From IMG/VR virus record IMGVR_UViG_3300033148_002693, positions 1 to 64,000 of that record: a DNA stretch of 64,000 bases, one strand, 5' to 3'. Of this stretch, positions 1 through 64,000 are shown in pieces. Numbering within the stretch: position 1 is the first letter of the stretch; every line of letters starts with the position of its first letter. The notes below the pieces were generated by a model. The model was given only the letters and a program-made list of their open reading frames with translations. It was not told where the DNA came from and searched no databases. This DNA comes from a virus. The position numbers were made by a program, and so were the translations under genes.

Positions 1-243
1 GTGATGGATCGGGGCGAAAAATGAGGACGGCAGCGCAGATGGTGTATGAAGCAGCCGGCAGGCGTTGGAATTTATCGAGGCTGAGATACGGAATGGGAAT
101 GACTGACATTCACCGGTATTGATTGGGGCCAGTTTCTCATGGTAATCAGAAACGACGGGGGGGGGCGATGAATTCGAAAGCTAGACGCATGGAAAGTGTT
201 GACAGGTGTCGGTCGGTAATAACGATGAGGGGGGCGATGAAAA

Positions 244-564
244 ATGAGTCTTGGAATCTTTCTAACGGCAACACGAACCATTGATGTATATGGTGGCAAT
301 ATTACGGGGAATCTCGTGCCAATGGCTAAGGCGGCTGGTATCTACGAGCATCTTTGGAATCCGCATAAGCTAGGTATTACAACGGCAGAGCAATTGATTG
401 ACCCATTAAGGCAGGCATTGGCGAAACTGACGGATGCCCCTGAATATTTCCAGAAGTACAATCCATCAAACGGTTGGGGTGATTACGATGGATTCGTTAG
501 GTTCGTTGGTGAATACCTTGACGCCTGTGAGAGTAATCCAGACGCTAAGGTGCATGTGTGGTGA
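244..564 (+). CDS. Hypothetical phage protein
   Basis: 106-aa ORF on the dominant coding strand with an upstream G-rich RBS-like tract; NITGNL...YNPSNGWG pattern resembles small phage proteins of unknown function. Confidence 0.6.
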   Translation: MSLGIFLTATRTIDVYGGNITGNLVPMAKAAGIYEHLWNPHKLGITTAEQLIDPLRQALAKLTDAPEYFQKYNPSNGWGDYDGFVRFVGEYLDACESNPDAKVHVW

Positions 565-1183
565 TGACCAACGCTTAATGTGCCGTGACTGCCCAGTTGT
601 GTCAAAACGGCGGCACTTGTGTATGTCTTCCGGTGTGTTGTAGCGCGTCGGTGGTAGAGAGGGGAAATGATGAGTGATCCTGGCTTTTGGACGGGTTTCG
701 CACGCGGGTATCTATATGGCTGGCTCACTGGTATTATTGTGGTGCTGGTGATAGCACTGATAACGACGCCGGGGGGCTGATGGGCCTGATTGACTGGTAT
801 CGGCGCAGAAAACGGTGGAAGGCAATTGACTGGTTACTGTACGATGGGCCGATGCTATGGCCAAACGAACTAGAATCAATGCGCGGCATGGTCAAATACT
901 ATTCCAAGTCGCAGTCACGGCGTGAGCGACGGCTGGCGCAGAATTTGGCGAAGGCGCTGCGTTGGATTGAGGCGACGCCGCAATATAAGGCGTATATGGA
1001 CACAATCACAATGGAGGCTGTCGATGACCTGGCGCATAACGATTAAGTATATCAACCACCGCTGGTTCGTGAGCATTGACACGCTCGACAAGCTAGGGCG
1101 CAAAGTTGACTATGCCGGCGGCGATTTCGCAACGCGCTGGCAGGCGATGGAGTTCATCGACGCGGAGACCGATAGGAGCGGTG

Positions 1184-1810
1184 ATGACTAATGTCCAACT
1201 ATATCACGGTGATTGCCTAGAGATAATGCAGCAGATACCGGATGGGAGCGTGGGCTTGGTATTCGCGGACCCCCCATATGGGAATAATACTGAGTATGCA
1301 AGTTATGATGATACACAAGAGAACCTACAGATATTGATTGCTGATTTTATGCCGGAAGCGTTACGGATTGGGAAGCGTGTAATGGTAACATGCGGTGTGG
1401 CGAACATCCATACATACCCAAAGCCAGATTGGATATTATCATGGGTATCACAGGCTGGTACTGGTTCCGGGGTGTGGGGATTCTGTTGCTGGCAGCCAAT
1501 TCTGGTATATGGCAAAGACTCGTATTTACAGGCTGGGAAGGGAAGGCGACCAGACACATTGGTATTAACGAAACCATCTGAGAAAACAATTCACCCTTGC
1601 CCTAAGCCAACAGTGATAATGGAGTGGATTATAACGCGTGGTTCATTGGAAGGTGATACGATTCTCGATCCGTTCATGGGCTCTGGCGCGACGGGGATTG
1701 CTGCGGTCAATACGGGCCGCAATTTCATCGGCATTGAGATAGACAAGGGCTACTTTGACATTGCAGAAAAACGCATCCGAGAAGCGGAAATGCAGCCGGC
1801 GCTACTATGA
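1184..1810 (+). CDS. DNA amino-methyltransferase (N6-A/N4-C, beta-type motif order)
   Basis: LYHGDCLE start, DPPY catalytic motif, HPCPKP, ILDPFMGSG SAM-binding motif, GIEID; ATG 1184 follows AGGAG. Confidence 0.9.
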   Translation: MTNVQLYHGDCLEIMQQIPDGSVGLVFADPPYGNNTEYASYDDTQENLQILIADFMPEALRIGKRVMVTCGVANIHTYPKPDWILSWVSQAGTGSGVWGFCCWQPILVYGKDSYLQAGKGRRPDTLVLTKPSEKTIHPCPKPTVIMEWIITRGSLEGDTILDPFMGSGATGIAAVNTGRNFIGIEIDKGYFDIAEKRIREAEMQPALL

Positions 1811-1832
1811 CAATTCAACTGATTCACGGTGA

Positions 1833-2279
1833 TTGACGCGTAGGCGATATATAATCAATGACACTGGGAGGTGCAAAGTGTTTGACATTTACAAAACGTT
1901 ACTGAATACAATTGCAGAACCAATCGCATCACATGACCTTGAACTATTGTCGAAAGTAGCCACAATGCTCAAGGGTACGGATGGTGAAAGCTGGGCTGCC
2001 GGTGAATCGCTTGAAAGGATGTTGCGCTATATCGCTATGTCTGTTGCGTTTGCAAAGGAATCAAAGCCCCATGCTCATGGGGTATTGCATAAGCCGCGAC
2101 AGGACGAGGTGTGCAGTTGTGTGTGGTGTGGAAATCAACAATCCCTAAGAATGATTCCACACCGGCAAAGTGATAACGCGTTGGTGGGTTGGGTATTCGC
2201 GTGCAAGGATTGCGTTCCTATCGTGTACGGCGGGAATGTGAATATTGAATATACCAAAGGTGAGGATATCCAACGCTAG
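1833..2279 (+). CDS. Hypothetical protein with C-terminal Zn ribbon
   Basis: CVWC...CKDC cysteine pairs. Confidence 0.5.
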   Translation: MTRRRYIINDTGRCKVFDIYKTLLNTIAEPIASHDLELLSKVATMLKGTDGESWAAGESLERMLRYIAMSVAFAKESKPHAHGVLHKPRQDEVCSCVWCGNQQSLRMIPHRQSDNALVGWVFACKDCVPIVYGGNVNIEYTKGEDIQR

Positions 2280-2894
2280 AAAACGTAGAGGGGCGCAGAT
2301 GCAGCCGGTGCTATTGTGATTGAGGAAGCCATTAGCCCCACGCACGCGTGAAGGTTTGCGATCATAATTTGTGATCACAAGTTGTTAAGAAGTTCGCCCA
2401 CGCATATGTGGAGGTTTGGTGGGTTTGAATCCATTCGAAAATTTTCTACAGGGATTGGAATGAATGGTAGGATAGTACTGGCTTGGATTATTTTGATTGC
2501 AATTGTGGTTGTGTCATTTGTGCTCCTGTTTGGGGCAATGCCGTTGAAGGCAGTCTTGGTTTTTGTGGGTGTGATTGCTGCTATATTCGTACTGGCGTAT
2601 ATAATCACATGGGCCACTTGTGTGATTCTGGGGGTAAGGTGAAAGGGTTGAGTGAGAATTGGTCTCAAGGGGGATAGCATGAAAGTACTAACATCATTGA
2701 TTCTGATTATAATTGTGATGGCAGCTATTATCGCGGTAATGGCGACAAAAGAATCGTTGATTGCAATTGGGGTGCTGATTGTATTTGTTATTGTGTCCAC
2801 GATTATAGCCTAGGTGATTGAGATGGTATCAAAAAGGAAGTAATGTGTTTGACGCGTAACAATAGATTTTATATCACGTGTATATTGGGAGTAT

Positions 2895-3779
2895 GTGATT
2901 TTGAAAGAGTCTGATTTAATAACGGCGAGCCTCGAGAGGTTTAGATATGTAGAGATTGGCGGGAAGAAGTTTGATTGCGCCGGAATAGATGGTCCACGTC
3001 CCTGGGATAAGGTCGAGGAATGGGATAAGAACGTCTGGTATGGCAGATTCTTGATGTATATGGATTTACCGCCGGAGCGTAGGAGCAAACCGGAGGCATG
3101 GCGAATATACCAGCGCAAGATCGGGGCTGACGACACAAAAAAGATTCCGGCCAACTGGTCATGGATGTCAAAGGATGGCTATTGGTATGAGCGCGCCAAA
3201 GCATACGATGACTGGATACGTGAGAGCGCGGAGGTATATAGGAGAGAGCGCAACCTTCGGGCAGATGAAGAGTCGAGACAGAAGTATCTCGAAGTAGTAG
3301 AAAAGCACATGCAGGATATAGTAGAGAACATGAGCGCGCTTGAGGCCATGTTTCACACTCGTAGAAGGGAAAAGGTGGATTCTCGCTGGACGCTGGAGGA
3401 GCTTCGGCAGATGGGCGAGAATCCGTCGCTGTATGTCGGTACTCCGAAATCTACCATTATTACGCTCCGCCCTACCGTTCGTCTGTCTGAGGTTATAGAG
3501 TCGCCAATGAAGGCGTACGAAATCGAACGGATGTTGCGGGGATTACCACCTATAAAAACCGAACCCGTCGCTGTAGCGGCTACACAGGTAAATGTGAACG
3601 TAGAGGGCAACCCTGTCCCCTGGATGGAGTACCGGACATTGGTAGGAGAAATGGAATTGCTACAAGAGAGCATAGCCAATCTGATGAGTGAGAAGCAGAG
3701 ATTGTTGAATAGGGTAGAGCAGTTGGAAGAGCTATTAGATATGATTCCAGAGTGGGAGACAGAAAGTGTCGCCAAGTAA
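2895..3779 (+). CDS. Putative terminase small subunit
   Basis: PWD...F..Y.DLPP..RS..EA...W..W...WYERAKAYD N-terminal pattern typical of HTH-type TerS, followed by helical/coiled-coil segments; lies near TerL. Confidence 0.55.
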   Translation: MILKESDLITASLERFRYVEIGGKKFDCAGIDGPRPWDKVEEWDKNVWYGRFLMYMDLPPERRSKPEAWRIYQRKIGADDTKKIPANWSWMSKDGYWYERAKAYDDWIRESAEVYRRERNLRADEESRQKYLEVVEKHMQDIVENMSALEAMFHTRRREKVDSRWTLEELRQMGENPSLYVGTPKSTIITLRPTVRLSEVIESPMKAYEIERMLRGLPPIKTEPVAVAATQVNVNVEGNPVPWMEYRTLVGEMELLQESIANLMSEKQRLLNRVEQLEELLDMIPEWETESVAK

Positions 3780-4290
3780 AGAACACGACTATTTGCAGAA
3801 AATTGCCTTATTGAAACTTCGATACATGGGTTATCCTGTTGTTTATCCGGAGGTTTACACAGGGTACATCAACGGCATACTCGATGCCGTTGGTATCGTA
3901 CATGGTGGGATGTTCTATCGGCCAGGGGGGTCCCCATATCAATCTGCCGGTATAGAGGTCAAGATCAGCCGTGCAGACTATTACAGCGAGAAGCAGAGGG
4001 CTGTGGCGCACAAGTCTGCTGGTATCCATTCGAAAAGTCAGTTCGGTATTAATTACCGCTATTTCCTAGTTCCGAAGGGATTGATAAAGCTGGATGAGTT
4101 GTACGAGGGCTGGGGATTGATGGAGTTTGACGGGAAGCAAGTCAGAATGATCGTTGATTCTCCGAGATATGAAGTAGATGACAGAATCTGCTTTGAAATG
4201 GCAAGGCGACCTCATGTGGTATTCCATCAGAAAGAGACTTATCTTTTGGATGGTTACGATTGGGTGACTTATGGGATAGTAGAGAGGTGA
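3766..4290 (+). CDS. PD-(D/E)xK nuclease-like protein (MmcB-like)
   Basis: H..LQ...E...LDAVG...GIEVKISRADY...RYFLVP...GWGL motif order. Confidence 0.65.
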   Translation: MSPSKEHDYLQKIALLKLRYMGYPVVYPEVYTGYINGILDAVGIVHGGMFYRPGGSPYQSAGIEVKISRADYYSEKQRAVAHKSAGIHSKSQFGINYRYFLVPKGLIKLDELYEGWGLMEFDGKQVRMIVDSPRYEVDDRICFEMARRPHVVFHQKETYLLDGYDWVTYGIVER

Positions 4291-4455
4291 GATCGAACAT
4301 GAAACACAAGAGCGGAAGGGGCAGCAGGTATCTTGACTTGGGGTTACAGGATAGTATATGCCCCAGGTGTAAGGTAGGTGTATTGATTCGCAAGGGAAAG
4401 CATTGGGTGTGCTCAAATCTGAAGTGCGTTCAGGGAAAGTAGAAAGGAGCGAAAC

Positions 4456-4833
4456 ATGGAATTGTTGGAAAGTCAATTGGTAGAGTTGATCAATCAGATT
4501 CAATCTCTCGCACCACGTATGTGGGAGATTCTCATGAAGCAGGCGTTGATCGATGGATGGTGGGGGATTGTATGGGTGATTGTATGGGGGATTGCCTTGC
4601 TCCTGCCGATTCTGCCATCTGCATTCGTGGCGAAGTCATTTTACAAGAGGTATAGAGCAAAGAATGTCAAGGGTTCGTACTACGATGATGAGTTTGCGCT
4701 TCTTGTTGGTTTGTTGGGTTGCTATGTTGTTATTGTCCTCATCATGGGTTTGTGCATTCTATCGGATGGAGTGAGGGTAATGGCAAATCCAGAGTGGCAT
4801 GCCATACAACTATTGATAGGGGGGTTACAATGA
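4456..4833 (+). CDS. Membrane protein
   Basis: Two hydrophobic segments; AGGAG RBS. Confidence 0.6.
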   Translation: MELLESQLVELINQIQSLAPRMWEILMKQALIDGWWGIVWVIVWGIALLLPILPSAFVAKSFYKRYRAKNVKGSYYDDEFALLVGLLGCYVVIVLIMGLCILSDGVRVMANPEWHAIQLLIGGLQ

Positions 4834-5348
4834 AAATGAGATTGATAGCAGTCATCATGTTGGTGATGGCCGTATTCAGTTGAAATTGTTGATGTACCAG
4901 AGGTTATAGTTTTGACTATTTCTCCGCCGTTGAATCTCGGCGTGCCGATCCCTGGCTCTATCGTGTCGGTGAACGCAAGTGCAACTTCGATGACGGCGAA
5001 TCAGCCGGGCATTGTTCAGGTCACGTTTGAGCAGGGAAGGACTGTGACTGTTTTTGGCAATGTGACCGTCATATTTGAAGCTGACAAGGTAACTATTATC
5101 AGTGAAGAATAAAAGAGTGGCCTGGAAGTCAATCGGTGAATTGTACAGAACGTGCATAGATGAAGGATGTGGGAGCTCTGCTGACATCGAGTTGTTGGCA
5201 GGGTTCTGCTTAATGAGGCGACCTGTGGGTAATATGGATTGGCTAGAATGGAGAAATATTCTCAAGACTATGTCTGGAATGATGCATGTGTGCAGGGAGG
5301 CATATTCTGGATATTCTGGCAAGCCAAGATATTGGATAGGAGATGACA

Positions 5349-5489
5349 ATGATTTGCCCTGATTGCAAAGGAACTGGTGAACGGATTATGACCGTGAGGC
5401 GAGAGCATGGAACTATGTTTGCCAGGGGCGTCCCGTTCGTCATACGAAAGTGTAAGCGATGTAAAGGGACTGGAAAGATCAAAAAGTGA
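5349..5489 (+). CDS. Small DnaJ-type zinc-finger protein (46 aa, below ORF-track cutoff)
   Basis: Manual translation MICPDCKGTG...KCKRCKGTGKIKK: two CxxCxGxG motifs. Confidence 0.6.
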   Translation: MICPDCKGTGERIMTVRREHGTMFARGVPFVIRKCKRCKGTGKIKK

Positions 5490-5889
5490 AAACTCCCTCA
5501 TCATCTTCAACCGTGCCGTTTTGATTCATGATGTCGAACAGGTTGAACCTTGCCGGCATCTTATGAACGCCTCGTTCCTGGCAGGCGGGGCAAGCAAATT
5601 CCACGTTGTCCCCATCAGTCTTGAACAGGAGTCGGTTGCACTTGTCCCCTTTTCCAGGTTCACGGAATCCCCCTGTTCTTTTCTCCTGGATTGTATGAGA
5701 ACACCTAATCTCAATCCATTCCCCATTGGCCCTGATTATTAGGTCTCTCGGAAGGAAATGGCTTACGTTGTCGCACCTGGGGCATCGGGTAGAAAGGGTA
5801 GTGCCAATGCAGAACAGGAGTCGATCACAAATGTCGTGGGTTTTCCCTACTCTTCGTTTTTGACGGCAGCGGACTTCAGAATTGATCAA
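5479..5889 (-). CDS. Tandem Zn-ribbon protein, Mu Com-like
   Basis: Twice-repeated RC...C(D/N)RLLF...CPxC; overlaps the TerL stop region. Confidence 0.55.
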   Translation of the reverse strand: MINSEVRCRQKRRVGKTHDICDRLLFCIGTTLSTRCPRCDNVSHFLPRDLIIRANGEWIEIRCSHTIQEKRTGGFREPGKGDKCNRLLFKTDGDNVEFACPACQERGVHKMPARFNLFDIMNQNGTVEDDEGVFTF

Positions 5890-7363
5890 TGCTGCCCTCC
5901 TCGATTTTTCTCATTTGTCCAGCAATCGCATCGGCAATTACCATGTCATCATGTTCGCCAGGAGCAGCTTCGGGGTGGCCGCCGACGCCTTCGCCTCGCA
6001 TGAATTGCAACATTTGCTTGAGCAACTTTTCATCGTTGAAGATTGAGTCGGCATCGGCTATTTCTTTGCGTAGGTCCTGGAGCATTGGCAGTCTTGTCTT
6101 GGAGGTTGTTTTCCAGCCAATATCGCCGTCATCGTGATAGAACAGATTGTCGTAGCCGAGTTCAAGAGCTTTTTCAAGAGTCGATATGCCCGCATCATTT
6201 CGCTCTACTCCAAGTAGGGCTTCGTTGTAGTGGTAGGCCATTCTCACAAGTTCTTCTGCAAATTGGAATGGGGTCATCACTGCATTGAGAGTAGCTACAC
6301 GCTCATTGGTTTTGCGATCCCTGATGACTGCTGCGCTGAAGTCATCGCCTATGTTTCCTCTGGCTACGTCAGCCCCTACAACGTATTGATGGCCTGGCTC
6401 TGGCTCTTTCCAGATAAGCCATTCCTCGTCATCAAATAGATATTCACCTGGACACCTCTCGATGAGCGCACGCAAGTTCGGGGCAGAGAAAAAACACAAG
6501 CCCGATGTCAAGAAACAGCTTTCATCGTCTTCTGGGTATTCCTGATAGAATAGGTCGGGGTCACCCTTGTTTTTCGCTGCGATGTCCTCGATTTTCCATC
6601 TACGCCATTTGATTTGTGCTGGTGTTAGGTTGTGCTTTGCTATCAGCTTTTCTTCGTCTGAGGAGTACGGTTCAAGGGATTCATTGCGCCCTACTGGTAA
6701 CTTGCAATTATCGTCCCAGAACCAGGGGATGAAGATCGCGTTCCAGCCACCCTTGCCTGCCTTCGCTTGCTGGTAGAGTTCGTAGAACCCGCCGGCAGCA
6801 CCGTTGGGTGTTGATTCAACTATGATCATGCTTGATTGGGTATTGGGGACGGCTTCAGTCAGTCCCATGAATTGATCGGGCCAGAGCCACCATGCGTACT
6901 CGGAGCAATGCAATAACTGGATCGTTTCGCCACGGCCACCACCGCCCTTAGCAGTAGTAAGGGCGATCATACTCGAATTGAGGAATGGGAATGTCATCTC
7001 TCTATTGGAGTAGTGGCCTGTTTTTGGTTTGAATTCAGGGGGAAAATTCTCGTAGAATATCTTGGACATATTGAATAGATAATTTGTGGATTGTGCCTTA
7101 TGTGCTGCTGTAGTGGTATTGATGCCAGACTTGTGGGTAGTCTTTCTGTACAGCAATGCTTGTACCAGCGTAGAGCAACCTACTCTTCTGGATTTCAATA
7201 CCACTGTCCTACGTCTGAGATTTTCCAGGATGTGTTTTTGAACAGAGTTGATCCTGAGCGATGCGAGGCCGCCAACCGCCCCGCTTGGTTCCATTGGTCT
7301 TATCTTGAGATACTTTTCAAAGTATTCGATGTCGTTCATGCGAGCAATTGCTATGGGGTCCAT
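5876..7363 (-). CDS. terL: Terminase large subunit
   Basis: VVLKSRRVGCST Walker A region, LLHCSEYAWW Walker B, IVESTPNG coupling motif, VVGADVARG and HDDMVIA RNase H-like nuclease motifs. Confidence 0.93.
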   Translation of the reverse strand: MDPIAIARMNDIEYFEKYLKIRPMEPSGAVGGLASLRINSVQKHILENLRRRTVVLKSRRVGCSTLVQALLYRKTTHKSGINTTTAAHKAQSTNYLFNMSKIFYENFPPEFKPKTGHYSNREMTFPFLNSSMIALTTAKGGGGRGETIQLLHCSEYAWWLWPDQFMGLTEAVPNTQSSMIIVESTPNGAAGGFYELYQQAKAGKGGWNAIFIPWFWDDNCKLPVGRNESLEPYSSDEEKLIAKHNLTPAQIKWRRWKIEDIAAKNKGDPDLFYQEYPEDDESCFLTSGLCFFSAPNLRALIERCPGEYLFDDEEWLIWKEPEPGHQYVVGADVARGNIGDDFSAAVIRDRKTNERVATLNAVMTPFQFAEELVRMAYHYNEALLGVERNDAGISTLEKALELGYDNLFYHDDGDIGWKTTSKTRLPMLQDLRKEIADADSIFNDEKLLKQMLQFMRGEGVGGHPEAAPGEHDDMVIADAIAGQMRKIEEGSIDQF

Positions 7364-7369
7364 GTATTT

Positions 7370-7398
7370 ATTGTAGCATGAATTTGGGTTATAGTCAA
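7370..7398 (-). promoter_or_regulatory. Sigma70-type promoter for terL (leaderless)
   Basis: Minus strand TTGACT-17 nt-TACAAT with extended TG; only 6 nt separate the -10 box from the terL ATG. Confidence 0.7.
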
Positions 7399-7435
7399 TA
7401 GTTTTGTTGGGATATTTGGGATAAAAAGCCGGAAT

Positions 7436-7493
7436 ATTTTAAGGTTATTTATGTAAACTAAACCTTGACAATATACTGATTATAGGGTATAAT
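7436..7493 (+). promoter_or_regulatory. Consensus sigma70 promoter, copy A of a repeated phage promoter
   Basis: TTGACA(7465-7470)-17-TATAAT(7488-7493); 7436-7478 is identical to 63384-63426. Confidence 0.85.
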
Positions 7494-7524
7494 GGGTATA
7501 AGATAAATTATATGGAGGATTGAA

Positions 7525-7791
7525 ATGATTGTTATGGGATTAGAATTGGGATCGAAGGTGGTTGTTATTGATGATGGAGAGGTGCTTGGAACCGGCAAAG
7601 TGCTCGTTTTGCCATGTCGGGAATGGCCTTATCTACCTGATGATCTTGTAACAATTTCATCACTTCATGGCAAGATTGTCAATGAAGCAATCCACAAGGT
7701 AATCAATGGGCGTGAGCGTCGAGTAGTTGAATTGCCAGTTAAGTATATTGGATTCGATAATTTTTACAAGGAATGTGAAGAGTTGATCTGA
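7525..7791 (+). CDS. Hypothetical protein
   Basis: GGAGG RBS; first ORF behind promoter A. Confidence 0.6.
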   Translation: MIVMGLELGSKVVVIDDGEVLGTGKVLVLPCREWPYLPDDLVTISSLHGKIVNEAIHKVINGRERRVVELPVKYIGFDNFYKECEELI

Positions 7792-7792
7792 A

Positions 7793-8254
7793 ATGAATGA
7801 TTGGCAATGCAGTCGGATGTATGTGGCCCAGGCAGAAATAGGCAAAAGCAATCACTTTGCGAACATGGCTGAGGTCAAGGACTTCGTGGATGAAGTGATT
7901 GACAGCGAGTGGTGGGATGGGCGGTTTGGTTTTGTCAGGGTAGAGTTGAGAGATGGTCGTGGTTGCAAACATGCCAATGTTAAGGGGTTTATACTTGAGT
8001 TTATCAATAGCAATGTGCTCATGTTCTATGTCATTTCATTGCCAAGATGGAGTAGGACTCCGGAAACGATTTTGCACGAATTGGCCCATGTAGCAACTGA
8101 TACGAAATACGGATTTGATGTACCCGCTCATGGCCGAGAGTTTTGTGAGGTTTATCTGAATCTGGTTTCGGAGTGGATCGGGGAAAAGACAGCAGATAGG
8201 CTTCAAAGGTCATTCGAATATTACAATGTAGAATGGGAGGAGTCAGATGTATGA
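7793..8254 (+). CDS. SprT-like HExxH zinc metalloprotease
   Basis: LPRWSR...ILHELAH...AHGREF motif. Confidence 0.75.
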   Translation: MNDWQCSRMYVAQAEIGKSNHFANMAEVKDFVDEVIDSEWWDGRFGFVRVELRDGRGCKHANVKGFILEFINSNVLMFYVISLPRWSRTPETILHELAHVATDTKYGFDVPAHGREFCEVYLNLVSEWIGEKTADRLQRSFEYYNVEWEESDV

Positions 8255-8702
8255 AGCACCGATTGTGAGGGTTCAATTGATAAGAGATTCTGGCGTTAGT
8301 ATGAAGGATTGTAAGGTTTCCGGTTCAGAATCTATCGCCCCTGCTTTGATTGAACGTTTCGGTATGAGTGATAGAGAGCAGATGATTGTGGTTCATCTGA
8401 ATATTAACAATGTGGTTTTGTCAATAGAGGTCGCCCACATGGGAACGCTAAATGCAAGCATTGTCTCTACGAGAGAGATATTTAAGGGTGCGATTCTCGC
8501 CAATGCAGCATCAATCTTGATTGCTCACAATCACCCATCTGGGAACCTTTCACCATCGTATGAGGATATTGAAATCACGAAGAAGATCGTCAAGGCCGGT
8601 GAGATATTGGACATCAAGGTGTTGGATCACTTGATTATTTCTGGGAGCGGTTACACATCGCTGAATAGAGAGGGTATGATGTTGGGGAGGACGGCATTGT
8701 GA
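8247..8702 (+). CDS. radC: RadC-like JAB-domain protein
   Basis: DREQ...GTLNASIVSTREIFK...AHNHPSGNLSPSYED...LDHLII. Confidence 0.9.
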   Translation: MYEAPIVRVQLIRDSGVSMKDCKVSGSESIAPALIERFGMSDREQMIVVHLNINNVVLSIEVAHMGTLNASIVSTREIFKGAILANAASILIAHNHPSGNLSPSYEDIEITKKIVKAGEILDIKVLDHLIISGSGYTSLNREGMMLGRTAL

Positions 8703-8785
8703 TTGGAGAACCGATTGTTCCATTGACTTGTGACAAGTGTCATTGAGTACGTTATGAGAGATGTATTCACAAAGCACGTAGGAGG

Positions 8786-8986
8786 TTGATTATGAAGGTG
8801 GTTTTCAGAGACAGAGAGTTGCTTGAAGAAGCTATCGTGAAGCCACGCCAGCGACGCCGCAAACAGGTGAAGGGCGATCTTGAGAAGGCGTCAGATTGTA
8901 CGCTGGACTTGCTTGCGATAAGACTCGGTTGCGAGAGGGATGTGGAGAGCATTGCGACGGCTCTCGTTCCTGAATTGAGTATTTGA
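8786..8986 (+). CDS. Small hypothetical protein, possibly DNA-binding
   Basis: AGGAGG RBS; basic segment followed by a short helical region. Confidence 0.45.
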   Translation: MIMKVVFRDRELLEEAIVKPRQRRRKQVKGDLEKASDCTLDLLAIRLGCERDVESIATALVPELSI

Positions 8987-9011
8987 CAATATAATCGCAA
9001 TCTGTTATACT
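8983..9011 (+). promoter_or_regulatory. Sigma70 promoter for the RNA array and Ro60 gene
   Basis: TTGACA(8983-8988)-17-TATACT(9006-9011) with extended TG; predicted start near 9017-9018 coincides with the 5' end of RNA unit 1. Confidence 0.85.
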
Positions 9012-9016
9012 GTATA

Positions 9017-9081
9017 TGCGGCAGTGATGGGTGAGTTACTTCGGTCGGGGTACTAAAGCACTCACCCAACTTTACTCCGTA
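9017..9081 (+). ncRNA. Ro60-associated Y RNA-like unit 1 (minimal cargo)
   Basis: TGCGG/CCGTA closing stem, CAGTGA internal loop, TGGGTGAGT/ACTCACCCA stem, TACTTCG motif. Confidence 0.7.
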
Positions 9082-9092
9082 GAGACTAATAT

Positions 9093-9162
9093 CTGTGGCA
9101 GTGATGAGAGAGATACTTCGACTTGAAATCGAGCAATACCTCTCTCTCAGGTATCTCCACAG
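9093..9162 (+). ncRNA. Ro60-associated Y RNA-like unit 2 (Ser-UGA anticodon stem-loop cargo)
   Basis: CTGTGG/CCACAG, CAGTGA, TGAGAGAGA/TCTCTCTCA, TACTTCG; apical TTCGA-CTTGAAA-TCGAG hairpin with a 7-nt anticodon-type loop. Confidence 0.75.
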
Positions 9163-9176
9163 TAAAGTGGAATCAG

Positions 9177-9307
9177 ACCGTGACACTGATGAGAGGGCTA
9201 CTTCGTAGCTCAACTGGCAGAGCATTACCCTGTAAAGGTAACAGTTTAGGTTCAATTCCTAACGAGGCCGAAAGGTCTAAATCCCTCTCAAGTTTTTCGT
9301 TCACGGT
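9177..9307 (+). ncRNA. Ro60-associated Y RNA-like unit 3 (tRNA-Tyr(GUA)-like cargo)
   Basis: ACCGTGA/TCACGGT, CACTGA, TGAGAGGG/CCCTCTCA, TACTTCG; D arm GCTC-AACTGGCA-GAGC, anticodon arm TTACC-CTGTAAA-GGTAA, T arm TTAGG-TTCAATT-CCTAA. Confidence 0.8.
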
Positions 9308-9325
9308 AAATGAAAGGGGAATGGA

Positions 9326-10807
9326 ATGGCAAAGTTTAATGAGAAGTCGAAGGGCACGAAAACCATGAATGTGGCCGGTGGTGCTGCGTTCAAGGAGTCA
9401 GCCGAACTCGAATTGGTATCTCTCATGCTGACATCGTTTGTCAATGATAGGTACTATGAGAGCGCTCATGATAGCCTGAAAAGGCTGGAACTTCTGATTG
9501 GTGAGGTTGATCCGAAGTTCGCTGCCCAGGCTACTGTGTATGCACGCCAGGAATTTGGGATGCGGTCGATCAGCCATGCCGCCGTCGTTGATATCGTGTG
9601 GGGGGCATCTGGTAGTGATTGGACACGCTCCTTCGTCTACAATGCAATTCATCGTGTCGACGACATGACTGAGATCATGGCCCGGCACATCTCCAAGTAT
9701 GGCAAGCGGCCAATTCCCAATGCGTTGAAGGTCGGGCTTGCCAGGGCGTTCGACAAGTTCGATGACTATCAACTCAGAAAGTATCGTGGGGAGCGCAAGG
9801 CTGTATCGTTGATTGATTTGGTGAACCTGGTTCACCCGAAGCCGACAGAGAGAAACGCCAAGGCCCTTGCGGAACTGGTCTCTGGAAAGTCGAAGGGGGC
9901 GGAGACCTGGGAAGTCAAACTTACTCAGGCAGGCCAGCAGGCGACGAGTAAAGAGGAGAAGGTGAAGCTAAAGGCTGAGGCTTGGAAGTCCCTCTTGGAG
10001 AACCGAAGGATCGGATACTTCGCATTGCTCCGGAACCTGAGAAACATCTTGCAGCAAGCCCCAGAACTTGTGGAGTTGGCTTGTGAGTTGTTGGTCGACG
10101 AGCGGTTGATCAAGAAGTCGCTCGTCATGCCGTTCAGGTACATGGTGGCCCACGACGTTCTGATGAAGGAGAAGGGGGCGTCCAAAATCTTGCCGGCGTT
10201 GAACAAAGCCCTTGAAATCTCTTGCGCCAACGTTCCCAAACTTCCGGGAAAGACTGTGGTCCTCATGGACGACAGCGGGTCGATGACTTGGCGTGGTAGG
10301 TTGAACGGGAAAGATTCAAGCTATTCTGCGGCAGATATTGCAGCGACATTCTCTGCGATTCTGTTGAAAACTCAGCCCGATGCCGATCTAATCATGTTCA
10401 GCAGCAATGCTCGGTACAAGAGCCTGAATACTGATGACAGTATCCTGACCATGACTGCGATCATCAATGCAAGCAAGACCGGCGCAGATACAAATTTCCA
10501 GGTTCCCTTCCAGGTGATGGGAGATACAAAGTACGACCGAATCATCATCTTGTCGGATATGCAGGGATGGATGGGTGGCGGATATGGTTGCCCGGTCAAG
10601 TCGTTCGCTGAGTATCGTGAGCGGAGCGGGGCTGACCCGATTCTTTACTCCTGGGACCTTTGCGACTATGGGACAATGATGTTTCCTGAGCGGAATGTCT
10701 ACGCTTTGGCTGGCTTTAACAGCGAGGTGTTCAGCATCATGGAGTTGTTGGAGCAAGACAAGCAGGCATTGGTGAACAAAATCAAAGATGTAGATTTGAC
10801 AAGTTGA
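9326..10807 (+). CDS. rsr: Ro60/TROVE-domain RNA-binding protein with C-terminal vWA domain
   Basis: N..GG.AF start, YARQEFGMRS, FDDYQLRKY, LVHPKP, TWE, YFALLRNLRNI, PFRY, vWA MIDAS D-D-S-G-S-M, IIILSDMQ. Confidence 0.93.
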   Translation: MAKFNEKSKGTKTMNVAGGAAFKESAELELVSLMLTSFVNDRYYESAHDSLKRLELLIGEVDPKFAAQATVYARQEFGMRSISHAAVVDIVWGASGSDWTRSFVYNAIHRVDDMTEIMARHISKYGKRPIPNALKVGLARAFDKFDDYQLRKYRGERKAVSLIDLVNLVHPKPTERNAKALAELVSGKSKGAETWEVKLTQAGQQATSKEEKVKLKAEAWKSLLENRRIGYFALLRNLRNILQQAPELVELACELLVDERLIKKSLVMPFRYMVAHDVLMKEKGASKILPALNKALEISCANVPKLPGKTVVLMDDSGSMTWRGRLNGKDSSYSAADIAATFSAILLKTQPDADLIMFSSNARYKSLNTDDSILTMTAIINASKTGADTNFQVPFQVMGDTKYDRIIILSDMQGWMGGGYGCPVKSFAEYRERSGADPILYSWDLCDYGTMMFPERNVYALAGFNSEVFSIMELLEQDKQALVNKIKDVDLTS

Positions 10808-10824
10808 GAAAAGTTTGATACAAT
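10796..10824 (+). promoter_or_regulatory. Sigma70-type promoter upstream of the portal leader
   Basis: TTGACA(10796-10801)-17-TACAAT(10819-10824). Confidence 0.7.
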
Positions 10825-10951
10825 GTAGTTACTTATGAGGTGTTCGGTTGGCACAATGGCGTTGGGTAGCGAGGCGCTAAGCGCCTCGTACCCGATTTTA
10901 CCGTAAAACTAGAAAACAATGTTGAGCCCCTATTCCGACCGCAGAGCGAGG

Positions 10952-10980
10952 GCCTGATGCGGAAGCGTCAGGCTTTTTTT
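10952..10980 (+). terminator. Intrinsic terminator-like hairpin directly before the portal gene
   Basis: GCCTGATGC-GGAA-GCGTCAGGC followed by T7. Confidence 0.75.
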
Positions 10981-10997
10981 GTTGCTCGGAGGTCGGG

Positions 10998-12773
10998 ATG
11001 CCTTTCTACGATAGGTTCTTCAAAAGACGATCAGTTGAAACAGATTTCGCAGGAACAGATTTTGCATCGGAGACATTATCGACTGCAATCAAGTCTGTAG
11101 TCAACGACTCTGTTCAACATACCAAGTTCGAGGGCGATATAGATGCTGCTACGTGGTACTCGTTCTTGGCTGAGGTCAGTTCTGGCATTCCCCCATACGG
11201 AACTCAAAAGCGCGACGCATATCTTGGAAACCAATGGCGGAAAGAGGCCATCTTAGCTAGTGCCGTAGCTACTATGGCTATGAAAGTCAGTTCTCAGGAA
11301 TGGACGTTGACTGGTGGCAGAAATTCGGTTGCGCGCTCCCATGCTATCTTGTCCGAATGGGATGGGATGGAAGCAGGATGGACACAGGGCATACAGAAAT
11401 ACGTCGAGGCTATCTGTATTTACGATAGGGGAGCGTTTGTAGAAATCACTCATGCAGGTCGTGATCCTGATGCCCCTGTTACTGGACTCGTTTCGTTCGA
11501 TCCATTGCGATGTATGCCTACTGGAAACGCAGAATTCCCCGTTGTGTGGAAAGATAGTTCAAACACGTGGCAGAAGATTCCTGCCAATAGCGTTGTACAT
11601 CAAGTCATACTTCCGGCGGTGAGCGATAGTTTATTAGGGATGGGATTTAGCCCTGTTAGCCGTGCTCTATCGGCCGCGCAGATATTGATCAGCCTCGTGA
11701 ACTATGATCTTCAGAAGCTTGCAGACTTGCCCCCTCAAGGTCTTGCGATTGTGTCGAATATGAGCAGGAAGAAAGTTCAAGAAGGATTCAATGAGTTCTT
11801 GGCGCACAAAGCCAACAAAGGCAATACTATATGGTCAGGGTTGCTTTGGCTGATTCCTGGCGGGTCTGTTGGGAAGGCTCCACAACCGGATGTGAAGTTC
11901 GTTCCGTTTGCTGAATTGCCTGACCAGTTCGACCGTAAACTCATGTACGAAATCTATGTGAAGATTCTCGCTATCTGTTTCGGGGTTGATGTGTCTGAGT
12001 TCTGGCAAGTGGATCATGCCGGCGTTACCAAAGCTGAGGCTGCTGTCCAGCATCTGAAAGCTAAGGGTAAGGGGATCGGTGATATTCTGTCTGGTATTGA
12101 ACGTTGGGTTAATCTCAAGGTTTTGCCTTCATCTGTTCAGTTTCATTTCGATGCTATTGATGATGAACAAGATGCGTCCAGGGCGGAGATAAGTAAGATC
12201 AACGTTCAGTACGTTTCTGAGTTGTACAAGATTCCCAATGGTCAGATTGAAAGCCTTATTGACCGCTACGAGGCGAGGCAGCTTTTGTCCAGGCTGAGGG
12301 TGTTACCATCTGACATGGTTGACACAGATGAAGATATTCGAACCGACACTGAATCTAAGGTCAATTCGCATGACAAGTTGATGCGTAGTATAGCCTATAA
12401 CCGTGGTGAAGATATTTTGAGGGTGAATTCTGCCGGCGACATTATCATGGTCTGGGAAGCCAGCAGAACGTTCCCTGGGTTTGAACTTGTGAAGTCGCCG
12501 TTGTTCATTGGCGGTAATGGAAAAGAAGAGAAGCAATTGCGATTGCCAGGGGACGGGATAGATTTGACGAAACCCGAACCGGAAGAGGTAGACAAGCCAG
12601 ACAATTTGTCTCAAGAGGTGGGCGATCTGGACAATTGGAGGAAGTCTGACATCGGTGGCTGGTATAGAGACCTGGGTGAGTTTGTTGGCGGGTTCTTGGG
12701 TGATATCGAGGAACGTGAAAGCGAGTTCGTTGATGAGGAACCAGTGGAGATAGAGGAAGGGGTGATGCTGTAG
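10998..12773 (+). CDS. Portal protein
   Basis: 591 aa; first gene of the head module; G.SP...A, I...FGVD..EF, L..IERW.N....P..V.F.FD patterns of HK97-like portals. Confidence 0.85.
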   Translation: MPFYDRFFKRRSVETDFAGTDFASETLSTAIKSVVNDSVQHTKFEGDIDAATWYSFLAEVSSGIPPYGTQKRDAYLGNQWRKEAILASAVATMAMKVSSQEWTLTGGRNSVARSHAILSEWDGMEAGWTQGIQKYVEAICIYDRGAFVEITHAGRDPDAPVTGLVSFDPLRCMPTGNAEFPVVWKDSSNTWQKIPANSVVHQVILPAVSDSLLGMGFSPVSRALSAAQILISLVNYDLQKLADLPPQGLAIVSNMSRKKVQEGFNEFLAHKANKGNTIWSGLLWLIPGGSVGKAPQPDVKFVPFAELPDQFDRKLMYEIYVKILAICFGVDVSEFWQVDHAGVTKAEAAVQHLKAKGKGIGDILSGIERWVNLKVLPSSVQFHFDAIDDEQDASRAEISKINVQYVSELYKIPNGQIESLIDRYEARQLLSRLRVLPSDMVDTDEDIRTDTESKVNSHDKLMRSIAYNRGEDILRVNSAGDIIMVWEASRTFPGFELVKSPLFIGGNGKEEKQLRLPGDGIDLTKPEPEEVDKPDNLSQEVGDLDNWRKSDIGGWYRDLGEFVGGFLGDIEERESEFVDEEPVEIEEGVML

Positions 12774-12941
12774 TGTGTCCCTATTGTGGCATGAATCATT
12801 GTTGGGAGAAGTGCCCACGAATCAAGAGTATTGAATGGGCTGAGGGTTCTGGTGGCTATTACAACAATGTGAAGAGAGTTGAGTTTTGGTCTGATGAAGA
12901 ACTGGATTCGGAATTCAGAGAAGCGTGGTTAGGGAAGAACC

Positions 12942-13721
12942 GTGAAGTCAATTGATTTGTCATTGCCGAATTCTATCACTGAACCAATTGAATTGTACTC
13001 TGATCCAGGACTATCAGATTGGGCGTCGAAGGTGGTATTCAACCCGCCCTGGGCCAGAATGGTTTTCAGTGTATATGCGATGGATGCCGACGCGATGGCC
13101 GCGATGCAAGAACGCATTTCCAGGTCGTATATCAGGACCTACCAACGTACATTGAGGAATGAAATGCAGAAATTGGGTTGTCGGGGAAGGGTTAAGTTAA
13201 CCGACGCAACTCAATTGAAGATGTTAGATGATGAGGCTAGGAAGTGGGCGCAGAGCATCACGAATACATATAACCAGAATCTTGCTGGACAGATTACGAA
13301 GGTCATAGACGGATACAGGCAAGATCACAAAGGGTCATTAAGGGGCATCAATCGTTATGTTCTATCGAAGCGGTTGAGGCCATGGACAAGGAATTATTGG
13401 AGAGGTCGAAGGCGTAAGGGCGGCGGCTGGGTGATGGGAAAGTTAAAGTCGGTTGCCGTCACTGAGGAGACGAGGGCGCACCTATTTGCTTTGAGGGAAT
13501 TTTATAAGCGGACGCCAATCGAAGGTATCAAGGGTAGAGTGTCGCCGCGCATGGCAGTTTGTGATAGATGCGCTGATCTGGTCAGGTTGGGATGGATGGA
13601 TATTAAAGAGCTAATGTCTCAGGTAATTTTGCCTCAGCATCCAAACTGCCCACATGAGATACAAACAAAGCGAGATCGGCGTAGAAAGGTAGATTGTAGC
13701 AAGGCTTGGAAAGGTGGATAG
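12942..13721 (+). CDS. Head morphogenesis protein (SPP1 gp7/Mu gpF-like)
   Basis: Follows portal; AVTE..RA, C..C and C-terminal P.HPNC.H motif. Confidence 0.75.
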   Translation: MKSIDLSLPNSITEPIELYSDPGLSDWASKVVFNPPWARMVFSVYAMDADAMAAMQERISRSYIRTYQRTLRNEMQKLGCRGRVKLTDATQLKMLDDEARKWAQSITNTYNQNLAGQITKVIDGYRQDHKGSLRGINRYVLSKRLRPWTRNYWRGRRRKGGGWVMGKLKSVAVTEETRAHLFALREFYKRTPIEGIKGRVSPRMAVCDRCADLVRLGWMDIKELMSQVILPQHPNCPHEIQTKRDRRRKVDCSKAWKGG

Positions 13722-13778
13722 TTCCCTGAGCGGAGTCCATGCCGCAAGGGGGATTGAGATAAATCGACGGAGAGAGTA

Positions 13779-15680
13779 ATGCCCTGGAGCAAGTCTAATC
13801 CTCCCCCTAACACGGGGAGACTAAACGACAGACAACTTGAAGCGTGCATCAGCGCAGCCAATAATGCTTTGGAAACTAATGCTCGATTGCCCAAAGATGA
13901 AAGAGAATCACGCGCCATGAGGGCTTGCTGGGCCGCCGCGAGGAATGCAGGGTATAGACCCCAAAAGGGGGTAGGTGATATGAATGATGCAGACAAGAAA
14001 ACCTGGACGACCGCTTACATCAACTCGCTTCCGGATGCGGCTTTCGCAGTGATAAAGCCAGGGGGCGAGAAAGATGATGAGGGGAAAACAAAGCCCAGAA
14101 GTTTGAGAATGCTTCCGCATCATAATGCGAGTGTGAAAAGTGCGACTGAGGACAAAAGCGTCGACTTGCCGCACTTACGCAATGCGTTGGCGCGAGTCAA
14201 TCAATCGGGGACCAAGCTTACAGATTCTGAGCGTAGCAAAGCCAAGAGCCATCTGGAAGCGCACGCCAAGAAACTTCTGAAGAAGGATTTCGAGAGCAAG
14301 GCTGTGGGTTCACGAGAGGTATTCAACAAGATATACGGAGACATCCATGATAACTATACCGACGAAGAGGTCGTTACTGTTTTGGGTGAGAACGGTAACA
14401 TTCATCAGTACACCATTGACAGGCCACAGTATTTCTTGATGGATATTATGGTGGACGAGGAATGGGCGCTGTTGACTTCGTATGATGACGGCGGATACCG
14501 CAAGCGACACCTGTGGAAACTTCCGTACACCATCGAGGATGAAGAAGTCGCTCCTGATTGGGAGGGCTTGATCGAAGTGAAAGTCGAGTACGTCCCTAAG
14601 ATGGCAGGTTTCAGCGTTTTCGAGCGTGACGGCAAGCGTTACTGGTTGTCGCTGACAGCATCTTCGTTCAAAGATAGGGAGGAGGAGATCATATCGAATC
14701 GCTCCATTGACTTGGGTATTGCTGATGCTGATGAGCGTGGTGAGTATGGCCGGTTGAATATCTATCATGTACGTGGAACTGAAGTTGGAACGTGCCTGGC
14801 GATGATGCGTGCTGGAAACTTCGTGCTTGAGGTTGGCGATTGGGATGATACATCAATGGCCGACAAAGCATACCAATGGGCGAAAGACAATCCCGATATA
14901 GTCGGGATGAGTACAGAATTCTGGTATCAGAAGAAAGATCGAGTAAGACGGTTTGGAGATGTGAGCGTGTATACTGGTCCGATCAAGTTTCAAGATAGGG
15001 CTATGCTCAAGCGAGAACATGCTGCTTGTCCCTGGACCGATCTTACCACAGTTCAGTTGGAGGATAAAATGAGCAGAAAAGGTGATATCGCCGAAATCAT
15101 CGGTGATGAACTGACTGAGGAGGCGATCATGGCTGCAAACAAGCGAACCCTTGAATTGGTTGAGAGCGGTGAGATGTTTGCAGAAAAAGAGACTTCTGAG
15201 GATTTGGAAGAGTCTACTAAGGAGACCGTCGGGGAAGCGACCGAGAAGACCGCTGAAGAGATGGTTGAGGAAACGACTGAGGAATCTTCCGAGACTGAAG
15301 AGGTTAAGGGCATCGAAAGCGCCGAGATATTCCTGAGTGATGAAGCCCTTGAGGCGATTGCTGATGAGGTGGAGAAGCAGGTTGCTCCGGTCTTGGCGGC
15401 GGTTGATGCCTGGGCGGAAGATTTGGGTGCTACAATCGAAAAGCTGGTTGATGGGATCGGCGGATTGACCGAAGAGGTTGTGGCTCTGAACAAAAGCGAC
15501 ATTGAGAAGCAGAAAGAACTATTGACTGAGCGACCGCGCATTGCCATTCGCAAAGCTGCAAATTCTGACAGCATCCAGACAGTAGAAGAAAAGGATGCTG
15601 AGGAGCATGAAGAAGTTGATGTCACGAGAATGACATTGCCCGAATCTGCCGCTTTCGCACGTGAGCAGCGTGGTTGGTAA
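13779..15680 (+). CDS. Capsid maturation protein: ChaB-like N-terminus, putative protease domain, acidic scaffold
   Basis: MPW..S.PP...AAN.AL...A...WAA (ChaB-like); INSLPDAAF...HLRNALAR segment; DREEEII...H...VG...GMS protease-like core; Glu-rich C-terminus; directly precedes the capsid gene. Confidence 0.7.
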   Translation: MPWSKSNPPPNTGRLNDRQLEACISAANNALETNARLPKDERESRAMRACWAAARNAGYRPQKGVGDMNDADKKTWTTAYINSLPDAAFAVIKPGGEKDDEGKTKPRSLRMLPHHNASVKSATEDKSVDLPHLRNALARVNQSGTKLTDSERSKAKSHLEAHAKKLLKKDFESKAVGSREVFNKIYGDIHDNYTDEEVVTVLGENGNIHQYTIDRPQYFLMDIMVDEEWALLTSYDDGGYRKRHLWKLPYTIEDEEVAPDWEGLIEVKVEYVPKMAGFSVFERDGKRYWLSLTASSFKDREEEIISNRSIDLGIADADERGEYGRLNIYHVRGTEVGTCLAMMRAGNFVLEVGDWDDTSMADKAYQWAKDNPDIVGMSTEFWYQKKDRVRRFGDVSVYTGPIKFQDRAMLKREHAACPWTDLTTVQLEDKMSRKGDIAEIIGDELTEEAIMAANKRTLELVESGEMFAEKETSEDLEESTKETVGEATEKTAEEMVEETTEESSETEEVKGIESAEIFLSDEALEAIADEVEKQVAPVLAAVDAWAEDLGATIEKLVDGIGGLTEEVVALNKSDIEKQKELLTERPRIAIRKAANSDSIQTVEEKDAEEHEEVDVTRMTLPESAAFAREQRGW

Positions 15681-15702
15681 GTTTGGGTGAGGAGAGAATA
15701 CG

Positions 15703-17046
15703 ATGGGTATGTTGGATCAATTGATGGCTGAGATTCAGACCGTGAAAGGTCTATCTCAGAAAAGCGATGCATGGACTGCTGGCGGCGGGATGTATACTGC
15801 TGGTATGTTCCAGTGCTGCACCGATGCGGACATCCTGTCTTGCGCGGTGATCGATGACAACTTCGAGAAATGGCTTGGTTGGCTTCCGTCGACCGAGCAA
15901 ATCCTGGTGTGGGGGTTGTTAGATTGGTTTGGACCGGAGGGTACTGAGGCCGGTTCGATCACATGGGAACGCGCCACACAGTGTGGTGATTGCCCCTCTG
16001 TCGAGTGGGGTAAATGCGAGTTGATGAGTTGTTTCGGAGAGGTTTGTGCAAGTTCTCCTGAGCTTGACATTCTCAATGTCGGGTTGAAGTATTGCCAAAG
16101 AAGCCCGACCTTCTGGGTCGATGGTCCGAATCAAGGGCAACTCATCACTAATGACGAGAAGTGGGCGCTATTCCTGGTTGCTCAGATTCTGGCGCAGAAC
16201 CTGAACAGACAGTTGATTCAAGGCAACCGTGCATCGAACCCGCGAGAGTTTGACGGCATCCAAGTTTTGATCAATACGCCAATCACCGACATTCACAACG
16301 GCAACGAGTGTGTCGGCGCAGAACCGGTCATCTATGATTGGGCGAACGCCGCTATGTCGGACAACATCTGCAACGTCGTCACCTCTGTGGTTCGCCGAAT
16401 CCGCCGAAGGGCGAGTTTCATCGGCGGGGTGAACAGCGCGGCTGGCGATATGGTTCTGTTGATGACCCCGACCATGGCTGATGCCCTGTTGGATTGGGCG
16501 GCTTGTGGTTGTGGGCCTTGCTCTGGCGATACTGGTACTGTGACTATCGACGCCTTGGCGTCTCGCACTGAGCGGGCGCGACTTGCCGGCGGTCTGTATG
16601 GAATGGGTCAGTTTGAAGTGGATGGGACTGCGGTTCCGATCATCACCACAAGCTGGATTCCTGAGACTTCCAGTGCTCCGTACTTCTGCTCCGATATCTT
16701 CGTCCTGACGAAGAAAGTGGGCGGAAGGCCGATCATGTACGGTCAGTATCAGGACTTTGCCGCGACGACTGCCGGGATGGACCTGGGCGACCGTGTTCGG
16801 GCCTATCTGTCTGATGGTGGTAGATTCATCAATATGTTTGAGAATACGAACAACTGCTACACCGCGACCTCGATCATGAAGGGCCGCATCGTTTCTCAAT
16901 TACCGTGGCTGCAAGGCCGGATCACCGATGTTTGTGCTCCGTTCGTGCTGCCGCCTGAGTCTGCGAATCCGGAAGATGACTACTTCCACGCTTCTGGTGA
17001 GAGCCAGGCTGAGAGTGTGGACGACTACTTCTATGGGTCGTGCTAG
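15703..17046 (+). CDS. Major capsid protein (Cys-rich)
   Basis: 447 aa after scaffold; LIQGN....EFDGIQ.LI motif of HK97-fold capsids; strongly biased codons; followed by a strong hairpin. Confidence 0.8.
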   Translation: MGMLDQLMAEIQTVKGLSQKSDAWTAGGGMYTAGMFQCCTDADILSCAVIDDNFEKWLGWLPSTEQILVWGLLDWFGPEGTEAGSITWERATQCGDCPSVEWGKCELMSCFGEVCASSPELDILNVGLKYCQRSPTFWVDGPNQGQLITNDEKWALFLVAQILAQNLNRQLIQGNRASNPREFDGIQVLINTPITDIHNGNECVGAEPVIYDWANAAMSDNICNVVTSVVRRIRRRASFIGGVNSAAGDMVLLMTPTMADALLDWAACGCGPCSGDTGTVTIDALASRTERARLAGGLYGMGQFEVDGTAVPIITTSWIPETSSAPYFCSDIFVLTKKVGGRPIMYGQYQDFAATTAGMDLGDRVRAYLSDGGRFINMFENTNNCYTATSIMKGRIVSQLPWLQGRITDVCAPFVLPPESANPEDDYFHASGESQAESVDDYFYGSC

Positions 17047-17052
17047 GAAGGA

Positions 17053-17080
17053 TAATGGAGCGGGGCAACCCGCTCCATTA
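17053..17080 (+). terminator. Perfect 12-bp hairpin after the capsid gene (terminator or mRNA stabiliser)
   Basis: TAATGGAGCGGG-GCAA-CCCGCTCCATTA; no U-tract. Confidence 0.65.
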
Positions 17081-17094
17081 GTAAATGGAGGTTA

Positions 17095-17664
17095 ATGATG
17101 GTAGAGAAGGTTATGCCAGTTGGTCATGATTTGGACCTTTTGGATGAGTTGAAGGTCGAGTTCTTGTCTGGCGGTGATCCACTGGAAACCGTTAATCTTG
17201 CTTTCAAAGAGAGCGCTCAAATTACACGTCCTGCGAATACCACACAGTATTCAGCGGGTGATGTGGTTACAGGGACAGTATCGGCAGCATTGGAATTTGA
17301 TGTAGCGAGAGAGAATGGCGGTGGTGGGTGGATCAATAACGTCATACTCGTATCCGATAATGCCCCTGCTGCGACGGGTCAATTTCACATATGGATATTC
17401 ACAGAGGCCCCGACGGTCGCCGCCGATAATGCCGCCTTTGCCGCTACCGATGCTGAGTTGCGGACGTTGGTTGCCATTCTCACGTTAGACATGGCCGAGC
17501 AAACAGCGAATGGGACTGCTTATCAGCAGAGCGATCCGCGGGCGACGTACTTCGTATGTGCGGCTGCTGATTCAAGCCTGTACGTGATAATCACGGATGG
17601 TAACGCATACACGCCGGCCAACGGAGAAGTGTTCGACCTGACACTGTTCGGAACTCAGGAATAG
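17095..17664 (+). CDS. Putative virion/head decoration protein
   Basis: TRPANTTQYSAGDVV...AYTP beta-rich protein directly after the capsid gene. Confidence 0.55.
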   Translation: MMVEKVMPVGHDLDLLDELKVEFLSGGDPLETVNLAFKESAQITRPANTTQYSAGDVVTGTVSAALEFDVARENGGGGWINNVILVSDNAPAATGQFHIWIFTEAPTVAADNAAFAATDAELRTLVAILTLDMAEQTANGTAYQQSDPRATYFVCAAADSSLYVIITDGNAYTPANGEVFDLTLFGTQE

Positions 17665-17668
17665 CCCT

Positions 17669-19330
17669 ATGAAGACTTCCATCAGGAACATATTTGAACG
17701 CCATGGGTATGATTTGCGTGATGAGTTTTGGGATGACCGCGCGGCCGGCGACATCGATGGCACTCTGGCGACGGATGGGGTGAATACTCGGACGGTCGTC
17801 GATACTGATGGGGACGCAATGTACACCTCTGGCGGTGAGTTGATATTTGCAAACCCAAACGGAATCTGGGGCAATCCTAGAATAGAGTATCCGGCGTATG
17901 ATAATACACCAGGAATAGTGTTACGGATAGATGTGAAGCCACAAGCAACTAATAAACAGTTTGCGGTCGGGTGGGGGCGCGTTGCTGGTAGCTATACTAG
18001 TCAGTATTCAATAGTATTTAGAACTACCTCCATAATAGATACTATCATTAATGTTGCTAGTGGTCCTGATATTGGTATCTATGACGCCGTCTCGGAGTAC
18101 AAATGTATTGTTGCTCGCCGGGAAACAGGGGCGTTTATGTTAATTGAGGGTGGGGCATATGCCACAACAACTTTGTTGTGGATAATTGATGTGGGGGTCG
18201 GGAACTATCTGCCTGGCATAAGTAACGATAGCAGCTTAACTGCCACCTTCCCCCTCATCGCCATCCCCAAAATCCGCTGGCTCCCGACGCCACTACTCAG
18301 TGACGGCTTCGGCTCTGCCGGTGCGCTTGTAACGTCCGACGGCCTGGGCCATGCAGAAGGCATAGCAGGCGGGCTTGGTTCTGGTGGCGGCGGAATGGTG
18401 TATGAGCCGAACACGTGGTCAAGCGATGGAAGCAAGGCGTCGAGTAACATAACGCTGGGTGGTGAGTTGGTCACGAATGGCAACATGGAAGCCGGCGATC
18501 CGCCGAATAACTGGACTGGGGTAGCTGCAACCCTAGACGGCGTTGCAGACGAACGGACTGGCGGTGCTGGAGTACAATCGCTTGATATTGCTCGTAACGG
18601 AGCAGATTATGCCTCCGCTTATCAGGATTTGGTGTCAGTTGCGGGAACTTGGTATATATTTTCTGGTTGGCGAAAACGGATTGATGCAGGGGTTGAGGTA
18701 AATTTTGCCGTCTATGATGGAGCATATACTGGTGGGGCTTTGCTTGCGCACCCAGGATATTCATCCTCTGCCGTGTGGGTAGAATTTACGCTTTGCTTCA
18801 GAGCAATATCGGCGGCCTTTAATGCTCGGTGTTTTGTCCAGGCAATAGCGTTGGCAAACGGTGTTAGTGGCAGATTTGATGACGTATCCCTCAAACCCAT
18901 CCCTCTCTCCGATTGTTTCCTCGCCCAGGACGCCGGCACGCCGGATGTGCTGGTAAGCGGCGAAGTGACCGTGACGGCTAAGACTCAGGGCGGAGTAGTT
19001 GCAAGGCTTGACGATGCTACAACGCCGGCGAATTTTTTGCTGGCTTATCATGATGGTTCCAACGTTCATGTCGAGAAATGTGTCGGAGGTACGTATACAT
19101 CCTTAATTAATACCGCGGCGGCCTACAGCGCTGGGAAGGCTATCATCTTAGTGACAGATGGGAACAGCGTGGATTGCTACTACAACGATGCTAAGGTGGG
19201 TACCACACAAACGGTCTCGGATGCCGGCATAATCTCAAATACCTTGCATGGTAGCTTTTCAACTTACGATAGTAACACCGTTGACAATCTGGTTATCTGG
19301 AAAAGGAATGGTTACAATGTCCCAGCGTAA
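17669..19330 (+). CDS. Putative virion surface protein with carbohydrate-binding-like beta domains
   Basis: Gly/Ala/Thr-rich; ELVTNGNME...W...FDDVSLK CBM-like module. Confidence 0.55.
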   Translation: MKTSIRNIFERHGYDLRDEFWDDRAAGDIDGTLATDGVNTRTVVDTDGDAMYTSGGELIFANPNGIWGNPRIEYPAYDNTPGIVLRIDVKPQATNKQFAVGWGRVAGSYTSQYSIVFRTTSIIDTIINVASGPDIGIYDAVSEYKCIVARRETGAFMLIEGGAYATTTLLWIIDVGVGNYLPGISNDSSLTATFPLIAIPKIRWLPTPLLSDGFGSAGALVTSDGLGHAEGIAGGLGSGGGGMVYEPNTWSSDGSKASSNITLGGELVTNGNMEAGDPPNNWTGVAATLDGVADERTGGAGVQSLDIARNGADYASAYQDLVSVAGTWYIFSGWRKRIDAGVEVNFAVYDGAYTGGALLAHPGYSSSAVWVEFTLCFRAISAAFNARCFVQAIALANGVSGRFDDVSLKPIPLSDCFLAQDAGTPDVLVSGEVTVTAKTQGGVVARLDDATTPANFLLAYHDGSNVHVEKCVGGTYTSLINTAAAYSAGKAIILVTDGNSVDCYYNDAKVGTTQTVSDAGIISNTLHGSFSTYDSNTVDNLVIWKRNGYNVPA

Positions 19331-19411
19331 TATTGATAGGGTTTGGTTGCTGACACTAGGTGGGGCGGCAATAGTGCTGATTATCATGGTAGTGATTGTG
19401 AGGGGGTGCTA

Positions 19412-19882
19412 ATGCCAAAGGCAATATTTATGACCACGATGACCAACGGAACGCCAGACCTACCACCATTCGAGGCGGAGAATGGCGGACTACAACTTAG
19501 CTATCTTGTTGATGGCGTGCTGACTGGTGGCTACTCGTGCATTGGGCAAGTACCAGGCAAGATCGGCTCGATTCTAGTGCAAGTCAACGCGTCCGAGGAC
19601 ACACTTGATGCGATGGCTGCTGGTGACTATGTGTTTATTGAGGATGTGGTCGAAACAGATGTAGCAGTAGAGATAGGGCCGGCAATGGCCCCCCGTTTAC
19701 AGTCGCCAAAGCCGAAGCCGGCACGCCAATTCAATCGCGGCAAGGCATTGCAATTCCTGCTGTCGCACGGCCATGCTGCTGATTTGGCACAAACGTTCCC
19801 TGGCGCGGTGGCCGACGCGATACATACGATTTTGGAGTTACATGATATTAGCGAACAAGAATGGAGATATGCTCACGGATGA
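19412..19882 (+). CDS. Hypothetical protein
   Basis: ATG 19412 after GAGGGGG; in operon orientation. Confidence 0.5.
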   Translation: MPKAIFMTTMTNGTPDLPPFEAENGGLQLSYLVDGVLTGGYSCIGQVPGKIGSILVQVNASEDTLDAMAAGDYVFIEDVVETDVAVEIGPAMAPRLQSPKPKPARQFNRGKALQFLLSHGHAADLAQTFPGAVADAIHTILELHDISEQEWRYAHG

Positions 19883-20006
19883 GAAAATGGCACAATGCGC
19901 GCAGGGATGGAAGAATCTGGAGCATAGATACGAGGTTGGGAATCAGAACTTGAGATGCAAGCCGTATTGATGGAAGAAGGATTTACTTCTTTTTTTAAGG
20001 GTTGAC

Positions 20007-20315
20007 GTGGATTACAGGGGCGGCGCTTACACCGAATGGACTGAATATCAGACTGTAGCAGTAGAAACTGATTCCACTCATGTGTTGGACGAGAATCCGA
20101 GTAGGAAATGGGCTTTGTTTATTAACGATAGCGATACTACAATCTATCTTGCTTTTGGTCAGGCGCAGGCATACACGGGTAGGGGTATCAGGCTCAACGC
20201 CAACGGCGGGTCGTACGAGATGAGTCGCCAGGACGGGAATCTTTGGGCCGGTCATATTGACGCGATCCACGGCAGTACCGGTACTAAGAGTTTGTTGGTG
20301 ATGGAGGCCGAGTGA
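20007..20315 (+). CDS. Small putative virion protein
   Basis: NPSRK.ALF.ND....IYL.FG.......GI.L..NGG pattern of small phage beta-sandwich proteins. Confidence 0.55.
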   Translation: MDYRGGAYTEWTEYQTVAVETDSTHVLDENPSRKWALFINDSDTTIYLAFGQAQAYTGRGIRLNANGGSYEMSRQDGNLWAGHIDAIHGSTGTKSLLVMEAE

Positions 20316-20316
20316 G

Positions 20317-21495
20317 ATGGGATTGAACAATCCCGCCGAAACTTTTTTGGACGAGATAGGAGCTTCCACGATTGGCCGCGCCGTGACGGACACGCTGTAC
20401 GTCTGGGAAAACGGGAGCGGCGTGGACGGCAAGTCGTGGAACAGGGCCTTCACGACCATACAGGACGCCCTTGACGCGGCGTCCACTGACGAAAACGACT
20501 GTACGCTGATCCTCATAGCCCCTCATAGCATGTACTATGATATTGACGCTGCTGGCGATCCGACTTGGAGCGCCAACGTCATATTGAAGGGGTCGCACCG
20601 CACTTGGGCGGAGGTAGTCAACACAAATGCAGGCGCAACGTCTGTATTGAAGCTGGATGGAAAAGCGTCCTTGATGGATTTATGTGTCAATCTTGGGACT
20701 AGCAATAATGGCGCAATATTGTCTTACAACGGTTTCAGGGTTTTTGGTTGTCAGTTTGTAGGAGAAAACCTGGTATCCGCCGCTACAGCCTTGACATTGG
20801 ACGGTGCGGGAGTTCTCGATAGAGGCAAGATTGACAATTGCGATTTCCTGGGTCATACATCGTATATGACTGCTGTCAAGCTGGATGGGGTCACAGATAG
20901 TCGCTTCCAGCGTTTGCGAATCAAAGAGTGTAATGTTGGTGTTCACATACTTGACAGTGCTTCCGATGGTAACGAGTTTGAGGATGTGGATATTGGGTAT
21001 TGCACTACCGGAATCAATATAGCTGCTGGGAACGGCCAGCACTTCAAAGATATTCTGCTGTACAATAATACGATAAACATCAACGATTCTGTCGGAGATC
21101 ATATTTGGAGCGGGATTCGGGGTACATTCCCGATAGCACTTACTCCTAACGATTTTGTTGGGGTTCAGGTGAATTGTGGGGCCGCCGGCGTGTACGGCGC
21201 GGACACGGAGTTGAGGTCCGCCGCGGCGGCGACCAAGCCCTTCAGGGTGTTGGCGGTTTACCTCAACTTGTCGGCCGGCGAGATTTACTCGATCAGGTTG
21301 TCCTCCGATTCCGGCAGCAGCCATTACAACGCCATGCTTGTCGAGGGTTCCGCCCAGTCGTTCACCAGGTTGACGACGGAATTTCTCGACTACAGCGATT
21401 TCGTTTTCAATCGCGGGACCAGGATAAGCGCAAGCGCGAAGAGCGAATCCGGTGGTAACAACGTCAAGGTTTGGCTCAACGTCCAGGAGATATGA
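20317..21495 (+). CDS. Pectin-lyase-like beta-helix protein (possible spike or depolymerase)
   Basis: DG.SW..AF.TIQDA.DA...I.IAP..Y leader followed by Asn/Gly/Cys beta-helix-like repeats. Confidence 0.65.
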   Translation: MGLNNPAETFLDEIGASTIGRAVTDTLYVWENGSGVDGKSWNRAFTTIQDALDAASTDENDCTLILIAPHSMYYDIDAAGDPTWSANVILKGSHRTWAEVVNTNAGATSVLKLDGKASLMDLCVNLGTSNNGAILSYNGFRVFGCQFVGENLVSAATALTLDGAGVLDRGKIDNCDFLGHTSYMTAVKLDGVTDSRFQRLRIKECNVGVHILDSASDGNEFEDVDIGYCTTGINIAAGNGQHFKDILLYNNTININDSVGDHIWSGIRGTFPIALTPNDFVGVQVNCGAAGVYGADTELRSAAAATKPFRVLAVYLNLSAGEIYSIRLSSDSGSSHYNAMLVEGSAQSFTRLTTEFLDYSDFVFNRGTRISASAKSESGGNNVKVWLNVQEI

Positions 21496-22352
21496 TGAAA
21501 CTGGGGTGGCAGGTCGGGCAATGGCCCGCTAAAAGCGAGACTTGGATACGGTTGGAAGTTGAAACCCTTAAAGCTATGGGGCATGAAGTGAAGGTGTCGG
21601 CGTTCAACCATAAGCGCGATTTGTCGCAATGTGATTTCGTGATATGTCACTTTGCAAACATCGCTGGATTTGCCGACATTCACAGAACTCCATTTTTACT
21701 GGTTCCTCATGCGTATGACATTTTCCCCTCCAATGGCAAGTATCTGAGGTTATCTGTAAATCGAGACAAGAATCTTGTCGCGATTGGATGTATAAGTACA
21801 TATCACAGAGATAAGTATCTCAAATGGGGCATCCCGAAGGAGTTGTTGATTGATTATCCGTGCGCCGTTGATGTTGATTTGTTCAGCAGGAAAGATAAGC
21901 CCCTGGGAGACTTGGTGGTTCATGGTGGAAGGAATGTTCCGAAGAAGGGGTTCCCATTGGCGATGAAGGCATGGCCCGACATTACGTTGTTCGGAGATCA
22001 TCCCTTGTCGGTTGGATGGCTCGCCAGGGAGAAGCTGAGAGATTTGTATTTGAAAGCATGGTGTTACATGGGGTCGTTTGTGGTCGATAGGAAGACGGGG
22101 GATCAAGATGGGTTGCCCATAGCACTACTAGAGGCCCTTGCAATCGGGTTAAGGGTCGTGACTACAGAGGTGGCCGGCATTTCTGATCTCAAGAAGGTAG
22201 TTACATTTGCCAATCCTACCATAGAAGATTTGCGCGATGCTGTAGAGTCAGAACCGATGGAAGTGAACGAGAAGGGCATTGAGTACGTGAGAAAGAGACA
22301 TGCGCCAGATATAGTTGCGCGAAATATTCTTGCTGCGGCAGAAAGAGTTTGA
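21492..22352 (+). CDS. Glycosyltransferase, GT4/GT-B
   Basis: SETWI..E, GR.VPKKG, DGLPIALLEALAIG..VVTT..AGI. Confidence 0.85.
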   Translation: MMKLGWQVGQWPAKSETWIRLEVETLKAMGHEVKVSAFNHKRDLSQCDFVICHFANIAGFADIHRTPFLLVPHAYDIFPSNGKYLRLSVNRDKNLVAIGCISTYHRDKYLKWGIPKELLIDYPCAVDVDLFSRKDKPLGDLVVHGGRNVPKKGFPLAMKAWPDITLFGDHPLSVGWLAREKLRDLYLKAWCYMGSFVVDRKTGDQDGLPIALLEALAIGLRVVTTEVAGISDLKKVVTFANPTIEDLRDAVESEPMEVNEKGIEYVRKRHAPDIVARNILAAAERV

Positions 22353-22353
22353 G

Positions 22354-23088
22354 ATGGATTTGAAAGGAAAACTTTTAAGGATTGAGTATGTACCATTGAG
22401 TCAGGTCATTCTTTGGGAGAGGAATCCAAAGGAGCATGACATTGGCTCTATTGTGCAAAGCATCAAGCAGCATGGATTTAGGGATGCTCCTATTTACGAT
22501 GCTACGTTGAATGATGGCATCGGTGGGATTGTAGCAGGCAACGGGCGTTCAATCGCCGTGCAAATGATGAAGGATAGCGGAGAGGACGCCCCTCTGGGTA
22601 TTGGGGTTGATTCTGATGGTGAATGGTATGTTCCCGTTCAGTTTGGGATAGATGCTGGGAGTCAAGCAATGGCAGAGGCGTTCGCCATTGACCATAACTC
22701 CCTTGTTATGTCGGGCGGCGATTTCTCGGCCTTGGATGTGTCCCGATTGTACGACGAGCGGAAATATCTGGACCTACTGAAGGACCTGGTGGAACAGGAC
22801 AGGATGCCGGTGGCGATAAATGGAGATGATCTGGATTTATTGCTAACCTTGAACGAAGAGAGCAACCCTCCATCACTAGATGACTTGACGAATGAATACG
22901 GCGATCCACAAGAGCGTGATTTCTGGCCGATTATTAGGGTTCAAGTTTCGCCCGAAACAAATGAACTGTATGAGTCGTTGATTGCTCAGGTAGAGGGTGA
23001 TGAAGCAAGTCGATTCGATAAACTGATGAGGGCCGTGGATGTATCTATATTTAGTAACAATGAGGCCAACTCCAAAACAATGGAATGA
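22354..23088 (+). CDS. ParB/Srx-like N-terminal domain protein
   Basis: IEYVPL....WERNPK.H....I..SI..HGF...IVAGNGR...A....DHN. Confidence 0.8.
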   Translation: MDLKGKLLRIEYVPLSQVILWERNPKEHDIGSIVQSIKQHGFRDAPIYDATLNDGIGGIVAGNGRSIAVQMMKDSGEDAPLGIGVDSDGEWYVPVQFGIDAGSQAMAEAFAIDHNSLVMSGGDFSALDVSRLYDERKYLDLLKDLVEQDRMPVAINGDDLDLLLTLNEESNPPSLDDLTNEYGDPQERDFWPIIRVQVSPETNELYESLIAQVEGDEASRFDKLMRAVDVSIFSNNEANSKTME

Positions 23089-23272
23089 ATTGGGATTAAT
23101 TCATGAAACTATATCTAGTTCCAAGCAATGTTATACGGGGGGGGTATTTGTTGATGAGGATAGAGGATTAATAGCGGTTCATAATATGAATTTATACTTG
23201 GCTACATGACCTCCCAAAAAACAGATAGAGCAAGTTACCGGACAGCGGCTTGCTCAGCAGGTTGGTGAAAGC

Positions 23273-24334
23273 ATGAAACTACACCTAGCCGAACACGACC
23301 TTCAACATCAAGCCTGGGCTAAACATGGCGTTGAAAGGCGAAACCTAAGACTCAAGGTCTTGCTATCATATTGGTACTATAAGAATGCCGATCTTGATGA
23401 TTTATTTGTAAGGTATTTCACGAAACCATACCCAGAGGTGTTTGCTGATAGCGGCGCTTTCTCCGCTATGACACAGAACGGCGTAGTCAATTTGAAAGAG
23501 TACGCAGACTGGATCAAACGTTACCAACATCTCTTCAATGCGTATGCAAACCTTGATGTTATCAAAGACGCCGAAGCAACTTGGACGAATCAGCAACGTC
23601 TTGAGAAGATGGGATTAAACCCGCTCCCTGTGTTTCACATTTTAGAAGATTGGAAGTGGCTTGAGCATTATCTTGAACGCTATCAGTATATTTGCCTCGG
23701 TGTGGCTGGTATGCAATCTCGACGTGCGGCTGTTATGCGTTGGCTTACAAGATGTTTCAAGATGGCAAATGGAAGGGCGGTGTATCACGGATTCGGGCTT
23801 ACTGGTTGGGATGTTATGAAATCGTTCCCCTGGTACAGCGTTGATTCGTCAAGTTGGGGCAAGGGTTTTCGTTGGGGCAAAGTCCCTGTGTTTGATGAAA
23901 AACTTGGAAAGTTTCACCAACCCGGATTGGGCAATAGAAAGGATTGGCTTAAGGTAGCTGATATTGTTCGTTCGTTTGGGTTTGATCCTTTGGATTTTGC
24001 AGACCGTGAACGCAATGATAGAATGAAGATATGCGCCATCTCAGCACTGTCTTATATGATAGCAGAACAATGGCTACGAAAGAGGCACGGTGAGATTAGG
24101 ATTCCCAAACGCAATGATGTATCGGATTCAAAGATATGTTTGGTAACAGCTGGTGGTGATGGGAGCAATATGGGTTTGAGAGCGTTGAGCCGTTATGGTG
24201 TTTGCGTGCATCTAAGCGATATAAGCAATGGGGTCAATTTCAGAGATGCGGACAAAGGCATAAAACTACATCTAGCCGATTCAACTACCGGCGATAACTT
24301 CGACATAGGAAGGGTGGGTAAATACCTTGAGTAG
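23273..24334 (+). CDS. DpdA/tRNA-guanine transglycosylase-like protein
   Basis: FADSGAFS, YANLDVI, PVFH, YICLG, HGFG, SVDSSSW motifs of phage TGT-like proteins; adjacent to queD/queE/folE. Confidence 0.75.
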   Translation: MKLHLAEHDLQHQAWAKHGVERRNLRLKVLLSYWYYKNADLDDLFVRYFTKPYPEVFADSGAFSAMTQNGVVNLKEYADWIKRYQHLFNAYANLDVIKDAEATWTNQQRLEKMGLNPLPVFHILEDWKWLEHYLERYQYICLGVAGMQSRRAAVMRWLTRCFKMANGRAVYHGFGLTGWDVMKSFPWYSVDSSSWGKGFRWGKVPVFDEKLGKFHQPGLGNRKDWLKVADIVRSFGFDPLDFADRERNDRMKICAISALSYMIAEQWLRKRHGEIRIPKRNDVSDSKICLVTAGGDGSNMGLRALSRYGVCVHLSDISNGVNFRDADKGIKLHLADSTTGDNFDIGRVGKYLE

Positions 24335-25142
24335 AAAGATAGTATATAAGGTCAAACCTGGAATGGATCGTCGGGAAATAGAAGCCACGACTTATCAGAT
24401 GCGGAATTTCTATCGACAATTGGGAGATGGGTTTTTCTCGGTTCTTGATACCATGAACTACATCCAGCATCAGCAGATTGTCAGATGGTGCAAGAAGGGA
24501 AATCACGTTTTGGATGTATGCTGCGGGCGTGGGTTGTTACTACCAATGATGAGATACGAACGAAAGGACATTGGTAGTTATACGGGTGTTGATATTAGGC
24601 CCAAGAATGCCATATGGCGTTTCAAAAGGGTCACGGATGGAAAACCCATCAAGGAGGGTTATTATCCTTTCCCGACGACTTTTATTGAAAGTAATGTGGG
24701 TGAAATGGCTGATAAGCTGTTACCCAAACGTTTCGACGTGATTGTATATACTTCATCTATTGAGCACATGCAGAAGGAAACAGGACAAGCAAGTTTGGTG
24801 GAATGCCGGAAGGTAAGCAAACCAGGAACGATACTGATTTTAACTTGCCCCAATACGCCAGAAGATCAAGATGGGTACAATACTCAGTACGCTGCTCATG
24901 TATATGAATGGAAGCGCAGCGAGTTATTAGATGGATTGAAAGAGGCTGGTTTCCAGGTCATTACAGAGTGGGGAATACTGATAGACCGAAAGACGTTAGA
25001 GTCGGAAGGGGAAAGATTGGGGCTGAAGCCGCTCATAGACCGGATAAGCAAATTTGTTCCATCTGAGTGGTTGTTGCCGGTGTTTGCTCCAATGTTCCCA
25101 CATCAGGCTAAAGAGATTGCTTTTCTCGCAAAGGCGGTATAA
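24327..25142 (+). CDS. Class I SAM-dependent methyltransferase
   Basis: VLDVCCGRG, YTGVDI, FDVIV...IEH, ILTCPN. Confidence 0.85.
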   Translation: MSRKIVYKVKPGMDRREIEATTYQMRNFYRQLGDGFFSVLDTMNYIQHQQIVRWCKKGNHVLDVCCGRGLLLPMMRYERKDIGSYTGVDIRPKNAIWRFKRVTDGKPIKEGYYPFPTTFIESNVGEMADKLLPKRFDVIVYTSSIEHMQKETGQASLVECRKVSKPGTILILTCPNTPEDQDGYNTQYAAHVYEWKRSELLDGLKEAGFQVITEWGILIDRKTLESEGERLGLKPLIDRISKFVPSEWLLPVFAPMFPHQAKEIAFLAKAV

Positions 25143-25498
25143 TGTATAGGATAACTAAACGATTTGAATTCTCTGCCAGTCATGAATTGAAGGGACTTGA
25201 TTCCGGCCATCCTTGCTCACGTTTGCACGGGCACAACTATATAGTTGAAATCGAGTTAACATCTGAGGTACTAGATGAAACTGGTTTCGTTTTGGACTAT
25301 GGAAAGCTGAGAGACTTTGGTCGATTCATAGATGAGATGTTTGATCATAGACATCTCAATGATGTAATGGATTATCAATCATCGGCAGAGAATATAGCGA
25401 AATTGCTATTTGATTGGGCGAAGGAGCGTTGGCCGCAGGTAAGTGCGGTTCGGGTAAGCGAGACACCAAAGACATGGGCTGAATATGTACAAAGTTAA
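25142..25498 (+). CDS. queD: 6-carboxytetrahydropterin synthase
   Basis: FSASH.L...C.RLHGHNY...FDHRHLN...SAENIA...ETPKTWA. Confidence 0.95.
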   Translation: MYRITKRFEFSASHELKGLDSGHPCSRLHGHNYIVEIELTSEVLDETGFVLDYGKLRDFGRFIDEMFDHRHLNDVMDYQSSAENIAKLLFDWAKERWPQVSAVRVSETPKTWAEYVQS

Positions 25499-26123
25499 TG
25501 CTATTTACAGGGCAGTGCAAGGAGAAGGTTGCTTGACAGGGACGGCGATGGTATTGCTGCGATTGCAGGGTTGTAACCTTCGCTGTTCATGGTGTGACAC
25601 GAAAGAGACGTGGGTAACTCAAGATGAATTCTGTGTCGGTCTTGAGCGGATTTCTGAGCAGAAGCGTTTTTGGGCGTTTGCTTCGGCAAGTGAAATCAAT
25701 AGCTTCATTCGTAAGAATTTTACTGGCCCACGTTGGGTATTGATAACTGGCGGGGAGCCAGCATTACAAGAGTTACGATCTTTGGTTGTTGCTTTGCACG
25801 ATGATGGCTATAAGGTCGCACTTGAAACCAATGGAACGGTCAATATTGATGCTCCGTTTGATTGGATTTGTTTGTCGCCAAAACCAGATTCAGATATTAT
25901 GCTCGATGTTATTGAAATCGCAGATGAAATTAAGATGGTTGTGAAAGATAAAAGTGACATTGAGCGACTAGACGATCTTCTTGATGGAATCGAGTATGAC
26001 GGCGAGATATGCTTACAACCGCAAAGTTTAGACAAAGGGGCAACTGAACTATGTATCAAGACTGTGGCAAAGAGGGGTTGGAGACTAAGCGTGCAGGTTC
26101 ACAAATTGCTAAATCTTCCGTAG
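25485..26123 (+). CDS. queE: 7-carboxy-7-deazaguanine synthase (radical SAM)
   Basis: QGEG...LRLQGCNLRCSWCDT, ITGGEP, ETNGT, SPK, LSVQVHK. Confidence 0.95.
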   Translation: MYKVNAIYRAVQGEGCLTGTAMVLLRLQGCNLRCSWCDTKETWVTQDEFCVGLERISEQKRFWAFASASEINSFIRKNFTGPRWVLITGGEPALQELRSLVVALHDDGYKVALETNGTVNIDAPFDWICLSPKPDSDIMLDVIEIADEIKMVVKDKSDIERLDDLLDGIEYDGEICLQPQSLDKGATELCIKTVAKRGWRLSVQVHKLLNLP

Positions 26124-26689
26124 ACTACGAAAGGCTTTTAGCTATTGGTTATGATTTGCTCGTCGCAATCGGGGAAGACCCGAACAGGGAAGGGATAAGA
26201 GAGACCCCGCGCAGATGGGCGTCATGGTGGAGAGAGTTTATTGAATATGATGCTGGCAATATAGATGTAACCTTTGAGTCAGTGACAACAGACCAACTTG
26301 TTGTTGTTTCGGGATTAAGGGTTTGGTCATTGTGTGAGCACCACCTTTTACCTTTTTGGTCTGATATAACTGTGGGCTACCTCGCGGAGGACAGGGTAAT
26401 GGGGTTGTCAAAGATCGCAAGGATTACTACCAAAGTTGCTCATAGACTTCAATTACAAGAAAGATTAGTTCACCAGATTGCCGATGAAATTCAAGCGATT
26501 ATTGGGAGCGATAAGAGCGTCGCTGTGTTAGGACAGGGTGAACATTTATGCATGGCGATGCGTGGCGTGAAGATGAGGGGGTTGATGACCACTTCGGTCA
26601 TGAGAGGCTTCTTTATGGAGAAGCCTGAGTTAAGACAAGAATTCCTACAGTTAGCGATAGGAGAAAGGACGAGCCATTATGCCATTTAG
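26051..26689 (+). CDS. folE: GTP cyclohydrolase I
   Basis: GEDPNREG..ETPRR, SLCEHHLLPF, GLSK.AR, RLQLQERL, HLCM.MRG; true start may be a few codons downstream. Confidence 0.95.
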   Translation: MYQDCGKEGLETKRAGSQIAKSSVDYERLLAIGYDLLVAIGEDPNREGIRETPRRWASWWREFIEYDAGNIDVTFESVTTDQLVVVSGLRVWSLCEHHLLPFWSDITVGYLAEDRVMGLSKIARITTKVAHRLQLQERLVHQIADEIQAIIGSDKSVAVLGQGEHLCMAMRGVKMRGLMTTSVMRGFFMEKPELRQEFLQLAIGERTSHYAI

Positions 26690-27326
26690 AACAATGACAC
26701 CAGAGTTTTTCAATGATGTAGCAAGATCACGTATGGGATGGTCAAGGGTTGTAAACATTCTCGTTAAGGACAAGGACGAGGAGACCAAAAGACAAGAGGT
26801 CGTTATCCTCAGCATGTTAGAGGATTGGTCGCAATTGAGAGTACTTGATATGGGTTGCGGGGTTGGACGGCTGACCCCCTGGTTCAACGAGATTGCGGAT
26901 GCTGAGGGTGTTGACTGGTCAAGTGAGATGCTTGCGGTTGCTCGAACAAACAATCCTGGAATGGAATTTCATCACGGAGCTTTGACTGACCCTATACTTC
27001 CAAACCAGTTTCCTGACAAATTCGACTTGACGTTCCAGTGGTGCGTGTTCCTCCACATTACGAATAAAGAGGAATGGCAGCAGGCCATCAAAAACATGCG
27101 TGACCTATCGAGAAAGTACATCCTGTACTGCGACAAGGTGAACAGTAATGCCGTGGTCGATTATGTCAGGGTGTATACACCAGATGAGATAATCGACGAA
27201 GTGGAGAGCACGGGCGAGTTTGCGTTGATGAAGCGGGTAGAGCATTGGTGTCCGCCGGAGGATATGTTCGAACTGTTCTTGTTTGAGCGATTTAAGGAAT
27301 GTACTGGTTGTGGGTGTTGTAAATGA
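26679..27326 (+). CDS. Class I SAM-dependent methyltransferase
   Basis: VLDMGCGVGR, GVDWS..ML; ends in CTGCGCCK. Confidence 0.85.
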   Translation: MPFRTMTPEFFNDVARSRMGWSRVVNILVKDKDEETKRQEVVILSMLEDWSQLRVLDMGCGVGRLTPWFNEIADAEGVDWSSEMLAVARTNNPGMEFHHGALTDPILPNQFPDKFDLTFQWCVFLHITNKEEWQQAIKNMRDLSRKYILYCDKVNSNAVVDYVRVYTPDEIIDEVESTGEFALMKRVEHWCPPEDMFELFLFERFKECTGCGCCK

Positions 27327-28039
27327 AGTTATGTATCTGTGGGTATGAAAGGTCTGGAACGACTATTATAGGCTTGATGATGGCTAAGGCTACTGGAATG
27401 AGCCTGCTGAATGATCCGCCGGAGTCATATCGAACTAATCTTGACATACTGCACAAGAACGGCTTGAACAAGAAATTTGCAAAGCAGGTGAGAACGCATG
27501 AAATCGTGAAAGTTCCTGGCTTCGCCGCGGTGCTGCCGCAGTTGAAATCTCAGTTCGGGGAGTTTCAGACGTTGTATATCATGAGGGACCCCAGGGATGC
27601 GATCTGTTCTGCGATTGAGAGGACAGAAAAAGGGCCGAAGGTGGCCCACATTAACCTGTTCTGGACACCTCCGCTGAGCGGGGTCCCTGACGAAGATATG
27701 GTGTTGGGGATGGCGGGGCGGTGGCGAGAATATGCGATGCTTGCGAAGTCTTACGAGAAACAAAACAATGGCAAGGTGTATTGGTTGAAGTATGAGTTCT
27801 GGTGGCAAGACAAAATTGGCGCGCTCAGGCTGGTTACTGATGCTTTGGGGCTTCCGTTCAGCAAAGAGGGGCTGAGGCAAATGTGTGATGTTCAGGTCAA
27901 CAAGAATCTGAACAGGGGCATTCCCAGGAATATCGCAGGGCCAGGAAGATGGAAAAGAGATTTGAGCGAGAGGGATGCCCGCAGGGTTGAGGCGATTTGT
28001 AATGTCGGTGGGTTGATGGAGGAATTTGGATATCTATGA
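27323..28039 (+). CDS. Sulfotransferase-family protein
   Basis: ICGYERSGTT 5'-phosphosulfate loop, IMRDPRD 3'-phosphate motif, KYE, GRWK..L. Confidence 0.8.
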   Translation: MKLCICGYERSGTTIIGLMMAKATGMSLLNDPPESYRTNLDILHKNGLNKKFAKQVRTHEIVKVPGFAAVLPQLKSQFGEFQTLYIMRDPRDAICSAIERTEKGPKVAHINLFWTPPLSGVPDEDMVLGMAGRWREYAMLAKSYEKQNNGKVYWLKYEFWWQDKIGALRLVTDALGLPFSKEGLRQMCDVQVNKNLNRGIPRNIAGPGRWKRDLSERDARRVEAICNVGGLMEEFGYL

Positions 28040-28542
28040 TACAGGCGGAGTTGGATTTCATCAAGGCAATAGCGGCCAAACATTATACTGGCGGGATTGC
28101 TTTAGATGTAGGTTCAAGCGGGTTGATGTTTCGCAACCGTCCAAAGTTTCCGTACAGTTTGGCCGAATTGTTCGATGAGTATGTCACGTTCGACCGCAAG
28201 GCGGAAGCGGGCGTCGAGATCGTTGGGGATGCAGAGTTGCTATCCTTGCTGGTAGGGCCGAGAACCATATCGTTTGTCATCTGCACAAGTTTGCTCGAAC
28301 ACGTCAAGCGGCCATGGATGGTTGCGTATGAATGTGCAAGGGTATTGAAACCTGGCGGGATAGGGATATTCTCTGCACCCTGGAAGTATATGGATCATCC
28401 AGACCCCATTGATTGTTGGAGGATAAGCCCAGATGGGATGCGGGGATTGGTAGAAGGCTGGTTCGATGAGTTGGTGTGCAAGAAGGTTGCGGGCGAAAAT
28501 ATAACGGTGACGCTATACGCCGGAAGGAGAAATAAGAAATGA
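28036..28542 (+). CDS. Class I methyltransferase (Methyltransf_11-like)
   Basis: LDVGS, GDA, LLEHV..PW....E..RVLKPGG, H..P.D.WR. Confidence 0.8.
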   Translation: MIQAELDFIKAIAAKHYTGGIALDVGSSGLMFRNRPKFPYSLAELFDEYVTFDRKAEAGVEIVGDAELLSLLVGPRTISFVICTSLLEHVKRPWMVAYECARVLKPGGIGIFSAPWKYMDHPDPIDCWRISPDGMRGLVEGWFDELVCKKVAGENITVTLYAGRRNKK

Positions 28543-29321
28543 AGTTCAAAGAGTTCGTGGCTGCGGATTGGGATGCCAGATGCAGACGCTTGAGGGGATA
28601 TGGGCCAGTGATGAACACGGCTTATCCTCAGATGGAGATGGTAGCAGAGACGCACAGGCAGAAGGAATACATCGTCACGCTCCCGCTCCCGCTAAACAGG
28701 TTCGAGATGGAGTATGATGTTGAGGGCATACCAATTGGGCCAAAGCAGTTGTCTGAATCTGACGCTACGCTTCTGGATGTGGGCTGTGGGGTTGGAAGGC
28801 TGTTGCACATCTTGAATGATTTTGTTGTGAGGGCGGATGGGCTTGATTGGAGCCGTGTTATGCTCGAAGCTGCGAACAAGAATTTCCCAGAAATGATCCT
28901 GGTGAACGGCGACGCGAGGGACCCTGGCATATTCAGCAGGGGGCAGTATGATATTGCGTTCCAGTGGAACGTGCTCAGCCATATTACAGATCCAGGGGAT
29001 TGGGAACGCGCCGTCAAGAACATGAAGCAATGGGCCAAGCGGTACGTGGTTCACGCGGACTACCTGGACATTGGGCCCGAGTCTCCCTCCACGAGGCTTT
29101 ACGGCACCAAGGAGTTGAAAAGTCTCATGCGTGGGTGGAAGATTCTCTGGGAGGACACGTACACGCTGAAGATTGGTAATGCCGATTTCCAGACGATGGA
29201 GGTTCTTGTGTTCGCTTCGACGGTTGAGATCAAGCGACTGAAAGAGCAGGAGGCCCCAGAGGAAGTCGAGGTCAATGCTTTGCCTGCTGAGGTAATGCAC
29301 GAGGAGGCTTTGGTTGGCTGA
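28539..29321 (+). CDS. Class I SAM-dependent methyltransferase (paralog of 26679..27326)
   Basis: LLDVGCGVGR, GLDWS..ML, FQW.V..HIT. Confidence 0.85.
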   Translation: MKFKEFVAADWDARCRRLRGYGPVMNTAYPQMEMVAETHRQKEYIVTLPLPLNRFEMEYDVEGIPIGPKQLSESDATLLDVGCGVGRLLHILNDFVVRADGLDWSRVMLEAANKNFPEMILVNGDARDPGIFSRGQYDIAFQWNVLSHITDPGDWERAVKNMKQWAKRYVVHADYLDIGPESPSTRLYGTKELKSLMRGWKILWEDTYTLKIGNADFQTMEVLVFASTVEIKRLKEQEAPEEVEVNALPAEVMHEEALVG

Positions 29322-30237
29322 TATCCGCAAGCTACATGGCAGGATGGTGTCCGGCAATGCGCTTGGGCCTAGAAAAAAACGAATCATTGAAACGATTGAT
29401 GCGATTCCGGCACCAGTCAATGAAGTCAATGATGCGAATCAGGAATCTCGCGTGTTGATAGCCATGCCTACTATGGACAGGCTGGATGTGTTGAAAAGAA
29501 CCCTTCCGGCTTTGTTGGAGAATACCGACAGGAACAGGTGCGATATATACGTGATCACGCAGGGATCGTCCATTGACGTTTGCTGGTACGTGTTCGGGAC
29601 ATTGGCAAGCGAGAAGAACTGTCACTATATCGCCAATGAAGAAAACGTTGGGTATGCTCAAGCATTGTCACAGGCGTTTGCATTTAGAAGGCCAGGGCAG
29701 CACACGATCCATATGGACGATGATGTGATGCTCTTGGAACCAGTGGTAGATACCCTGGTGGGGTTCCTGGAATATACCAAAGATTCAAGCAACCCGATAG
29801 GACTGGTTAATCTGTATGGGTTCAATACGAATTGGAAGGGCATCGAGCGAGAGACGCCATATGGATTGTTTGGAGATACGGGGTATGTGTACACAACGTT
29901 CGCTTGCATGGCTTCGTGGGTAGCTGAGGTGTTTGGCGCTCCGTACCAGCCAGGCTTGTACGGTGAAGAGGACTTAATTACGAGCAAGCGGATACAGAGA
30001 TTGGGATACGCCGTTGGGTATTGGCTGTCGGAAGAACCGAAGTATGAAAACCTTGACCTGAACAAGAAGGATTGTTATTTGTACGGATTCAAGCAAAAAG
30101 AGCGCAAGCAATCATGGCGTAGTGAGGCCGATAGGGTAGGGGGCGGTCACATGCTGGATACTTGGAATGAAGGCGGCCCTGGCGGCCCGCTCTACCATGA
30201 ATTGCCCGAGAAAGACGAAATACCGCTACTGTTTTAG
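29314..30237 (+). CDS. Glycosyltransferase, GT2/GT-A
   Basis: VLIAMPT.DR, N.GYA, HMDDD (DxD), YGEED. Confidence 0.8.
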   Translation: MADIRKLHGRMVSGNALGPRKKRIIETIDAIPAPVNEVNDANQESRVLIAMPTMDRLDVLKRTLPALLENTDRNRCDIYVITQGSSIDVCWYVFGTLASEKNCHYIANEENVGYAQALSQAFAFRRPGQHTIHMDDDVMLLEPVVDTLVGFLEYTKDSSNPIGLVNLYGFNTNWKGIERETPYGLFGDTGYVYTTFACMASWVAEVFGAPYQPGLYGEEDLITSKRIQRLGYAVGYWLSEEPKYENLDLNKKDCYLYGFKQKERKQSWRSEADRVGGGHMLDTWNEGGPGGPLYHELPEKDEIPLLF

Positions 30238-30245
30238 GGGGTAGG

Positions 30246-30683
30246 ATGTTTGTTTACTTGGCTGGCCCGATTACAGGTGAATCTTATGAGAACGTTGTGA
30301 ATTGGCGTGAGTATGCTATCGACCAGTTGAGGTTGAGTGGCATTACGGGGTTAAGTCCGATGCGTGGCAAGGCGTATCTCAGTGATGAGCGTGAGATTGC
30401 CAACGACTACAGTGATGCAATGTCAACGACTAAAGGTATTACCACACGTGATAGGTTCGACTGTATGAGGGCTGATGTAGTTCTGTTCAACTTCATCGGG
30501 GTGGAGCGCATTTCGATTGGCAGTTGCATTGAGATTGGGTGGGCTGATGCCGCATGCAAACCGATAGTGGTCGTGATGGATGAGGATAATTGTCATTGGC
30601 ATGGAATGATTAGGGAGTGCGCTGGATTTGTCGTACCGACATTGGATGAAGCCATAGAAGTTATATGCAATATCTTGATGTAA
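30246..30683 (+). CDS. Nucleoside 2-deoxyribosyltransferase-like protein
   Basis: VYLAGPI.G, RD..D...AD, SIG..IEIGWA. Confidence 0.8.
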   Translation: MFVYLAGPITGESYENVVNWREYAIDQLRLSGITGLSPMRGKAYLSDEREIANDYSDAMSTTKGITTRDRFDCMRADVVLFNFIGVERISIGSCIEIGWADAACKPIVVVMDEDNCHWHGMIRECAGFVVPTLDEAIEVICNILM

Positions 30684-30810
30684 CTTTGCCGAAACAGATA
30701 CCGCCAAAGGGTGAAGAAGAAGGTATGTTGTATATGAGGGGTGTGTATCGTTTAGATCGTAAGTAATTAAGACTTGCGAAACGAAAGACGGATTGCTCAA
30801 TAAATGTTAA

Positions 30811-32529
30811 GTGAATGGGGTTATTATGTATGAGATAATCAATGCCGACGTTTTGGATTGGGCGGCTAAATACGACGGGCCGAAGTTTCACGCGATGCTG
30901 TGTGATCCTCCATATCATCTGACAGATGTTCACACTGGCGGAAAGGCAATACCTGGCAAGTTTGGACAACACACAGACGAGCAGAAGCGGGAGTGTAGCG
31001 AGGCCAGTGCCAACGGCGGCTTTATGGGCAAGAAGTGGGACGGCGGCGACATATCGTTCCAGCCTGAGACCTGGGCAGCACTGGCAGAGCATCTACACGA
31101 CGGCGCGTTCGGCATGGTGTTCGCCGGAAGCCGGACTTGGCATAGAGTAGCTTGCGCCATTGAGGATGCGGGATTGCTGATACATCCGAGCGTGTTCTGC
31201 TGGCTGAATGGTCAGGGCTTCCCAAAGGCGACGCGGATTGACACGCAGATTGACAAGGCGGCTGGGGCGGAGCGTGAGGTAGTGGGGAAATGGAAACCCA
31301 CAGGAACGGCGCGACCTAACAAGGGAAGCAAGGGGCACTCTGCCAAAAAGACAACGGCGGCTGATTCGACATACAATCCAGATGATTCGGCAATCATTGA
31401 CCTCACCGCCCCCGCTACCCCCCTCGCTGCCGCCTGGGAGGGTCACCGTTACGGTCTCCAGGCACTTAAGCCGGCGGTCGAGCCTATCATCGTATTCCAG
31501 AAACCGTATGAGGACAAGCCCGTCGAGTGCATCGTGAGGACTGGGGCTGGTGCGTTGAACATTGACGGCGGAAGGATAAGGACGAAAGACAAGCTGCAAA
31601 CGTTTAATGGCTCCTTTTCTTTTTCCGGTTGTGGTGGTGCCAATGAACGAGGCAAGACAATAATATTTCGTGATGCTGGCAAGGGCCGCTGGCCTGCAAA
31701 CTTTGCGCTTGTACACAACCCGGGATGTCGGCACGTTGGTATGCAGAGGGTGAAGGGCGAGAAGCATAGTGGAAAGCCTGGCACTGGTAAAAAGTCAATG
31801 TTCGGAATGGAAATGACTGGTGAAACGGACTGTTACGCCGACGGCCTCGAAACAGTGGACGCCTGGGAATGTGTTGAGGATTGTCCAGTTCGCAGGCTTG
31901 GAGAGCAGGGCGGGGAACGGCCTACTGGGGGGGGCAGAGTGCGTAAGGCAACAAATGAGACGGCCGAGCATCCATGCGGTTGGAAAAGTGGACCGCGTAC
32001 GGAAGCTAACTGGGTAGCATCCACCGGTACCGCTGCCCGTTTCTACTATCAGGCCGACTGGCAGTATGAGATAGCAGAGCACATCGACGACGCGGACCCC
32101 GTGTTCTATTGCGCGAAGGCCAGCCGGAAGGAACGCGACGCGGGGTGCGACGAATTGCCATTGCAAAAAAGAGCGACACAGGGTCGTGATGTAGTCAGAA
32201 CCATTGATAGAAAAGATGGTAAGGGAACAGTACCAGTTAATGCTCAAATACGGCCTGCTAGGAATAATCATCCAACTATAAAACCATTGAAACTCCTCCG
32301 CTGGCTTGCCACACTGCTCCTGCCGCCGGACATTTACGCGCCGCGACGAATCGTAGTTCCATTTTGCGGCGTAAGCTCTGAGATTATTGGCGCTGGCCTC
32401 GCGGGATGGGATGAGATAACCGGCATCGAGCAAGAGGAAGAATACGTTAACATTGGGCGGGCGCGTGCCGCGTATTGGCTAGAACGTGACATACAACTAG
32501 AGTTGAAACTGGAGACAGAGGGAGCATAA
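30811..32529 (+). CDS. Large phage DNA amino-methyltransferase with insertions
   Basis: CDPPY, FMGK.WD, GQGFPK, LKPA.EPI, GRWPAN, NNHPTIKP, VVPFCG. Confidence 0.85.
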   Translation: MNGVIMYEIINADVLDWAAKYDGPKFHAMLCDPPYHLTDVHTGGKAIPGKFGQHTDEQKRECSEASANGGFMGKKWDGGDISFQPETWAALAEHLHDGAFGMVFAGSRTWHRVACAIEDAGLLIHPSVFCWLNGQGFPKATRIDTQIDKAAGAEREVVGKWKPTGTARPNKGSKGHSAKKTTAADSTYNPDDSAIIDLTAPATPLAAAWEGHRYGLQALKPAVEPIIVFQKPYEDKPVECIVRTGAGALNIDGGRIRTKDKLQTFNGSFSFSGCGGANERGKTIIFRDAGKGRWPANFALVHNPGCRHVGMQRVKGEKHSGKPGTGKKSMFGMEMTGETDCYADGLETVDAWECVEDCPVRRLGEQGGERPTGGGRVRKATNETAEHPCGWKSGPRTEANWVASTGTAARFYYQADWQYEIAEHIDDADPVFYCAKASRKERDAGCDELPLQKRATQGRDVVRTIDRKDGKGTVPVNAQIRPARNNHPTIKPLKLLRWLATLLLPPDIYAPRRIVVPFCGVSSEIIGAGLAGWDEITGIEQEEEYVNIGRARAAYWLERDIQLELKLETEGA

Positions 32530-32530
32530 A

Positions 32531-32785
32531 ATGGACTTGATAATTGAGCAACAGAATCACTACAACACAGATGTATGGACACATGTTGGCATGGATGAAC
32601 TGAGACGCGAGCATTGCATGTGTCGGCATTGTACCAAGATGAAACCGGAATCGGAAGATCACTGTTTGATTGCCGCGTCGCTGTATGAGATATGCGTAGA
32701 TACCAACATTGCGCTGTTAGTTACGCGATGTCCTGAATTTGAGAACGCCGGCAAACAGATATGGCCGGAAGAGGGAGTTTTGTAG
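32531..32785 (+). CDS. Small Cys-rich hypothetical protein
   Basis: GGAG RBS; CMC..C...C...C...C. Confidence 0.5.
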   Translation: MDLIIEQQNHYNTDVWTHVGMDELRREHCMCRHCTKMKPESEDHCLIAASLYEICVDTNIALLVTRCPEFENAGKQIWPEEGVL

Positions 32786-32795
32786 GAGAAATATT

Positions 32796-35369
32796 GTGAG
32801 GGTTTGCCTGTTGCCAAATTTCAAACCAGACCACGTCGGCGGCGTAACCAGCGTTGTGAGGGGGTTGCGTGGTGCGCTGCCTAAAGTTGGTTGGGAAGTG
32901 ACGAACAATCCAGATGGGGCTGATATTGTTCATGGACACGCCTTGTTGAGTGCAAACGATGCTTGGCGCGTTGATGTTTTTACTTCGCATGGCGTGTATC
33001 CTGAGAATGAGAAAGTCAATGATAGGATATTCAACGCTATGAGGGCTGCACAGGTTGTGACCAGCGTTGCCGAATGGCCTACCAAAAGTTATTGGCCTGG
33101 CCTGGGTGTAGAGGAACCTGTCATCATTCGCAATGGCGTGGATATAGAAAAGCTAAAGAAGGTGAAAAAAGGAAGATTCAGGAAAGAGCATGGCATTAAA
33201 GGCCCATTGGCCTTGTGGGGTAAGACCTCTCAGATGGGGGTTTTGCGGGAAGGGTTGAATAGAGCAACGTTACTCCCCTGGGCTTGCAGGGATGTAATGT
33301 TTGCGTTCACCATCTGGCCGAATGATATGCCAAAACCGAGCAATGTAATAGTGACGGGGGTTATGTCTCAGCAAGATATGTTAGAGGCGTTGAGAGATTG
33401 TGATGTCTATCTTTCTACTACCGTCGAGAATTTCCCCGTCATGGTTCTGGAAGCGATGGGATTAGAGAAACCAGTTTTGGGGGTGAACCTAGGGGGCAAT
33501 CTTGAAGTCGGGTACAAGGGGTACACGTATGAAGATGGAAGTCTAGATGATATGGTGCATGGGTTTCGTCATTGTTTGGAATACAGGAAAGAGTTTGGGG
33601 TTGACAATCGACAAATCATCGAAGAGCGATACACCTGGGAGCAGATCGCATCCAAATACGCTGATGTGTACGAGAGAGTTTTAGCATCGAAGCGTAGAAA
33701 AATGCCATTGGTATCAATTGTGATAACTTGCTATAACTTGAAACCGTACATCCGACAGACCGTGTTATCGGCATTGGGGCAGGATTTCAACGACTACGAG
33801 GTTATCGTTGTCGATGATTGCAGTACAGATGGTTCAATGGAAGAAATTGCAGACCTACCCGTCAGGGTGATCCGCAACAAGAAAAACATGGGGGTAGTGA
33901 AGTCCCGCAATAAGGGGATCAGGATGGCAAGGGGCAGGTGGTGCGTGAGCTTGGATGGCGATGACCAGCTTCTACCAGGGTTCTTGAGAGAAACCATCGC
34001 TATCGGTGAGAGAGACTATCGCATCGGTGTGGTTTGCCCTACATGGGAAGCCGTCAGGGATGGAGAACGCGTGGCAGGGCCTTTTGTCCCGAAGGGTTAC
34101 GTGAGCCTTGATTTGCTGAAAGAGCGTAATGTCGTTCAGTGCTTTTCACTATTTCGCAGGAAAGCGTGGCTGAGGGCTGGCGGACAAAAAGAGATTCACC
34201 CATCTTGGGAAGACTACGATATGTGGCTTACGATAAGAGAAATGGGATGGATGGTAGCCCCACATCAAGGCGACGTGATAGCGCGATACACTGTCAAGGG
34301 CGATGGGCGCAACCAGGAGTCGCAAGGGCAAGAGTCGAGGTTAAGGGCGGTTGTGAATGCATACCACCCGAAGCTGTACAGCCCAACGGTCAGTGTGGTG
34401 ATCCCGACATATACGCATCCAGAGATGGTTCCCGATGCCGTGCGTTCAATATTGGCACAGACATTCCAGGATTTTGAGATCATTGTAGTCTCGGATGGCA
34501 TCAAGGCCAGAAAGCGGTTTGAGAAAAAGCTGCTGAGGGAATTCCCAGATGAGCCTAGATTGAAGATCATGGGGCATATCAAGAACCAGGGATTGTCTGC
34601 AACACGCAATACTGGAATAAGTGTAGCACGAGGTAAGTACATCGTATGTCTTGACGATGACGATGCGTATGGGAAAACGTTCTTGGAGAAGGCGGTTACC
34701 ATCGAAGAATTGAACGGCGGCGACGTAGTGGTGTACACTGATTTTAAGCCGTGGTTTGGCGGGAATAAATTCGAGAAGGATGTTGCCTTGCCGGACTATG
34801 ACTTCGATCAGTTGGTAGTGAGGCATCACATTACGCCGGCAGCGATGTTCCCCAAACGAAGGTGGGAAGAGGTTGGCGGGTACGCAGAACATTTCATCTA
34901 CGGCATGGAGGATTGGGACTTCTGGCTGCGATTGGGTGCGGTCGGTTGCTGCGGGGTTCGGATAGCAGAACCGCTGTTTTACTACAGACAACACGACAAG
35001 TCAATGAGGACGGTAATGCTGGGTCAGTACAAATTCGAGGCGAAGGCCCAGCTTGTGGCAAACAATGAAGAGATTTTCAGGGGAGGAAGACCTATGGGAT
35101 GTTGTGGTAAAAGTAAGAGCGTGAGACGCGAGATAACTTCGGAGGAAAGAGCTATACTCGCCGCTCAAGGGATGGGGATAGAGAATCCAGAAGAATTGGT
35201 AAAGACTGACAATGGACTGGTGAGAATGAGATATACCGGCAACCGCAACGCTTCGGTTCAGTTCAAGGGGTACAAGGTATCTTCAAGGCGACCGTTCTTC
35301 ATGGCGAAAGTTAGCGATGTACCAGACCTACTCGAAGCTGGGCACTTCGAGTTGATACGTGATGAATGA
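32796..35369 (+). CDS. Triple glycosyltransferase fusion (GT4 + GT2 + GT2) with C-terminal MGCCG domain
   Basis: ENFP...LEAM (GT4); VSIVITCYN...VDDCSTD...LDGDD; VSVVIPTY...CLDDDD...EDWDFWLR; GTG start 32796 after AGGAG. Confidence 0.88.
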   Translation: MRVCLLPNFKPDHVGGVTSVVRGLRGALPKVGWEVTNNPDGADIVHGHALLSANDAWRVDVFTSHGVYPENEKVNDRIFNAMRAAQVVTSVAEWPTKSYWPGLGVEEPVIIRNGVDIEKLKKVKKGRFRKEHGIKGPLALWGKTSQMGVLREGLNRATLLPWACRDVMFAFTIWPNDMPKPSNVIVTGVMSQQDMLEALRDCDVYLSTTVENFPVMVLEAMGLEKPVLGVNLGGNLEVGYKGYTYEDGSLDDMVHGFRHCLEYRKEFGVDNRQIIEERYTWEQIASKYADVYERVLASKRRKMPLVSIVITCYNLKPYIRQTVLSALGQDFNDYEVIVVDDCSTDGSMEEIADLPVRVIRNKKNMGVVKSRNKGIRMARGRWCVSLDGDDQLLPGFLRETIAIGERDYRIGVVCPTWEAVRDGERVAGPFVPKGYVSLDLLKERNVVQCFSLFRRKAWLRAGGQKEIHPSWEDYDMWLTIREMGWMVAPHQGDVIARYTVKGDGRNQESQGQESRLRAVVNAYHPKLYSPTVSVVIPTYTHPEMVPDAVRSILAQTFQDFEIIVVSDGIKARKRFEKKLLREFPDEPRLKIMGHIKNQGLSATRNTGISVARGKYIVCLDDDDAYGKTFLEKAVTIEELNGGDVVVYTDFKPWFGGNKFEKDVALPDYDFDQLVVRHHITPAAMFPKRRWEEVGGYAEHFIYGMEDWDFWLRLGAVGCCGVRIAEPLFYYRQHDKSMRTVMLGQYKFEAKAQLVANNEEIFRGGRPMGCCGKSKSVRREITSEERAILAAQGMGIENPEELVKTDNGLVRMRYTGNRNASVQFKGYKVSSRRPFFMAKVSDVPDLLEAGHFELIRDE

Positions 35370-35670
35370 GTGTTTGAAGTTCGTCGTAGCGGTGCTGTTC
35401 ACGTTCCGCTTGACGCACCTGCTGGTTTTTGATTATGGCCCTGGACACGTGTTTGAGAGATTGCGTGAGATTGTTGGCGTCATAGAATACGAAAACGGAA
35501 TGACCGAATACAGGACTTGGGTTGCTGAGCTTTTTGGTTGTCACTGGTGCATGTCTGTATGGATAGCCTTGATACCGGCGATCTGGTTTGCAGGATTGAC
35601 AATTCAAATGATATTCTCATGGCTTGCTATAGCGGGGGCTGCTTCTTTGCTGGAGGAATTACATGGGTAG
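35359..35670 (+). CDS. DUF1360-like membrane protein with CxxC
   Basis: FRLT.L...D.GP..VF..LR...LFGCHWCMSVW; hydrophobic helices. Confidence 0.75.
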   Translation: MMNECLKFVVAVLFTFRLTHLLVFDYGPGHVFERLREIVGVIEYENGMTEYRTWVAELFGCHWCMSVWIALIPAIWFAGLTIQMIFSWLAIAGAASLLEELHG

Positions 35671-36901
35671 GAAATGGAAAGACCTAACCGATGCTGAAAA
35701 AGATTGGGCGGTTGAACAGCGATTGATTGGCATGATTTACGATGAGATATTCGGTAAACTTGGGGTAACAGAGGGACATGTAACAGCAGCGAGGAAACTC
35801 AGGGCAAGAGTAAGTGAACACAAAGGGAGTGTGGGAAAGGATGAAGAGGCTGAAGCACTATCAGATTTAGAAAAAGATGTACTTGTCAAATTAAGAGCAA
35901 GCCCGTGTAAGTTGGAGGAATTGAGCAACATACTTGATAGGGGACAAGATACAATTCGCGACTGTATCGAAGAATTAAAACAGAAGGGGTTTGCGATTTA
36001 TGAAGCGGCAGAACGGGTTTCTGTTCCAGCTACTCCGCCAATCGTTACAAGGGAAGTTCCGCCATTGTGGGATAAAAGCGCGAGAAGAATCAAGTGGGCG
36101 TCTGGGAGTGATTTACATTACGGAAGTAAGTATGTTCAAAAGACAGCTATCAAACATTTCGTCAAAAGGGCTTATGAGGGGTTTGGGATCAAACATATCC
36201 TTTGGTCAGGTGATATAGTTGCTGGTCAGCACATGTACAGAGGGCAAGAATACGACTTGTACGCTCATGGCGTCGATGAGCAGGTAGATGATGTAGCAAA
36301 TAGTTTACCAATGTATGATGGGCTAACCCATTATGTGATGGGTGGTAATCATGATGCCAGCTTCTTCCGTAAGTCTGGTGTAGATATATTGATAAAGCTG
36401 GCGAGCATAAGAAAAGACATTATTCATTGTGGTTGGGCGTCTGTAGATGTTCCACTAACCGAAAACGTTTATGTTAAGATGTGGCATCCGAGAGGGTCGC
36501 CGGCATATGCCGTTTCATATCGAGGGCAGAAGTACGCTGAGCAGATCGCCTTCGATGAGTTATTGAAACTGGTATTCAGGGATGGGGATTTACAATCGGC
36601 AGTTAGGATGTTACAGGTCGGGCACTTTCATGTGGTTGGCGGCCCGTTCACACAGGGGCCAATTGAGGTGTTCAATGCTGGTGGATTCGAGGGACAGAAT
36701 TCCTATCTCAAAGAGTTGGGAAGGATACCTACCGTCGGGGGGTATATATTCGAGGCGGAGATAACCGAAGATGGGGTTATGAGAGAGCTTGTAACAAGAA
36801 GATATTTGGCAGGAGCGATTGAAGATGATTGGAGACCAGGGCCAAACGAGAAGAAGGTGGACGAGGTGAAAATCGTTCCGTTGTTCAAGTTGGTAGAATA
36901 G
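35663..36901 (+). CDS. HTH + calcineurin-like metallophosphoesterase
   Basis: SDLHYG, SGD, GNHD, WHP, GHFH motifs; N-terminal helical/HTH region. Confidence 0.85.
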   Translation: MGRKWKDLTDAEKDWAVEQRLIGMIYDEIFGKLGVTEGHVTAARKLRARVSEHKGSVGKDEEAEALSDLEKDVLVKLRASPCKLEELSNILDRGQDTIRDCIEELKQKGFAIYEAAERVSVPATPPIVTREVPPLWDKSARRIKWASGSDLHYGSKYVQKTAIKHFVKRAYEGFGIKHILWSGDIVAGQHMYRGQEYDLYAHGVDEQVDDVANSLPMYDGLTHYVMGGNHDASFFRKSGVDILIKLASIRKDIIHCGWASVDVPLTENVYVKMWHPRGSPAYAVSYRGQKYAEQIAFDELLKLVFRDGDLQSAVRMLQVGHFHVVGGPFTQGPIEVFNAGGFEGQNSYLKELGRIPTVGGYIFEAEITEDGVMRELVTRRYLAGAIEDDWRPGPNEKKVDEVKIVPLFKLVE

Positions 36902-36910
36902 GAGAGAGCG

Positions 36911-37588
36911 ATGTACGATATGGACCCACAGAATCAGAATCGTAATAAATGGCTGGACGTGTTGACATACGTCATATCTGCACTGTTGATCGTTGGCGCA
37001 ATTGCGTTATTGTTGATCACTAACACGGGTTGTGTACAACCATGTGAGACGCCTGTACCTACGCCAACGGCTACGCCGATTCCAGGTATAGATGTTCGGA
37101 CAGACCCGCGCATCCATGACTTTCTTGGGGATGGGCCACTCAATGTCAAATTATATCCTTGCGATGATTGCCGCTACAAGGTGATTGAAATCTTCATTAC
37201 GGTTGATGGGATATTCGACGGCGCGCCCGATTGGGCTTGGGACTACGTTGGTATAGATGGAGCAGGCGGAGCAACGCATACGTTTGCTGTCGTGAAGAAG
37301 TTTGATGGATTGCCGCTTAACAACAAAACGGTTGTTTTGTCGTGGCCGGGAACTGAGGTTGGTGGCAAAACGAAAAGTGATGGTTCTGTGAACTGGTTCA
37401 CGAACTGCATATACTTTCCAGATCAGGGCCAGACAGGGCCGTACTGTGTTCAGCCATTGAACGGAGAAAAGGTTTGTGGGGGTGGGTTGCCCTACAATGT
37501 TCACGTCAGCCTTTGGGTGGTCTACGAGTCTCAGTGGCCTGACACGGCATTTGATGTCATATTGGGGGCTTTTGGAATTGTGGATTAA
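36911..37588 (+). CDS. Membrane-anchored protein with Pro/Thr linker
   Basis: Single TM, PVPTPTATP, beta-rich domain ending GGGLPYNVHVS. Confidence 0.6.
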   Translation: MYDMDPQNQNRNKWLDVLTYVISALLIVGAIALLLITNTGCVQPCETPVPTPTATPIPGIDVRTDPRIHDFLGDGPLNVKLYPCDDCRYKVIEIFITVDGIFDGAPDWAWDYVGIDGAGGATHTFAVVKKFDGLPLNNKTVVLSWPGTEVGGKTKSDGSVNWFTNCIYFPDQGQTGPYCVQPLNGEKVCGGGLPYNVHVSLWVVYESQWPDTAFDVILGAFGIVD

Positions 37589-37600
37589 GGGGGGATAATC

Positions 37601-37744
37601 ATGAGCGTAGTGACGACTTGTCCGAAATGTCATGGTAAATCATTCAAGCCGGCAAAAGGCGGTCTAAAACCATGTCCAAAGTGTTGTGGAACTGGATATG
37701 TAGATTCAAAGGGTAAAGCTGCCTACGCCTACGGTTATAGGTAA
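37601..37744 (+). CDS. Small DnaJ-type zinc-finger protein (47 aa)
   Basis: Manual translation MSVVTTCPKCHG...CPKCCGTG. Confidence 0.6.
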   Translation: MSVVTTCPKCHGKSFKPAKGGLKPCPKCCGTGYVDSKGKAAYAYGYR

Positions 37745-37755
37745 GGGAGAGCGAT

Positions 37756-38667
37756 ATGGCTTGTAAAGATTACTTGACGGTTGACCAATTGAAAGCGATG
37801 CCAGGGTATGATCCTGGTACAGCTACAGATGCGGGGCTTGCGTTTTTGATAATGGCTGCAAGTGATTGGATTGATAAAGAGATTCTGGGACACACGTACA
37901 ATCGCGCCATTCGCATCTATGAGGACAACGACGATTCAACTGCGGCAACCGTTCAGGTAACTTCTACATCAGTCATCGTCGTAATAACTGGCGGGGCGAA
38001 CGCAGGGACATACCCGTATACGTTTGCAGATTATGATGAGCTTGCCGATCTGGTAGCGGCGATGAACGAGAACAATGTTCATGCTACGCTTCTGGGCGAG
38101 GGGTTCACTGATTGGATGTCAAGCCAGCCATCTACTAACTTGGCGGTGGCGGCAACTCAGTCGATCCATAACATAGAGAATTGGAAGGTTCTCTGCTTGA
38201 CTCAGTTGACAATGACTCTAAGTGGCGGTGGCGATCCATATCTGTTCTTGCCGTTAAAGATTAGGACGGTGAACGGAGTTAACGTTGAAGGAACAGACCT
38301 TACGGCTGGCGATGACTATTACATTAAGAAGGGCGGCTATCTCATCAAGCGCGGGTGCAGGGGGTACTCCGATATTCTGGGGGTATGCTCTACAACTGCG
38401 TGTATATGTCATAAGCCTGGGTGTTGGGCGTGTGCATATCCTTGTAATGTTGTGGTGAGCTTCATCCCGTTGGTATGGACGCCGCAATATCATTTGTTGG
38501 CATCGGCGATAACTCAGTTCATCGCCAACTTTACTGTTTCTGGCGGATTCGTGTCAGAGAGAATCGGGCGGTATAGCTATAAACTGGGAGAAGATTCGTT
38601 CACGATGATGGGTATCTTGCTATCGCCATTGCAGGGTGAGGGGTTGGCGATGTACGCCTTCCCGTGA
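37756..38667 (+). CDS. Head-tail adaptor (gp6/gp15-like) with insertions, Cys-rich
   Basis: YLT...LK...LI.AAS.WID start and SERIGRYSY end. Confidence 0.7.
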   Translation: MACKDYLTVDQLKAMPGYDPGTATDAGLAFLIMAASDWIDKEILGHTYNRAIRIYEDNDDSTAATVQVTSTSVIVVITGGANAGTYPYTFADYDELADLVAAMNENNVHATLLGEGFTDWMSSQPSTNLAVAATQSIHNIENWKVLCLTQLTMTLSGGGDPYLFLPLKIRTVNGVNVEGTDLTAGDDYYIKKGGYLIKRGCRGYSDILGVCSTTACICHKPGCWACAYPCNVVVSFIPLVWTPQYHLLASAITQFIANFTVSGGFVSERIGRYSYKLGEDSFTMMGILLSPLQGEGLAMYAFP

Positions 38668-38719
38668 CCGCTCTCCCTAATAAGTCGGGGAGTTTCTACG
38701 GATTGGTTTAGGAGAAATT

Positions 38720-39073
38720 ATGGCATTTGATACGCTATTGGCACATACATGCTCAATATTAGAAAGGACACGTACAGGCACAGATGATTCGAACCAGCCT
38801 ATCTATACTTGGTCGGTTGTTCAGTCGTCTTGGGATTGCCGGTTTCAAAGGTTCTTGCGTGAAGAGGTTGAACAGTCATTGTCGCATACGACCATTCAGG
38901 CAGATTATCTTGTGTTCGGCAGAGAACCCAATGTTACGTTGAATGAGACTGACTACAGGCTGCGATGGAACGGTGATGACTACAAGATCGAGCGAGTTGA
39001 TCCAGAAACGGATTTCGGAGCAAAGCACCATATTGAAGTGTTCGTGTCTAAGATCAAGAAGAGGAATGTTTGA
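38720..39073 (+). CDS. Head closure/stopper protein
   Basis: 117 aa; D..NQP...W, Y.I..V......HH.EV pattern; synteny. Confidence 0.7.
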   Translation: MAFDTLLAHTCSILERTRTGTDDSNQPIYTWSVVQSSWDCRFQRFLREEVEQSLSHTTIQADYLVFGREPNVTLNETDYRLRWNGDDYKIERVDPETDFGAKHHIEVFVSKIKKRNV

Positions 39074-39609
39074 TGACTAAAATGAAGATGCGAACCGTAC
39101 AAGTAGGCAGTTGGAACAAGGGTGTTTCGCCCTGGGGATTTGACATTACCATCAAAGAGGGCACTGATATGGGTGGAGTGTTTACGGCGGTCTGGAAAAC
39201 TGGCGATGCGTTTTGCAAAGTATATGCCAGATTGACGGCTGACCAGATGAAGTTGAGCGTTTGGCCTGGTAAAGGGCCTGGGCCACATCCACACAGGACT
39301 TCACACGAAGACACTGGATGGGCGTTCAAGTCGATAACGATTCGTAGGAGAAAACACGGTGTGTCTGGTCCTAGTCCTGGCTGGTTCGCTGGTGTCTTTT
39401 CGGATAGAAGGGTAGGAAAACCTGGCGGCAGAGCGAAGCGAGGGGCGACTCCTCCGTGGAAGTATTTATTCTTTTTGGAATTTGGCTGGACATCTAGAAG
39501 TGGTAAGAGGTACAGGTATCCCTGGGCGCAACCGGCGTATGCTTGGGCGGCCAAGAAGCGCGTGGGAAGAATCGCAGGCCCTAGCGGGCTGTTCATATCA
39601 TCGAGGTAA
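39070..39609 (+). CDS. Tail completion protein (HK97 gp10-like)
   Basis: Basic; DTG, Y..FLEFG...YPW..PA. Confidence 0.65.
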   Translation: MMTKMKMRTVQVGSWNKGVSPWGFDITIKEGTDMGGVFTAVWKTGDAFCKVYARLTADQMKLSVWPGKGPGPHPHRTSHEDTGWAFKSITIRRRKHGVSGPSPGWFAGVFSDRRVGKPGGRAKRGATPPWKYLFFLEFGWTSRSGKRYRYPWAQPAYAWAAKKRVGRIAGPSGLFISSR

Positions 39610-39612
39610 ATC

Positions 39613-40077
39613 ATGGGAACGATGTTGAAACCACACGAGGTTTTCTTGCATTGGCTAGAGAGTGACCCCGTGTTCATGGCGGAGATTCACGATCCTGTTA
39701 GTGGCGATGATCTGTTGTGGCATGGCGGGATACCAGATATATTGATGAGCAGTTGGATGAATGATGATCTCGTTCCGTTGAAGTGTGTCAATATTATTGT
39801 AGAGGCGGGTGACACAGATGTATACATTAAGTTTGACCGTCCTGTCTTTTTGGTAGAGTGTTATGGGCCAACACTATCACAAGCTTGGGACGTGTACAAT
39901 GTGTTGAGAGAGCGGAGCGAGCGGCAGTTCAACAATCAGGTGGCGGTTCCTGACGGCACGGCATATGTGTACAGGTTGCACATGATTTCTGGCGGCCAGG
40001 ACGTGATAGAACCAGAGCTACAATGGCCGAAGGTCATCAGCAGGTGGGAAATGATATTGTGGAGGGAGACGGTTTGA
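39613..40077 (+). CDS. Tail terminator protein
   Basis: Size and synteny; VECYG....A pattern. Confidence 0.6.
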   Translation: MGTMLKPHEVFLHWLESDPVFMAEIHDPVSGDDLLWHGGIPDILMSSWMNDDLVPLKCVNIIVEAGDTDVYIKFDRPVFLVECYGPTLSQAWDVYNVLRERSERQFNNQVAVPDGTAYVYRLHMISGGQDVIEPELQWPKVISRWEMILWRETV

Positions 40078-40919
40078 AAATCGGCTGGGTGAACGACTAC
40101 GGCCCAGGAGAACATCCTGGGGGGAGTTTGACAACACAGATTCAGGCCGTGAAATCTATGCCCTGTGAGCATGAGATTGTTTGGTGTCTGCCAGGGAAGA
40201 TGTATGATGATTGTGATTTGTACGTGGTGAACAATCACATGCGATTCGATGAAAACGAATTGGCGTTCGTCGCTGATTCTCAACATGTATACTGGTCTCA
40301 CGATGTGACCCCTGGACCACACAAATTGAAGGAGATATTGAACAATTCTAAGCGGGTCGTATTCTTATCAGCTCTGCATAAAGATGTGTTCATGTGGATG
40401 TTTGGAAAGATCGGCAAGAGGCGAACAAGGTTGATCCCTGCTATGGTCAATCCGATTCCATTCATGGGATTAGAACCAATACAAGATAGAGAGGCTTTGT
40501 GGGTTGGTACGTATGAAAGGCATAGGGGTGTCAGGTCTGCAATGGAGTGGGCTGAGGAGAACGAAACAGAAGTAGACTTCTACGGATTGGGGAGACCATT
40601 TAGCTATCTCAGGAACAGCGAGTATTGTCATATCAAGAATCCTGTTCCAGTAGTGGAAATACCGAAACTTATGGCCCATTACAAAAAGTTGGTGATATTC
40701 CCATTAGAGATTGATGGGCATGATGGATTGCCGGTATATTGTGAGGCTTGTAGTCGTGTGGCAATTGAAGCGGCCATGGCTGGCTGTGAAGTAATTCATA
40801 ATGATAGATTGGGGGTAGCGTCTTGGGAATGGTTCAGAGCTGGGAGAAAAGCAACGTTACGAGCGATGGCGAATGCTCCAAGAAATTTCTGGTATATGAT
40901 CGAGGCTGTCAATGATTAA
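40074..40919 (+). CDS. Glycosyltransferase, GT4-like
   Basis: GG..T, HD, FLS..H, EACSRVAIEAAMAGC; TTG start after GGAGGGAG. Confidence 0.75.
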   Translation: MKIGWVNDYGPGEHPGGSLTTQIQAVKSMPCEHEIVWCLPGKMYDDCDLYVVNNHMRFDENELAFVADSQHVYWSHDVTPGPHKLKEILNNSKRVVFLSALHKDVFMWMFGKIGKRRTRLIPAMVNPIPFMGLEPIQDREALWVGTYERHRGVRSAMEWAEENETEVDFYGLGRPFSYLRNSEYCHIKNPVPVVEIPKLMAHYKKLVIFPLEIDGHDGLPVYCEACSRVAIEAAMAGCEVIHNDRLGVASWEWFRAGRKATLRAMANAPRNFWYMIEAVND

Positions 40920-41934
40920 AATCATGAGCATACCCATAGCAGATGAGGATAGCTATGGATATGGGGTTGTTACAAAAGAAATCAGAAATGGATTGAATCT
41001 TGCCGGCGCAAACATGCTTGGCTTGAGGGATTGGAATTGGGATTGGAGAATGATAATCTCAACTCCGGTTTCGTGGCCCGTGCCAGAAGATAGAATCTAT
41101 CACGATTTAGTTTGGCATACAATGTTCGATACAGATTTGCTCCCGCAGGTATGGGTTGACATTTTGAACAGGGTAGGGTTGATATGGGTTCCATCCCAAT
41201 GGTGCAAAGAAGTATTCGAGTTCTCTGGTGTAGAGAGACCAATCATGGTTGCGGGATACGGCGTCGATCCAGAGATGTTCGATTATGCGCCACGTGGATG
41301 GACTGACGATGAGGATGATGTTTTCCAAAACGATAAGTACACCTTCCTGACTGTCTGTGGAGCATACGGCGATAGGAAAAACGAGAGGTTGATACGGAGG
41401 GCGTTCTACGATCTTAACCTGCCAGATGCAAGACTGGTGATCAAAATGCGCTCCGACCAGATAGTGAAAAGCACTACCGTTTCCAACAAGGGAGTGACCT
41501 TCATTGCTCGAAAGATGAGCAGAGAGGAGTACGCAACCTTGCTGGCAAGGGCAGATTGCTTTGTGAACGTGTCAAGCGGGGAAGGATTCTCACTGACACC
41601 TTTGGAGGCCATGGCGACGGGACTGCCCGCAATCGTCTTAGATTGGGGCGGCCCGCGTGATTACATAGATGATTGCAAGGCTCTTCCGGTAGCAGTAAAA
41701 CGGCTGGTCTGGGCTGAGCAATACAATCGAGCATTCAACTGCGAGGGGCGGTGGGCTGAACCTGATAAAGAATCCTTGATGCACTGGATGCGCTGGTGCT
41801 ACGAGAATCGCGATGCTGCTGCAAAGCGAGGTCGAGAAGCAAACCGCGTCATCATGGACCGGTATACCTGGGAAACTACGATGGGTAAAGCCGTTAAACT
41901 GCTCACTCACCACTTGGAGGTAAGAGAAAAATGA
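40912..41934 (+). CDS. Glycosyltransferase, GT4
   Basis: GYG, WVPS.W, GVD, DRKN, GEGFSLTPLEAMATGLP, W.EPD. Confidence 0.88.
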   Translation: MIKIMSIPIADEDSYGYGVVTKEIRNGLNLAGANMLGLRDWNWDWRMIISTPVSWPVPEDRIYHDLVWHTMFDTDLLPQVWVDILNRVGLIWVPSQWCKEVFEFSGVERPIMVAGYGVDPEMFDYAPRGWTDDEDDVFQNDKYTFLTVCGAYGDRKNERLIRRAFYDLNLPDARLVIKMRSDQIVKSTTVSNKGVTFIARKMSREEYATLLARADCFVNVSSGEGFSLTPLEAMATGLPAIVLDWGGPRDYIDDCKALPVAVKRLVWAEQYNRAFNCEGRWAEPDKESLMHWMRWCYENRDAAAKRGREANRVIMDRYTWETTMGKAVKLLTHHLEVREK

Positions 41935-42455
41935 GTCTATCGGCAAATACTCCCGGACGGGTAATATTCCAGGCCGGGACAGTCACTATCGGCGCTGTTG
42001 ATGTTGGGGCGACAATGGAAGGCAATGTTTTCCGCTGGGAGATGGATACGGCCCAGCCGCACTTTCATGGTGCTCGCGGCCCTGTGACCGAACTCATGTT
42101 CGTCTACAGGTTCGTGGCGTATCTGGAAGTGGTCGTTGCTGAACTCGTCGGTTCCAACTTCGCCCATGCGTTCCCTGGTCTGGATTTGGTCTCAGATGTT
42201 AGTTCTGAGACGATTTCTGGTTGGGACGTCGGGTGTCTGGACAGCGCCGATTATGCTGACGTCGTTCTGACTGTTACGAAGTGCACCGGATTCACTCAAG
42301 TCTTGACACTCTACGACGCCATTGTAGTTGAGGCGTCTGAGATCACGTTCCATGACGAGGGTGATCCTGCTCGGATGCGACTGGTGTTCATGGCAACTTA
42401 TGACCCAGCCGACCCCGACCGTGCTCCGTTCAGCATCGTGAACAACATAGCGTAG
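41931..42455 (+). CDS. Major tail tube protein
   Basis: 174 aa; G...IG..DVGAT..G pattern; followed by hairpin, chaperone-like genes and tape measure. Confidence 0.7.
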   Translation: MSLSANTPGRVIFQAGTVTIGAVDVGATMEGNVFRWEMDTAQPHFHGARGPVTELMFVYRFVAYLEVVVAELVGSNFAHAFPGLDLVSDVSSETISGWDVGCLDSADYADVVLTVTKCTGFTQVLTLYDAIVVEASEITFHDEGDPARMRLVFMATYDPADPDRAPFSIVNNIA

Positions 42456-42460
42456 TGGCT

Positions 42461-42492
42461 TTGGGGGAGGGGGGCTTCGGTTTCCCTCCCAA
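42461..42492 (+). terminator. Hairpin after the tail tube gene
   Basis: G-rich arm, CTTCGG loop, complementary TTTCCCTCCCAA arm. Confidence 0.55.
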
Positions 42493-42506
42493 CACAGAAA
42501 GGAGTA

Positions 42507-42992
42507 ATGATGGCTAAGAAATGGCAGGGAGAAGTTCTGAAAGCAGGCGACCCACGACTCGGTATGCCGGATGTAAAGATCGTCGAGGTCCCGATTGTTG
42601 AGAAGCGGTATCTGGCATTGGGGTACGATGATGAGGGAAATCAATTGTATCATCCCATGATTCAGATGAACGCCAATAATTACAAAGGGGTAATTGCTGC
42701 CTTTACGTTGTTGGCTGAGAATGTCGGTAATATTGATGAAGAAGATGAGACAGCCGGTCTCGATGCTGCAATAGCGGTCATCAATGCAGCTTATCCGACC
42801 GTAGGTGAGAAAGAGGTGAGAGGGCTTCACTTCGCTACGTTGCTTCCGCTTGCGTATGATGCGGTCAATGGGATCATGGAGCAGGGTGAAATTATCGAAT
42901 CCATGATGGAAGAACAGGGAGTGTCCTCCAAACTTGATGAAAGGGTCGCAAAGGCTATCGCAGGAGTAACCGTGAATGCCAATTCTAAGTAG
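42507..42992 (+). CDS. Tail assembly chaperone (putative)
   Basis: Position between tube and tape measure; acidic/helical. Confidence 0.55.
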   Translation: MMAKKWQGEVLKAGDPRLGMPDVKIVEVPIVEKRYLALGYDDEGNQLYHPMIQMNANNYKGVIAAFTLLAENVGNIDEEDETAGLDAAIAVINAAYPTVGEKEVRGLHFATLLPLAYDAVNGIMEQGEIIESMMEEQGVSSKLDERVAKAIAGVTVNANSK

Positions 42993-43788
42993 TGGCAAAG
43001 AAATAGAAGTAAAACAGCATAAAGCGCCTTCATCGACGTTCAATATTGATGATCTGAGCAATCTCGTCCCGAAGCAAAGGTATACGTCGATTGGGAAGGG
43101 TCGTGACGCCTCATATCATCCTATGGATAGGATAACGGTTGGGGTGTATCTTGAATTGCTGGCCTACTACGATGAGTTGATGAAGTGTATTGCTGAAGAT
43201 GCAAGTGACGACCAGAAAAGAACGCTCGTAGCAAACATACTTTGCTGTTCACATTCGACGATGGATTATTTGGAGGTGTTCGAACTACCGCTAAACGAGT
43301 CACTTCCAATGGTTTATCGGGTATTTGATTTGTTGTTGGCAAGCCGAATACCGGATGCTGGGAAGGGTGGGGTAGGGATGGCCCAGCCCTTCTCAGCAGA
43401 TTCAATAAAGTTCGGGCAGATAGTGGCCGACTTGGTAGCCGTTTATAGATTTCCACACAGTGATGTTATGGATATGGAAATAGGGTGGTTTTGGAACTAT
43501 GTGGCTAACACGCCTGCTGTGAGGGCGCAATGGAAACTCGATATGATTGATGCGATGATGATGGCCGTGATTCCCGCGTTCAGCGGTGATGAGAAAAAGG
43601 TTATTCAATCACATGTTAAATCACTGATGAGGATTGCGAATAGAAATAACATTAAATCTCATGACGATATTCAAGATAAAATGGAACAGGAACGCATGAC
43701 TGATTTAGATATTCAGGCATGGACACACCATCCGTTCATGGGGAAATTTATCAAGGTTCGTAGGCGGGGAGACCGCAAGGGGAACTGA
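42976..43788 (+). CDS. Tail assembly chaperone 2 (putative)
   Basis: Position; own CAGGAG RBS; V.DM...WF..Y pattern. Confidence 0.5.
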   Translation: MPILSSGKEIEVKQHKAPSSTFNIDDLSNLVPKQRYTSIGKGRDASYHPMDRITVGVYLELLAYYDELMKCIAEDASDDQKRTLVANILCCSHSTMDYLEVFELPLNESLPMVYRVFDLLLASRIPDAGKGGVGMAQPFSADSIKFGQIVADLVAVYRFPHSDVMDMEIGWFWNYVANTPAVRAQWKLDMIDAMMMAVIPAFSGDEKKVIQSHVKSLMRIANRNNIKSHDDIQDKMEQERMTDLDIQAWTHHPFMGKFIKVRRRGDRKGN

Positions 43789-43789
43789 T

Positions 43790-46700
43790 ATGTCTCCAGC
43801 CGGAATGCAACTCGGTGGAATCTACGCCGAAGTGGAAATGAAGGTAAATAAGTTCAAGGGACAACTCAACAAGAGTGTGTCCGATTTCAAGCACGCATCG
43901 AAGCAAATGGCTTCATCTGCAAAGAACTTTGGTGAGACGGCCGCATTGTCTGGAATATATGCGGCAGATGGCATTAAGAAATTTGGTGTCAGTGTTAGCG
44001 GTTTCATGAAGAAACATGGTGATGCAATAAAGAAATGGGCGAAGAGGGGAGTGGTTGCACTTACTGCGCTCATAGCATTATCAGTCAAGACTGCCGCGAC
44101 ATTCGACAAGGAAATGCGGAATGTCAATGCTATTGCTCAACTCAGCGAGGATCGATTCCAGAGTCTTCAGCAAAGGGTTGTCGATTTCTCCATGACAACT
44201 CGTGCATCGTCTGCCGATGTAGCCAAATCACTGTATAACGTTGTATCTGCTGGATTCGAGACTGAGAAAGCGTTCGTGGTCATGAGTCAAGCCTCTAGGG
44301 CTGCTGGTGCTGGATTGGCGAACGCCGAAGATGTATCTAGATTGCTTATCGCGACTTTGCGATCCTACAACTTGGAGGTTAAGGAGTCTGGATATATTAC
44401 AGATGTATTCCTCCAAGCAGTGAATCAAGGTATTACTACATTGCCTGAACTTGCTCAGGGATTGGGTCGTGTATTTCCGCTTGCGTCCAAGGTCGGAATC
44501 TCCTTCGAGGAGGTTGCCTTCTCGATTGCCCGCATGACTCAGACTGGTCTCTCCACTGACGAGGCAGTTACCCGGCTGATGGGTACAATCACTGGAATGA
44601 TCAAACCCACTGAGGCATTAGATGATGTGTTGGCAAGGTTGGGCGTCAAATCCGCCACTGAAGCGGTTGAAAAGTTTGGCGGCTTGAATGGAATTCTCAG
44701 AGAATTTAGGGAACGTGGTATAGAAAGTGCTGAATCAGTCAGCGAATTGTTTGGCAACATCAGGGGCATGACCGGCGTCATGGCGCTGATGGGCGATGAG
44801 ACGGCGATGACAGCCGGAGCGTTGGAGGAGTTCAAGAAGGCGTCCGAAGGGGCCGTTGAGAGGGCCAGGGAGCAGCAGTACAAATCCCTGTCGGCCCAGC
44901 TTGCAAGATTGAAATCAGCTTTTGAGGTCGTGCAGATCGAGATCGGCACGAAAGTCATTCCCAGCCTCGTCGATCTGATCAAGAAAGTGGTTCCGATAAT
45001 TCGCAAATTCTCTGAACTTGACGATAACACTGTTAAGTTGGGACTGGCTATTGCTGGCCTTGTAATAGTTTTAACGAGTGTAGCCACAGCCATAGGTTCT
45101 GTGTTGGCTGTATTGAGTCCGTGGGCGCTTGCTATTATCGCTGTTGTGGCTGCCATTGGTGGCGTTGTGGCGGCGATGAAAATCCAAGAAGATAAGTTGA
45201 AAAAACAGTCTGATGAATTATTCAAGGCCGCGTTGAAGTATAAAGATTATGTTGAAATGATGGAAGCGGCTGGCCTTGCAAATCGTACTGTGGCTGAAGA
45301 TATTTTTGATTTGCGCGTTGAGTTACAGAAACAGGGTTTTGCCTTGGAAGATGCCGCGATGAAAGCCCTGGAATATAATGAAATTATGGAAAGGGTTAGG
45401 CAGGCGGAGGAGGATTTGGCTAAGGGTGACACGATGGTACGCCCGATTGAGGCCAAAGAAGCTGCATTAGAAAAGGCAAATATGAGATTAGCTGAATTTG
45501 CATCAACTAATGAAACTGTCCTCAAATGGGTGAGAAAAACACATCCAGAAGTAGCTGAACTCGCAGATGAATTAATCCGTGTTGCCGATATGGCTGAGGC
45601 AGATGTTGAATACTTTGAAAGAATGGGTAAACAGCTTCAGCCGTTGCCGGAATCTTTTGATAAGGCAACTATGGCAATAGATAAGACTCGTATCGCAATG
45701 GAGAAACTTGTCGAAGCGGATCAAGCGTTTGAGGAGATTGTTGCTGCAGAACGGAAAGTAGTGGATGATGCCCGTGCATCCCTGGAACGTAAGCGTGATA
45801 TGCTTGAAGATGTTGAAGTTGGCCTGGATGAAGCAACCAGTGGGGCGTATGCTTGGATCAAGGCCAATGAGGAAGAGAAGAAAAAAGTAGATGATGCAAA
45901 GGAAGCTCTTGATAACAAGCGCAAGGCTTTGAACAATCTAGCTAGTTCTTTTCTGGATTTACGTGAGAAATTGAATGGTGTGATTCAGGGATACAAAGAT
46001 TTCCAGGCCGAGATGAAGGGCATAGAAGAAGGGAAGAAAAAGGATATTGGAAAAGAGCAAGAGGCCGCGGCAAAAAAACGGAAGGATCTTGAGAAACAAC
46101 TGACCAAAGACTTAGAAAAACTTGAGCAAGAGCGCGCTGATAAACTACATTGGGTGATGACTGGTGCTCATACTAGAAGTGCTGAGGAAAATGAAGCCGC
46201 ACTAAAATGGTGGAACGACATCTACGATCAAAAGGTGCAAGAGCTTCAAGGTACTTATGATGATGAATTAAAGATAGTCAATGCGGGAGAGGCCGCACAG
46301 ATAAAAGTTATTAAAGATTCTGCCCAACAACAAACTGATATTGCCAAAGATGCCCGCGAGAAACAACTTGAGGCGCAAAGGCAGGGTCTGGCTGATATGC
46401 TCACGCAAATGGCTCTCAGCATCATGGAGCAGCAGGGCGTTTTGGACGATTTCTTCGGCGGTCTCCCCGTCACTGCTGACGAGGCGTGGGCTTTGATAAG
46501 TTCCGGCATGAAGAAGGTCACGCCGGAGATGGCTGGGGCCATCCAGAAATTGTCCAGTATCCTGGTGGATGATTTCGGCGAGGGCATGACGACGGCGAAG
46601 GACAACTCTGAATTGTTGTATGATGCATTGAAGGAATTCTTCCCAGAACTCGTCAAAATGGCTGACGGTTCGGAAGAAGCCGCGGATGCGGTTAAGGACG

Positions 46701-49462
46701 TTGGAGAAGAGGCCGACGACGTGAAAACTAGTCTCACTGACGCGTCGGAAGCGGCCAAAGAAATGAAGAAGAAAACGAAAGACATGCAGACGGCTATCGA
46801 AGACGGCCAGGACGCGATGGGAGATTTAGATACTAAAGCAGATGATTCGGCAACGGCGATAAAGGACATGGCCGCCGACATGCTCACTGCGATTACCGAT
46901 GATTTAGGGGCTATGCCCGACAAGGTCAAGGAGATAATCGACGCGGCGGTAGTGGGGCAGAAGCAAGATTTCATAAACAAAGCAATCAGTTTGGGAAAAG
47001 ACATCGCCGGCGGTTTGATCAAGGGAACGCTCAGCGGGCTGCAAGAATACGTCAACGCGTTGGTAGCCGTGATCCAGGCGGCTTATGCCGGCGCGGCGGC
47101 TGCTGCTGGTGCCCAGTCTCCTTCCAGGCTTTTCGCCGAGTTGGGGCACGATCTCGTGGCGGGACTTGCGATGGGTGTCAAGGACGCTGGCACTTCCCAG
47201 GTGGTCGGGATCCCCGCGATCCTCAACACGTTCACGACCATCATAAACAAATTAATAGGCCTGTTCTGGGAACTTGGCGGGAGCCCAAACCTGGAGCGCG
47301 CGAAAGAGGTCGCGGACACCATGTCGGCCATCGTGTCGTTCTTGACGCAGGGGATGGAGGCCTTCGAGAAACTGAAAGATTATCGCGGATTCGCTGGCCT
47401 GGGTGACGCGGTGATTGATTTATTGAAAGAAATGCACGACGCGGTGAACAAAGCGATCTCGTTGGCGTGGGGCTGGTGGGAGGCCGAGCTGAAGCGCGCC
47501 CAGGACGTTGCAAATCTGATAGGGTCTGTGATCGACGTCATCATCAAGGCGCTTGACATGGGGACGGCCCTCGCAGAATATGAGGGAATCGAATTTGCTA
47601 ATCTTGCAGAGAGGGTGGCTCCCGTATTCAAGCAAATTGGCATAGTGATGAAGGAAATCAAGAATCTGGTAGGTGTATGGACTATCGGGGAACTCCAGGG
47701 AGTTGCTGCATTTGCCGAGTCTGCGAATCAGGTGGTGGGGTTGATCAAGGGAGCTGTCGATGCTTTGGCTGCGTTGGCAGATTATGAGCATGTGAGCGGG
47801 CTGGAAGACAAGATGTTCCAGCTTACAGTAGGGTTGCAGATAATCGTTCAATCTCTTCTTGATATGGCAGACTATTGGGAATCCGAAGCGGTGAAGGCTG
47901 TGGCGGTGTTTGCTGAAAGTGCGGGGAAGATTGTTGATGTAGTGAAACCTGCTGTAGATGCTCTCACGGCTTTGGGTGAATACGAACGGGCCAGGACATT
48001 AACAAGCGCATGGAAGGCCCTGGTGCTTGATTTGCCGGTTGCCGCCAAAGATGAATTCGGTGAAGAGGCTCTTAAAGCTGCCGTTGTGTTCTCAGAAAAC
48101 GCAGGTAAGATTGTTGGAGTCATCAAGATAGGCGTCGACGCGCTGACTGCTCTTGGCGACTATGTGAGCGCAGAGAATCTAAAGGGCGCTTGGATTATGT
48201 TCGTCAAGGATTTGCAGATGATTGTTCGCTGGATGAAGAACATAGCTGCAAAGAAGGAGTTCGGGGGAGAGGGAGTTGAGGCAGCCGCTACGTTCTCTGA
48301 GAATGCTGGCAAGATCGTCGGCATGTTGAAAGATGGCGTGGATGGTTTGACTGCCCTCGGTTCATATGTGAGCAAGGCGAATCTAAAATCGGTTTGGATC
48401 ACATTCGTGAAAGACCTGCAAATGGTCGTTCGATGGATCAAGAACATTGCTGCTAAGAAAGAGTTTGGAGAGGAAGCTATCAAAGCCGCCGCCGTGTTTT
48501 CCGAGAATGTGACCCGGATCGTCGGTATGATAAAACCCGCTGTGGATGCTATGCGTGAGTTGATAACCTACGGGGCCGAAGTCGAAGGCGGACGGATAAT
48601 GGGCATGGCCGATGCTATGGCCGACTTCGTTGGGGATTTGAAAGAGGTCATCAAGCAAATGGTCAAACTTGCCGGTGAGTTTGAGGAGGAAGGGATCAAA
48701 GCCGCCGCAGATTTCTCGGATGCTGTGAAACGCATTGTGGATGCCGTGTCTGGGGCACTCAGCTTTTTGAACGAGTTGACGAAGTTCACAGGTGGTAAGT
48801 ATATCTCTCCTGCCAAGATAGACACGATGGTCGATATGATTCGGTACATTCTGTGGAGGATAATCTGGCTTGCTGTTGAATACTCACCAGAAGCGTTGAA
48901 GGCCGCCGATGTGTTTGCAGAGCACATGAAGGAAGTATTCGAGTCGATGAAATCTGCCCTTGATTTCCTGAATGAGCTTGGTGATTCTGTCATGCCCGAT
49001 GAGGCAAAGATCACGGCATTCTTCAATGCGTTGGACAGGATAGCGGGTCAGTTTTCTAATGGTGTTGGGACATCTAGAAATATGTTAGATTCGGCAATGC
49101 AGATAGCCAATAACATCGCTTCGGCGAAAACATTGATGGGTGGGAGATCGCCATATGGTGGATACATTGAGGGCGGCATAGCTGAACAAGTTGATGGTAA
49201 TCCGTGGCCTGAATTCAATGCCCCACCTGTAAGTGGGGGAGGAGGAGGCGGTGGCGGAGGAGGCGGTGGTAGTGCCAACGATGATCGGCGCGACCAGATA
49301 CTTGCCGACATCCGCGACTCCAACCTTGACACCTTGGATGTATTGCTGTATTTGGGTGAGCAATTCCTTGGAACGGATATTTGGAGCATGATGGATGAAT
49401 TCATAGGATCACAGGCACGGCGTGATGGGAGTTTCTTTGGTGGGAGGAGAGTATTTAGTTAG
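43790..49462 (+). CDS. Tape measure protein
   Basis: 1890 aa, helical; TP901-type core (FD..M.NV.A...LY.V.SAG...V..G.TT..ELA..LG.V.P.A); C-terminal ~60-aa repeats. Confidence 0.93.
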   Translation: MSPAGMQLGGIYAEVEMKVNKFKGQLNKSVSDFKHASKQMASSAKNFGETAALSGIYAADGIKKFGVSVSGFMKKHGDAIKKWAKRGVVALTALIALSVKTAATFDKEMRNVNAIAQLSEDRFQSLQQRVVDFSMTTRASSADVAKSLYNVVSAGFETEKAFVVMSQASRAAGAGLANAEDVSRLLIATLRSYNLEVKESGYITDVFLQAVNQGITTLPELAQGLGRVFPLASKVGISFEEVAFSIARMTQTGLSTDEAVTRLMGTITGMIKPTEALDDVLARLGVKSATEAVEKFGGLNGILREFRERGIESAESVSELFGNIRGMTGVMALMGDETAMTAGALEEFKKASEGAVERAREQQYKSLSAQLARLKSAFEVVQIEIGTKVIPSLVDLIKKVVPIIRKFSELDDNTVKLGLAIAGLVIVLTSVATAIGSVLAVLSPWALAIIAVVAAIGGVVAAMKIQEDKLKKQSDELFKAALKYKDYVEMMEAAGLANRTVAEDIFDLRVELQKQGFALEDAAMKALEYNEIMERVRQAEEDLAKGDTMVRPIEAKEAALEKANMRLAEFASTNETVLKWVRKTHPEVAELADELIRVADMAEADVEYFERMGKQLQPLPESFDKATMAIDKTRIAMEKLVEADQAFEEIVAAERKVVDDARASLERKRDMLEDVEVGLDEATSGAYAWIKANEEEKKKVDDAKEALDNKRKALNNLASSFLDLREKLNGVIQGYKDFQAEMKGIEEGKKKDIGKEQEAAAKKRKDLEKQLTKDLEKLEQERADKLHWVMTGAHTRSAEENEAALKWWNDIYDQKVQELQGTYDDELKIVNAGEAAQIKVIKDSAQQQTDIAKDAREKQLEAQRQGLADMLTQMALSIMEQQGVLDDFFGGLPVTADEAWALISSGMKKVTPEMAGAIQKLSSILVDDFGEGMTTAKDNSELLYDALKEFFPELVKMADGSEEAADAVKDVGEEADDVKTSLTDASEAAKEMKKKTKDMQTAIEDGQDAMGDLDTKADDSATAIKDMAADMLTAITDDLGAMPDKVKEIIDAAVVGQKQDFINKAISLGKDIAGGLIKGTLSGLQEYVNALVAVIQAAYAGAAAAAGAQSPSRLFAELGHDLVAGLAMGVKDAGTSQVVGIPAILNTFTTIINKLIGLFWELGGSPNLERAKEVADTMSAIVSFLTQGMEAFEKLKDYRGFAGLGDAVIDLLKEMHDAVNKAISLAWGWWEAELKRAQDVANLIGSVIDVIIKALDMGTALAEYEGIEFANLAERVAPVFKQIGIVMKEIKNLVGVWTIGELQGVAAFAESANQVVGLIKGAVDALAALADYEHVSGLEDKMFQLTVGLQIIVQSLLDMADYWESEAVKAVAVFAESAGKIVDVVKPAVDALTALGEYERARTLTSAWKALVLDLPVAAKDEFGEEALKAAVVFSENAGKIVGVIKIGVDALTALGDYVSAENLKGAWIMFVKDLQMIVRWMKNIAAKKEFGGEGVEAAATFSENAGKIVGMLKDGVDGLTALGSYVSKANLKSVWITFVKDLQMVVRWIKNIAAKKEFGEEAIKAAAVFSENVTRIVGMIKPAVDAMRELITYGAEVEGGRIMGMADAMADFVGDLKEVIKQMVKLAGEFEEEGIKAAADFSDAVKRIVDAVSGALSFLNELTKFTGGKYISPAKIDTMVDMIRYILWRIIWLAVEYSPEALKAADVFAEHMKEVFESMKSALDFLNELGDSVMPDEAKITAFFNALDRIAGQFSNGVGTSRNMLDSAMQIANNIASAKTLMGGRSPYGGYIEGGIAEQVDGNPWPEFNAPPVSGGGGGGGGGGGGSANDDRRDQILADIRDSNLDTLDVLLYLGEQFLGTDIWSMMDEFIGSQARRDGSFFGGRRVFS

Positions 49463-49504
49463 GGAAATTTAACAAATGTATGTTATTATGATATACTTAT
49501 TATT

Positions 49505-49660
49505 ATGAAACGGACAACGATTTGGTTGGGGAGTGCAGACAAAGAAGCTATTGAAATCATTAAGGTAAAATATGGCATGAAATCTGATAGTGCTGTTATA
49601 AGATTTGCTTTGCGTATTATAGCATCTTCTAAAGTAGGAATAAGTAATAATGAAAATTAA
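49505..49660 (+). CDS. Ribbon-helix-helix (CopG-like) protein, 51 aa, leaderless
   Basis: Manual translation MKRTTIWLGSADKEAIEIIKVKYGMKSDSAVIRFALR...; overlaps the tnpB start. Confidence 0.75.
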   Translation: MKRTTIWLGSADKEAIEIIKVKYGMKSDSAVIRFALRIIASSKVGISNNEN

Positions 49661-50747
49661 GCGATCAGTAAAGTGTAGTCTAAAATTTACTAACAAGCGC
49701 AAGTTGCAAACATTAGATATGATTCGTCAAGAATATGTACAAGTTGTCAATGGCTATATAGATTTGTGGTGGGATGATACGCCTGTAAAGGCAGAGCTAA
49801 AAAAGGATAAAATAGATTTAATTGTAGATACTTGGTTCTCACAACGCATGAAACAAACCGCAGCTAGGGAAGCGGTAGATATGATTGCATCTGCTAGGCA
49901 ATTGGCTAAGAAATGTAGTAAGGAACCGTCGAAGCCTGTACATACTGGAAAGCGAATGGCTTGGACTTCTAGCACTGCTAATCTTGTACTATCTAAGACT
50001 TCAGAATTTGATGCTTGGTTACAGATACGCTCTGTTGGCAATAAGGTTAAATTGGATATACCTATCCAATTTCATAGGCAATTTAATAAGTGGAATGCAC
50101 GAGGCCGCCGCCTTAATTTCTATGTGATTTTGCAAGATGCGATTCAATTTGTATTTGAAATCGAAACTGGCCCTAAACAGGAACCAGATCGTTGTGTAGG
50201 TGTAGATACTGGCATTAAGAAGTTGGCTACACTAAATACAGGGGTTATGTTTGGTGAAGATATTGAACAGATAGTTGCGAAGATTAAGCGGTGTGAATGG
50301 GGGAGTAAAGGACAGAAACGAGCAAGGTCTCATTTACGTCAAAGGATGGGAGAGGTTGCTAAAAAGGTTTGCGGGATTGCTTCATTGGTTGTAGTAGAAG
50401 ATTTACAAAAGATGAATCATAAGACGAAGGTCAAACGTCGCTTGACCAAAAACATGCGGCGCGCGCTTGGTGCATGGGCATATTCATACTGGTTAAATCG
50501 ACTACAAATGACTTCTGAAGAAACGAACGTTTCGTTCCGTAGAGTCAGTCCTTACTATACCAGTCAAAGATGTAATGCATGTGGTCACACTGAGCGGAGC
50601 AATCGCAATGGCGAGAGTTTTCTTTGTCGAGATTGTGGCCATATTGATGATGCGGATATTAATGCCGCAAAGAATATTCTTGAGCGATTTCTCACCGGAC
50701 GATATGGTGCCGGTTGTAAAGCCTTAATAGAACAAAATACTATCTAG
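49650..50747 (+). CDS. tnpB: TnpB-family RNA-guided nuclease
   Basis: RuvC I VGVDTG, RuvC II VVEDL, YTSQRCNACG...FLCRDCG zinc finger, RuvC III DADINAAKNI. Confidence 0.92.
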   Translation: MKIKRSVKCSLKFTNKRKLQTLDMIRQEYVQVVNGYIDLWWDDTPVKAELKKDKIDLIVDTWFSQRMKQTAAREAVDMIASARQLAKKCSKEPSKPVHTGKRMAWTSSTANLVLSKTSEFDAWLQIRSVGNKVKLDIPIQFHRQFNKWNARGRRLNFYVILQDAIQFVFEIETGPKQEPDRCVGVDTGIKKLATLNTGVMFGEDIEQIVAKIKRCEWGSKGQKRARSHLRQRMGEVAKKVCGIASLVVVEDLQKMNHKTKVKRRLTKNMRRALGAWAYSYWLNRLQMTSEETNVSFRRVSPYYTSQRCNACGHTERSNRNGESFLCRDCGHIDDADINAAKNILERFLTGRYGAGCKALIEQNTI

Positions 50748-50756
50748 GGGGTAACT

Positions 50757-53700
50757 ATGCTGAGTATCAAGTTCAAGCAAGGTAATGATGAATTTATCGT
50801 TCAAGATTTGACATCTGGAATTGGTTTGCTGGAAAACGGCGTGCGGATAAATGGCAATCGTATATCGCTCAATTTCCAGATGATAAAGAAAAGTTCAACC
50901 GGTCAGTCACCAGACGAACAGGTGTCACGTTTGACACGTCAGATTGATTGGTGGCTGGATAAGGCTAGACTTGCCTCTAAACTAAGACAAGACGCTCCGG
51001 TGGAGTTGTGGTTGAAACAAGGAGCTATACTTGAAGAGGCAACGTTTGGGCGCGATTATATCAAGTGGATAATTGTGGATGGAACAGTTGATCAGGGCAG
51101 GTATCCATCTACTGTTCCAGGTGAGAGATTGTTCACGATCAATTTGACCGTTCAATCGCGAGAGGGACGTGGGTCAGAATACCCTGTTTTGAGGTCTGGT
51201 GGTTCCGCTTGCAGGACTGCCGGCGCCGGTGGCGAGCTGGGTCACATCACGGCCATAGATGATGGTGGATTAGAGATAACAGGTGGGGCGAGGGCTTGGC
51301 AGCAAAACGCTTTGTTTGACAGGAAGGCCGGAACCATCGGGATGTTCTGGGAGCCTTCTTGCGCTCAGTTGGCCTATGGGACTTCTGGTGATCCTGTAGG
51401 CCATCAGGTGATTTATGACATCCGCCAGGATATTGATGGGGGTGATTGGTGGACATCGAAGGAAGCGGAACAGACTTCTTGGCACGACGAGTTGGGGGAT
51501 TTCCCGACCGTCACGGTTTGGGAATGGGATGCTACTAATGTATATGTCAGAGATGCTTCCGACCAATCAATTTATATGCAGTTTACACGGGGAGCGACAA
51601 ACATATTGTCAACCGGTACAAATCCTGTCACTGAGGCGATTCATGTTTTGAACAGACGGGCATACATCATTGAGCACGATTCAGCTGTCAATTTCGCGAG
51701 GTTAATAGTTGTAGATTTTGAAAATGATAGAGCGCGATCTTTTGGTACTTATACAATGGAATATGAGGGTTCGTTGAGTGAACGTAATGGTAGCAAAAAT
51801 TGGGAAATCTTTGATGATTTGGACACTTTCAATTTAGCTGAGCATATGTGGGATGTCAGGGCCGCTTATATTGATGGGAAAGGTCAGGTGGTAGTCGTCG
51901 GAACGGATGTGGGCGTATATATGCTCTTCGAGTCTGTATTCAGTCGTTACCCCGAAAGCGCGACGATTCGTTTCATGCTCACGACTTACACGGATGTCTA
52001 TCACGTTTGGCTCACATCAGAGGGACGGTTGTATTGGAATGCCACGACCGCCGGGGATGTGAACAGCGTCTACATGTTAGAGCGGGCCGCGTTTTATACA
52101 TCTGATCAAACTGACGTTTATACCAAAATATATGATACTATTACCGATCCTGCATTGTTAGGTGTTGCTGCAACCAACATTAATGACATCTTCGTACTTC
52201 CAAAACAAGGATTCTACGAGAAATCGCAAGGATTTAAGACTGGCGATATTTTGATAGGATATGAGGCCGGCGATATTTTGGTGGTTGCCAGTAACCTTGG
52301 CATAACCATCATAGAGCAGAAGTTTGGCAATGAATATGATGGAGCAGTTCAATACATCACAACAGATTACAGCACGGGTCCGATGGTCGGGAATATCTTG
52401 GGTTGGTGGATCGGCGGTGAGGAAAACGCCGCCACTCTCAATGATAGGAGCAGGCAGAATAATGATTTGACTGTGCATGGATTCGGGGGTGGCGGCTCTA
52501 CAATTGCGGCGGATTGGTCGAACATTGAATCTATCAGGGGTAAGGCATTGATATTTGATGGGGCGAATGATTGGTTGAGTTCTGTTGATGCTGATTTCAA
52601 TGTGAATAATCAAACCCTCACATGGGGGGCATTTTTCAAAAAGGATTTGGTGTATACTGAACAGTACATAATCAATAAGGGTTGGACGGCGGGACAACGA
52701 TCATATTATCTCAAAACGACTGATTTAGGTATAATCGAAGCCGCTGTATCAGTGGATGGAACAAATTGGGTCACTGCCACGGGCACTTTGGGTCTTGCTG
52801 CGGCTGGAAATTGGGTATGTGCTATTGCAACATATGATGGCACAAATGTGAAGGTAACGGTATGGGATATGTATGGCAATAGGGATTCTGCCATCAGCGC
52901 GGGCACTGCTGGAAACATCGCGACTTCCACCGATCCATTGATAATTGGAGCAAGGGCCGACACAACGTTGAAATGGGATGGATTGTTGGCAGGCGTGTTC
53001 ATTGCTAAAGAGCTATACACGGATGAAGAGATAGAATGGCAGATGAGAACCGGACTCACGGCAGGTCGGCAAGCATATACCGAACATGTTTTGGGCGGAG
53101 CCTCTAATCAATGTAATTCAGTTTGTATGTCGGAAGATGGGAATCTGTTATTGGTCGCAACCGGGGACGGGAATCCCGGGGTGATAACTTATTGGCGATA
53201 TAGGTGGAATCACAAGGACAGAGCGGATTTGCAGATTGACGCGGGAGTTCATACTTCCGTCGCCGTTTTATCTAATGTGATGGTGGGAAGTACTGTAACG
53301 AATCGAGCTTATGAATCGCCATATCACGATGTTTTTTTGTTTGATTATGGCACGTTTGCCGATGATTATAATGAACAATTCGATAGGAATACTTATCTGA
53401 GAGGCTCTACACAAGTTTATGCTTATTATCGCCAATCAGACGGCAAGATCGTGTTTTTGGTTGGGGATACCACGTTGGTGTCTTCGGCTCTCGCGACTTG
53501 GAATCAAGGGGACATCATACCGTTGACGTTCAGATATGGATTTGATAACGGATTGCAGATATGGCGTAATCGTGTGAGCATCGGATCATCTGCGACATAT
53601 GATGGATTTCACGCATACAGAGATTTGCCCTCGACAGACGATGGCCCGGCATGGTGGTTCGGGATGAATTACGACCGTTCATACCCCGCCGGGAGAATCT

Positions 53701-54812
53701 ACGATTTCAGATATTGGCCCGTCGAATTGACCGACGCCCAGGTGGCAGTCATAGAGAGGGGGCGCGGCGAAGCCCCGTTCGCGTGGACGCAGGCAAAAGA
53801 TTGTAAGGTGTTCAACAGAAGTAATGAACGAGGCAGATCGGAAATTGTGTTCGGGAATATCCCCGGCGATATTCCGGCAGGTTTACGGATGATATATACC
53901 ATTGGAAATGATTATGAATGGTTCATCGGTTTGAGAGGACTTGACGCAACTCATTTTCAAACGTATTACGATGCCGAAGATTATGAGTACATCGAGGCCG
54001 CTCACACCGTCGTAACCGGCGATCCCACGACCATCAGCGGAAACAAGGTTTTGATAACTCCGGCTACGACCGATAATATCCGGCGCGTCGACATCAGGTT
54101 GCAGAGAGACTATATTGAATGGTTGAGGCATTTCGGGCGTTTCAGGTTGTTGGCAAGGGTCTATGAGACGGGGACAACGCCGTGTTGCAAGGTGCAATTT
54201 GCTGTGGGGTATGGTGACGGCAAATATAACTATCAAACAGACCAAGTCGTACTTCCCTGCACGCAAGATTCTAATGAATGGTTATTGATAGACTTTGGTG
54301 AAATTGTGTTGCCACCAACCCCCTTAATGGAATTCCAGAGGCGAACCGGCAGAGATGAGATCGTCGAGAATTTCGGCGATCTCCAGGATACGTGGAGCGT
54401 GTTGATGATGTTCCTGGAGAGGCCGGCGGCCTGCTCGAATGATTACGCAATAGACGGCGTGTGGCTGATACCGTCCGACCTCGCGATAGGATTGGCGTCA
54501 TGGGTTCCGGATTCGGGTGATGATGTGGCCATGATGATTTCGTTCCTTCGCAACAGCGACTTCGGGGCTTTGAAGGTCGGGACCGCAACCGATCAGTCGT
54601 GGGCGTTCAGCACGTTGACCACCCAGAGCGGTGCGAGTTGGGCCGGTGACAGGATTTACGTTCCCACGGGCCAGGATTCCGTCCTGACCATGGTGGGCAG
54701 GGGTTCCGGGCTTAGCGCCTGCCCGGACACATACAAGCAGACCGTTGACAACGCTTCCGATTATTTTAGCATTTTTGCTTGGATCACACCGTATTTTAGG
54801 TATGTGCGATGA
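50757..54812 (+). CDS. Tail-tip protein (distal-tail-like) with LamG/lectin-like insertions
   Basis: 1351 aa after tape measure; ALIFDG.ND...W...TYDG...L.IGA LamG-like domain; N.PGDIPA motif. Confidence 0.7.
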   Translation: MLSIKFKQGNDEFIVQDLTSGIGLLENGVRINGNRISLNFQMIKKSSTGQSPDEQVSRLTRQIDWWLDKARLASKLRQDAPVELWLKQGAILEEATFGRDYIKWIIVDGTVDQGRYPSTVPGERLFTINLTVQSREGRGSEYPVLRSGGSACRTAGAGGELGHITAIDDGGLEITGGARAWQQNALFDRKAGTIGMFWEPSCAQLAYGTSGDPVGHQVIYDIRQDIDGGDWWTSKEAEQTSWHDELGDFPTVTVWEWDATNVYVRDASDQSIYMQFTRGATNILSTGTNPVTEAIHVLNRRAYIIEHDSAVNFARLIVVDFENDRARSFGTYTMEYEGSLSERNGSKNWEIFDDLDTFNLAEHMWDVRAAYIDGKGQVVVVGTDVGVYMLFESVFSRYPESATIRFMLTTYTDVYHVWLTSEGRLYWNATTAGDVNSVYMLERAAFYTSDQTDVYTKIYDTITDPALLGVAATNINDIFVLPKQGFYEKSQGFKTGDILIGYEAGDILVVASNLGITIIEQKFGNEYDGAVQYITTDYSTGPMVGNILGWWIGGEENAATLNDRSRQNNDLTVHGFGGGGSTIAADWSNIESIRGKALIFDGANDWLSSVDADFNVNNQTLTWGAFFKKDLVYTEQYIINKGWTAGQRSYYLKTTDLGIIEAAVSVDGTNWVTATGTLGLAAAGNWVCAIATYDGTNVKVTVWDMYGNRDSAISAGTAGNIATSTDPLIIGARADTTLKWDGLLAGVFIAKELYTDEEIEWQMRTGLTAGRQAYTEHVLGGASNQCNSVCMSEDGNLLLVATGDGNPGVITYWRYRWNHKDRADLQIDAGVHTSVAVLSNVMVGSTVTNRAYESPYHDVFLFDYGTFADDYNEQFDRNTYLRGSTQVYAYYRQSDGKIVFLVGDTTLVSSALATWNQGDIIPLTFRYGFDNGLQIWRNRVSIGSSATYDGFHAYRDLPSTDDGPAWWFGMNYDRSYPAGRIYDFRYWPVELTDAQVAVIERGRGEAPFAWTQAKDCKVFNRSNERGRSEIVFGNIPGDIPAGLRMIYTIGNDYEWFIGLRGLDATHFQTYYDAEDYEYIEAAHTVVTGDPTTISGNKVLITPATTDNIRRVDIRLQRDYIEWLRHFGRFRLLARVYETGTTPCCKVQFAVGYGDGKYNYQTDQVVLPCTQDSNEWLLIDFGEIVLPPTPLMEFQRRTGRDEIVENFGDLQDTWSVLMMFLERPAACSNDYAIDGVWLIPSDLAIGLASWVPDSGDDVAMMISFLRNSDFGALKVGTATDQSWAFSTLTTQSGASWAGDRIYVPTGQDSVLTMVGRGSGLSACPDTYKQTVDNASDYFSIFAWITPYFRYVR

Positions 54813-56641
54813 TGAATGTGATGATTCTGAGACATACGGATATGGGCAACGATAGGTACGTTGCCAAGCCGTTGATCACGCTGTTTGACTCTAGGATAAC
54901 AGGGTTGGGGGTTAAGCACGGCATCCAGAACTGGATTGGCGGTGACCAGGAGCTGTCATTCACCATAGAGGATTTTCTCTCCGTTAACGAGCTAACGTTC
55001 GGGAAGGGCGATCTGGCGTTCGTGTATGCTGATGGATCAGACAATCCGATCTGGGCCGGCCGCGTGGCCGAAACGTCGCGCGTGTGGAAGGAAGGGCGCT
55101 TCAGCAGCGTCAACGTCGTCGCCAGGGGGTTCTGGGTGACGCTCATGGAGCATCTGCTCGACGAGGCGGTCAATAACCCGAACACGCAACCCAATGTGAC
55201 GGAGCCAATAGCTTACGCCGTCAGGGAGCTCGGAATATCGGGCCAGATAGCGATGGACCTGTCGGATATACAGTACTTCACGACGGACTTGGGCAACAAT
55301 GCGTTCACGTTCGCTCAATACAGCAAGTATCTGGGAGACATCGTGAAGCATTTCGTTCAGTTCGGCTCTGACGACGCCCCGCCGAAGCCGGCGATGTTCT
55401 TGGTGTCGGGATGGACGAACGGAAGGATGGGGATCAGGGTGGACAGCGATTACGACGTGTCTTTGCTTCCCCCTTGGCAGGGCGTGAGCGTGGGCGGCGG
55501 CGGGTCTTACGACATCGACGTGGCCGCGAGTTTCATGCGTCATGATTATAACGCCGCCGTCACCGAGGCGGCCATGTCGTACGACAAAACGATGATAGAG
55601 AAAGACGATTATGAACGTGATGTTAGGATACGATATGTCACTAAAGCTAAGAGAGCAACGTCAGGAGCAAACGCTTGGGCTGGGTTTTTCGGATTGTGGT
55701 CGGGGAACGCTGCTCCGTCAGTGACCACCTCTGGCGGATTCTATGCCAACCTGATAATGCAGGTGGTTCAGGACAACGCAGACGACATAAGGATCATGTA
55801 TAATGACGATGGGTTGAACTGGTTTACCTGGAACCATGCAGCATTGGCATGGCAGGCCGGAAGCGGTCAGGTGGCACACACCGGGTCGGCAAACACATTT
55901 TACCAGGTAGTATACGAGCATGACGATACAGGTTGGTGGGTAGAAATTTGGGATGCTGCGGGAACAACCAGACACACCAGGACCGACAAAGTTTTGTGGA
56001 CTGTTTGGACAACGAAAGATATTGGTCAATTGTGGGCGTGGTGGGGGTGTCCCTACACGGATATCTGGGATTCGATAATGACGGTAGATTTCATCAAGGG
56101 ATGGCGCTGGACATCAGGCGCAATCCCCAAGCTGAAAGAAATCGATACGTCCGACTGGGAATGGGAAATCAATGTCTCCAATCTCGACAGCTACAAGCTG
56201 ATGAATCCGGACGAGTCTATGGCGAATCGGGTCGTCGCATCGTACGGTGATCCAGTGGCGTACACCGCGATGGCCTCGGACACGGACAGCGTCGATGAGT
56301 TCGGGCAGAGGGATTTATTGGTCGAGGCCGGGGACGAGGCCACGGGCACCGCCGCCCTGAGATTGAGGGACTTAAAACTAGATTCGTCGAAAGACGAGGT
56401 GTGGCGTGGGGCATCCATCAAGTTGAAGGGTAAGGTGCGGCGTAAGGGCGGCACGATGGTCCCGGTCTACAATGTGAAGATCGGTGACAGGATGAAGGTT
56501 CTGAACGTTCTGTTCCCCGATGGGTTGGTTTTCGTGGTGGGAAGCACGGTGTATAATCACGAGGATGAAACATTGTCGATAACACCCTTGGACATGCCGG
56601 ACAGCGTGGAGTTGTGGATCACTCAATTGGCAAAGGAGTAA
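54809..56641 (+). CDS. Tail-tip/baseplate hub protein
   Basis: IW.GRV...V.ARG.W, NRV...Y...D.DS...FG.RD, .GD.. hub-like patterns with a central insertion. Confidence 0.65.
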   Translation: MMNVMILRHTDMGNDRYVAKPLITLFDSRITGLGVKHGIQNWIGGDQELSFTIEDFLSVNELTFGKGDLAFVYADGSDNPIWAGRVAETSRVWKEGRFSSVNVVARGFWVTLMEHLLDEAVNNPNTQPNVTEPIAYAVRELGISGQIAMDLSDIQYFTTDLGNNAFTFAQYSKYLGDIVKHFVQFGSDDAPPKPAMFLVSGWTNGRMGIRVDSDYDVSLLPPWQGVSVGGGGSYDIDVAASFMRHDYNAAVTEAAMSYDKTMIEKDDYERDVRIRYVTKAKRATSGANAWAGFFGLWSGNAAPSVTTSGGFYANLIMQVVQDNADDIRIMYNDDGLNWFTWNHAALAWQAGSGQVAHTGSANTFYQVVYEHDDTGWWVEIWDAAGTTRHTRTDKVLWTVWTTKDIGQLWAWWGCPYTDIWDSIMTVDFIKGWRWTSGAIPKLKEIDTSDWEWEINVSNLDSYKLMNPDESMANRVVASYGDPVAYTAMASDTDSVDEFGQRDLLVEAGDEATGTAALRLRDLKLDSSKDEVWRGASIKLKGKVRRKGGTMVPVYNVKIGDRMKVLNVLFPDGLVFVVGSTVYNHEDETLSITPLDMPDSVELWITQLAKE

Positions 56642-56826
56642 CAAAACGTAATTCTCGGCATTATTGATGACGATGTTTTTTCTTGTGCACAGTACTCCAA
56701 GACCGGTTTTACGGTAAAACTGATTTTGCACATGGTGTGCATAAAACGATATGCACACATGCTATAAGATAGTTCTATGAGCAAAAGTTTGCTCATAGGA
56801 AGATTCATAGAGTTCGGGGAGAGACA

Positions 56827-58683
56827 ATGAGCAAGTGCGTGAAGATATTATTGGTCATCGGCTTGCTGGTGGCCTGTACGAATTATGTTATCAATGAGGG
56901 AGCTACAATTGATGAGTTTCGCGTACCCCTGCGCGGATTGGGGTATTTCCACGGTGAGGCAATTGACCTAGTCCCGCTTAACGACCCCAATCTATCCCTG
57001 ATTCAAGTAGAGTTCACGTGGGGACAGCTTGATGATGGTAATAGAGGGGTACGTAGGAACGTTCTTGATCCTATCATATCCCAGATAACTGCTGCCGGCA
57101 AAGGGTACGTTCTGCGTATACCGGTCTATCAAAACAGAAGTAAAGCCAATCCTGGGCTTCCATCAAGCTTGTTGGGGATGACATGGAAGCATCCGGATGG
57201 GTGGCTGATACCACGATATGATAATCCGTTACTGTTGATCGAATATTCCAAATTCTTGGACAATCTCGCAAGAGAATACAGCTCTGATCCATACTTGGCC
57301 GGCATACAGATTCCTGTCGGGTTGTACGGAGAGACACACCCCGACAGAAATGATGCTGAGTGCGCTTGTTCTGTATGGTTGTACAGTGCCGATCCAAACA
57401 CGGGTGAGCGTCACAGGTTAGAACCATGTGAATGGTTTGTTTGGACATTTGGTGTCATGGAAGCATACAGGGAAGCCTTCCCAGACGCTCCGTTGGTGCT
57501 GATGAACGCTACGCAGTATGGGTATCCCTGCATCATTCCAGAACCGCCATACGACCGTAGAAATGAGCGGGTAGAATTCCAGGACAAGGCGATTGAGCTT
57601 GGCATCGGGTTCCAAAATAACTCCCTTGATGAATGGGATGCCAACTGGCTCACGTGTGAGGTTACTGGCACGCATGGCACTTACACTATAGATGGTTCCG
57701 TTCAAGCGATCATCGACAATCCACAACTGATAAGTGGGTTTGAGCGTGGAAGCTGGCTCAGACCGTTCGATAAGTTTTTCAGGGCGGGTGATTACCAGAC
57801 CTGGTGGAGCTACCTCAATGCTCTTGACAAAGGGGTAGACTTCATCTTCCCTCCACAATGGGCGGGAGAGGTGACTGGTGGTGCATATCCTGCTGGTGTG
57901 TTTGCCTATCCAGATGACTTGCCGTATGCTGAAGAACTTGCCTGGATGAATAGATTCACCAGCGAACATCTATCAAACCCACAAACGGCTTGGATCGCCA
58001 TGTTTTCTGCCCCTGCTCCTGGGGAATATTCCTGGGGGACTGTAGACAACTATTGGTACTGTACGGCTGTTCACAATAACTACAAACAGCTTTTGGATTC
58101 GGATGAGAAGCTGGTCCCCGTGTATCGTATCGGGCCTGTAGTTGCACCATTCTATGAGGGCAAGTATGCGAGGCGTACAGATCAAATCAACGGTATTAAC
58201 TCTGTAACATTGATAACAGATGAAGACTTTGCTCCAGGCGTTATAGGATGGGAGGTAGAGCTATGGTTCCTGGACAACGGAACGGACGAAATAGGTTTGG
58301 ATTACGACGGGGGAAGTTACAGGATCAGAAAGTTGGGAAGCGGGGAATGGGTACACAAGCGTGTCGCTCTAGGAAGGGCGGAGCTAGGTGGAGGCGGCGC
58401 GCTCACTATCAATTCCCTAAACGACGGGCCTGATGAGGTATTCAGTTTCGTAGAACTGATTCCTGCGCCAGGGAGTACGCCAACAGCTACGCCAACAGTT
58501 GCGCCGACCGCTACGGGTACACCTACGGGTACATTCACAAGTACACCTACATTTACGAGTACACCTACAAGCACGCCGACGCCTGAGGGCAGTTGGTTCC
58601 CGTTGAGGTTTTGTGCAATGAAGGGGGTAGGGTATTTCGGGATAGCGGTTCAATGGGAGGGGCCAGGTCCTTGCGGAGATTGA
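56827..58683 (+). CDS. Secreted or lipoprotein glycoside-hydrolase-like protein with Pro/Thr tail
   Basis: Signal peptide ending LVAC; W..L, P.Y.N, GLYGETH TIM-barrel GH-like motifs; TPTATPT repeats. Confidence 0.6.
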   Translation: MSKCVKILLVIGLLVACTNYVINEGATIDEFRVPLRGLGYFHGEAIDLVPLNDPNLSLIQVEFTWGQLDDGNRGVRRNVLDPIISQITAAGKGYVLRIPVYQNRSKANPGLPSSLLGMTWKHPDGWLIPRYDNPLLLIEYSKFLDNLAREYSSDPYLAGIQIPVGLYGETHPDRNDAECACSVWLYSADPNTGERHRLEPCEWFVWTFGVMEAYREAFPDAPLVLMNATQYGYPCIIPEPPYDRRNERVEFQDKAIELGIGFQNNSLDEWDANWLTCEVTGTHGTYTIDGSVQAIIDNPQLISGFERGSWLRPFDKFFRAGDYQTWWSYLNALDKGVDFIFPPQWAGEVTGGAYPAGVFAYPDDLPYAEELAWMNRFTSEHLSNPQTAWIAMFSAPAPGEYSWGTVDNYWYCTAVHNNYKQLLDSDEKLVPVYRIGPVVAPFYEGKYARRTDQINGINSVTLITDEDFAPGVIGWEVELWFLDNGTDEIGLDYDGGSYRIRKLGSGEWVHKRVALGRAELGGGGALTINSLNDGPDEVFSFVELIPAPGSTPTATPTVAPTATGTPTGTFTSTPTFTSTPTSTPTPEGSWFPLRFCAMKGVGYFGIAVQWEGPGPCGD

Positions 58684-58684
58684 A

Positions 58685-58978
58685 ATGGAAGCGATTGTTG
58701 AGAGTATTTGGATTCAGCTAGGTGCAGTTGGGTTGTTTTCGGTAGTGATGGCGGCTATAGCGTGGGCATTATGGCGTTCATTATGTGAATGTCAGAAAGC
58801 CAGAACAGATGATGATTCGGAGCGTGTTCGTATGTGTACAGATGCAATGCAGGAGATGGCGCTTGCACTCAGGGAAGTAAATGAGACGATGCGCGCTGGA
58901 TTCGAGAGCATGAATCATACGCTGGATTTGAAGGGTCAGCTTGATGGTTTGAGAGAGGAAATTCGTAGGAAGGGGTAG
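58685..58978 (+). CDS. Holin-like single-TM + coiled-coil protein
   Basis: QLGAVGLF TM segment then coiled coil; follows tail genes. Confidence 0.5.
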   Translation: MEAIVESIWIQLGAVGLFSVVMAAIAWALWRSLCECQKARTDDDSERVRMCTDAMQEMALALREVNETMRAGFESMNHTLDLKGQLDGLREEIRRKG

Positions 58979-59156
58979 TCATGTTTGGATGGTTGATAAA
59001 GCGTAAAGCCAACAAACCAAATGGGGTGTTAGAGAAGTCTGATGAATACTTCGACCAATTGGGCGAAATCATCAGAGAGACCAGGATACTTCGTGGCGTA
59101 TTTGCTGACATTCAAAAACGTGTGGAGATCATAGATGCCGAACTGAATGGGAAATC

Positions 59157-59185
59157 TTGACCCCTGTTAGGTTTTCTGCTATAGT
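59157..59185 (+). promoter_or_regulatory. Sigma70-type promoter
   Basis: TTGACC-17-TATAGT with extended TG. Confidence 0.55.
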
Positions 59186-59217
59186 TATCCCTAGATTGAC
59201 GGGTAATATGACTATCT

Positions 59218-59526
59218 TTGCCGCCAACAGGCTTTAAGAAAGGAAATGGGGCAATGGTTCAAAGTATTCATGAGACGCTCCTGGGGCTGCACAGCGATTT
59301 TAGGACGTGGAGAGCGGTTGCAAAGGAGTTGGGAGCATACAGCGGAGCGTATTGGAGTAGTGTAGCGTCTGGCAAAATCAATCCTACCGTGACAGCAATT
59401 GATGTTGTGAGAAGTTACCAGGGGCTGCCCTCATTGAAAACGCCCAGACGCATCAGTAGTATGAAGACAAGGGTTTTAGCCAAGATGATCAGAGACAGGG
59501 TTGAGATATGTTTGACATCCCGATAG
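59218..59526 (+). CDS. HTH DNA-binding protein
   Basis: TWRAVAKELG..SGAYWS.VASGK..P; probable start is the internal MVQS. Confidence 0.6.
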   Translation: MPPTGFKKGNGAMVQSIHETLLGLHSDFRTWRAVAKELGAYSGAYWSSVASGKINPTVTAIDVVRSYQGLPSLKTPRRISSMKTRVLAKMIRDRVEICLTSR

Positions 59527-59530
59527 GTGC

Positions 59531-60175
59531 GTGGTTGATTCCAGCTATCATTGGTGGTATGTTTGCGCTGATAGTTTGGAGTGGAATGCGAAGAAGGCCA
59601 TGAAGCGATATGATTCAGTAGTGGAAAGACGAATACCGACAAGAGAACCCTCATTACAGTCAGATGTGGGGGTTCCGATTCTGTCTGCCGTGTTTGTGGG
59701 TATCATCGGAGGGGCATTCCTGGGGGCGGTCGTTTGGATGCTGTTCGATGTGTGGGTTTGGAAGTTGGTAGTTGTTGCGGGCCTGGGGGCTTGTCTGATT
59801 GTTTACTTCTGGCGGGCGAACATGGCTGAGGAATCTACCTGGGCAGATGAATCCATAGAGACGCCTCGACCAGAGTTACCAGAGTTACCCAAACCGCCAT
59901 CTATGCCGGTTCTACTGAATTCGTATCAGGGAAGGGAAAGACTGGCCGCTGACACGAAAAGGGTCAACAAGGTTGAGTTTGAGTGGTTCATTTCGGAATG
60001 TGAAAACGACACGAGCATGAGAAGGTTCGAGAAGGAAATCAGTAGAGACCAGTATCGAAGATATCGTCAATCGTTGATGACTCAGGGCTGGGCACGATGG
60101 AAGAATCCGCAAATTCCAAGATTGGGATGGGAATTAACGGCTTCGGCCAGGGAGATCATTTCACACTTGAAATAG
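59531..60175 (+). CDS. Two-TM membrane protein with possible winged-helix C-terminus
   Basis: Two hydrophobic helices; L...GWARW......GWELT. Confidence 0.5.
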   Translation: MVDSSYHWWYVCADSLEWNAKKAMKRYDSVVERRIPTREPSLQSDVGVPILSAVFVGIIGGAFLGAVVWMLFDVWVWKLVVVAGLGACLIVYFWRANMAEESTWADESIETPRPELPELPKPPSMPVLLNSYQGRERLAADTKRVNKVEFEWFISECENDTSMRRFEKEISRDQYRRYRQSLMTQGWARWKNPQIPRLGWELTASAREIISHLK

Positions 60176-60250
60176 TGCGTTGCGGTGTGGTGCGGTGCGT
60201 TACGCACGTGTTTTTGGGGAGACCGCACAAACAGAGTAGGGTAGAAAGGG

Positions 60251-60571
60251 GTGATTCGGATGACGTTGGAACAATTGCTTTTACTGGTTGTCGATGGGGG
60301 AGCAGGTCTGTTCATCTACAGCCGACTTGAGAAGGCTGAGTGGTATCAGTCTATCGAGGAGTCAGATTACAAGCGATGGATAGCAGCAGGTCTCACAGCT
60401 TTGTTTGCCATCCTTGCTTGGGGGGTTGGGGTGGCTCTCGAAGTCTTCGAACTGCCAACGGGTGACTGGCGAACATGGGTTATTAAGTTGGCGGAGATTG
60501 GCATTGGAGCTTTCGTTGCTTTTGGATCCGCTACATTGGGTCACACGAAGGTGTTGAAGAAGCGAAGATAA
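60251..60571 (+). CDS. Holin-like multi-TM protein
   Basis: About three hydrophobic segments, basic C-terminus KKRR. Confidence 0.55.
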   Translation: MIRMTLEQLLLLVVDGGAGLFIYSRLEKAEWYQSIEESDYKRWIAAGLTALFAILAWGVGVALEVFELPTGDWRTWVIKLAEIGIGAFVAFGSATLGHTKVLKKRR

Positions 60572-60585
60572 TCCCCACCTCTCAC

Positions 60586-60623
60586 AAAGAGACTGCTTGG
60601 TGAAAGCCAGGCGGTCTTTTTTT
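60586..60623 (+). terminator. Intrinsic terminator ending the late region
   Basis: AGACTGCTTGG-TGAAAG-CCAGGCGGTCT followed by a T-run. Confidence 0.8.
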
Positions 60624-60682
60624 ATTCCGTTTGTGAAATAATATTTATCAGATGAATAAATTGTAATAATTGAAAAACTGAT

Positions 60683-60744
60683 AAAATTTTAAGGTAAATT
60701 GATCCCAAAAACCTATTGACAATGTATTGTTTACCTGCTATAAT
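60683..60744 (+). promoter_or_regulatory. Consensus sigma70 promoter, copy C
   Basis: TTGACA(60716-60721)-17-TATAAT(60739-60744); upstream ATTTTAAGGT shared with copies A and B. Confidence 0.85.
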
Positions 60745-60779
60745 GTATATAAGATAAATTATACTAAGGAGGCAGTAAA

Positions 60780-61190
60780 ATGACGGAGTTAACGAAGGCA
60801 CAGGCAGAGCAGTACGTGAGAGAGTACATCGAAGGGGTCATCAATAAAGCCGCAGAGCAAAGGAAGAGGAAGGCGGAGGAATTGGCGAGCAGTCCAGCAG
60901 CAGCATTGAGTGTATTTGAGTGGGCCAACAATATTGCAGTAACCCAAGAACGGGCGCTCATTTATACCAAGATACTCAAGGCTTGGGATAAGGGAACCAC
61001 CGGAATCTTGGATATAATTGATAGGGCTATCAGGGACATCACTGAAGGATTACTGGAAGGGTACGATCTTCCTACCAGTACGAGCGCGTTCTCCAACGCG
61101 ACGATGATGGCGAAGAACGAAGCCTACAGGCAGTTCCTGAAGGATATGAGGGTGGTGATGCCCGCCGTCAAGGAGACCCTCAGCGAGTAG
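60780..61190 (+). CDS. Hypothetical early protein
   Basis: AAGGAGG RBS behind promoter C. Confidence 0.65.
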   Translation: MTELTKAQAEQYVREYIEGVINKAAEQRKRKAEELASSPAAALSVFEWANNIAVTQERALIYTKILKAWDKGTTGILDIIDRAIRDITEGLLEGYDLPTSTSAFSNATMMAKNEAYRQFLKDMRVVMPAVKETLSE

Positions 61191-62045
61191 CCGAAAGCCG
61201 GTAGAGAGGATCAAGACGATGAAACTCGAATATTACGAAACGCACACCAACGCATGGAATGATATCACAGAAGAAGAAGCGCGACGATGGCTGGCAGACA
61301 TGTATGAAGCTATTGACATGGCCTGGAAAGAAATCGAAGCGGGCTACGAAGTCCCAACTCGATTCTCGATTATCAGACGCAAGGAGGCATCATGCTAGAA
61401 CTCATAACAGTATTGCCGATGGTTGAAAACGCTATGATGATCCCCGGCTTGTTGTTTGCTATCGTCATTCTGGGCCTTGCGGGCCTGGCAGTACTCACAT
61501 TAAGGAGGATGTGACAATGAATAGACTAGCAAGGGTAGGCGATATAATCATCATTAAGCAAAAGAGAGAACCATACCCACCCTGCAATATCACATCAAGG
61601 GTAATTGACCTGACAGAATCTACACTTTACCTTGAAACCGGACGCCCCAGATCGCGCACGCCTGGCGCATCTTGGAAACTTGCCAATCTTTCAGGGTATG
61701 TGAGGTGAACCAATGAAAACAATTTCAATGTCCTGGGAATTAACATCATTACTCTGTGACAACGTTCAATACTACTTTGACGCCCTGCTAGGTTGGGATG
61801 ACGTGGACAGAGCAAATGGTTACCTCCACACGATGGCCGATACCTGCCATGCTTACAACGTTCACCATTACCACTATATCCATTGTGTTATGGTTGCGCT
61901 TTTCCACCTACACTCAGCACACCACACAGAAATTTACTAGACTATGGGGGCCACGCATCCTACACGCGGAGGAGAGCTATATTGAAAAGGCTACCCGCGG
62001 ATAATCCGTAGGGAGGAGCAAAATAGTTAAGATTGAAAGGAGGGG

Positions 62046-62375
62046 GTGATGAAACTGCTTGATGAATACTTTGCAATTCAGAAACAGATTTATGAATACT
62101 TCGGCTATGTAGAGGATTGGGTAATCATTCCGATTGATGATGCCAGGCAATATTTCTGGTATGAGGATGGCAAATGTGTTCACTTCGCCGAAACGGAAGA
62201 GGAATTGGAATCTAAGTCTGGGCGATATTTCATGAACGAGATTTACACACAACGATTTCTGCCGAGGTGGGTGTATCAGGCGGATGACTATACTATGATT
62301 TGTGTTGACACTCGCACCGACGGCAACAAATTTTTGCAGATATTCGATAATGCTAAGTCGAGAGCACAGAGCTGA
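62046..62375 (+). CDS. Hypothetical phage protein
   Basis: AGGAGG RBS; YFGY.EDW..IP...DT.TDGNKFL.IF pattern. Confidence 0.6.
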   Translation: MMKLLDEYFAIQKQIYEYFGYVEDWVIIPIDDARQYFWYEDGKCVHFAETEEELESKSGRYFMNEIYTQRFLPRWVYQADDYTMICVDTRTDGNKFLQIFDNAKSRAQS

Positions 62376-63027
62376 ATGGGATGAGCTTGCAGGACTAGCA
62401 GTGCTCACACTAAGGAGAAGTGGAGGACGATGGTCAACAATGCTTGCTGGAACATAGCCGGTTTGTCGATTGACGATCTGCCCGATTGTCCATTCTGTGA
62501 CTGGCACGAAGATGGCGTGGGATGGGTGGCAGCGGCCCGAAGGGCTCTCAGGAACGCTGACTATCATGGATGATCTTTTTGGAGAATCAGATCTGCCGCT
62601 ATTCAGCCAAACAGCACAACACAGTAAGGTTCAGAAATTCGAGCCAAAGCCCGTGGTCAAGAACTTGTCGATGTTCAACTGTCCGATTTGTCGTGATACT
62701 GGACAGGTGCGAATTGGAAAGAAAATCATCACATGCTTTTGTAAGAAAGGGGAAACCAATGAAGGGGCAATTCAGGGCAAACAATCTAAGTAACGCGGCG
62801 AGGAGAGCGATCTGGGCGCAGGGGATGAAATCCGTGTATTCATACGACATCGTTTCGGATTGCGTCATAAGGTCCGAGGAGAAGTTTTATGAGAGCCCCC
62901 ATACAGACCGCACGGTCATCGTTGCCTACACACGCAAGGGCAAAAAAACCGCCACAGTATCCGCAGGAGACTTGTGGTGGTATGATTCTTGCAACTCACA
63001 TCAAACGATGCCGATGGCAAGGATCAG

Positions 63028-63327
63028 ATGAATAGTTTTGAGTTAAAAGTCTGGAATTGTGTGGTTGAACGTGATGGCGCAAGATGTTTGCGATGTGGTG
63101 AGCGTGGTGATCATGTTCACCATGTCATTCCCAGATCACACTTTGGCAAGAGCGGGCACGATGTTTGTTGGGACGAACGCAACATGATGTGTCTGTGCAT
63201 GGACTGCCATCTTGGGATAGTCTGGGCACACACGTATGACGGGCGCATCGAGCAACTTCGAGTATTGGCAGAACTATACGATTATGAGTATGACGATTCC
63301 CCATTTAACGAATATGTTTTATCGTAA
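63028..63327 (+). CDS. HNH endonuclease-like protein
   Basis: RD...CLRCG....HVHHVIPRS...N...LC..CH. Confidence 0.8.
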   Translation: MNSFELKVWNCVVERDGARCLRCGERGDHVHHVIPRSHFGKSGHDVCWDERNMMCLCMDCHLGIVWAHTYDGRIEQLRVLAELYDYEYDDSPFNEYVLS

Positions 63328-63383
63328 AACCGGAATCGGAGAACACGAGTGTTGAAAGTAATGGCCATCTGAAAACGTTCAAA

Positions 63384-63441
63384 ATTTTAAGGTTATTTAT
63401 GTAAACTAAACCTTGACAATATACTGTCTATCTGCTATAAT
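63384..63441 (+). promoter_or_regulatory. Consensus sigma70 promoter, copy B
   Basis: TTGACA(63413-63418)-17-TATAAT(63436-63441); 43 bp identical to 7436-7478. Confidence 0.85.
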
Positions 63442-63473
63442 GTATATACAATAGATTATACGGAGACAGGCAA

Positions 63474-63830
63474 ATGAAACGGACAGTCACAGTAAACACA
63501 AGAAATCTCAGAGAAAAGGCAAAGACCCACAAGGTAGAACGTACAGCATACGCCGCCTGGAACGTCAAATCTGGCGGGTCTGACAAGATTTACAAAGTGA
63601 CCTACGATACTCGCAGAAAAGAATTTTATTGTGAATGTGATTGGGCCGGACATGGCGGCGGTGGTTGCTCACACGTGATGGCAGTAGTAATGTGGGCGGA
63701 TGAGATCAGGAACAGGAAAGCATACTTTCAGAATTCAGAGGAATCGGCAAAACGACAACATCGACCCCGTAAGATTCTGGAAACTGGACTGGACGGCAAG
63801 GAAGTTTGGGTCACGAGCAGGGCATCGTAG
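63474..63830 (+). CDS. SWIM zinc-finger protein
   Basis: V.S....Y.V......CECD.......CSHV.AV. Confidence 0.75.
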   Translation: MKRTVTVNTRNLREKAKTHKVERTAYAAWNVKSGGSDKIYKVTYDTRRKEFYCECDWAGHGGGGCSHVMAVVMWADEIRNRKAYFQNSEESAKRQHRPRKILETGLDGKEVWVTSRAS

Positions 63831-64000
63831 CAATGCCCTGCTAAAAGGGAACTCAACATAGGAGGAAGACAAAATGGAAAATGCAGTGAAGGTGCGATGG
63901 GTATCAGATGCGAAAACGAAATTTGTTATCAAACCAGCGATGATTCGTATTCGCAGGAGTGATGATAACAGCGAATTGGTCGAGTACTATCCAACCAATG

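What the first reader, a model, noticed from the sequence alone, without database searches (positions are those of the whole stretch)
8983..10807. Phage Ro60 fed by a tandem array of scaffold RNAs displaying interchangeable tRNA-derived cargos
Seen in sequence: one promoter drives three tandem units (9017-9081, 9093-9162, 9177-9307) and then the Ro60 gene. Each unit has the same layout: closing stem, CA(G/C)TGA internal loop, an 8-9-bp stem, TACTTCG, cargo, complementary strand. The stems differ in sequence but keep pairing (TGGGTGAG/CTCACCCA, TGAGAGAG/CTCTCTCA, TGAGAGGG/CCCTCTCA), which is covariation within the locus. The cargos differ: unit 1 has a minimal loop; unit 2 has a stem capped by CUUGAAA, a canonical anticodon loop for Ser(UGA); unit 3 has D, anticodon (CUGUAAA, Tyr GUA) and T arms on a shortened acceptor stem with no CCA end. 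Units 2 and 3 close their cargo with the same TTCG/CGAG helix. Established: Ro60/Rsr binds Y RNAs encoded next to it, and bacterial YrlA RNAs mimic tRNA but put the Ro-binding stem where the anticodon arm would be. Here the geometry is reversed and the anticodon loop is exposed. Inference: a modular RNP in which Ro60 presents anticodon loops, as decoys or inhibitors of host anticodon nucleases or as tethers for tRNA-handling enzymes.
Basis: partly seen in the sequence, partly recalled or inferred. Interest (0 to 1): 0.93.

Follow-up and report, generated by a model that had tools for sequence, protein, structure and literature searches.

The report
Phage Ro60 with three partner RNAs
A complete 99-kb phage encodes the ring-shaped RNA-binding protein Ro60 just after three small RNA genes that share one conserved 'handle' and carry either nothing, an anticodon-arm look-alike or a whole sealed tRNA look-alike. 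This is the known Ro60/Y-RNA partnership, in a widespread form that I found described in no paper I could search and in no Rfam family.

Summary
Positions 9017-9307 hold three independently folding units with one shared layout, followed by an intact Ro60 gene (TROVE plus vWA domains). The layout is not a local coincidence. A covariance model of the handle finds 97 copies in 73 related phage loci, all on the Ro60 strand, with strong covariation. Relatives of unit 3 were retrieved with an RNA-only pattern. They occur in 26 viral and 57 bacterial stretches, and a Ro60 gene was found in the fetched DNA of 24 and 40 of them (in the bacterial set always on the same strand). Their anticodon stems covary and their 7-nt loops keep the tRNA signature, but the triplet varies freely.

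So this is a Y RNA array, a known kind: Chen 2014 described YrlA/YrlB, and Hu 2025 showed that a Thermus phage Ro60 binds two upstream Y-like RNAs. The variant is that the tRNA body is in natural order with the anticodon arm exposed and the acceptor end sealed by a capped hairpin. The Rfam YrlA model does not match the window; the tRNA model and ARAGORN call unit 3 tRNA-Tyr. The decoy or inhibitor idea is untested and was already suggested for YrlA (Hughes 2020). This scan has noted similar arrays on other DNA.

The parts
8983..9011 (+). Sigma-70-type promoter-like site (-35 TTGACA at 8983-8988, 17-nt spacer, extended TG, -10 TATACT at 9006-9011). The predicted start, about 9018, is the 5' end of unit 1.
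   Evidence: 11 of 12 matches. A consensus match only; no transcript data.
9017..9081 (+). Unit 1, a short Y RNA (YrlB-like). Lower stem 9017-9021/9077-9081; bulged C 9022; conserved helix AGUGA 9023-9027 with UUACU 9072-9076; upper stem 9028-9035/9061-9068; UACUUCG 9037-9043; small apical region 9044-9060.
   Evidence: -27.3 kcal/mol, z -3.8; model R1 46.4 bits; this unit was in the training set
9093..9162 (+). Unit 2, a Y RNA whose only cargo is an anticodon-arm look-alike. Lower stem 9093-9098/9157-9162; bulged C 9099; AGUGA 9100-9104; upper stem 9105-9112/9142-9149; UACUUCG 9114-9120; hairpin UUCGA 9117-9121 / loop CUUGAAA 9122-9128 / UCGAG 9129-9133.
   Evidence: (z -3.3). The hairpin is the counterpart of the 5-bp/7-nt 'V' arm of the permuted YrlA-type units in relatives. 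The same loop sits on a different stem in L067:1390-1477 and L095.
9177..9307 (+). Unit 3, a Y RNA carrying a natural-order, sealed tRNA look-alike. Lower stem 9177-9183/9301-9307; bulged C 9184; ACUGA 9185-9189; upper stem 9190-9197/9283-9290; UACUUCG 9199-9205.
   Evidence: It aligns with 30 homologues in A4, whose consensus fold has the same helices.
9202..9266 (+). tRNA-like body of unit 3. Acceptor mini-helix UUCG 9202-9205 with CGAG 9263-9266; U8 A9 9206-9207; D arm 9208-9223; anticodon stem 9225-9229/9237-9241; loop CUGUAAA 9230-9236 (GUA 9232-9234); 4-nt variable region 9242-9245; T arm 9246-9262.
   Evidence: Rfam tRNA 52.5 bits, E 7e-10; ARAGORN. The A15:U48, G18 G19 and T-loop positions are read from the sequence.
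9267..9276 (+). GAAA-capped hairpin directly after the acceptor 3' strand. Read as the sealed outer part of an acceptor-arm mimic: mini-helix plus hairpin is about 8 bp.
   Evidence: Equivalent capped hairpins occur in most natural-order homologues, where helix plus hairpin sums to about 7-8 bp. The coaxial stacking is an inference.
9326..10807 (+). Ro60 orthologue, 493 aa, TROVE/HEAT ring plus vWA domain. A DDSGS sequence in the aligned vWA part fits the D-x-S-x-S form of a MIDAS motif; that reading rests on my own knowledge of the motif. An RBS-like GAAAGGGG lies at 9312-9319.
   Evidence: Pfam; closest solved structure is Thermus phage phiLo Ro60, 9KOP/9L5Y, E 7e-26; also X. laevis and D. 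radiodurans Ro60; 136 phage records and more than 130 viral contigs with homologues

Best explanation
The locus is a Ro60/Y-RNA operon of a 98.7-kb tailed phage. One promoter probably transcribes three Y RNA genes and then the Ro60 gene.

Each RNA has a constant handle. It consists of a terminal stem, a conserved helix with a one-base bulge and a central mismatch (5' AGYGA with 3' UUNCU), a freely covarying 8-9-bp upper stem, and a junction motif YUAC-UUCG. By analogy with the bulged helix that Ro60 contacts in animal and bacterial Y RNAs, this handle is the Ro60 docking site (inferred).

The apical end is a modular effector domain. It is nearly empty in unit 1 and an anticodon-arm mimic in unit 2. 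In unit 3 it is a complete L-shaped tRNA mimic in natural order. Its acceptor arm is formed by the scaffold's UUCG, the CGAG after the T arm, and a GAAA-capped hairpin. It therefore has no free 3' end, cannot be charged, and leaves the elbow and anticodon arm exposed.

The RNPs most likely work as described for D. radiodurans, Salmonella and Thermus phage phiLo. There the Y RNA gates the Ro60 ring and tethers it to a host factor such as PNPase. Here the tRNA-like modules probably engage tRNA-binding host proteins (inferred; the partner is unknown).

Shown: the gene content, the folds, the family-wide covariation and the Ro60 linkage. Inferred: co-transcription, processing, Ro60 binding and every functional step.
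For: - Ro60 identity.
- The units fold independently.
- The handle is a family. Model R1 gives 97 hits in 73 related loci, all on the Ro60 strand and mostly 50-600 nt upstream of Ro60.
- Handle covariation: 87.2% of cells are paired against 65.3% in shuffles. The covariation score is 0.593 against 0.206, with 0 of 500 shuffles as high. Slid controls give about 50% paired. All 9 upper-stem pairs show compensatory changes (for the MAFFT alignment).
- Permuted units on the same handle in relatives match Rfam YrlA over its full length, at 30-45 bits and E down to 1e-6. This ties the family to YrlA.
- Unit 3 belongs to a subclass retrieved by RNA pattern alone: 26 viral stretches, 24 with a Ro60 homologue, and 57 bacterial stretches, 40 with Ro60, always on the same strand.
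- Consensus fold of 31 subclass members: upper stem plus D, anticodon and T arms. 93.0% of cells are paired against 71.8% in shuffles, and the covariation score is 0.584 against 0.172, 0 of 500. All 5 anticodon-stem pairs are compensatory.
- Published precedent: Y RNAs with tRNA-like domains next to Ro60, including in phages (PMC4201824). A phage Ro60 binds two upstream Y-like RNAs and host PNPase (PMC12135203).
Against: - No Rfam Y_RNA or YrlA match to the window units, even at E <= 10.
- The presumed Ro60-binding motif (CAGUGAU / CACUGAU) is not the published GNCGAA(N)G or GGUCCGA.
- No expression or binding data were available.
- The complete phage genome has no RtcB and no Rnl2-type RNA ligase. 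The RNA-repair context seen in Salmonella is therefore absent.
- In the window nothing separates the array from the Ro60 coding region, so a role as an mRNA leader cannot be ruled out from this sequence alone.
Confidence: 0.78

Rival explanations
1. The Ro60-bound RNAs present specific anticodon loops as decoys or competitive inhibitors of host anticodon nucleases, or as baits for other anticodon-reading enzymes. Specificity is set by the displayed triplet (Ser UGA in unit 2, Tyr GUA in unit 3). This concerns function and is compatible with the Y RNA identity above.
For: - Anticodon arms are under structural selection. The stems covary at 5 of 5 pairs.
- The 7-nt loops keep Y32, U33 and R37: 21/21, 18/21 and 20/21 in viral units, and 46/52, 44/52 and 47/52 in bacterial units.
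- The V arms of permuted units show the same signature.
- The acceptor end is sealed, so the mimic cannot enter translation.
- The CUUGAAA loop recurs on unrelated stems.
- Units within one array carry different triplets.
- Literature: Hughes 2020 (PMC7790460) suggested that YrlA may competitively inhibit an anticodon nuclease. A Ro60-like protein of phage Bas63 counters the ppl defence (PMC11482910).
Against: - There is no functional test.
- The triplets are almost unconstrained: 13 types in 21 viral units and 26 in 52 bacterial units.
- Many start with A34 or are otherwise unused in bacterial decoding (AUU, AUG, AGG, AUA, UCA). This is what neutral drift at three unconstrained positions would give.
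- The same RNA class sits in bacterial MAG contigs as well as in phages, so it is not specifically an anti-defence device.
- No nuclease or defence gene is linked to it here.
Confidence: 0.13
2. Unit 3 is simply a phage tRNA-Tyr gene used in translation. Units 1 and 2 are processing or stabilising hairpins of its precursor.
For: ARAGORN calls tRNA-Tyr(GTA), and Rfam tRNA scores 52.5 bits against a gathering score of 29. The D and T loops have the standard tertiary-pair nucleotides.
Against: - The acceptor stem has only 4-5 pairs, then two mismatches. Its 5' strand is the scaffold motif shared with the units that have no tRNA body.
- The 3' side runs into a capped hairpin and then the handle, with no discriminator or CCA context.
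- Bacterial tRNA-Tyr has a long variable arm (own knowledge); here the variable region is 4 nt.
- ARAGORN called 39 of the 87 pattern matches (duplicates included) tRNAs, often with non-decoding anticodons.
- The class tracks Ro60 genes, not tRNA arrays.
Confidence: 0.04
3. The structured region is the 5' leader of the Ro60 mRNA. It would be a cis-regulatory element, for example for autoregulation by Ro60 binding to its own leader, rather than a set of free RNAs.
For: In the window there is no terminator between unit 3 and the Ro60 start. The RBS follows unit 3 by a few bases.
Against: - In relatives the arrays end in strong terminator hairpins before Ro60 (L001, L003, L004, L007).
- In other relatives the arrays lie downstream of Ro60 (L096, L098, L101, L109).
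- Copy number varies from 1 to at least 6.
- Phage phiLo Yrl RNAs bind Ro60 as free RNAs in vitro (PMC12135203).
Confidence: 0.05

Closest known systems
YrlA / YrlB Y RNAs with Rsr (Ro60) of Salmonella, Mycobacterium and mycobacteriophages (Rfam RF02553; Chen et al. 2014, PMC4201824; Wang et al. 2018, bioRxiv 312249)
   Same: - Encoded beside Ro60 on the same strand, often several per locus.
- A terminal stem carries the presumed Ro60 site.
- A YUAY junction motif is present (here UUAC, AUAC, CUAC).
- One RNA carries a tRNA mimic with a closed acceptor end and others lack it, as YrlB does.
- Relatives on the same handle match RF02553 below threshold.
   Different: - The window units do not match RF02553 at all.
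- The 5' motif is AGUGA or ACUGA, not GNCGAA.
- Unit 3 has the arms in natural tRNA order (D, anticodon, T) with a full anticodon arm. YrlA has T, closed acceptor, D, and in Salmonella no anticodon loop.
- The Ro60 stem joins at the acceptor arm, not at the anticodon stem.
Deinococcus radiodurans Yrn1 with Rsr and PNPase (RYPER; described in Chen et al. 2014, PMC4201824)
   Same: The tRNA-like features are in the natural orientation, with a potential anticodon arm between the D-like and T arms. Both strands of the Ro60-binding helix are recognisable.
   Different: - According to the paper, Yrn1 has a 6-nt 'anticodon loop' and no clear D arm. Unit 3 and its 80-odd relatives have full cloverleaf bodies that score as tRNA.
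- No sequence comparison with Yrn1 was made here.
Thermus phage phiLo Ro60 with Yrl1 and Yrl2 (Hu et al. 2025, PMC12135203; PDB 9KOP, 9L5Y)
   Same: - It is the closest solved protein (E 7e-26).
- Tandem Y-like RNAs lie upstream of a phage Ro60 gene.
- Binding and a ternary complex with host PNPase were shown experimentally there.
   Different: - The phiLo RNAs were defined by a CGAA motif and a stem-bulge-stem fold.
- That paper mentions 'tRNA' only twice and 'anticodon' never, so it describes no tRNA-like module.
- Their sequences were not compared here.
Canonical tRNA (Rfam RF00005)
   Same: Unit 3's body has D, anticodon and T arms with the standard conserved nucleotides and scores 52.5 bits.
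   Different: - The acceptor stem is truncated and sealed.
- There is no free 5' or 3' end.
- The body is embedded in the Ro60 handle.
- Family members carry non-decoding triplets.
Ro60-like gp130 of Felix O1-type phage Bas63 (PhageMaP preprint, PMC11482910)
   Same: A phage Ro60-like protein next to tRNA-like genes. The authors suspect that some annotated tRNAs are Y RNAs.
   Different: A genetic phenotype (countering the ppl defence) is reported there but no RNA partners were defined. No relation to this phage was tested.

Membership tests
Y RNA (Ro60 partner RNA, general definition) | Encoded next to a Ro60/TROVE gene, same strand | tested here: met
   The units lie 19-309 nt upstream of the Ro60 ORF. 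The handle family lies on the Ro60 strand in 97 of 97 hits.
Y RNA (Ro60 partner RNA, general definition) | 5' and 3' ends pair into a long stem that contains a conserved bulged helix, the Ro60 site | tested here: met
   Terminal stem plus a 1-nt bulge plus the AGYGA/UUNCU helix. The lower helix is 81.9% paired and the upper stem 92.9% paired, with covariation.
Y RNA (Ro60 partner RNA, general definition) | Sequence of the Ro60-binding motif (GGUCCGA in animals, GNCGAA(N)G in YrlA) | tested here: inconclusive
   The window has CAGUGAU or CACUGAU. Relatives often have AGCGA(A/U), which contains CGA(A). The motif is similar but not identical.
Y RNA (Ro60 partner RNA, general definition) | Physically bound by Ro60 | not testable with these tools
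   Needs a pull-down or EMSA. No RNA sequencing run was listed.
YrlA (Rfam RF02553) | Match to the Rfam model at its gathering score (69 bits) | tested here: not met
   No hit in the window region at E <= 10 or in the whole phage genome. Permuted relatives reach only 30-45 bits.
YrlA (Rfam RF02553) | tRNA-like domain in the order T arm, closed acceptor stem-loop, D arm, with the Ro60 stem in place of the anticodon arm | tested here: not met
   Unit 3 has the order D, anticodon, T, then the capped hairpin. Units 1 and 2 have no T or D arm.
YrlA (Rfam RF02553) | Conserved YUAY at the junction above the Ro60 stem | tested here: met
   UUAC, AUAC and CUAC directly after the upper stem in units 1-3. 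This is invariant or nearly so across the family.
tRNA (RF00005), decoding tRNA-Tyr | Cloverleaf with D, anticodon and T arms and conserved tertiary nucleotides | tested here: met
   52.5 bits, E 7e-10; ARAGORN call.
tRNA (RF00005), decoding tRNA-Tyr | Seven-bp acceptor stem with free ends, a discriminator base and a CCA end (encoded or added) | tested here: not met
   There are 4-5 pairs, then two mismatches. Both strands continue into the handle, and the 3' strand runs into a GAAA hairpin.
tRNA (RF00005), decoding tRNA-Tyr | Long variable arm of bacterial tRNA-Tyr (own knowledge) | tested here: not met
   The variable region is 4 nt, at 9242-9245.

The most novel reading that the evidence does not exclude
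Ro60 rings, in phages and in bacteria, carry sealed full-length tRNA mimics whose exposed anticodon arm is the working part. The RNP would bait, inhibit or sense enzymes that read anticodon loops, such as anticodon nucleases or modification enzymes. The displayed triplet would set the target, so arrays would be sets of differently addressed baits, and changing the triplet would retarget them.
Probability: 0.13. Interest if true: 0.85.

Novelty: new variant of a known kind. Interest (0 to 1): 0.58.

Why it matters
What the tRNA-like domain of bacterial Y RNAs is for has been open since 2014. The variant shown here keeps a complete anticodon arm whose stem covaries, on a body that cannot be charged. 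It occurs in at least 80 retrieved stretches from phage contigs and from MAGs of several bacterial phyla. That gives a direct handle on the question. One can ask which tRNA-binding proteins it captures, and whether the anticodon loop matters, by swapping a triplet.

There is also a practical point. ARAGORN called 39 of the 87 pattern matches (duplicates included) tRNA genes, some with odd anticodons. Phage and MAG tRNA inventories therefore probably contain Y RNAs.

Tried and rejected
- Rfam at the gathering score and at E <= 10 over 8900-11050 gave only tRNA for unit 3, and no Y_RNA or YrlA. YrlA against the whole phage genome gave nothing.
- blastn of the locus against 50,697 phage records gave no DNA match.
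- Model R1 does not find unit 3, because its cargo is too long for a model built from short units. Unit 3 was placed in the family with the pattern search and alignment A4 instead.
- Sequencing runs: no RNA holder was listed. No statement on expression or habitat is made.
- RtcB and Rnl2-type RNA ligase are not found in the complete phage genome.
- No neighbour gene of the window's Ro60 (the 591-aa ORF, RadC, the 259-aa ORF) recurs next to the 26 viral natural-order loci. No conserved protein partner was identified.
- The 591-, 259-, 633-, 447- and 553-aa downstream ORFs have no accepted Pfam or PHROG family. The 633-aa ORF gives only a sub-cut-off DUF3492 match, 20 bits against a cut-off of 23.3.
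- The candidate small RNA downstream of Ro60 has no homologue in any fetched locus.
- The host could not be inferred.
- Literature searches found no description of natural-order, anticodon-bearing Y RNAs apart from Yrn1. The Annual Review by Sim et al. 2020 is not held, and Burroughs and Aravind 2016 was not found.
- No structure or complex prediction was run. The Ro60 assignment was already clear from sequence, and the tools do not fold RNA-protein complexes.
Full report
**What is there**

The window belongs to a complete 98,716-bp phage genome with direct terminal repeats. It carries a large terminase, a tape-measure protein, a DNA methyltransferase and a TGT/DpdA-like gene.

At 9326-10807 lies a 493-aa ORF with Pfam TROVE (4e-12) and Ro60 vWA (7e-10) domains. 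Its closest solved relative is the Ro60 of Thermus phage phiLo (9KOP/9L5Y, E 7e-26), followed by human, Xenopus and Deinococcus Ro60.

Upstream there is a near-consensus promoter-like site at 8983-9011. Its expected start coincides with the first base of the first of three tandem units: 9017-9081, 9093-9162 and 9177-9307. No terminator-like site lies between them and Ro60. The units fold as three separate stem-loops, alone and in the 314-nt context.

ARAGORN and Rfam both call the inside of unit 3 a tRNA: tRNA-Tyr GTA, 52.5 bits.

**Is the layout more than a local coincidence?**

Ro60 homologues of 43-52% identity were fetched from 87 viral loci, some of them the same contigs fetched twice with different flanks. 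The word TAC[TC]TCG occurs one to six times in the 100-600 nt upstream of Ro60 on the coding strand, and almost never on the other strand.

In each case the 8 nt before it pair with a stretch downstream. The region is flanked by a 5' (U/C)-AGYGA and a 3' UUNCU next to a terminal stem.

A covariance model built from 31 short units (R1) finds 97 copies in 73 loci, all on the Ro60 strand. On that alignment:
- 87.2% of cells pair, against 65.3% in column shuffles and about 50% when partners are slid.
- The covariation score is 0.593 against 0.206, with 0 of 500 shuffles as high.
- All nine upper-stem pairs show compensatory changes (one search gives the same picture on the MAFFT alignment).

This is the type of element that Ro60 recognises in animal Y RNAs, as summarised in PMC4201824 and PMC12135203.

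**What the handle carries**

The cargo is modular across the family.
- Many units are short, like units 1 and 2.
- Many carry T arm, closed acceptor hairpin and D arm in the permuted order of YrlA. These match Rfam YrlA (RF02553) over its full length at 30-45 bits, below the gathering score of 69, with E down to 1e-6. This links the family to YrlA.
- Of 39 distinct T-arm units with 8-30 nt between the motif and the T stem, 23 also have, just after UAC, a hairpin with a 5-position stem (at least 4 paired) and a 7-nt loop, placed 3-6 nt (mostly 5) before the T stem. That is the register of a tRNA anticodon arm, and U33 is present in 18 of 23 and R37 in 21 of 23. ARAGORN even calls one of them a tRNA (L023).

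Unit 2 of the window is this arm alone, on the conserved UUCGA/UCGAG stem.

**Unit 3 is not a one-off**

I searched with a pattern made only of RNA features: the junction motif plus U8-A9 and the start of the D stem, a gap, then the T loop. It retrieved 26 stretches from IMG/VR and 57 from bacterial genome and MAG contigs. The bacterial ones include Saprospiraceae, Verrucomicrobiota, Holophagaceae, Lachnospiraceae and Rhodothermales.

Nearly all show the same handle around a D-anticodon-T body, followed by CGAN and usually a capped hairpin. A Ro60 homologue lies in 24 of the 26 viral stretches and 40 of the 57 bacterial ones. In the bacterial set, where strand was computed, it is always on the same strand. 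Ro60 identity to the window protein goes down to about 24-30%.

Thirty-one members including the window (A4) give an RNAalifold consensus of upper stem plus D, anticodon and T stems. With the acceptor mini-helix added, 93.0% of cells pair against 71.8% in shuffles. The covariation score is 0.584 against 0.172 (0 of 500). All five anticodon-stem pairs show compensatory changes. The invariance of the motif, D stem and T loop in this set is partly imposed by the search pattern.

The anticodon loops are 7 nt long and keep the tRNA signature:
- Viral units: Y32 in 21 of 21, U33 in 18 of 21, R37 in 20 of 21.
- Bacterial units: 46, 44 and 47 of 52.

The triplet itself is almost free: 13 types in 21 units and 26 in 52. 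L109 carries the same GUA loop as the window. The CUUGAAA loop of unit 2 recurs in L095 and L067 on different stems.

The mini-helix (3-4 bp) plus the following hairpin (3-6 bp) usually sums to 7-8 bp. I read this as a sealed acceptor-arm mimic, analogous to the closed acceptor stem of YrlA. The stacking is inferred.

**What it most likely is and does**

The identity as a Y RNA array for the phage Ro60 is well supported, by:
- adjacency and strand;
- a conserved bulged terminal helix;
- kinship with YrlA;
- published phage precedent, namely two upstream Y-like RNAs that bind phiLo Ro60 and form a complex with host PNPase that damps its activity (PMC12135203).

Function is inferred by analogy: the handle docks on Ro60 and the apical module engages another factor.

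The tRNA mimic cannot be a decoding tRNA. Its acceptor stem has two mismatches and no free end. Its variable region is short for a bacterial tRNA-Tyr. Family members carry triplets such as AUU, AUG, AGG and AUA.

Selection clearly maintains the geometry of the anticodon arm. It is therefore probably part of what the partner recognises, rather than a relic.

Whether the triplet confers specificity is open. Its near-random spectrum fits drift at three unconstrained positions as well as it fits diversification. The phage has no RtcB or Rnl2-type ligase, so an RNA-repair platform would have to use host enzymes.

**Comparison with what is known**

- *Same as YrlA/YrlB:* the location, multiple RNAs per locus, the YUAY junction and a closed acceptor end.
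- *Different from YrlA:* no match to RF02553, AGUGA/ACUGA instead of GNCGAA, natural arm order, a full anticodon arm, and the Ro60 stem entering at the acceptor arm.
- *Yrn1 of D. radiodurans:* it has the natural orientation, but by the authors' account a 6-nt loop and no clear D arm (PMC4201824).
- *The inhibitor idea:* it was proposed for YrlA by Hughes et al. (PMC7790460).
- *Phage Ro60 in general:* jumbo-phage TROVE proteins were noted by Iyer et al. (PMC7824862). A Ro60-like protein of phage Bas63 counters a defence system (PMC11482910).

I found no paper or Rfam family describing the natural-order, anticodon-bearing class.

Earlier notes of this scan report similar handle-plus-cargo arrays beside Ro60-like genes on other DNA. 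Within the scan this is therefore a repeat observation.

**Verdict**

It is a new variant of a known kind, of moderate to good interest. The bold reading (programmable anticodon baits) is not excluded, at roughly one chance in eight.

Noticed in passing
window 10796-10980 (+): A second near-consensus promoter-like site (TTGACA-17-TACAAT, 10796-10824) overlaps the end of the Ro60 gene. A structured stretch of about 150 nt follows, then a strong terminator-like hairpin (10948-10977) just before the next ORF (10998). This is a candidate small RNA or attenuator-type leader. It has no Rfam match and no homologue in any related locus.
   Followed up: partly
L022:1169, L027:1153, L029:1186, L030:1156, L033:1205, L035:1165, L039:1223, L042:1207, L043:1201 (positions of the junction motif): In huge-phage relatives, a second unit on the same handle carries a conserved cargo of roughly 150-225 nt. 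Stretches such as GGUGAAAAAGUCCG and a CGGCAAAGUUUCGGGAGAAUUC-like segment are shared. Two of these loci (L027, L033) were scanned against Rfam and gave no hit at E <= 0.1. This is a large structured RNA domain of unknown kind attached to a Ro60 handle.
   Followed up: partly
same genome, 70144-70214 (+), outside the window: The only other Rfam tRNA hit in the phage (41 bits). Its acceptor, D and T arms look normal, but the anticodon arm is replaced by a CCGC-UUU-GCGG mini-hairpin. ARAGORN does not call it. Earlier notes of the scan describe an RNA-rich island around it.
   Followed up: partly
L088-L170 (natural-order units): ARAGORN of the 87 pattern matches (duplicates included) ordinary tRNA genes. 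Some have anticodons such as AUU, AUG, AGG, AUA, or UCA labelled 'SeC'. tRNA counts in phage and MAG annotations probably include Y RNAs.
   Followed up: yes
L008:279-1017, L079:159-1094, L087:56-848, L050:3343-3996: In several related phage contigs the Ro60/Y RNA locus directly adjoins arrays of 4-9 genuine-looking tRNA genes. The window phage has no such array.
   Followed up: no
window 23273-24334 (+): An ORF matching PHROG 'queuine tRNA-ribosyltransferase' families (1.6e-48). In phages such proteins are usually DpdA-type DNA-modifying enzymes. No link to the GUA-bearing RNA was tested.
   Followed up: no
window 8767-9255 (-): A 162-aa ORF on the opposite strand overlaps the promoter and the RNA array. 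Given the conserved RNA structures on the + strand, it is most likely not a gene.
   Followed up: no

Follow-up and report, generated by a model that had tools for sequence, protein, structure and literature searches.

Repeat-module tails and poly-G tracts at the ends of a phage DNA transglycosylase gene: a probable switch

Why should the gene for a DNA-modifying enzyme be surrounded by copies of one short peptide motif, together with a run of eight G residues and an in-frame TGA codon? The question arises from a 64-kb stretch of viral DNA (the window: 64,000 nucleotides, positions 1 to 64,000 of IMG/VR record IMGVR_UViG_3300033148_002693). The modification of phage DNA with 7-deazaguanines is under active study, and the literature examined handles the DpdA enzyme as a fixed entity. 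An earlier note on this DNA proposed instead that the motif copies are swappable cassettes, each able to provide the first strand of the enzyme's barrel. The account favored here differs: the tails of DpdA probably are built from repeat modules that are switched, in the family, by poly-G tracts, whereas the leader in the window itself has been severed by the TGA.

The DpdA enzyme and its gene neighborhood

The open reading frame at 23273-24334 (on the + strand, as are all features described below) encodes 353 residues. It matches the PHROG profiles phrog_887 (E 1.6e-48, residues 17-265) and phrog_7068 (E 2.4e-36); Pfam and NCBIfam profile searches returned no match. The AlphaFold2 model has a core with pLDDT mostly above 85, which Foldseek matched to arcTGT, TGT, and DpdA 7ui4 (probability 0.98-1.0 to 1iq8, 7a4x, and 7ui4). 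The gene had been described as DpdA/TGT-like, and these matches bear that out. The protein has three parts: an N-terminal module (residues 1-25); a TGT-type TIM-barrel core (about residues 20-285); and a disordered C-terminal tail (residues 286-353). DpdA homologues collected number 2372, and Asp 59, 95, and 191 are invariant across the 120 that were aligned.

The ParB-like gene (22315-23088; 257 residues) matches phrog_620 and phrog_723 (ParB-like, E 4e-10 and 4e-9), and the first leader start (23039) lies within its 3' end, in a different frame. Downstream lies an operon (24327-26689) for a class-I methyltransferase, QueD, QueE, and GTP cyclohydrolase I (FolE), assigned by PF13489, PF01242, PF04055, and PF01227, respectively. 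Thus, the 7-deazaguanine precursor genes QueD, QueE, and FolE adjoin dpdA. QueC was not found in the complete 98.7-kb genome, and the identity of the inserted base therefore is uncertain. A promoter and terminator scan of 22000-24600 gave nothing beyond the shuffled expectation.

The nearest isolates, by DpdA sequence, are Typha-like Mycobacterium phages (36-39% identity). Typha has the same gene order as the window: a ParB-like gene, a small ORF, and DpdA, followed one gene further on by QueD-QueE-FolE. Its counterpart of the ParB-like gene is annotated as a ParB-like nuclease domain protein. Because of the phrog_887 match, the TGT/DpdA fold, the preQ0-pathway neighbors, and the Typha synteny, the reading frame is identified from sequence and model as a phage DpdA, a TGT-fold DNA transglycosylase with predicted base-exchange activity.

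Bacterial DpdA requires DpdB, a ParB-fold ATPase (PMC10164549). The PHROG matches and synteny make the ParB-like protein of the window a likely counterpart of bacterial DpdB, although PADLOC and PDB sequence searches for that identity gave no match. Likewise, no sequence-level match to bacterial DpdA or DpdB was found in NCBIfam, PDB sequences, or PADLOC. Among 50,697 phage records there is no nucleotide-level relative of the window. Viral, genome, and metagenome collections yielded no second assembly of this phage, the closest relatives being about 63% identical, and the dpdA clade that carries poly-G tracts is represented by metagenome sequences only.

Repeat modules at both termini

Seven copies of the motif x-L-[HY]-L-x-x lie in and around dpdA, above chance expectation, and all seven are where the earlier note placed them. 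Four occupy the 5' region: MYLYLVT (23039) and MNLYLAT (23186), both in the DpdA frame; MKLYLVP (23103), in the +1 frame; and MKLHLAE (23273), which starts the dpdA ORF. The DpdA C-terminal tail contains KICLVT (24131), VCVHLSD (24200), and IKLHLAD (24260). In a six-frame scan of the 64-kb window the pattern has 18 matches, five of which share one frame inside 1.3 kb.

The 15 to 25 residues that follow each motif had been called unrelated. Instead, they are parts of recognizable modules: sequence comparison identifies the motifs as the cores of repeat modules, 20-22 residues long, that are common to the family. The module consensus is G or M, then [LIV]-[KR]-L-[HY]-L-[AVS]-[DET], with an amphipathic, strand-like peptide at its center. 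More than 100 DpdA homologues carry modules in variable number at both termini; counts among relatives range from 0 to 4 at the N-terminus and from 0 to 6 at the C-terminus. In 120 homologues, matches to the motif number 121 in the N-terminal flank and 297 in the C-terminal flank, spaced by 20-22 residues, versus three in the cores. Alignment of homologues, which the earlier note had suggested as a check, thus reveals homologous modules that vary in number and order around a conserved core. Typha DpdA (36% identity) keeps two C-terminal motif copies. The tails match no known domain in Pfam, NCBIfam, PDB sequences, or the ESM Atlas.

A DNA-level motif was considered and rejected in favor of a peptide-level one, as the homologues use all six leucine codons at the motif positions. 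Also rejected was a signal common to other phage proteins: in 80 loci and in the window, motif clusters are confined to the dpdA frame.

The near-identical repeat reported to bracket the core is present, and extends to 22 of 25 nt: one copy (23268-23292) spans the N-terminal motif and the other (24255-24279) the last C-terminal motif. Across 200 shuffled versions of the 1.5-kb region the best match was 20, short of this value. At both leucine positions, each copy uses CTA, the least frequent leucine codon of the window (7.5%). This sharing between flanking copies suggests recent copying or gene conversion. The proposal that recombination swaps cassettes fares differently at two levels. Evolutionary exchange of modules is apparent between loci L012 and L015, which differ in the modules between the ParB-like gene end and the tract. 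Recombination between the two 22/25-nt repeats, an event that would delete the core, is not supported. As a separate observation, CTA accounts for eight of the 12 motif leucine codons counted over all seven window copies, and for six of nine in a count that omitted two of the copies.

Could a module take the place of barrel strand 1 and its loop, and so re-aim the enzyme? The termini of a TIM barrel do lie on the same face, and both the number and the identity of the modules vary. But in both AlphaFold2 models the motif lies outside the barrel: the first barrel strand is formed by residues 28-32, whereas pLDDT is below 50 for residues 1-18 and the entire C-terminal tail, and about 29 for the motif at residues 1-7. 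Consequently, the cassettes cannot supply strand 1 plus its loop. Furthermore, the phrog_887 core match begins at residue 17, and in two homologues (P0053 and P0114) the N-terminal motif module is missing altogether, the protein starting just five residues ahead of strand 1. Strand replacement is therefore close to negligible as an explanation, and a role for the modules in setting DNA specificity is not supported. Apart from a short terminal helix (residues 345-352), the tails are low-confidence coil in both AlphaFold2 runs.

The severed leader and the poly-G tracts of the family

What, then, are the upstream copies? The leader ORF (23039-23209; 56 residues at G8) runs from MYLYLVT through the G tract and MNLYLAT to the TGA. 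The N-terminus of homologue P0040 matches its first 19 residues, and the residues past the tract match the second half of a module that is in frame in L002, L006, and L012. A second start, MKLYLVP (23103-23136), lies in the +1 frame and would come into phase with the downstream reading at G9 or G6. In L002 and L012, the homologue of this segment is the first half of the unbroken module; with one added G, the joined peptide fits their uninterrupted N-terminal module, residue pattern for residue pattern. A third-phase start, ATG TTA TAC (23128-23136), sits directly 5' of the tract and would join at G7 or G10. Comparable M-(x)-G-G-V starts are seen in many loci and form the N-termini of 11 of the 120 homologues.

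The G8 tract itself (23137-23144), one of only three runs of at least eight G in the window, lies where a module ending R-G-G meets V, and is a candidate hypermutable contingency tract. At G8 the ORF from ATG 23039 is in frame with the downstream reading; as the earlier note stated, one more G joins MKLYLVP to that frame instead.

The single in-frame TGA (23207-23209) noted between leader and enzyme is indeed the sole stop between 23039 and the dpdA ORF, and all three tract phases end there. DpdA therefore is translated from ATG 23273. The codon aligns with TGG CC. in five loci (L001, L084, L086, L093, and L101), encoding Trp in relatives. Beyond it, a 21-codon linker (23210-23272) is homologous to coding sequence in relatives; its first eight residues equal those of L101, with three synonymous nucleotide differences. 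By these alignments, the TGA is a TGG-to-TGA change that cuts the upstream pieces from the enzyme, and the upstream "cassettes" are fragments of an N-terminal extension that stays in frame in relatives. As read from the sequence, the window DpdA has one N-terminal and three C-terminal modules, and the leader gives only a small peptide of 27-56 residues, which is the sole product that a change of tract phase would alter here.

A general recoding of TGA as a sense codon was considered and rejected. In this phage TGA closes 21 of 47 long ORFs, more than any other stop codon, and the only tRNA in the window is for Tyr, with no suppressor tRNA. Low-level readthrough at 23207, one of the routes named in the earlier note, may occur.

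The family as a whole presents a different picture. Tracts of G7-G11 occur in homologous loci at the 5' module junction, and often at the 3' end as well. At least seven G are found within 360 nt upstream of the core in 29 of 77 loci, a density of 1.08 per kb versus 0.07 per kb elsewhere in the loci (15-fold enrichment). At the 3' end, about 19 loci have a tract where D-R-G-G meets V; the window has no 3' tract. Lengths vary between close relatives: over 260 nt, L006 and L090 (G7) are identical to L151 (G9) save for the tract, and further locus pairs, 91% identical, also differ in tract length.

These differences change the predicted protein. When a G was added or removed in silico, 20 of 31 loci had two or more phases in which an ORF starts at an ATG, crosses the tract, and enters the core. 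All three reading phases are seen among natural homologues, each with a different terminus. For the 3' module, about 57 homologues divide into some 34 joined to the terminal helix, 15 that end directly past the tract, and seven in an alternative frame. Collectively, the family-level tracts carry the sequence signature of a contingency locus. Slippage on the G run, as first suggested for the window, thus finds strong comparative support in its relatives: tracts are conserved at the junction, their lengths vary in otherwise identical genomes, and the phases would change the N-terminus.

A proposed switch and its alternatives

This suggests a model for the family. DpdA would exchange guanine in DNA for a 7-deazaguanine base, and would be co-transcribed with the ParB-like gene and with QueD, QueE, and FolE. 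The 5' poly-G tract would encode Gly-Gly at a module junction, preceded by three overlapping frames, each with its own ATG, the first of which overlaps the ParB-like gene at its 3' end. As the tract lengthens or shortens by strand slippage, it would select which N-terminus is fused to the enzyme, or none, and the 3' tract would determine the presence of the terminal helix. The modules may serve as multivalent docking motifs, working through β-strand addition; candidate partners are the ParB-like ATPase, a second DpdA subunit, and the replisome. Switching may adjust how much of the DNA is modified, or in what pattern, and so hedge between hosts that restrict unmodified DNA and hosts that restrict modified DNA.

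A stronger version, in which the paired tracts are an evolved three-phase switch of docking tails that alters DpdA coupling and 7-deazaguanine modification to create host-suited subpopulations, is tentative, and rather less likely to hold than to fail. If it is true, the N-terminus would present either a long or a short module, or no module, and the C-terminal helix would be present or absent. The coupling affected would be that of DpdA to its ParB-like ATPase or to the replisome, the amount or pattern of 7-deazaguanine in progeny genomes would shift with it, and one phage lineage would at all times include subpopulations fit for hosts that restrict unmodified DNA and for those that restrict modified DNA.

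The most serious alternative is neutral decay: the extension is dispensable and was lost here through a G-run frameshift plus a nonsense change, and the family tracts are mutational hot spots at Gly-Gly codons. The window does contain two independent disruptions, G8 and the TGA; in 38 of 120 homologues the protein begins with the innermost module and carries no extension; and some loci, such as L005, have no tract. Poly-G also could be kept partly because it encodes the conserved Gly-Gly. Yet lineages that share only 55-60% identity retain the homopolymer at two particular junctions, even though synonymous GGN codons are free to vary, and elsewhere in the cores GGGGGG writes only five of 118 Gly-Gly pairs. 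Starts and motif modules persist in two or three overlapping frames 5' of the tract, and the linker past the TGA differs from L101 synonymously only. Decay thus is unlikely, though it deserves more weight than either of two further readings. One is non-heritable recoding. Slippage could act at the level of RNA or ribosome rather than DNA, and if TGA-C were also partly read as Trp, a minor fraction of DpdA would carry the full three-module extension from a fixed genotype. In E. coli, UGA-C terminates weakly; the TGA occupies the Trp position of relatives and is followed by C, and the linker beyond it is conserved as coding sequence. But the DNA-level length differences between near-identical genomes suffice to generate the phases, and the tRNA complement and frequent use of TGA as a stop argue against it; this reading appears improbable.

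The other is that the true sequence is G9, perhaps with TGG, and the gene one fixed long ORF. The record is a metagenome assembly, in which homopolymers are error-prone, and a scaffold gap (NN) in L002 sits exactly on the 3' tract; the window G8 could indeed be a miscall. The TGA, however, is a substitution, unlike a homopolymer error. Out-of-frame states recur across many independent assemblies, with all three phases present; the tracts of L006 and L151 are two G apart rather than one; and independent records of one phage agree on tract length (L001, L082, and L164; L012, L013, and L056). Artefact accordingly is very improbable. Switching by the family tracts remains the favored reading, with the proviso that the window tract, uncoupled from DpdA by the TGA, may be a relic without effect on the enzyme.

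Simple repeats that switch genes have precedents. In phasevarions, repeats in the 5' coding region of bacterial restriction-modification methyltransferases switch their expression or form. The genes concerned are cellular, and their effects are epigenetic and regulatory; the case here concerns a viral guanine transglycosylase whose tails are changed. Among phages, Campylobacter Fletchervirus has poly-G tracts of 7-11 G that create phenotypic subpopulations (Sorensen et al. 2021, Cell Rep 35:109214, as recounted in 10.1101/2025.10.21.683753). As in the dpdA family, the tracts lie inside phage genes and a change in length shifts the frame. In that account they turn receptor-binding protein genes on and off, whereas the tracts here flank a DNA-modification enzyme, would swap its terminal modules, and, as known from sequence comparison, are associated with dpdA starts in up to three frames. 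Closer in function is the T2 agt gene for DNA glucosylation, described as a contingency locus by Gomez, Barrick and Waters 2025 (10.1101/2025.10.21.683753). This too is a phage DNA-modification gene; its homopolymer frameshifts are reversible, and hedge between defences that attack modified and unmodified DNA. In agt, however, runs of A in the gene body knock the enzyme out, whereas in dpdA the poly-G lies at terminal-module junctions and the core keeps its own start.

Related enzymes offer a second comparison. The Salmonella Montevideo dpd cluster likewise contains a TGT-fold DNA transglycosylase adjoining a ParB-fold protein, and the fold matches of the window protein include 7ui4; neither repeat-module tails nor poly-G tracts are described for the bacterial DpdA and DpdB (PMC10164549). 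Mycobacterium phage DpdA belongs to the same family, with the shared Typha gene order and C-terminal motif copies, and in the Mycobacterium phage Rosebush 28% of G is substituted by dPreQ0 (PMC6884629). Among the 50,697 phage records, however, none matches the tail module of the poly-G clade. Phage DpdA modification levels vary by subfamily, and the cause is unexplained (PMC10516641).

The published DpdA and contingency-locus work examined makes no mention of either repeat-module tails or poly-G tracts at the ends of dpdA. New here are tails of strand-motif repeats, with copies reaching mycobacteriophage DpdA, and a large metagenomic clade in which conserved poly-G at both gene ends would alter the tail pieces. 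If the model is correct, phage contingency loci extend from on-off control (of receptor binding or glucosylation) to isoform switching of a hypermodification enzyme, which would provide a handle on what sets the level and pattern of modification. Meanwhile, the tracts cause gene callers to assign inconsistent N- and C-termini to DpdA proteins.

The dpdA gene and its surroundings

The dpdA ORF (23273-24334, + strand; 353 aa) matches phrog_887, the phage 'queuine tRNA-ribosyltransferase' family, over residues 17-265 (E 1.6e-48), and has no sequence match in Pfam, NCBIfam, or PDB. AlphaFold2, given an alignment of 120 homologues, models a TIM-barrel core with confidence, and Foldseek matches this model to archaeosine TGT, bacterial TGT, and the DNA preQ0 insertase DpdA (7ui4). 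The nearest cultured relatives are mycobacteriophage DpdAs (36-39% identity).

A ParB-like gene (22315-23088; phrog_620/723) lies upstream, and genes for a class-I methyltransferase, QueD, QueE, and GTP cyclohydrolase I lie downstream. The window and Mycobacterium phage Typha share a gene order: ParB-like, small ORF, DpdA, and, one gene later, QueD-QueE-FolE. The small ORF of Typha (gene 2; 858-995 of locus L080) encodes 45 residues, hydrophobic in the C-terminal half. It occupies the place of the window's leader ORF; the two sequences are unrelated.

The IMG/VR virus genome that contains the window is complete at 98.7 kb and has terminal repeats, and the presence of a tape-measure gene identifies a tailed phage. 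Its 7-deazaguanine cluster includes FolE, QueD, and QueE; QueC is absent from the complete genome. In addition to two class-I methyltransferases, the cluster (22315-29321) has a third ORF that is methyltransferase-like and one that is sulfotransferase-like. Given these extra genes and the lack of QueC, the base inserted by this DpdA may not be preQ0.

Motif repeats in the tails

The earlier note described recurring x-L-[HY]-L-x-x peptides around dpdA, a direct repeat, a G8 run, and an in-frame TGA, and all of these are found in the sequence. In a six-frame scan of the 64-kb window the motif pattern matches 18 times, with five of the matches sharing one frame inside 1.3 kb. The direct repeat is real: 23268-23292 and 24255-24279 are identical at 22 of 25 nt, a value reached by none of 200 shuffles.

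Altogether 2372 DpdA homologues were found, the best of them 55-63% identical and 350-480 aa long. Among the best 120, matches to the motif (x-[LIVA..]-[HY]-L-[ASV..]-[DET..]) number 121 on the N-terminal side of the core, 297 on its C-terminal side, and three within it. Each of these proteins carries zero to four copies at the N-terminus and zero to six at the C-terminus, where they are spaced by 20-22 residues; copy number thus varies around a conserved core, as the earlier note anticipated. All six leucine codons are used for the motif among homologues, so it is the peptide that is conserved, and across 80 loci motif clusters are confined to the dpdA frame. The Typha DpdA still has two C-terminal copies. 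Two loci of a more distant clade (L033 and L034; ~45% identity) have three N-terminal copies of G-[PL]-[HN]-[VL]-[YH]-L-[VA] and lack a poly-G tract in the 360 nt upstream of the core, which argues that the motif is older than the tracts.

The proposal that the motif supplies barrel strand 1 does not hold. AlphaFold2 models of two proteins, the window's own and homologue P0036, place strand 1 at residues 28-32, outside the motif; residues 1-18 and the entire C-terminal tail have pLDDT below 50; and helix in the tails is limited to the last 10-15 residues. The upstream 'cassettes' are indeed homologous pieces that vary in number, but relatives read them in frame as an N-terminal extension rather than as barrel strands. 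Hydrophobic and polar residues alternate in the motif, as in an amphipathic edge strand. We infer a multivalent docking motif that would work by β-strand addition. Because bacterial DpdA requires the ParB-fold ATPase DpdB (PMC10164549), the product of the overlapping ParB-like gene would be a natural candidate partner for the tails.

CTA, the rarest leucine codon of the window (7.5%), accounts for eight of the 12 leucine codons across all seven motif copies (23039-24280), by a manual count that took in two copies left unscored by the scripted one. The N-terminal motif nucleotides are nearly alike in the window and loci L003 and L006, despite protein identities of only 55-60%. These patterns may stem from gene conversion or from a constraint on how translation starts.

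Poly-G tracts at the module junctions

Of 77 distinct homologous loci, 29 contain a run of at least seven G (G7-G10) no more than 360 nt upstream of the core anchor. The density of such runs there is 1.08 per kb, versus 0.07 per kb in the remainder of the loci; hardly any C runs occur. This 5' tract supplies the Gly-Gly codons at a junction between modules (..[WR]-G-G before V..). A 3' tract (G7-G11) lies ~1 kb further downstream in ~19 loci, between the last motif (..H-S-L-D-R-G-G) and the conserved terminal helix. The homopolymer is no by-product of the amino acid sequence, since GGGGGG encodes only five of 118 Gly-Gly pairs elsewhere in the cores, and GGG accounts for 24% of glycine codons.

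Tract length varies between close relatives. The 260 nt upstream of the core are identical in L006, L090, and L151 except for the tract, G7 in the first two versus G9 in L151, where it puts a short module with the motif in fusion with the enzyme. Unequal tracts are also seen in pairs at 91% identity (L008, G8, versus L094, G6; L012, G7, versus L015, G8). When one G is added or removed in silico, 20 of 31 loci have at least two phases, out of three, in which an ATG-started ORF crosses the tract and reaches the core. The enzyme would then begin with a long module, a short one, or a minimal M-G-G-V start. Natural N-termini of the best 120 homologues include 24 junction-spanning extensions, 11 M-(x)-G-G-V starts, and 38 innermost-module starts. 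At the other end, ~57 homologues carry the 3' module; the helix is attached in ~34 of them, the protein ends directly past the tract in ~15, and in ~7 it runs on in the alternative frame. All tract phases occur in nature.

Modules have also been exchanged in evolution: L012 (4826-4956) and L015 (2840-2970), 91% identical, share both flanks, whereas the modules between the ParB-like end and the G tract are unrelated, so that the tract marks a recombination junction. In the stretch of locus L002 at ~1527-1680, a scaffold gap (NN) coincides exactly with the 3' tract (1575), and 25 nt, about one motif unit, are missing there by comparison with L085, which is 98.9% identical; an assembly problem or read heterogeneity at the tract may be the cause.

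In a 2025 preprint, phages are shown to have contingency loci, one of them the T2 DNA-glucosylation gene agt, where reversible frameshifts swap sensitivity to one defence system for another (10.1101/2025.10.21.683753). Poly-G tracts in Fletchervirus receptor-binding genes and a BPP-1 methylase gene are among the cases cited there. Rather than turning a gene on or off, the dpdA tracts would swap the terminal modules of a hypermodification enzyme, with module function and any fitness effect presumed. The DpdA papers that were searched make no mention of tails, repeats, or homopolymers.

The leader ORF of the window

The window's G8 tract (23137-23144) is one of its three runs of at least eight G. 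Upstream of dpdA, the first 19 residues of the ORF starting at 23039 match the N-terminus of a homologue (P0040). MKLYLVP and the next seven residues, in the +1 frame, together with the 15 residues past the G run in the dpdA frame, match a single unbroken module of L002 and L012. The first upstream start, ATG 23039, sits in a different frame within the 3' end of the ParB-like gene, an arrangement common to the other loci. At 23020-23090, and upstream in L001, L003, L005, and L006, a single stretch of nucleotides encodes, in two frames, both the conserved ParB-like C-terminus (..A-V-D-[VA]-x-x-[LF]-G..) and the extension's first M-x-L-Y-L module. In L005 the overlap is between the ParB-like stop and the very motif at which DpdA starts.

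The TGA at 23207 is the sole stop between ATG 23039 and the dpdA ORF. MNLYLAT followed by TGA CCT aligns with ..L-Y-L-A-[ST]-W-P.., with TGG in all five matching loci. The eight residues directly past the TGA are the same as in L101, with three synonymous nucleotide differences, so this segment either coded until recently or still does. The TGA could have arisen by a recent nonsense mutation, or it could be leaky. It is not a recoded codon: 21 of 47 genes end in TGA, and the window's sole tRNA is one for Tyr.

With G8, reading from ATG 23039 stays in frame across the tract; G9 or G6 would bring in the homologous start at 23103, and G7 or G10, ATG 23128. All three phases terminate at TGA 23207, so dpdA retains its own start at 23273 in each; GGTGA lies four bases 5' of that start. 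The G8 tract is thus uncoupled from the enzyme in this phage, and what it alters is limited to a leader peptide of 27-56 residues. A 3' tract is absent from the window. The G8 run could itself be a sequence miscall, and slippage could occur at the level of RNA or the ribosome.

Further G runs occur elsewhere in the window. A G9 (157-165) lies within a 53-aa ORF (123-284) that starts at TTG and closely precedes ORF 244-564. A G8 (31927-31934) is in frame as Gly-Gly-Gly within a 572-aa DNA methyltransferase-like ORF (30811-32529; phrog_67); it is a further candidate for a contingency tract, likewise in a DNA-modification gene of this phage.
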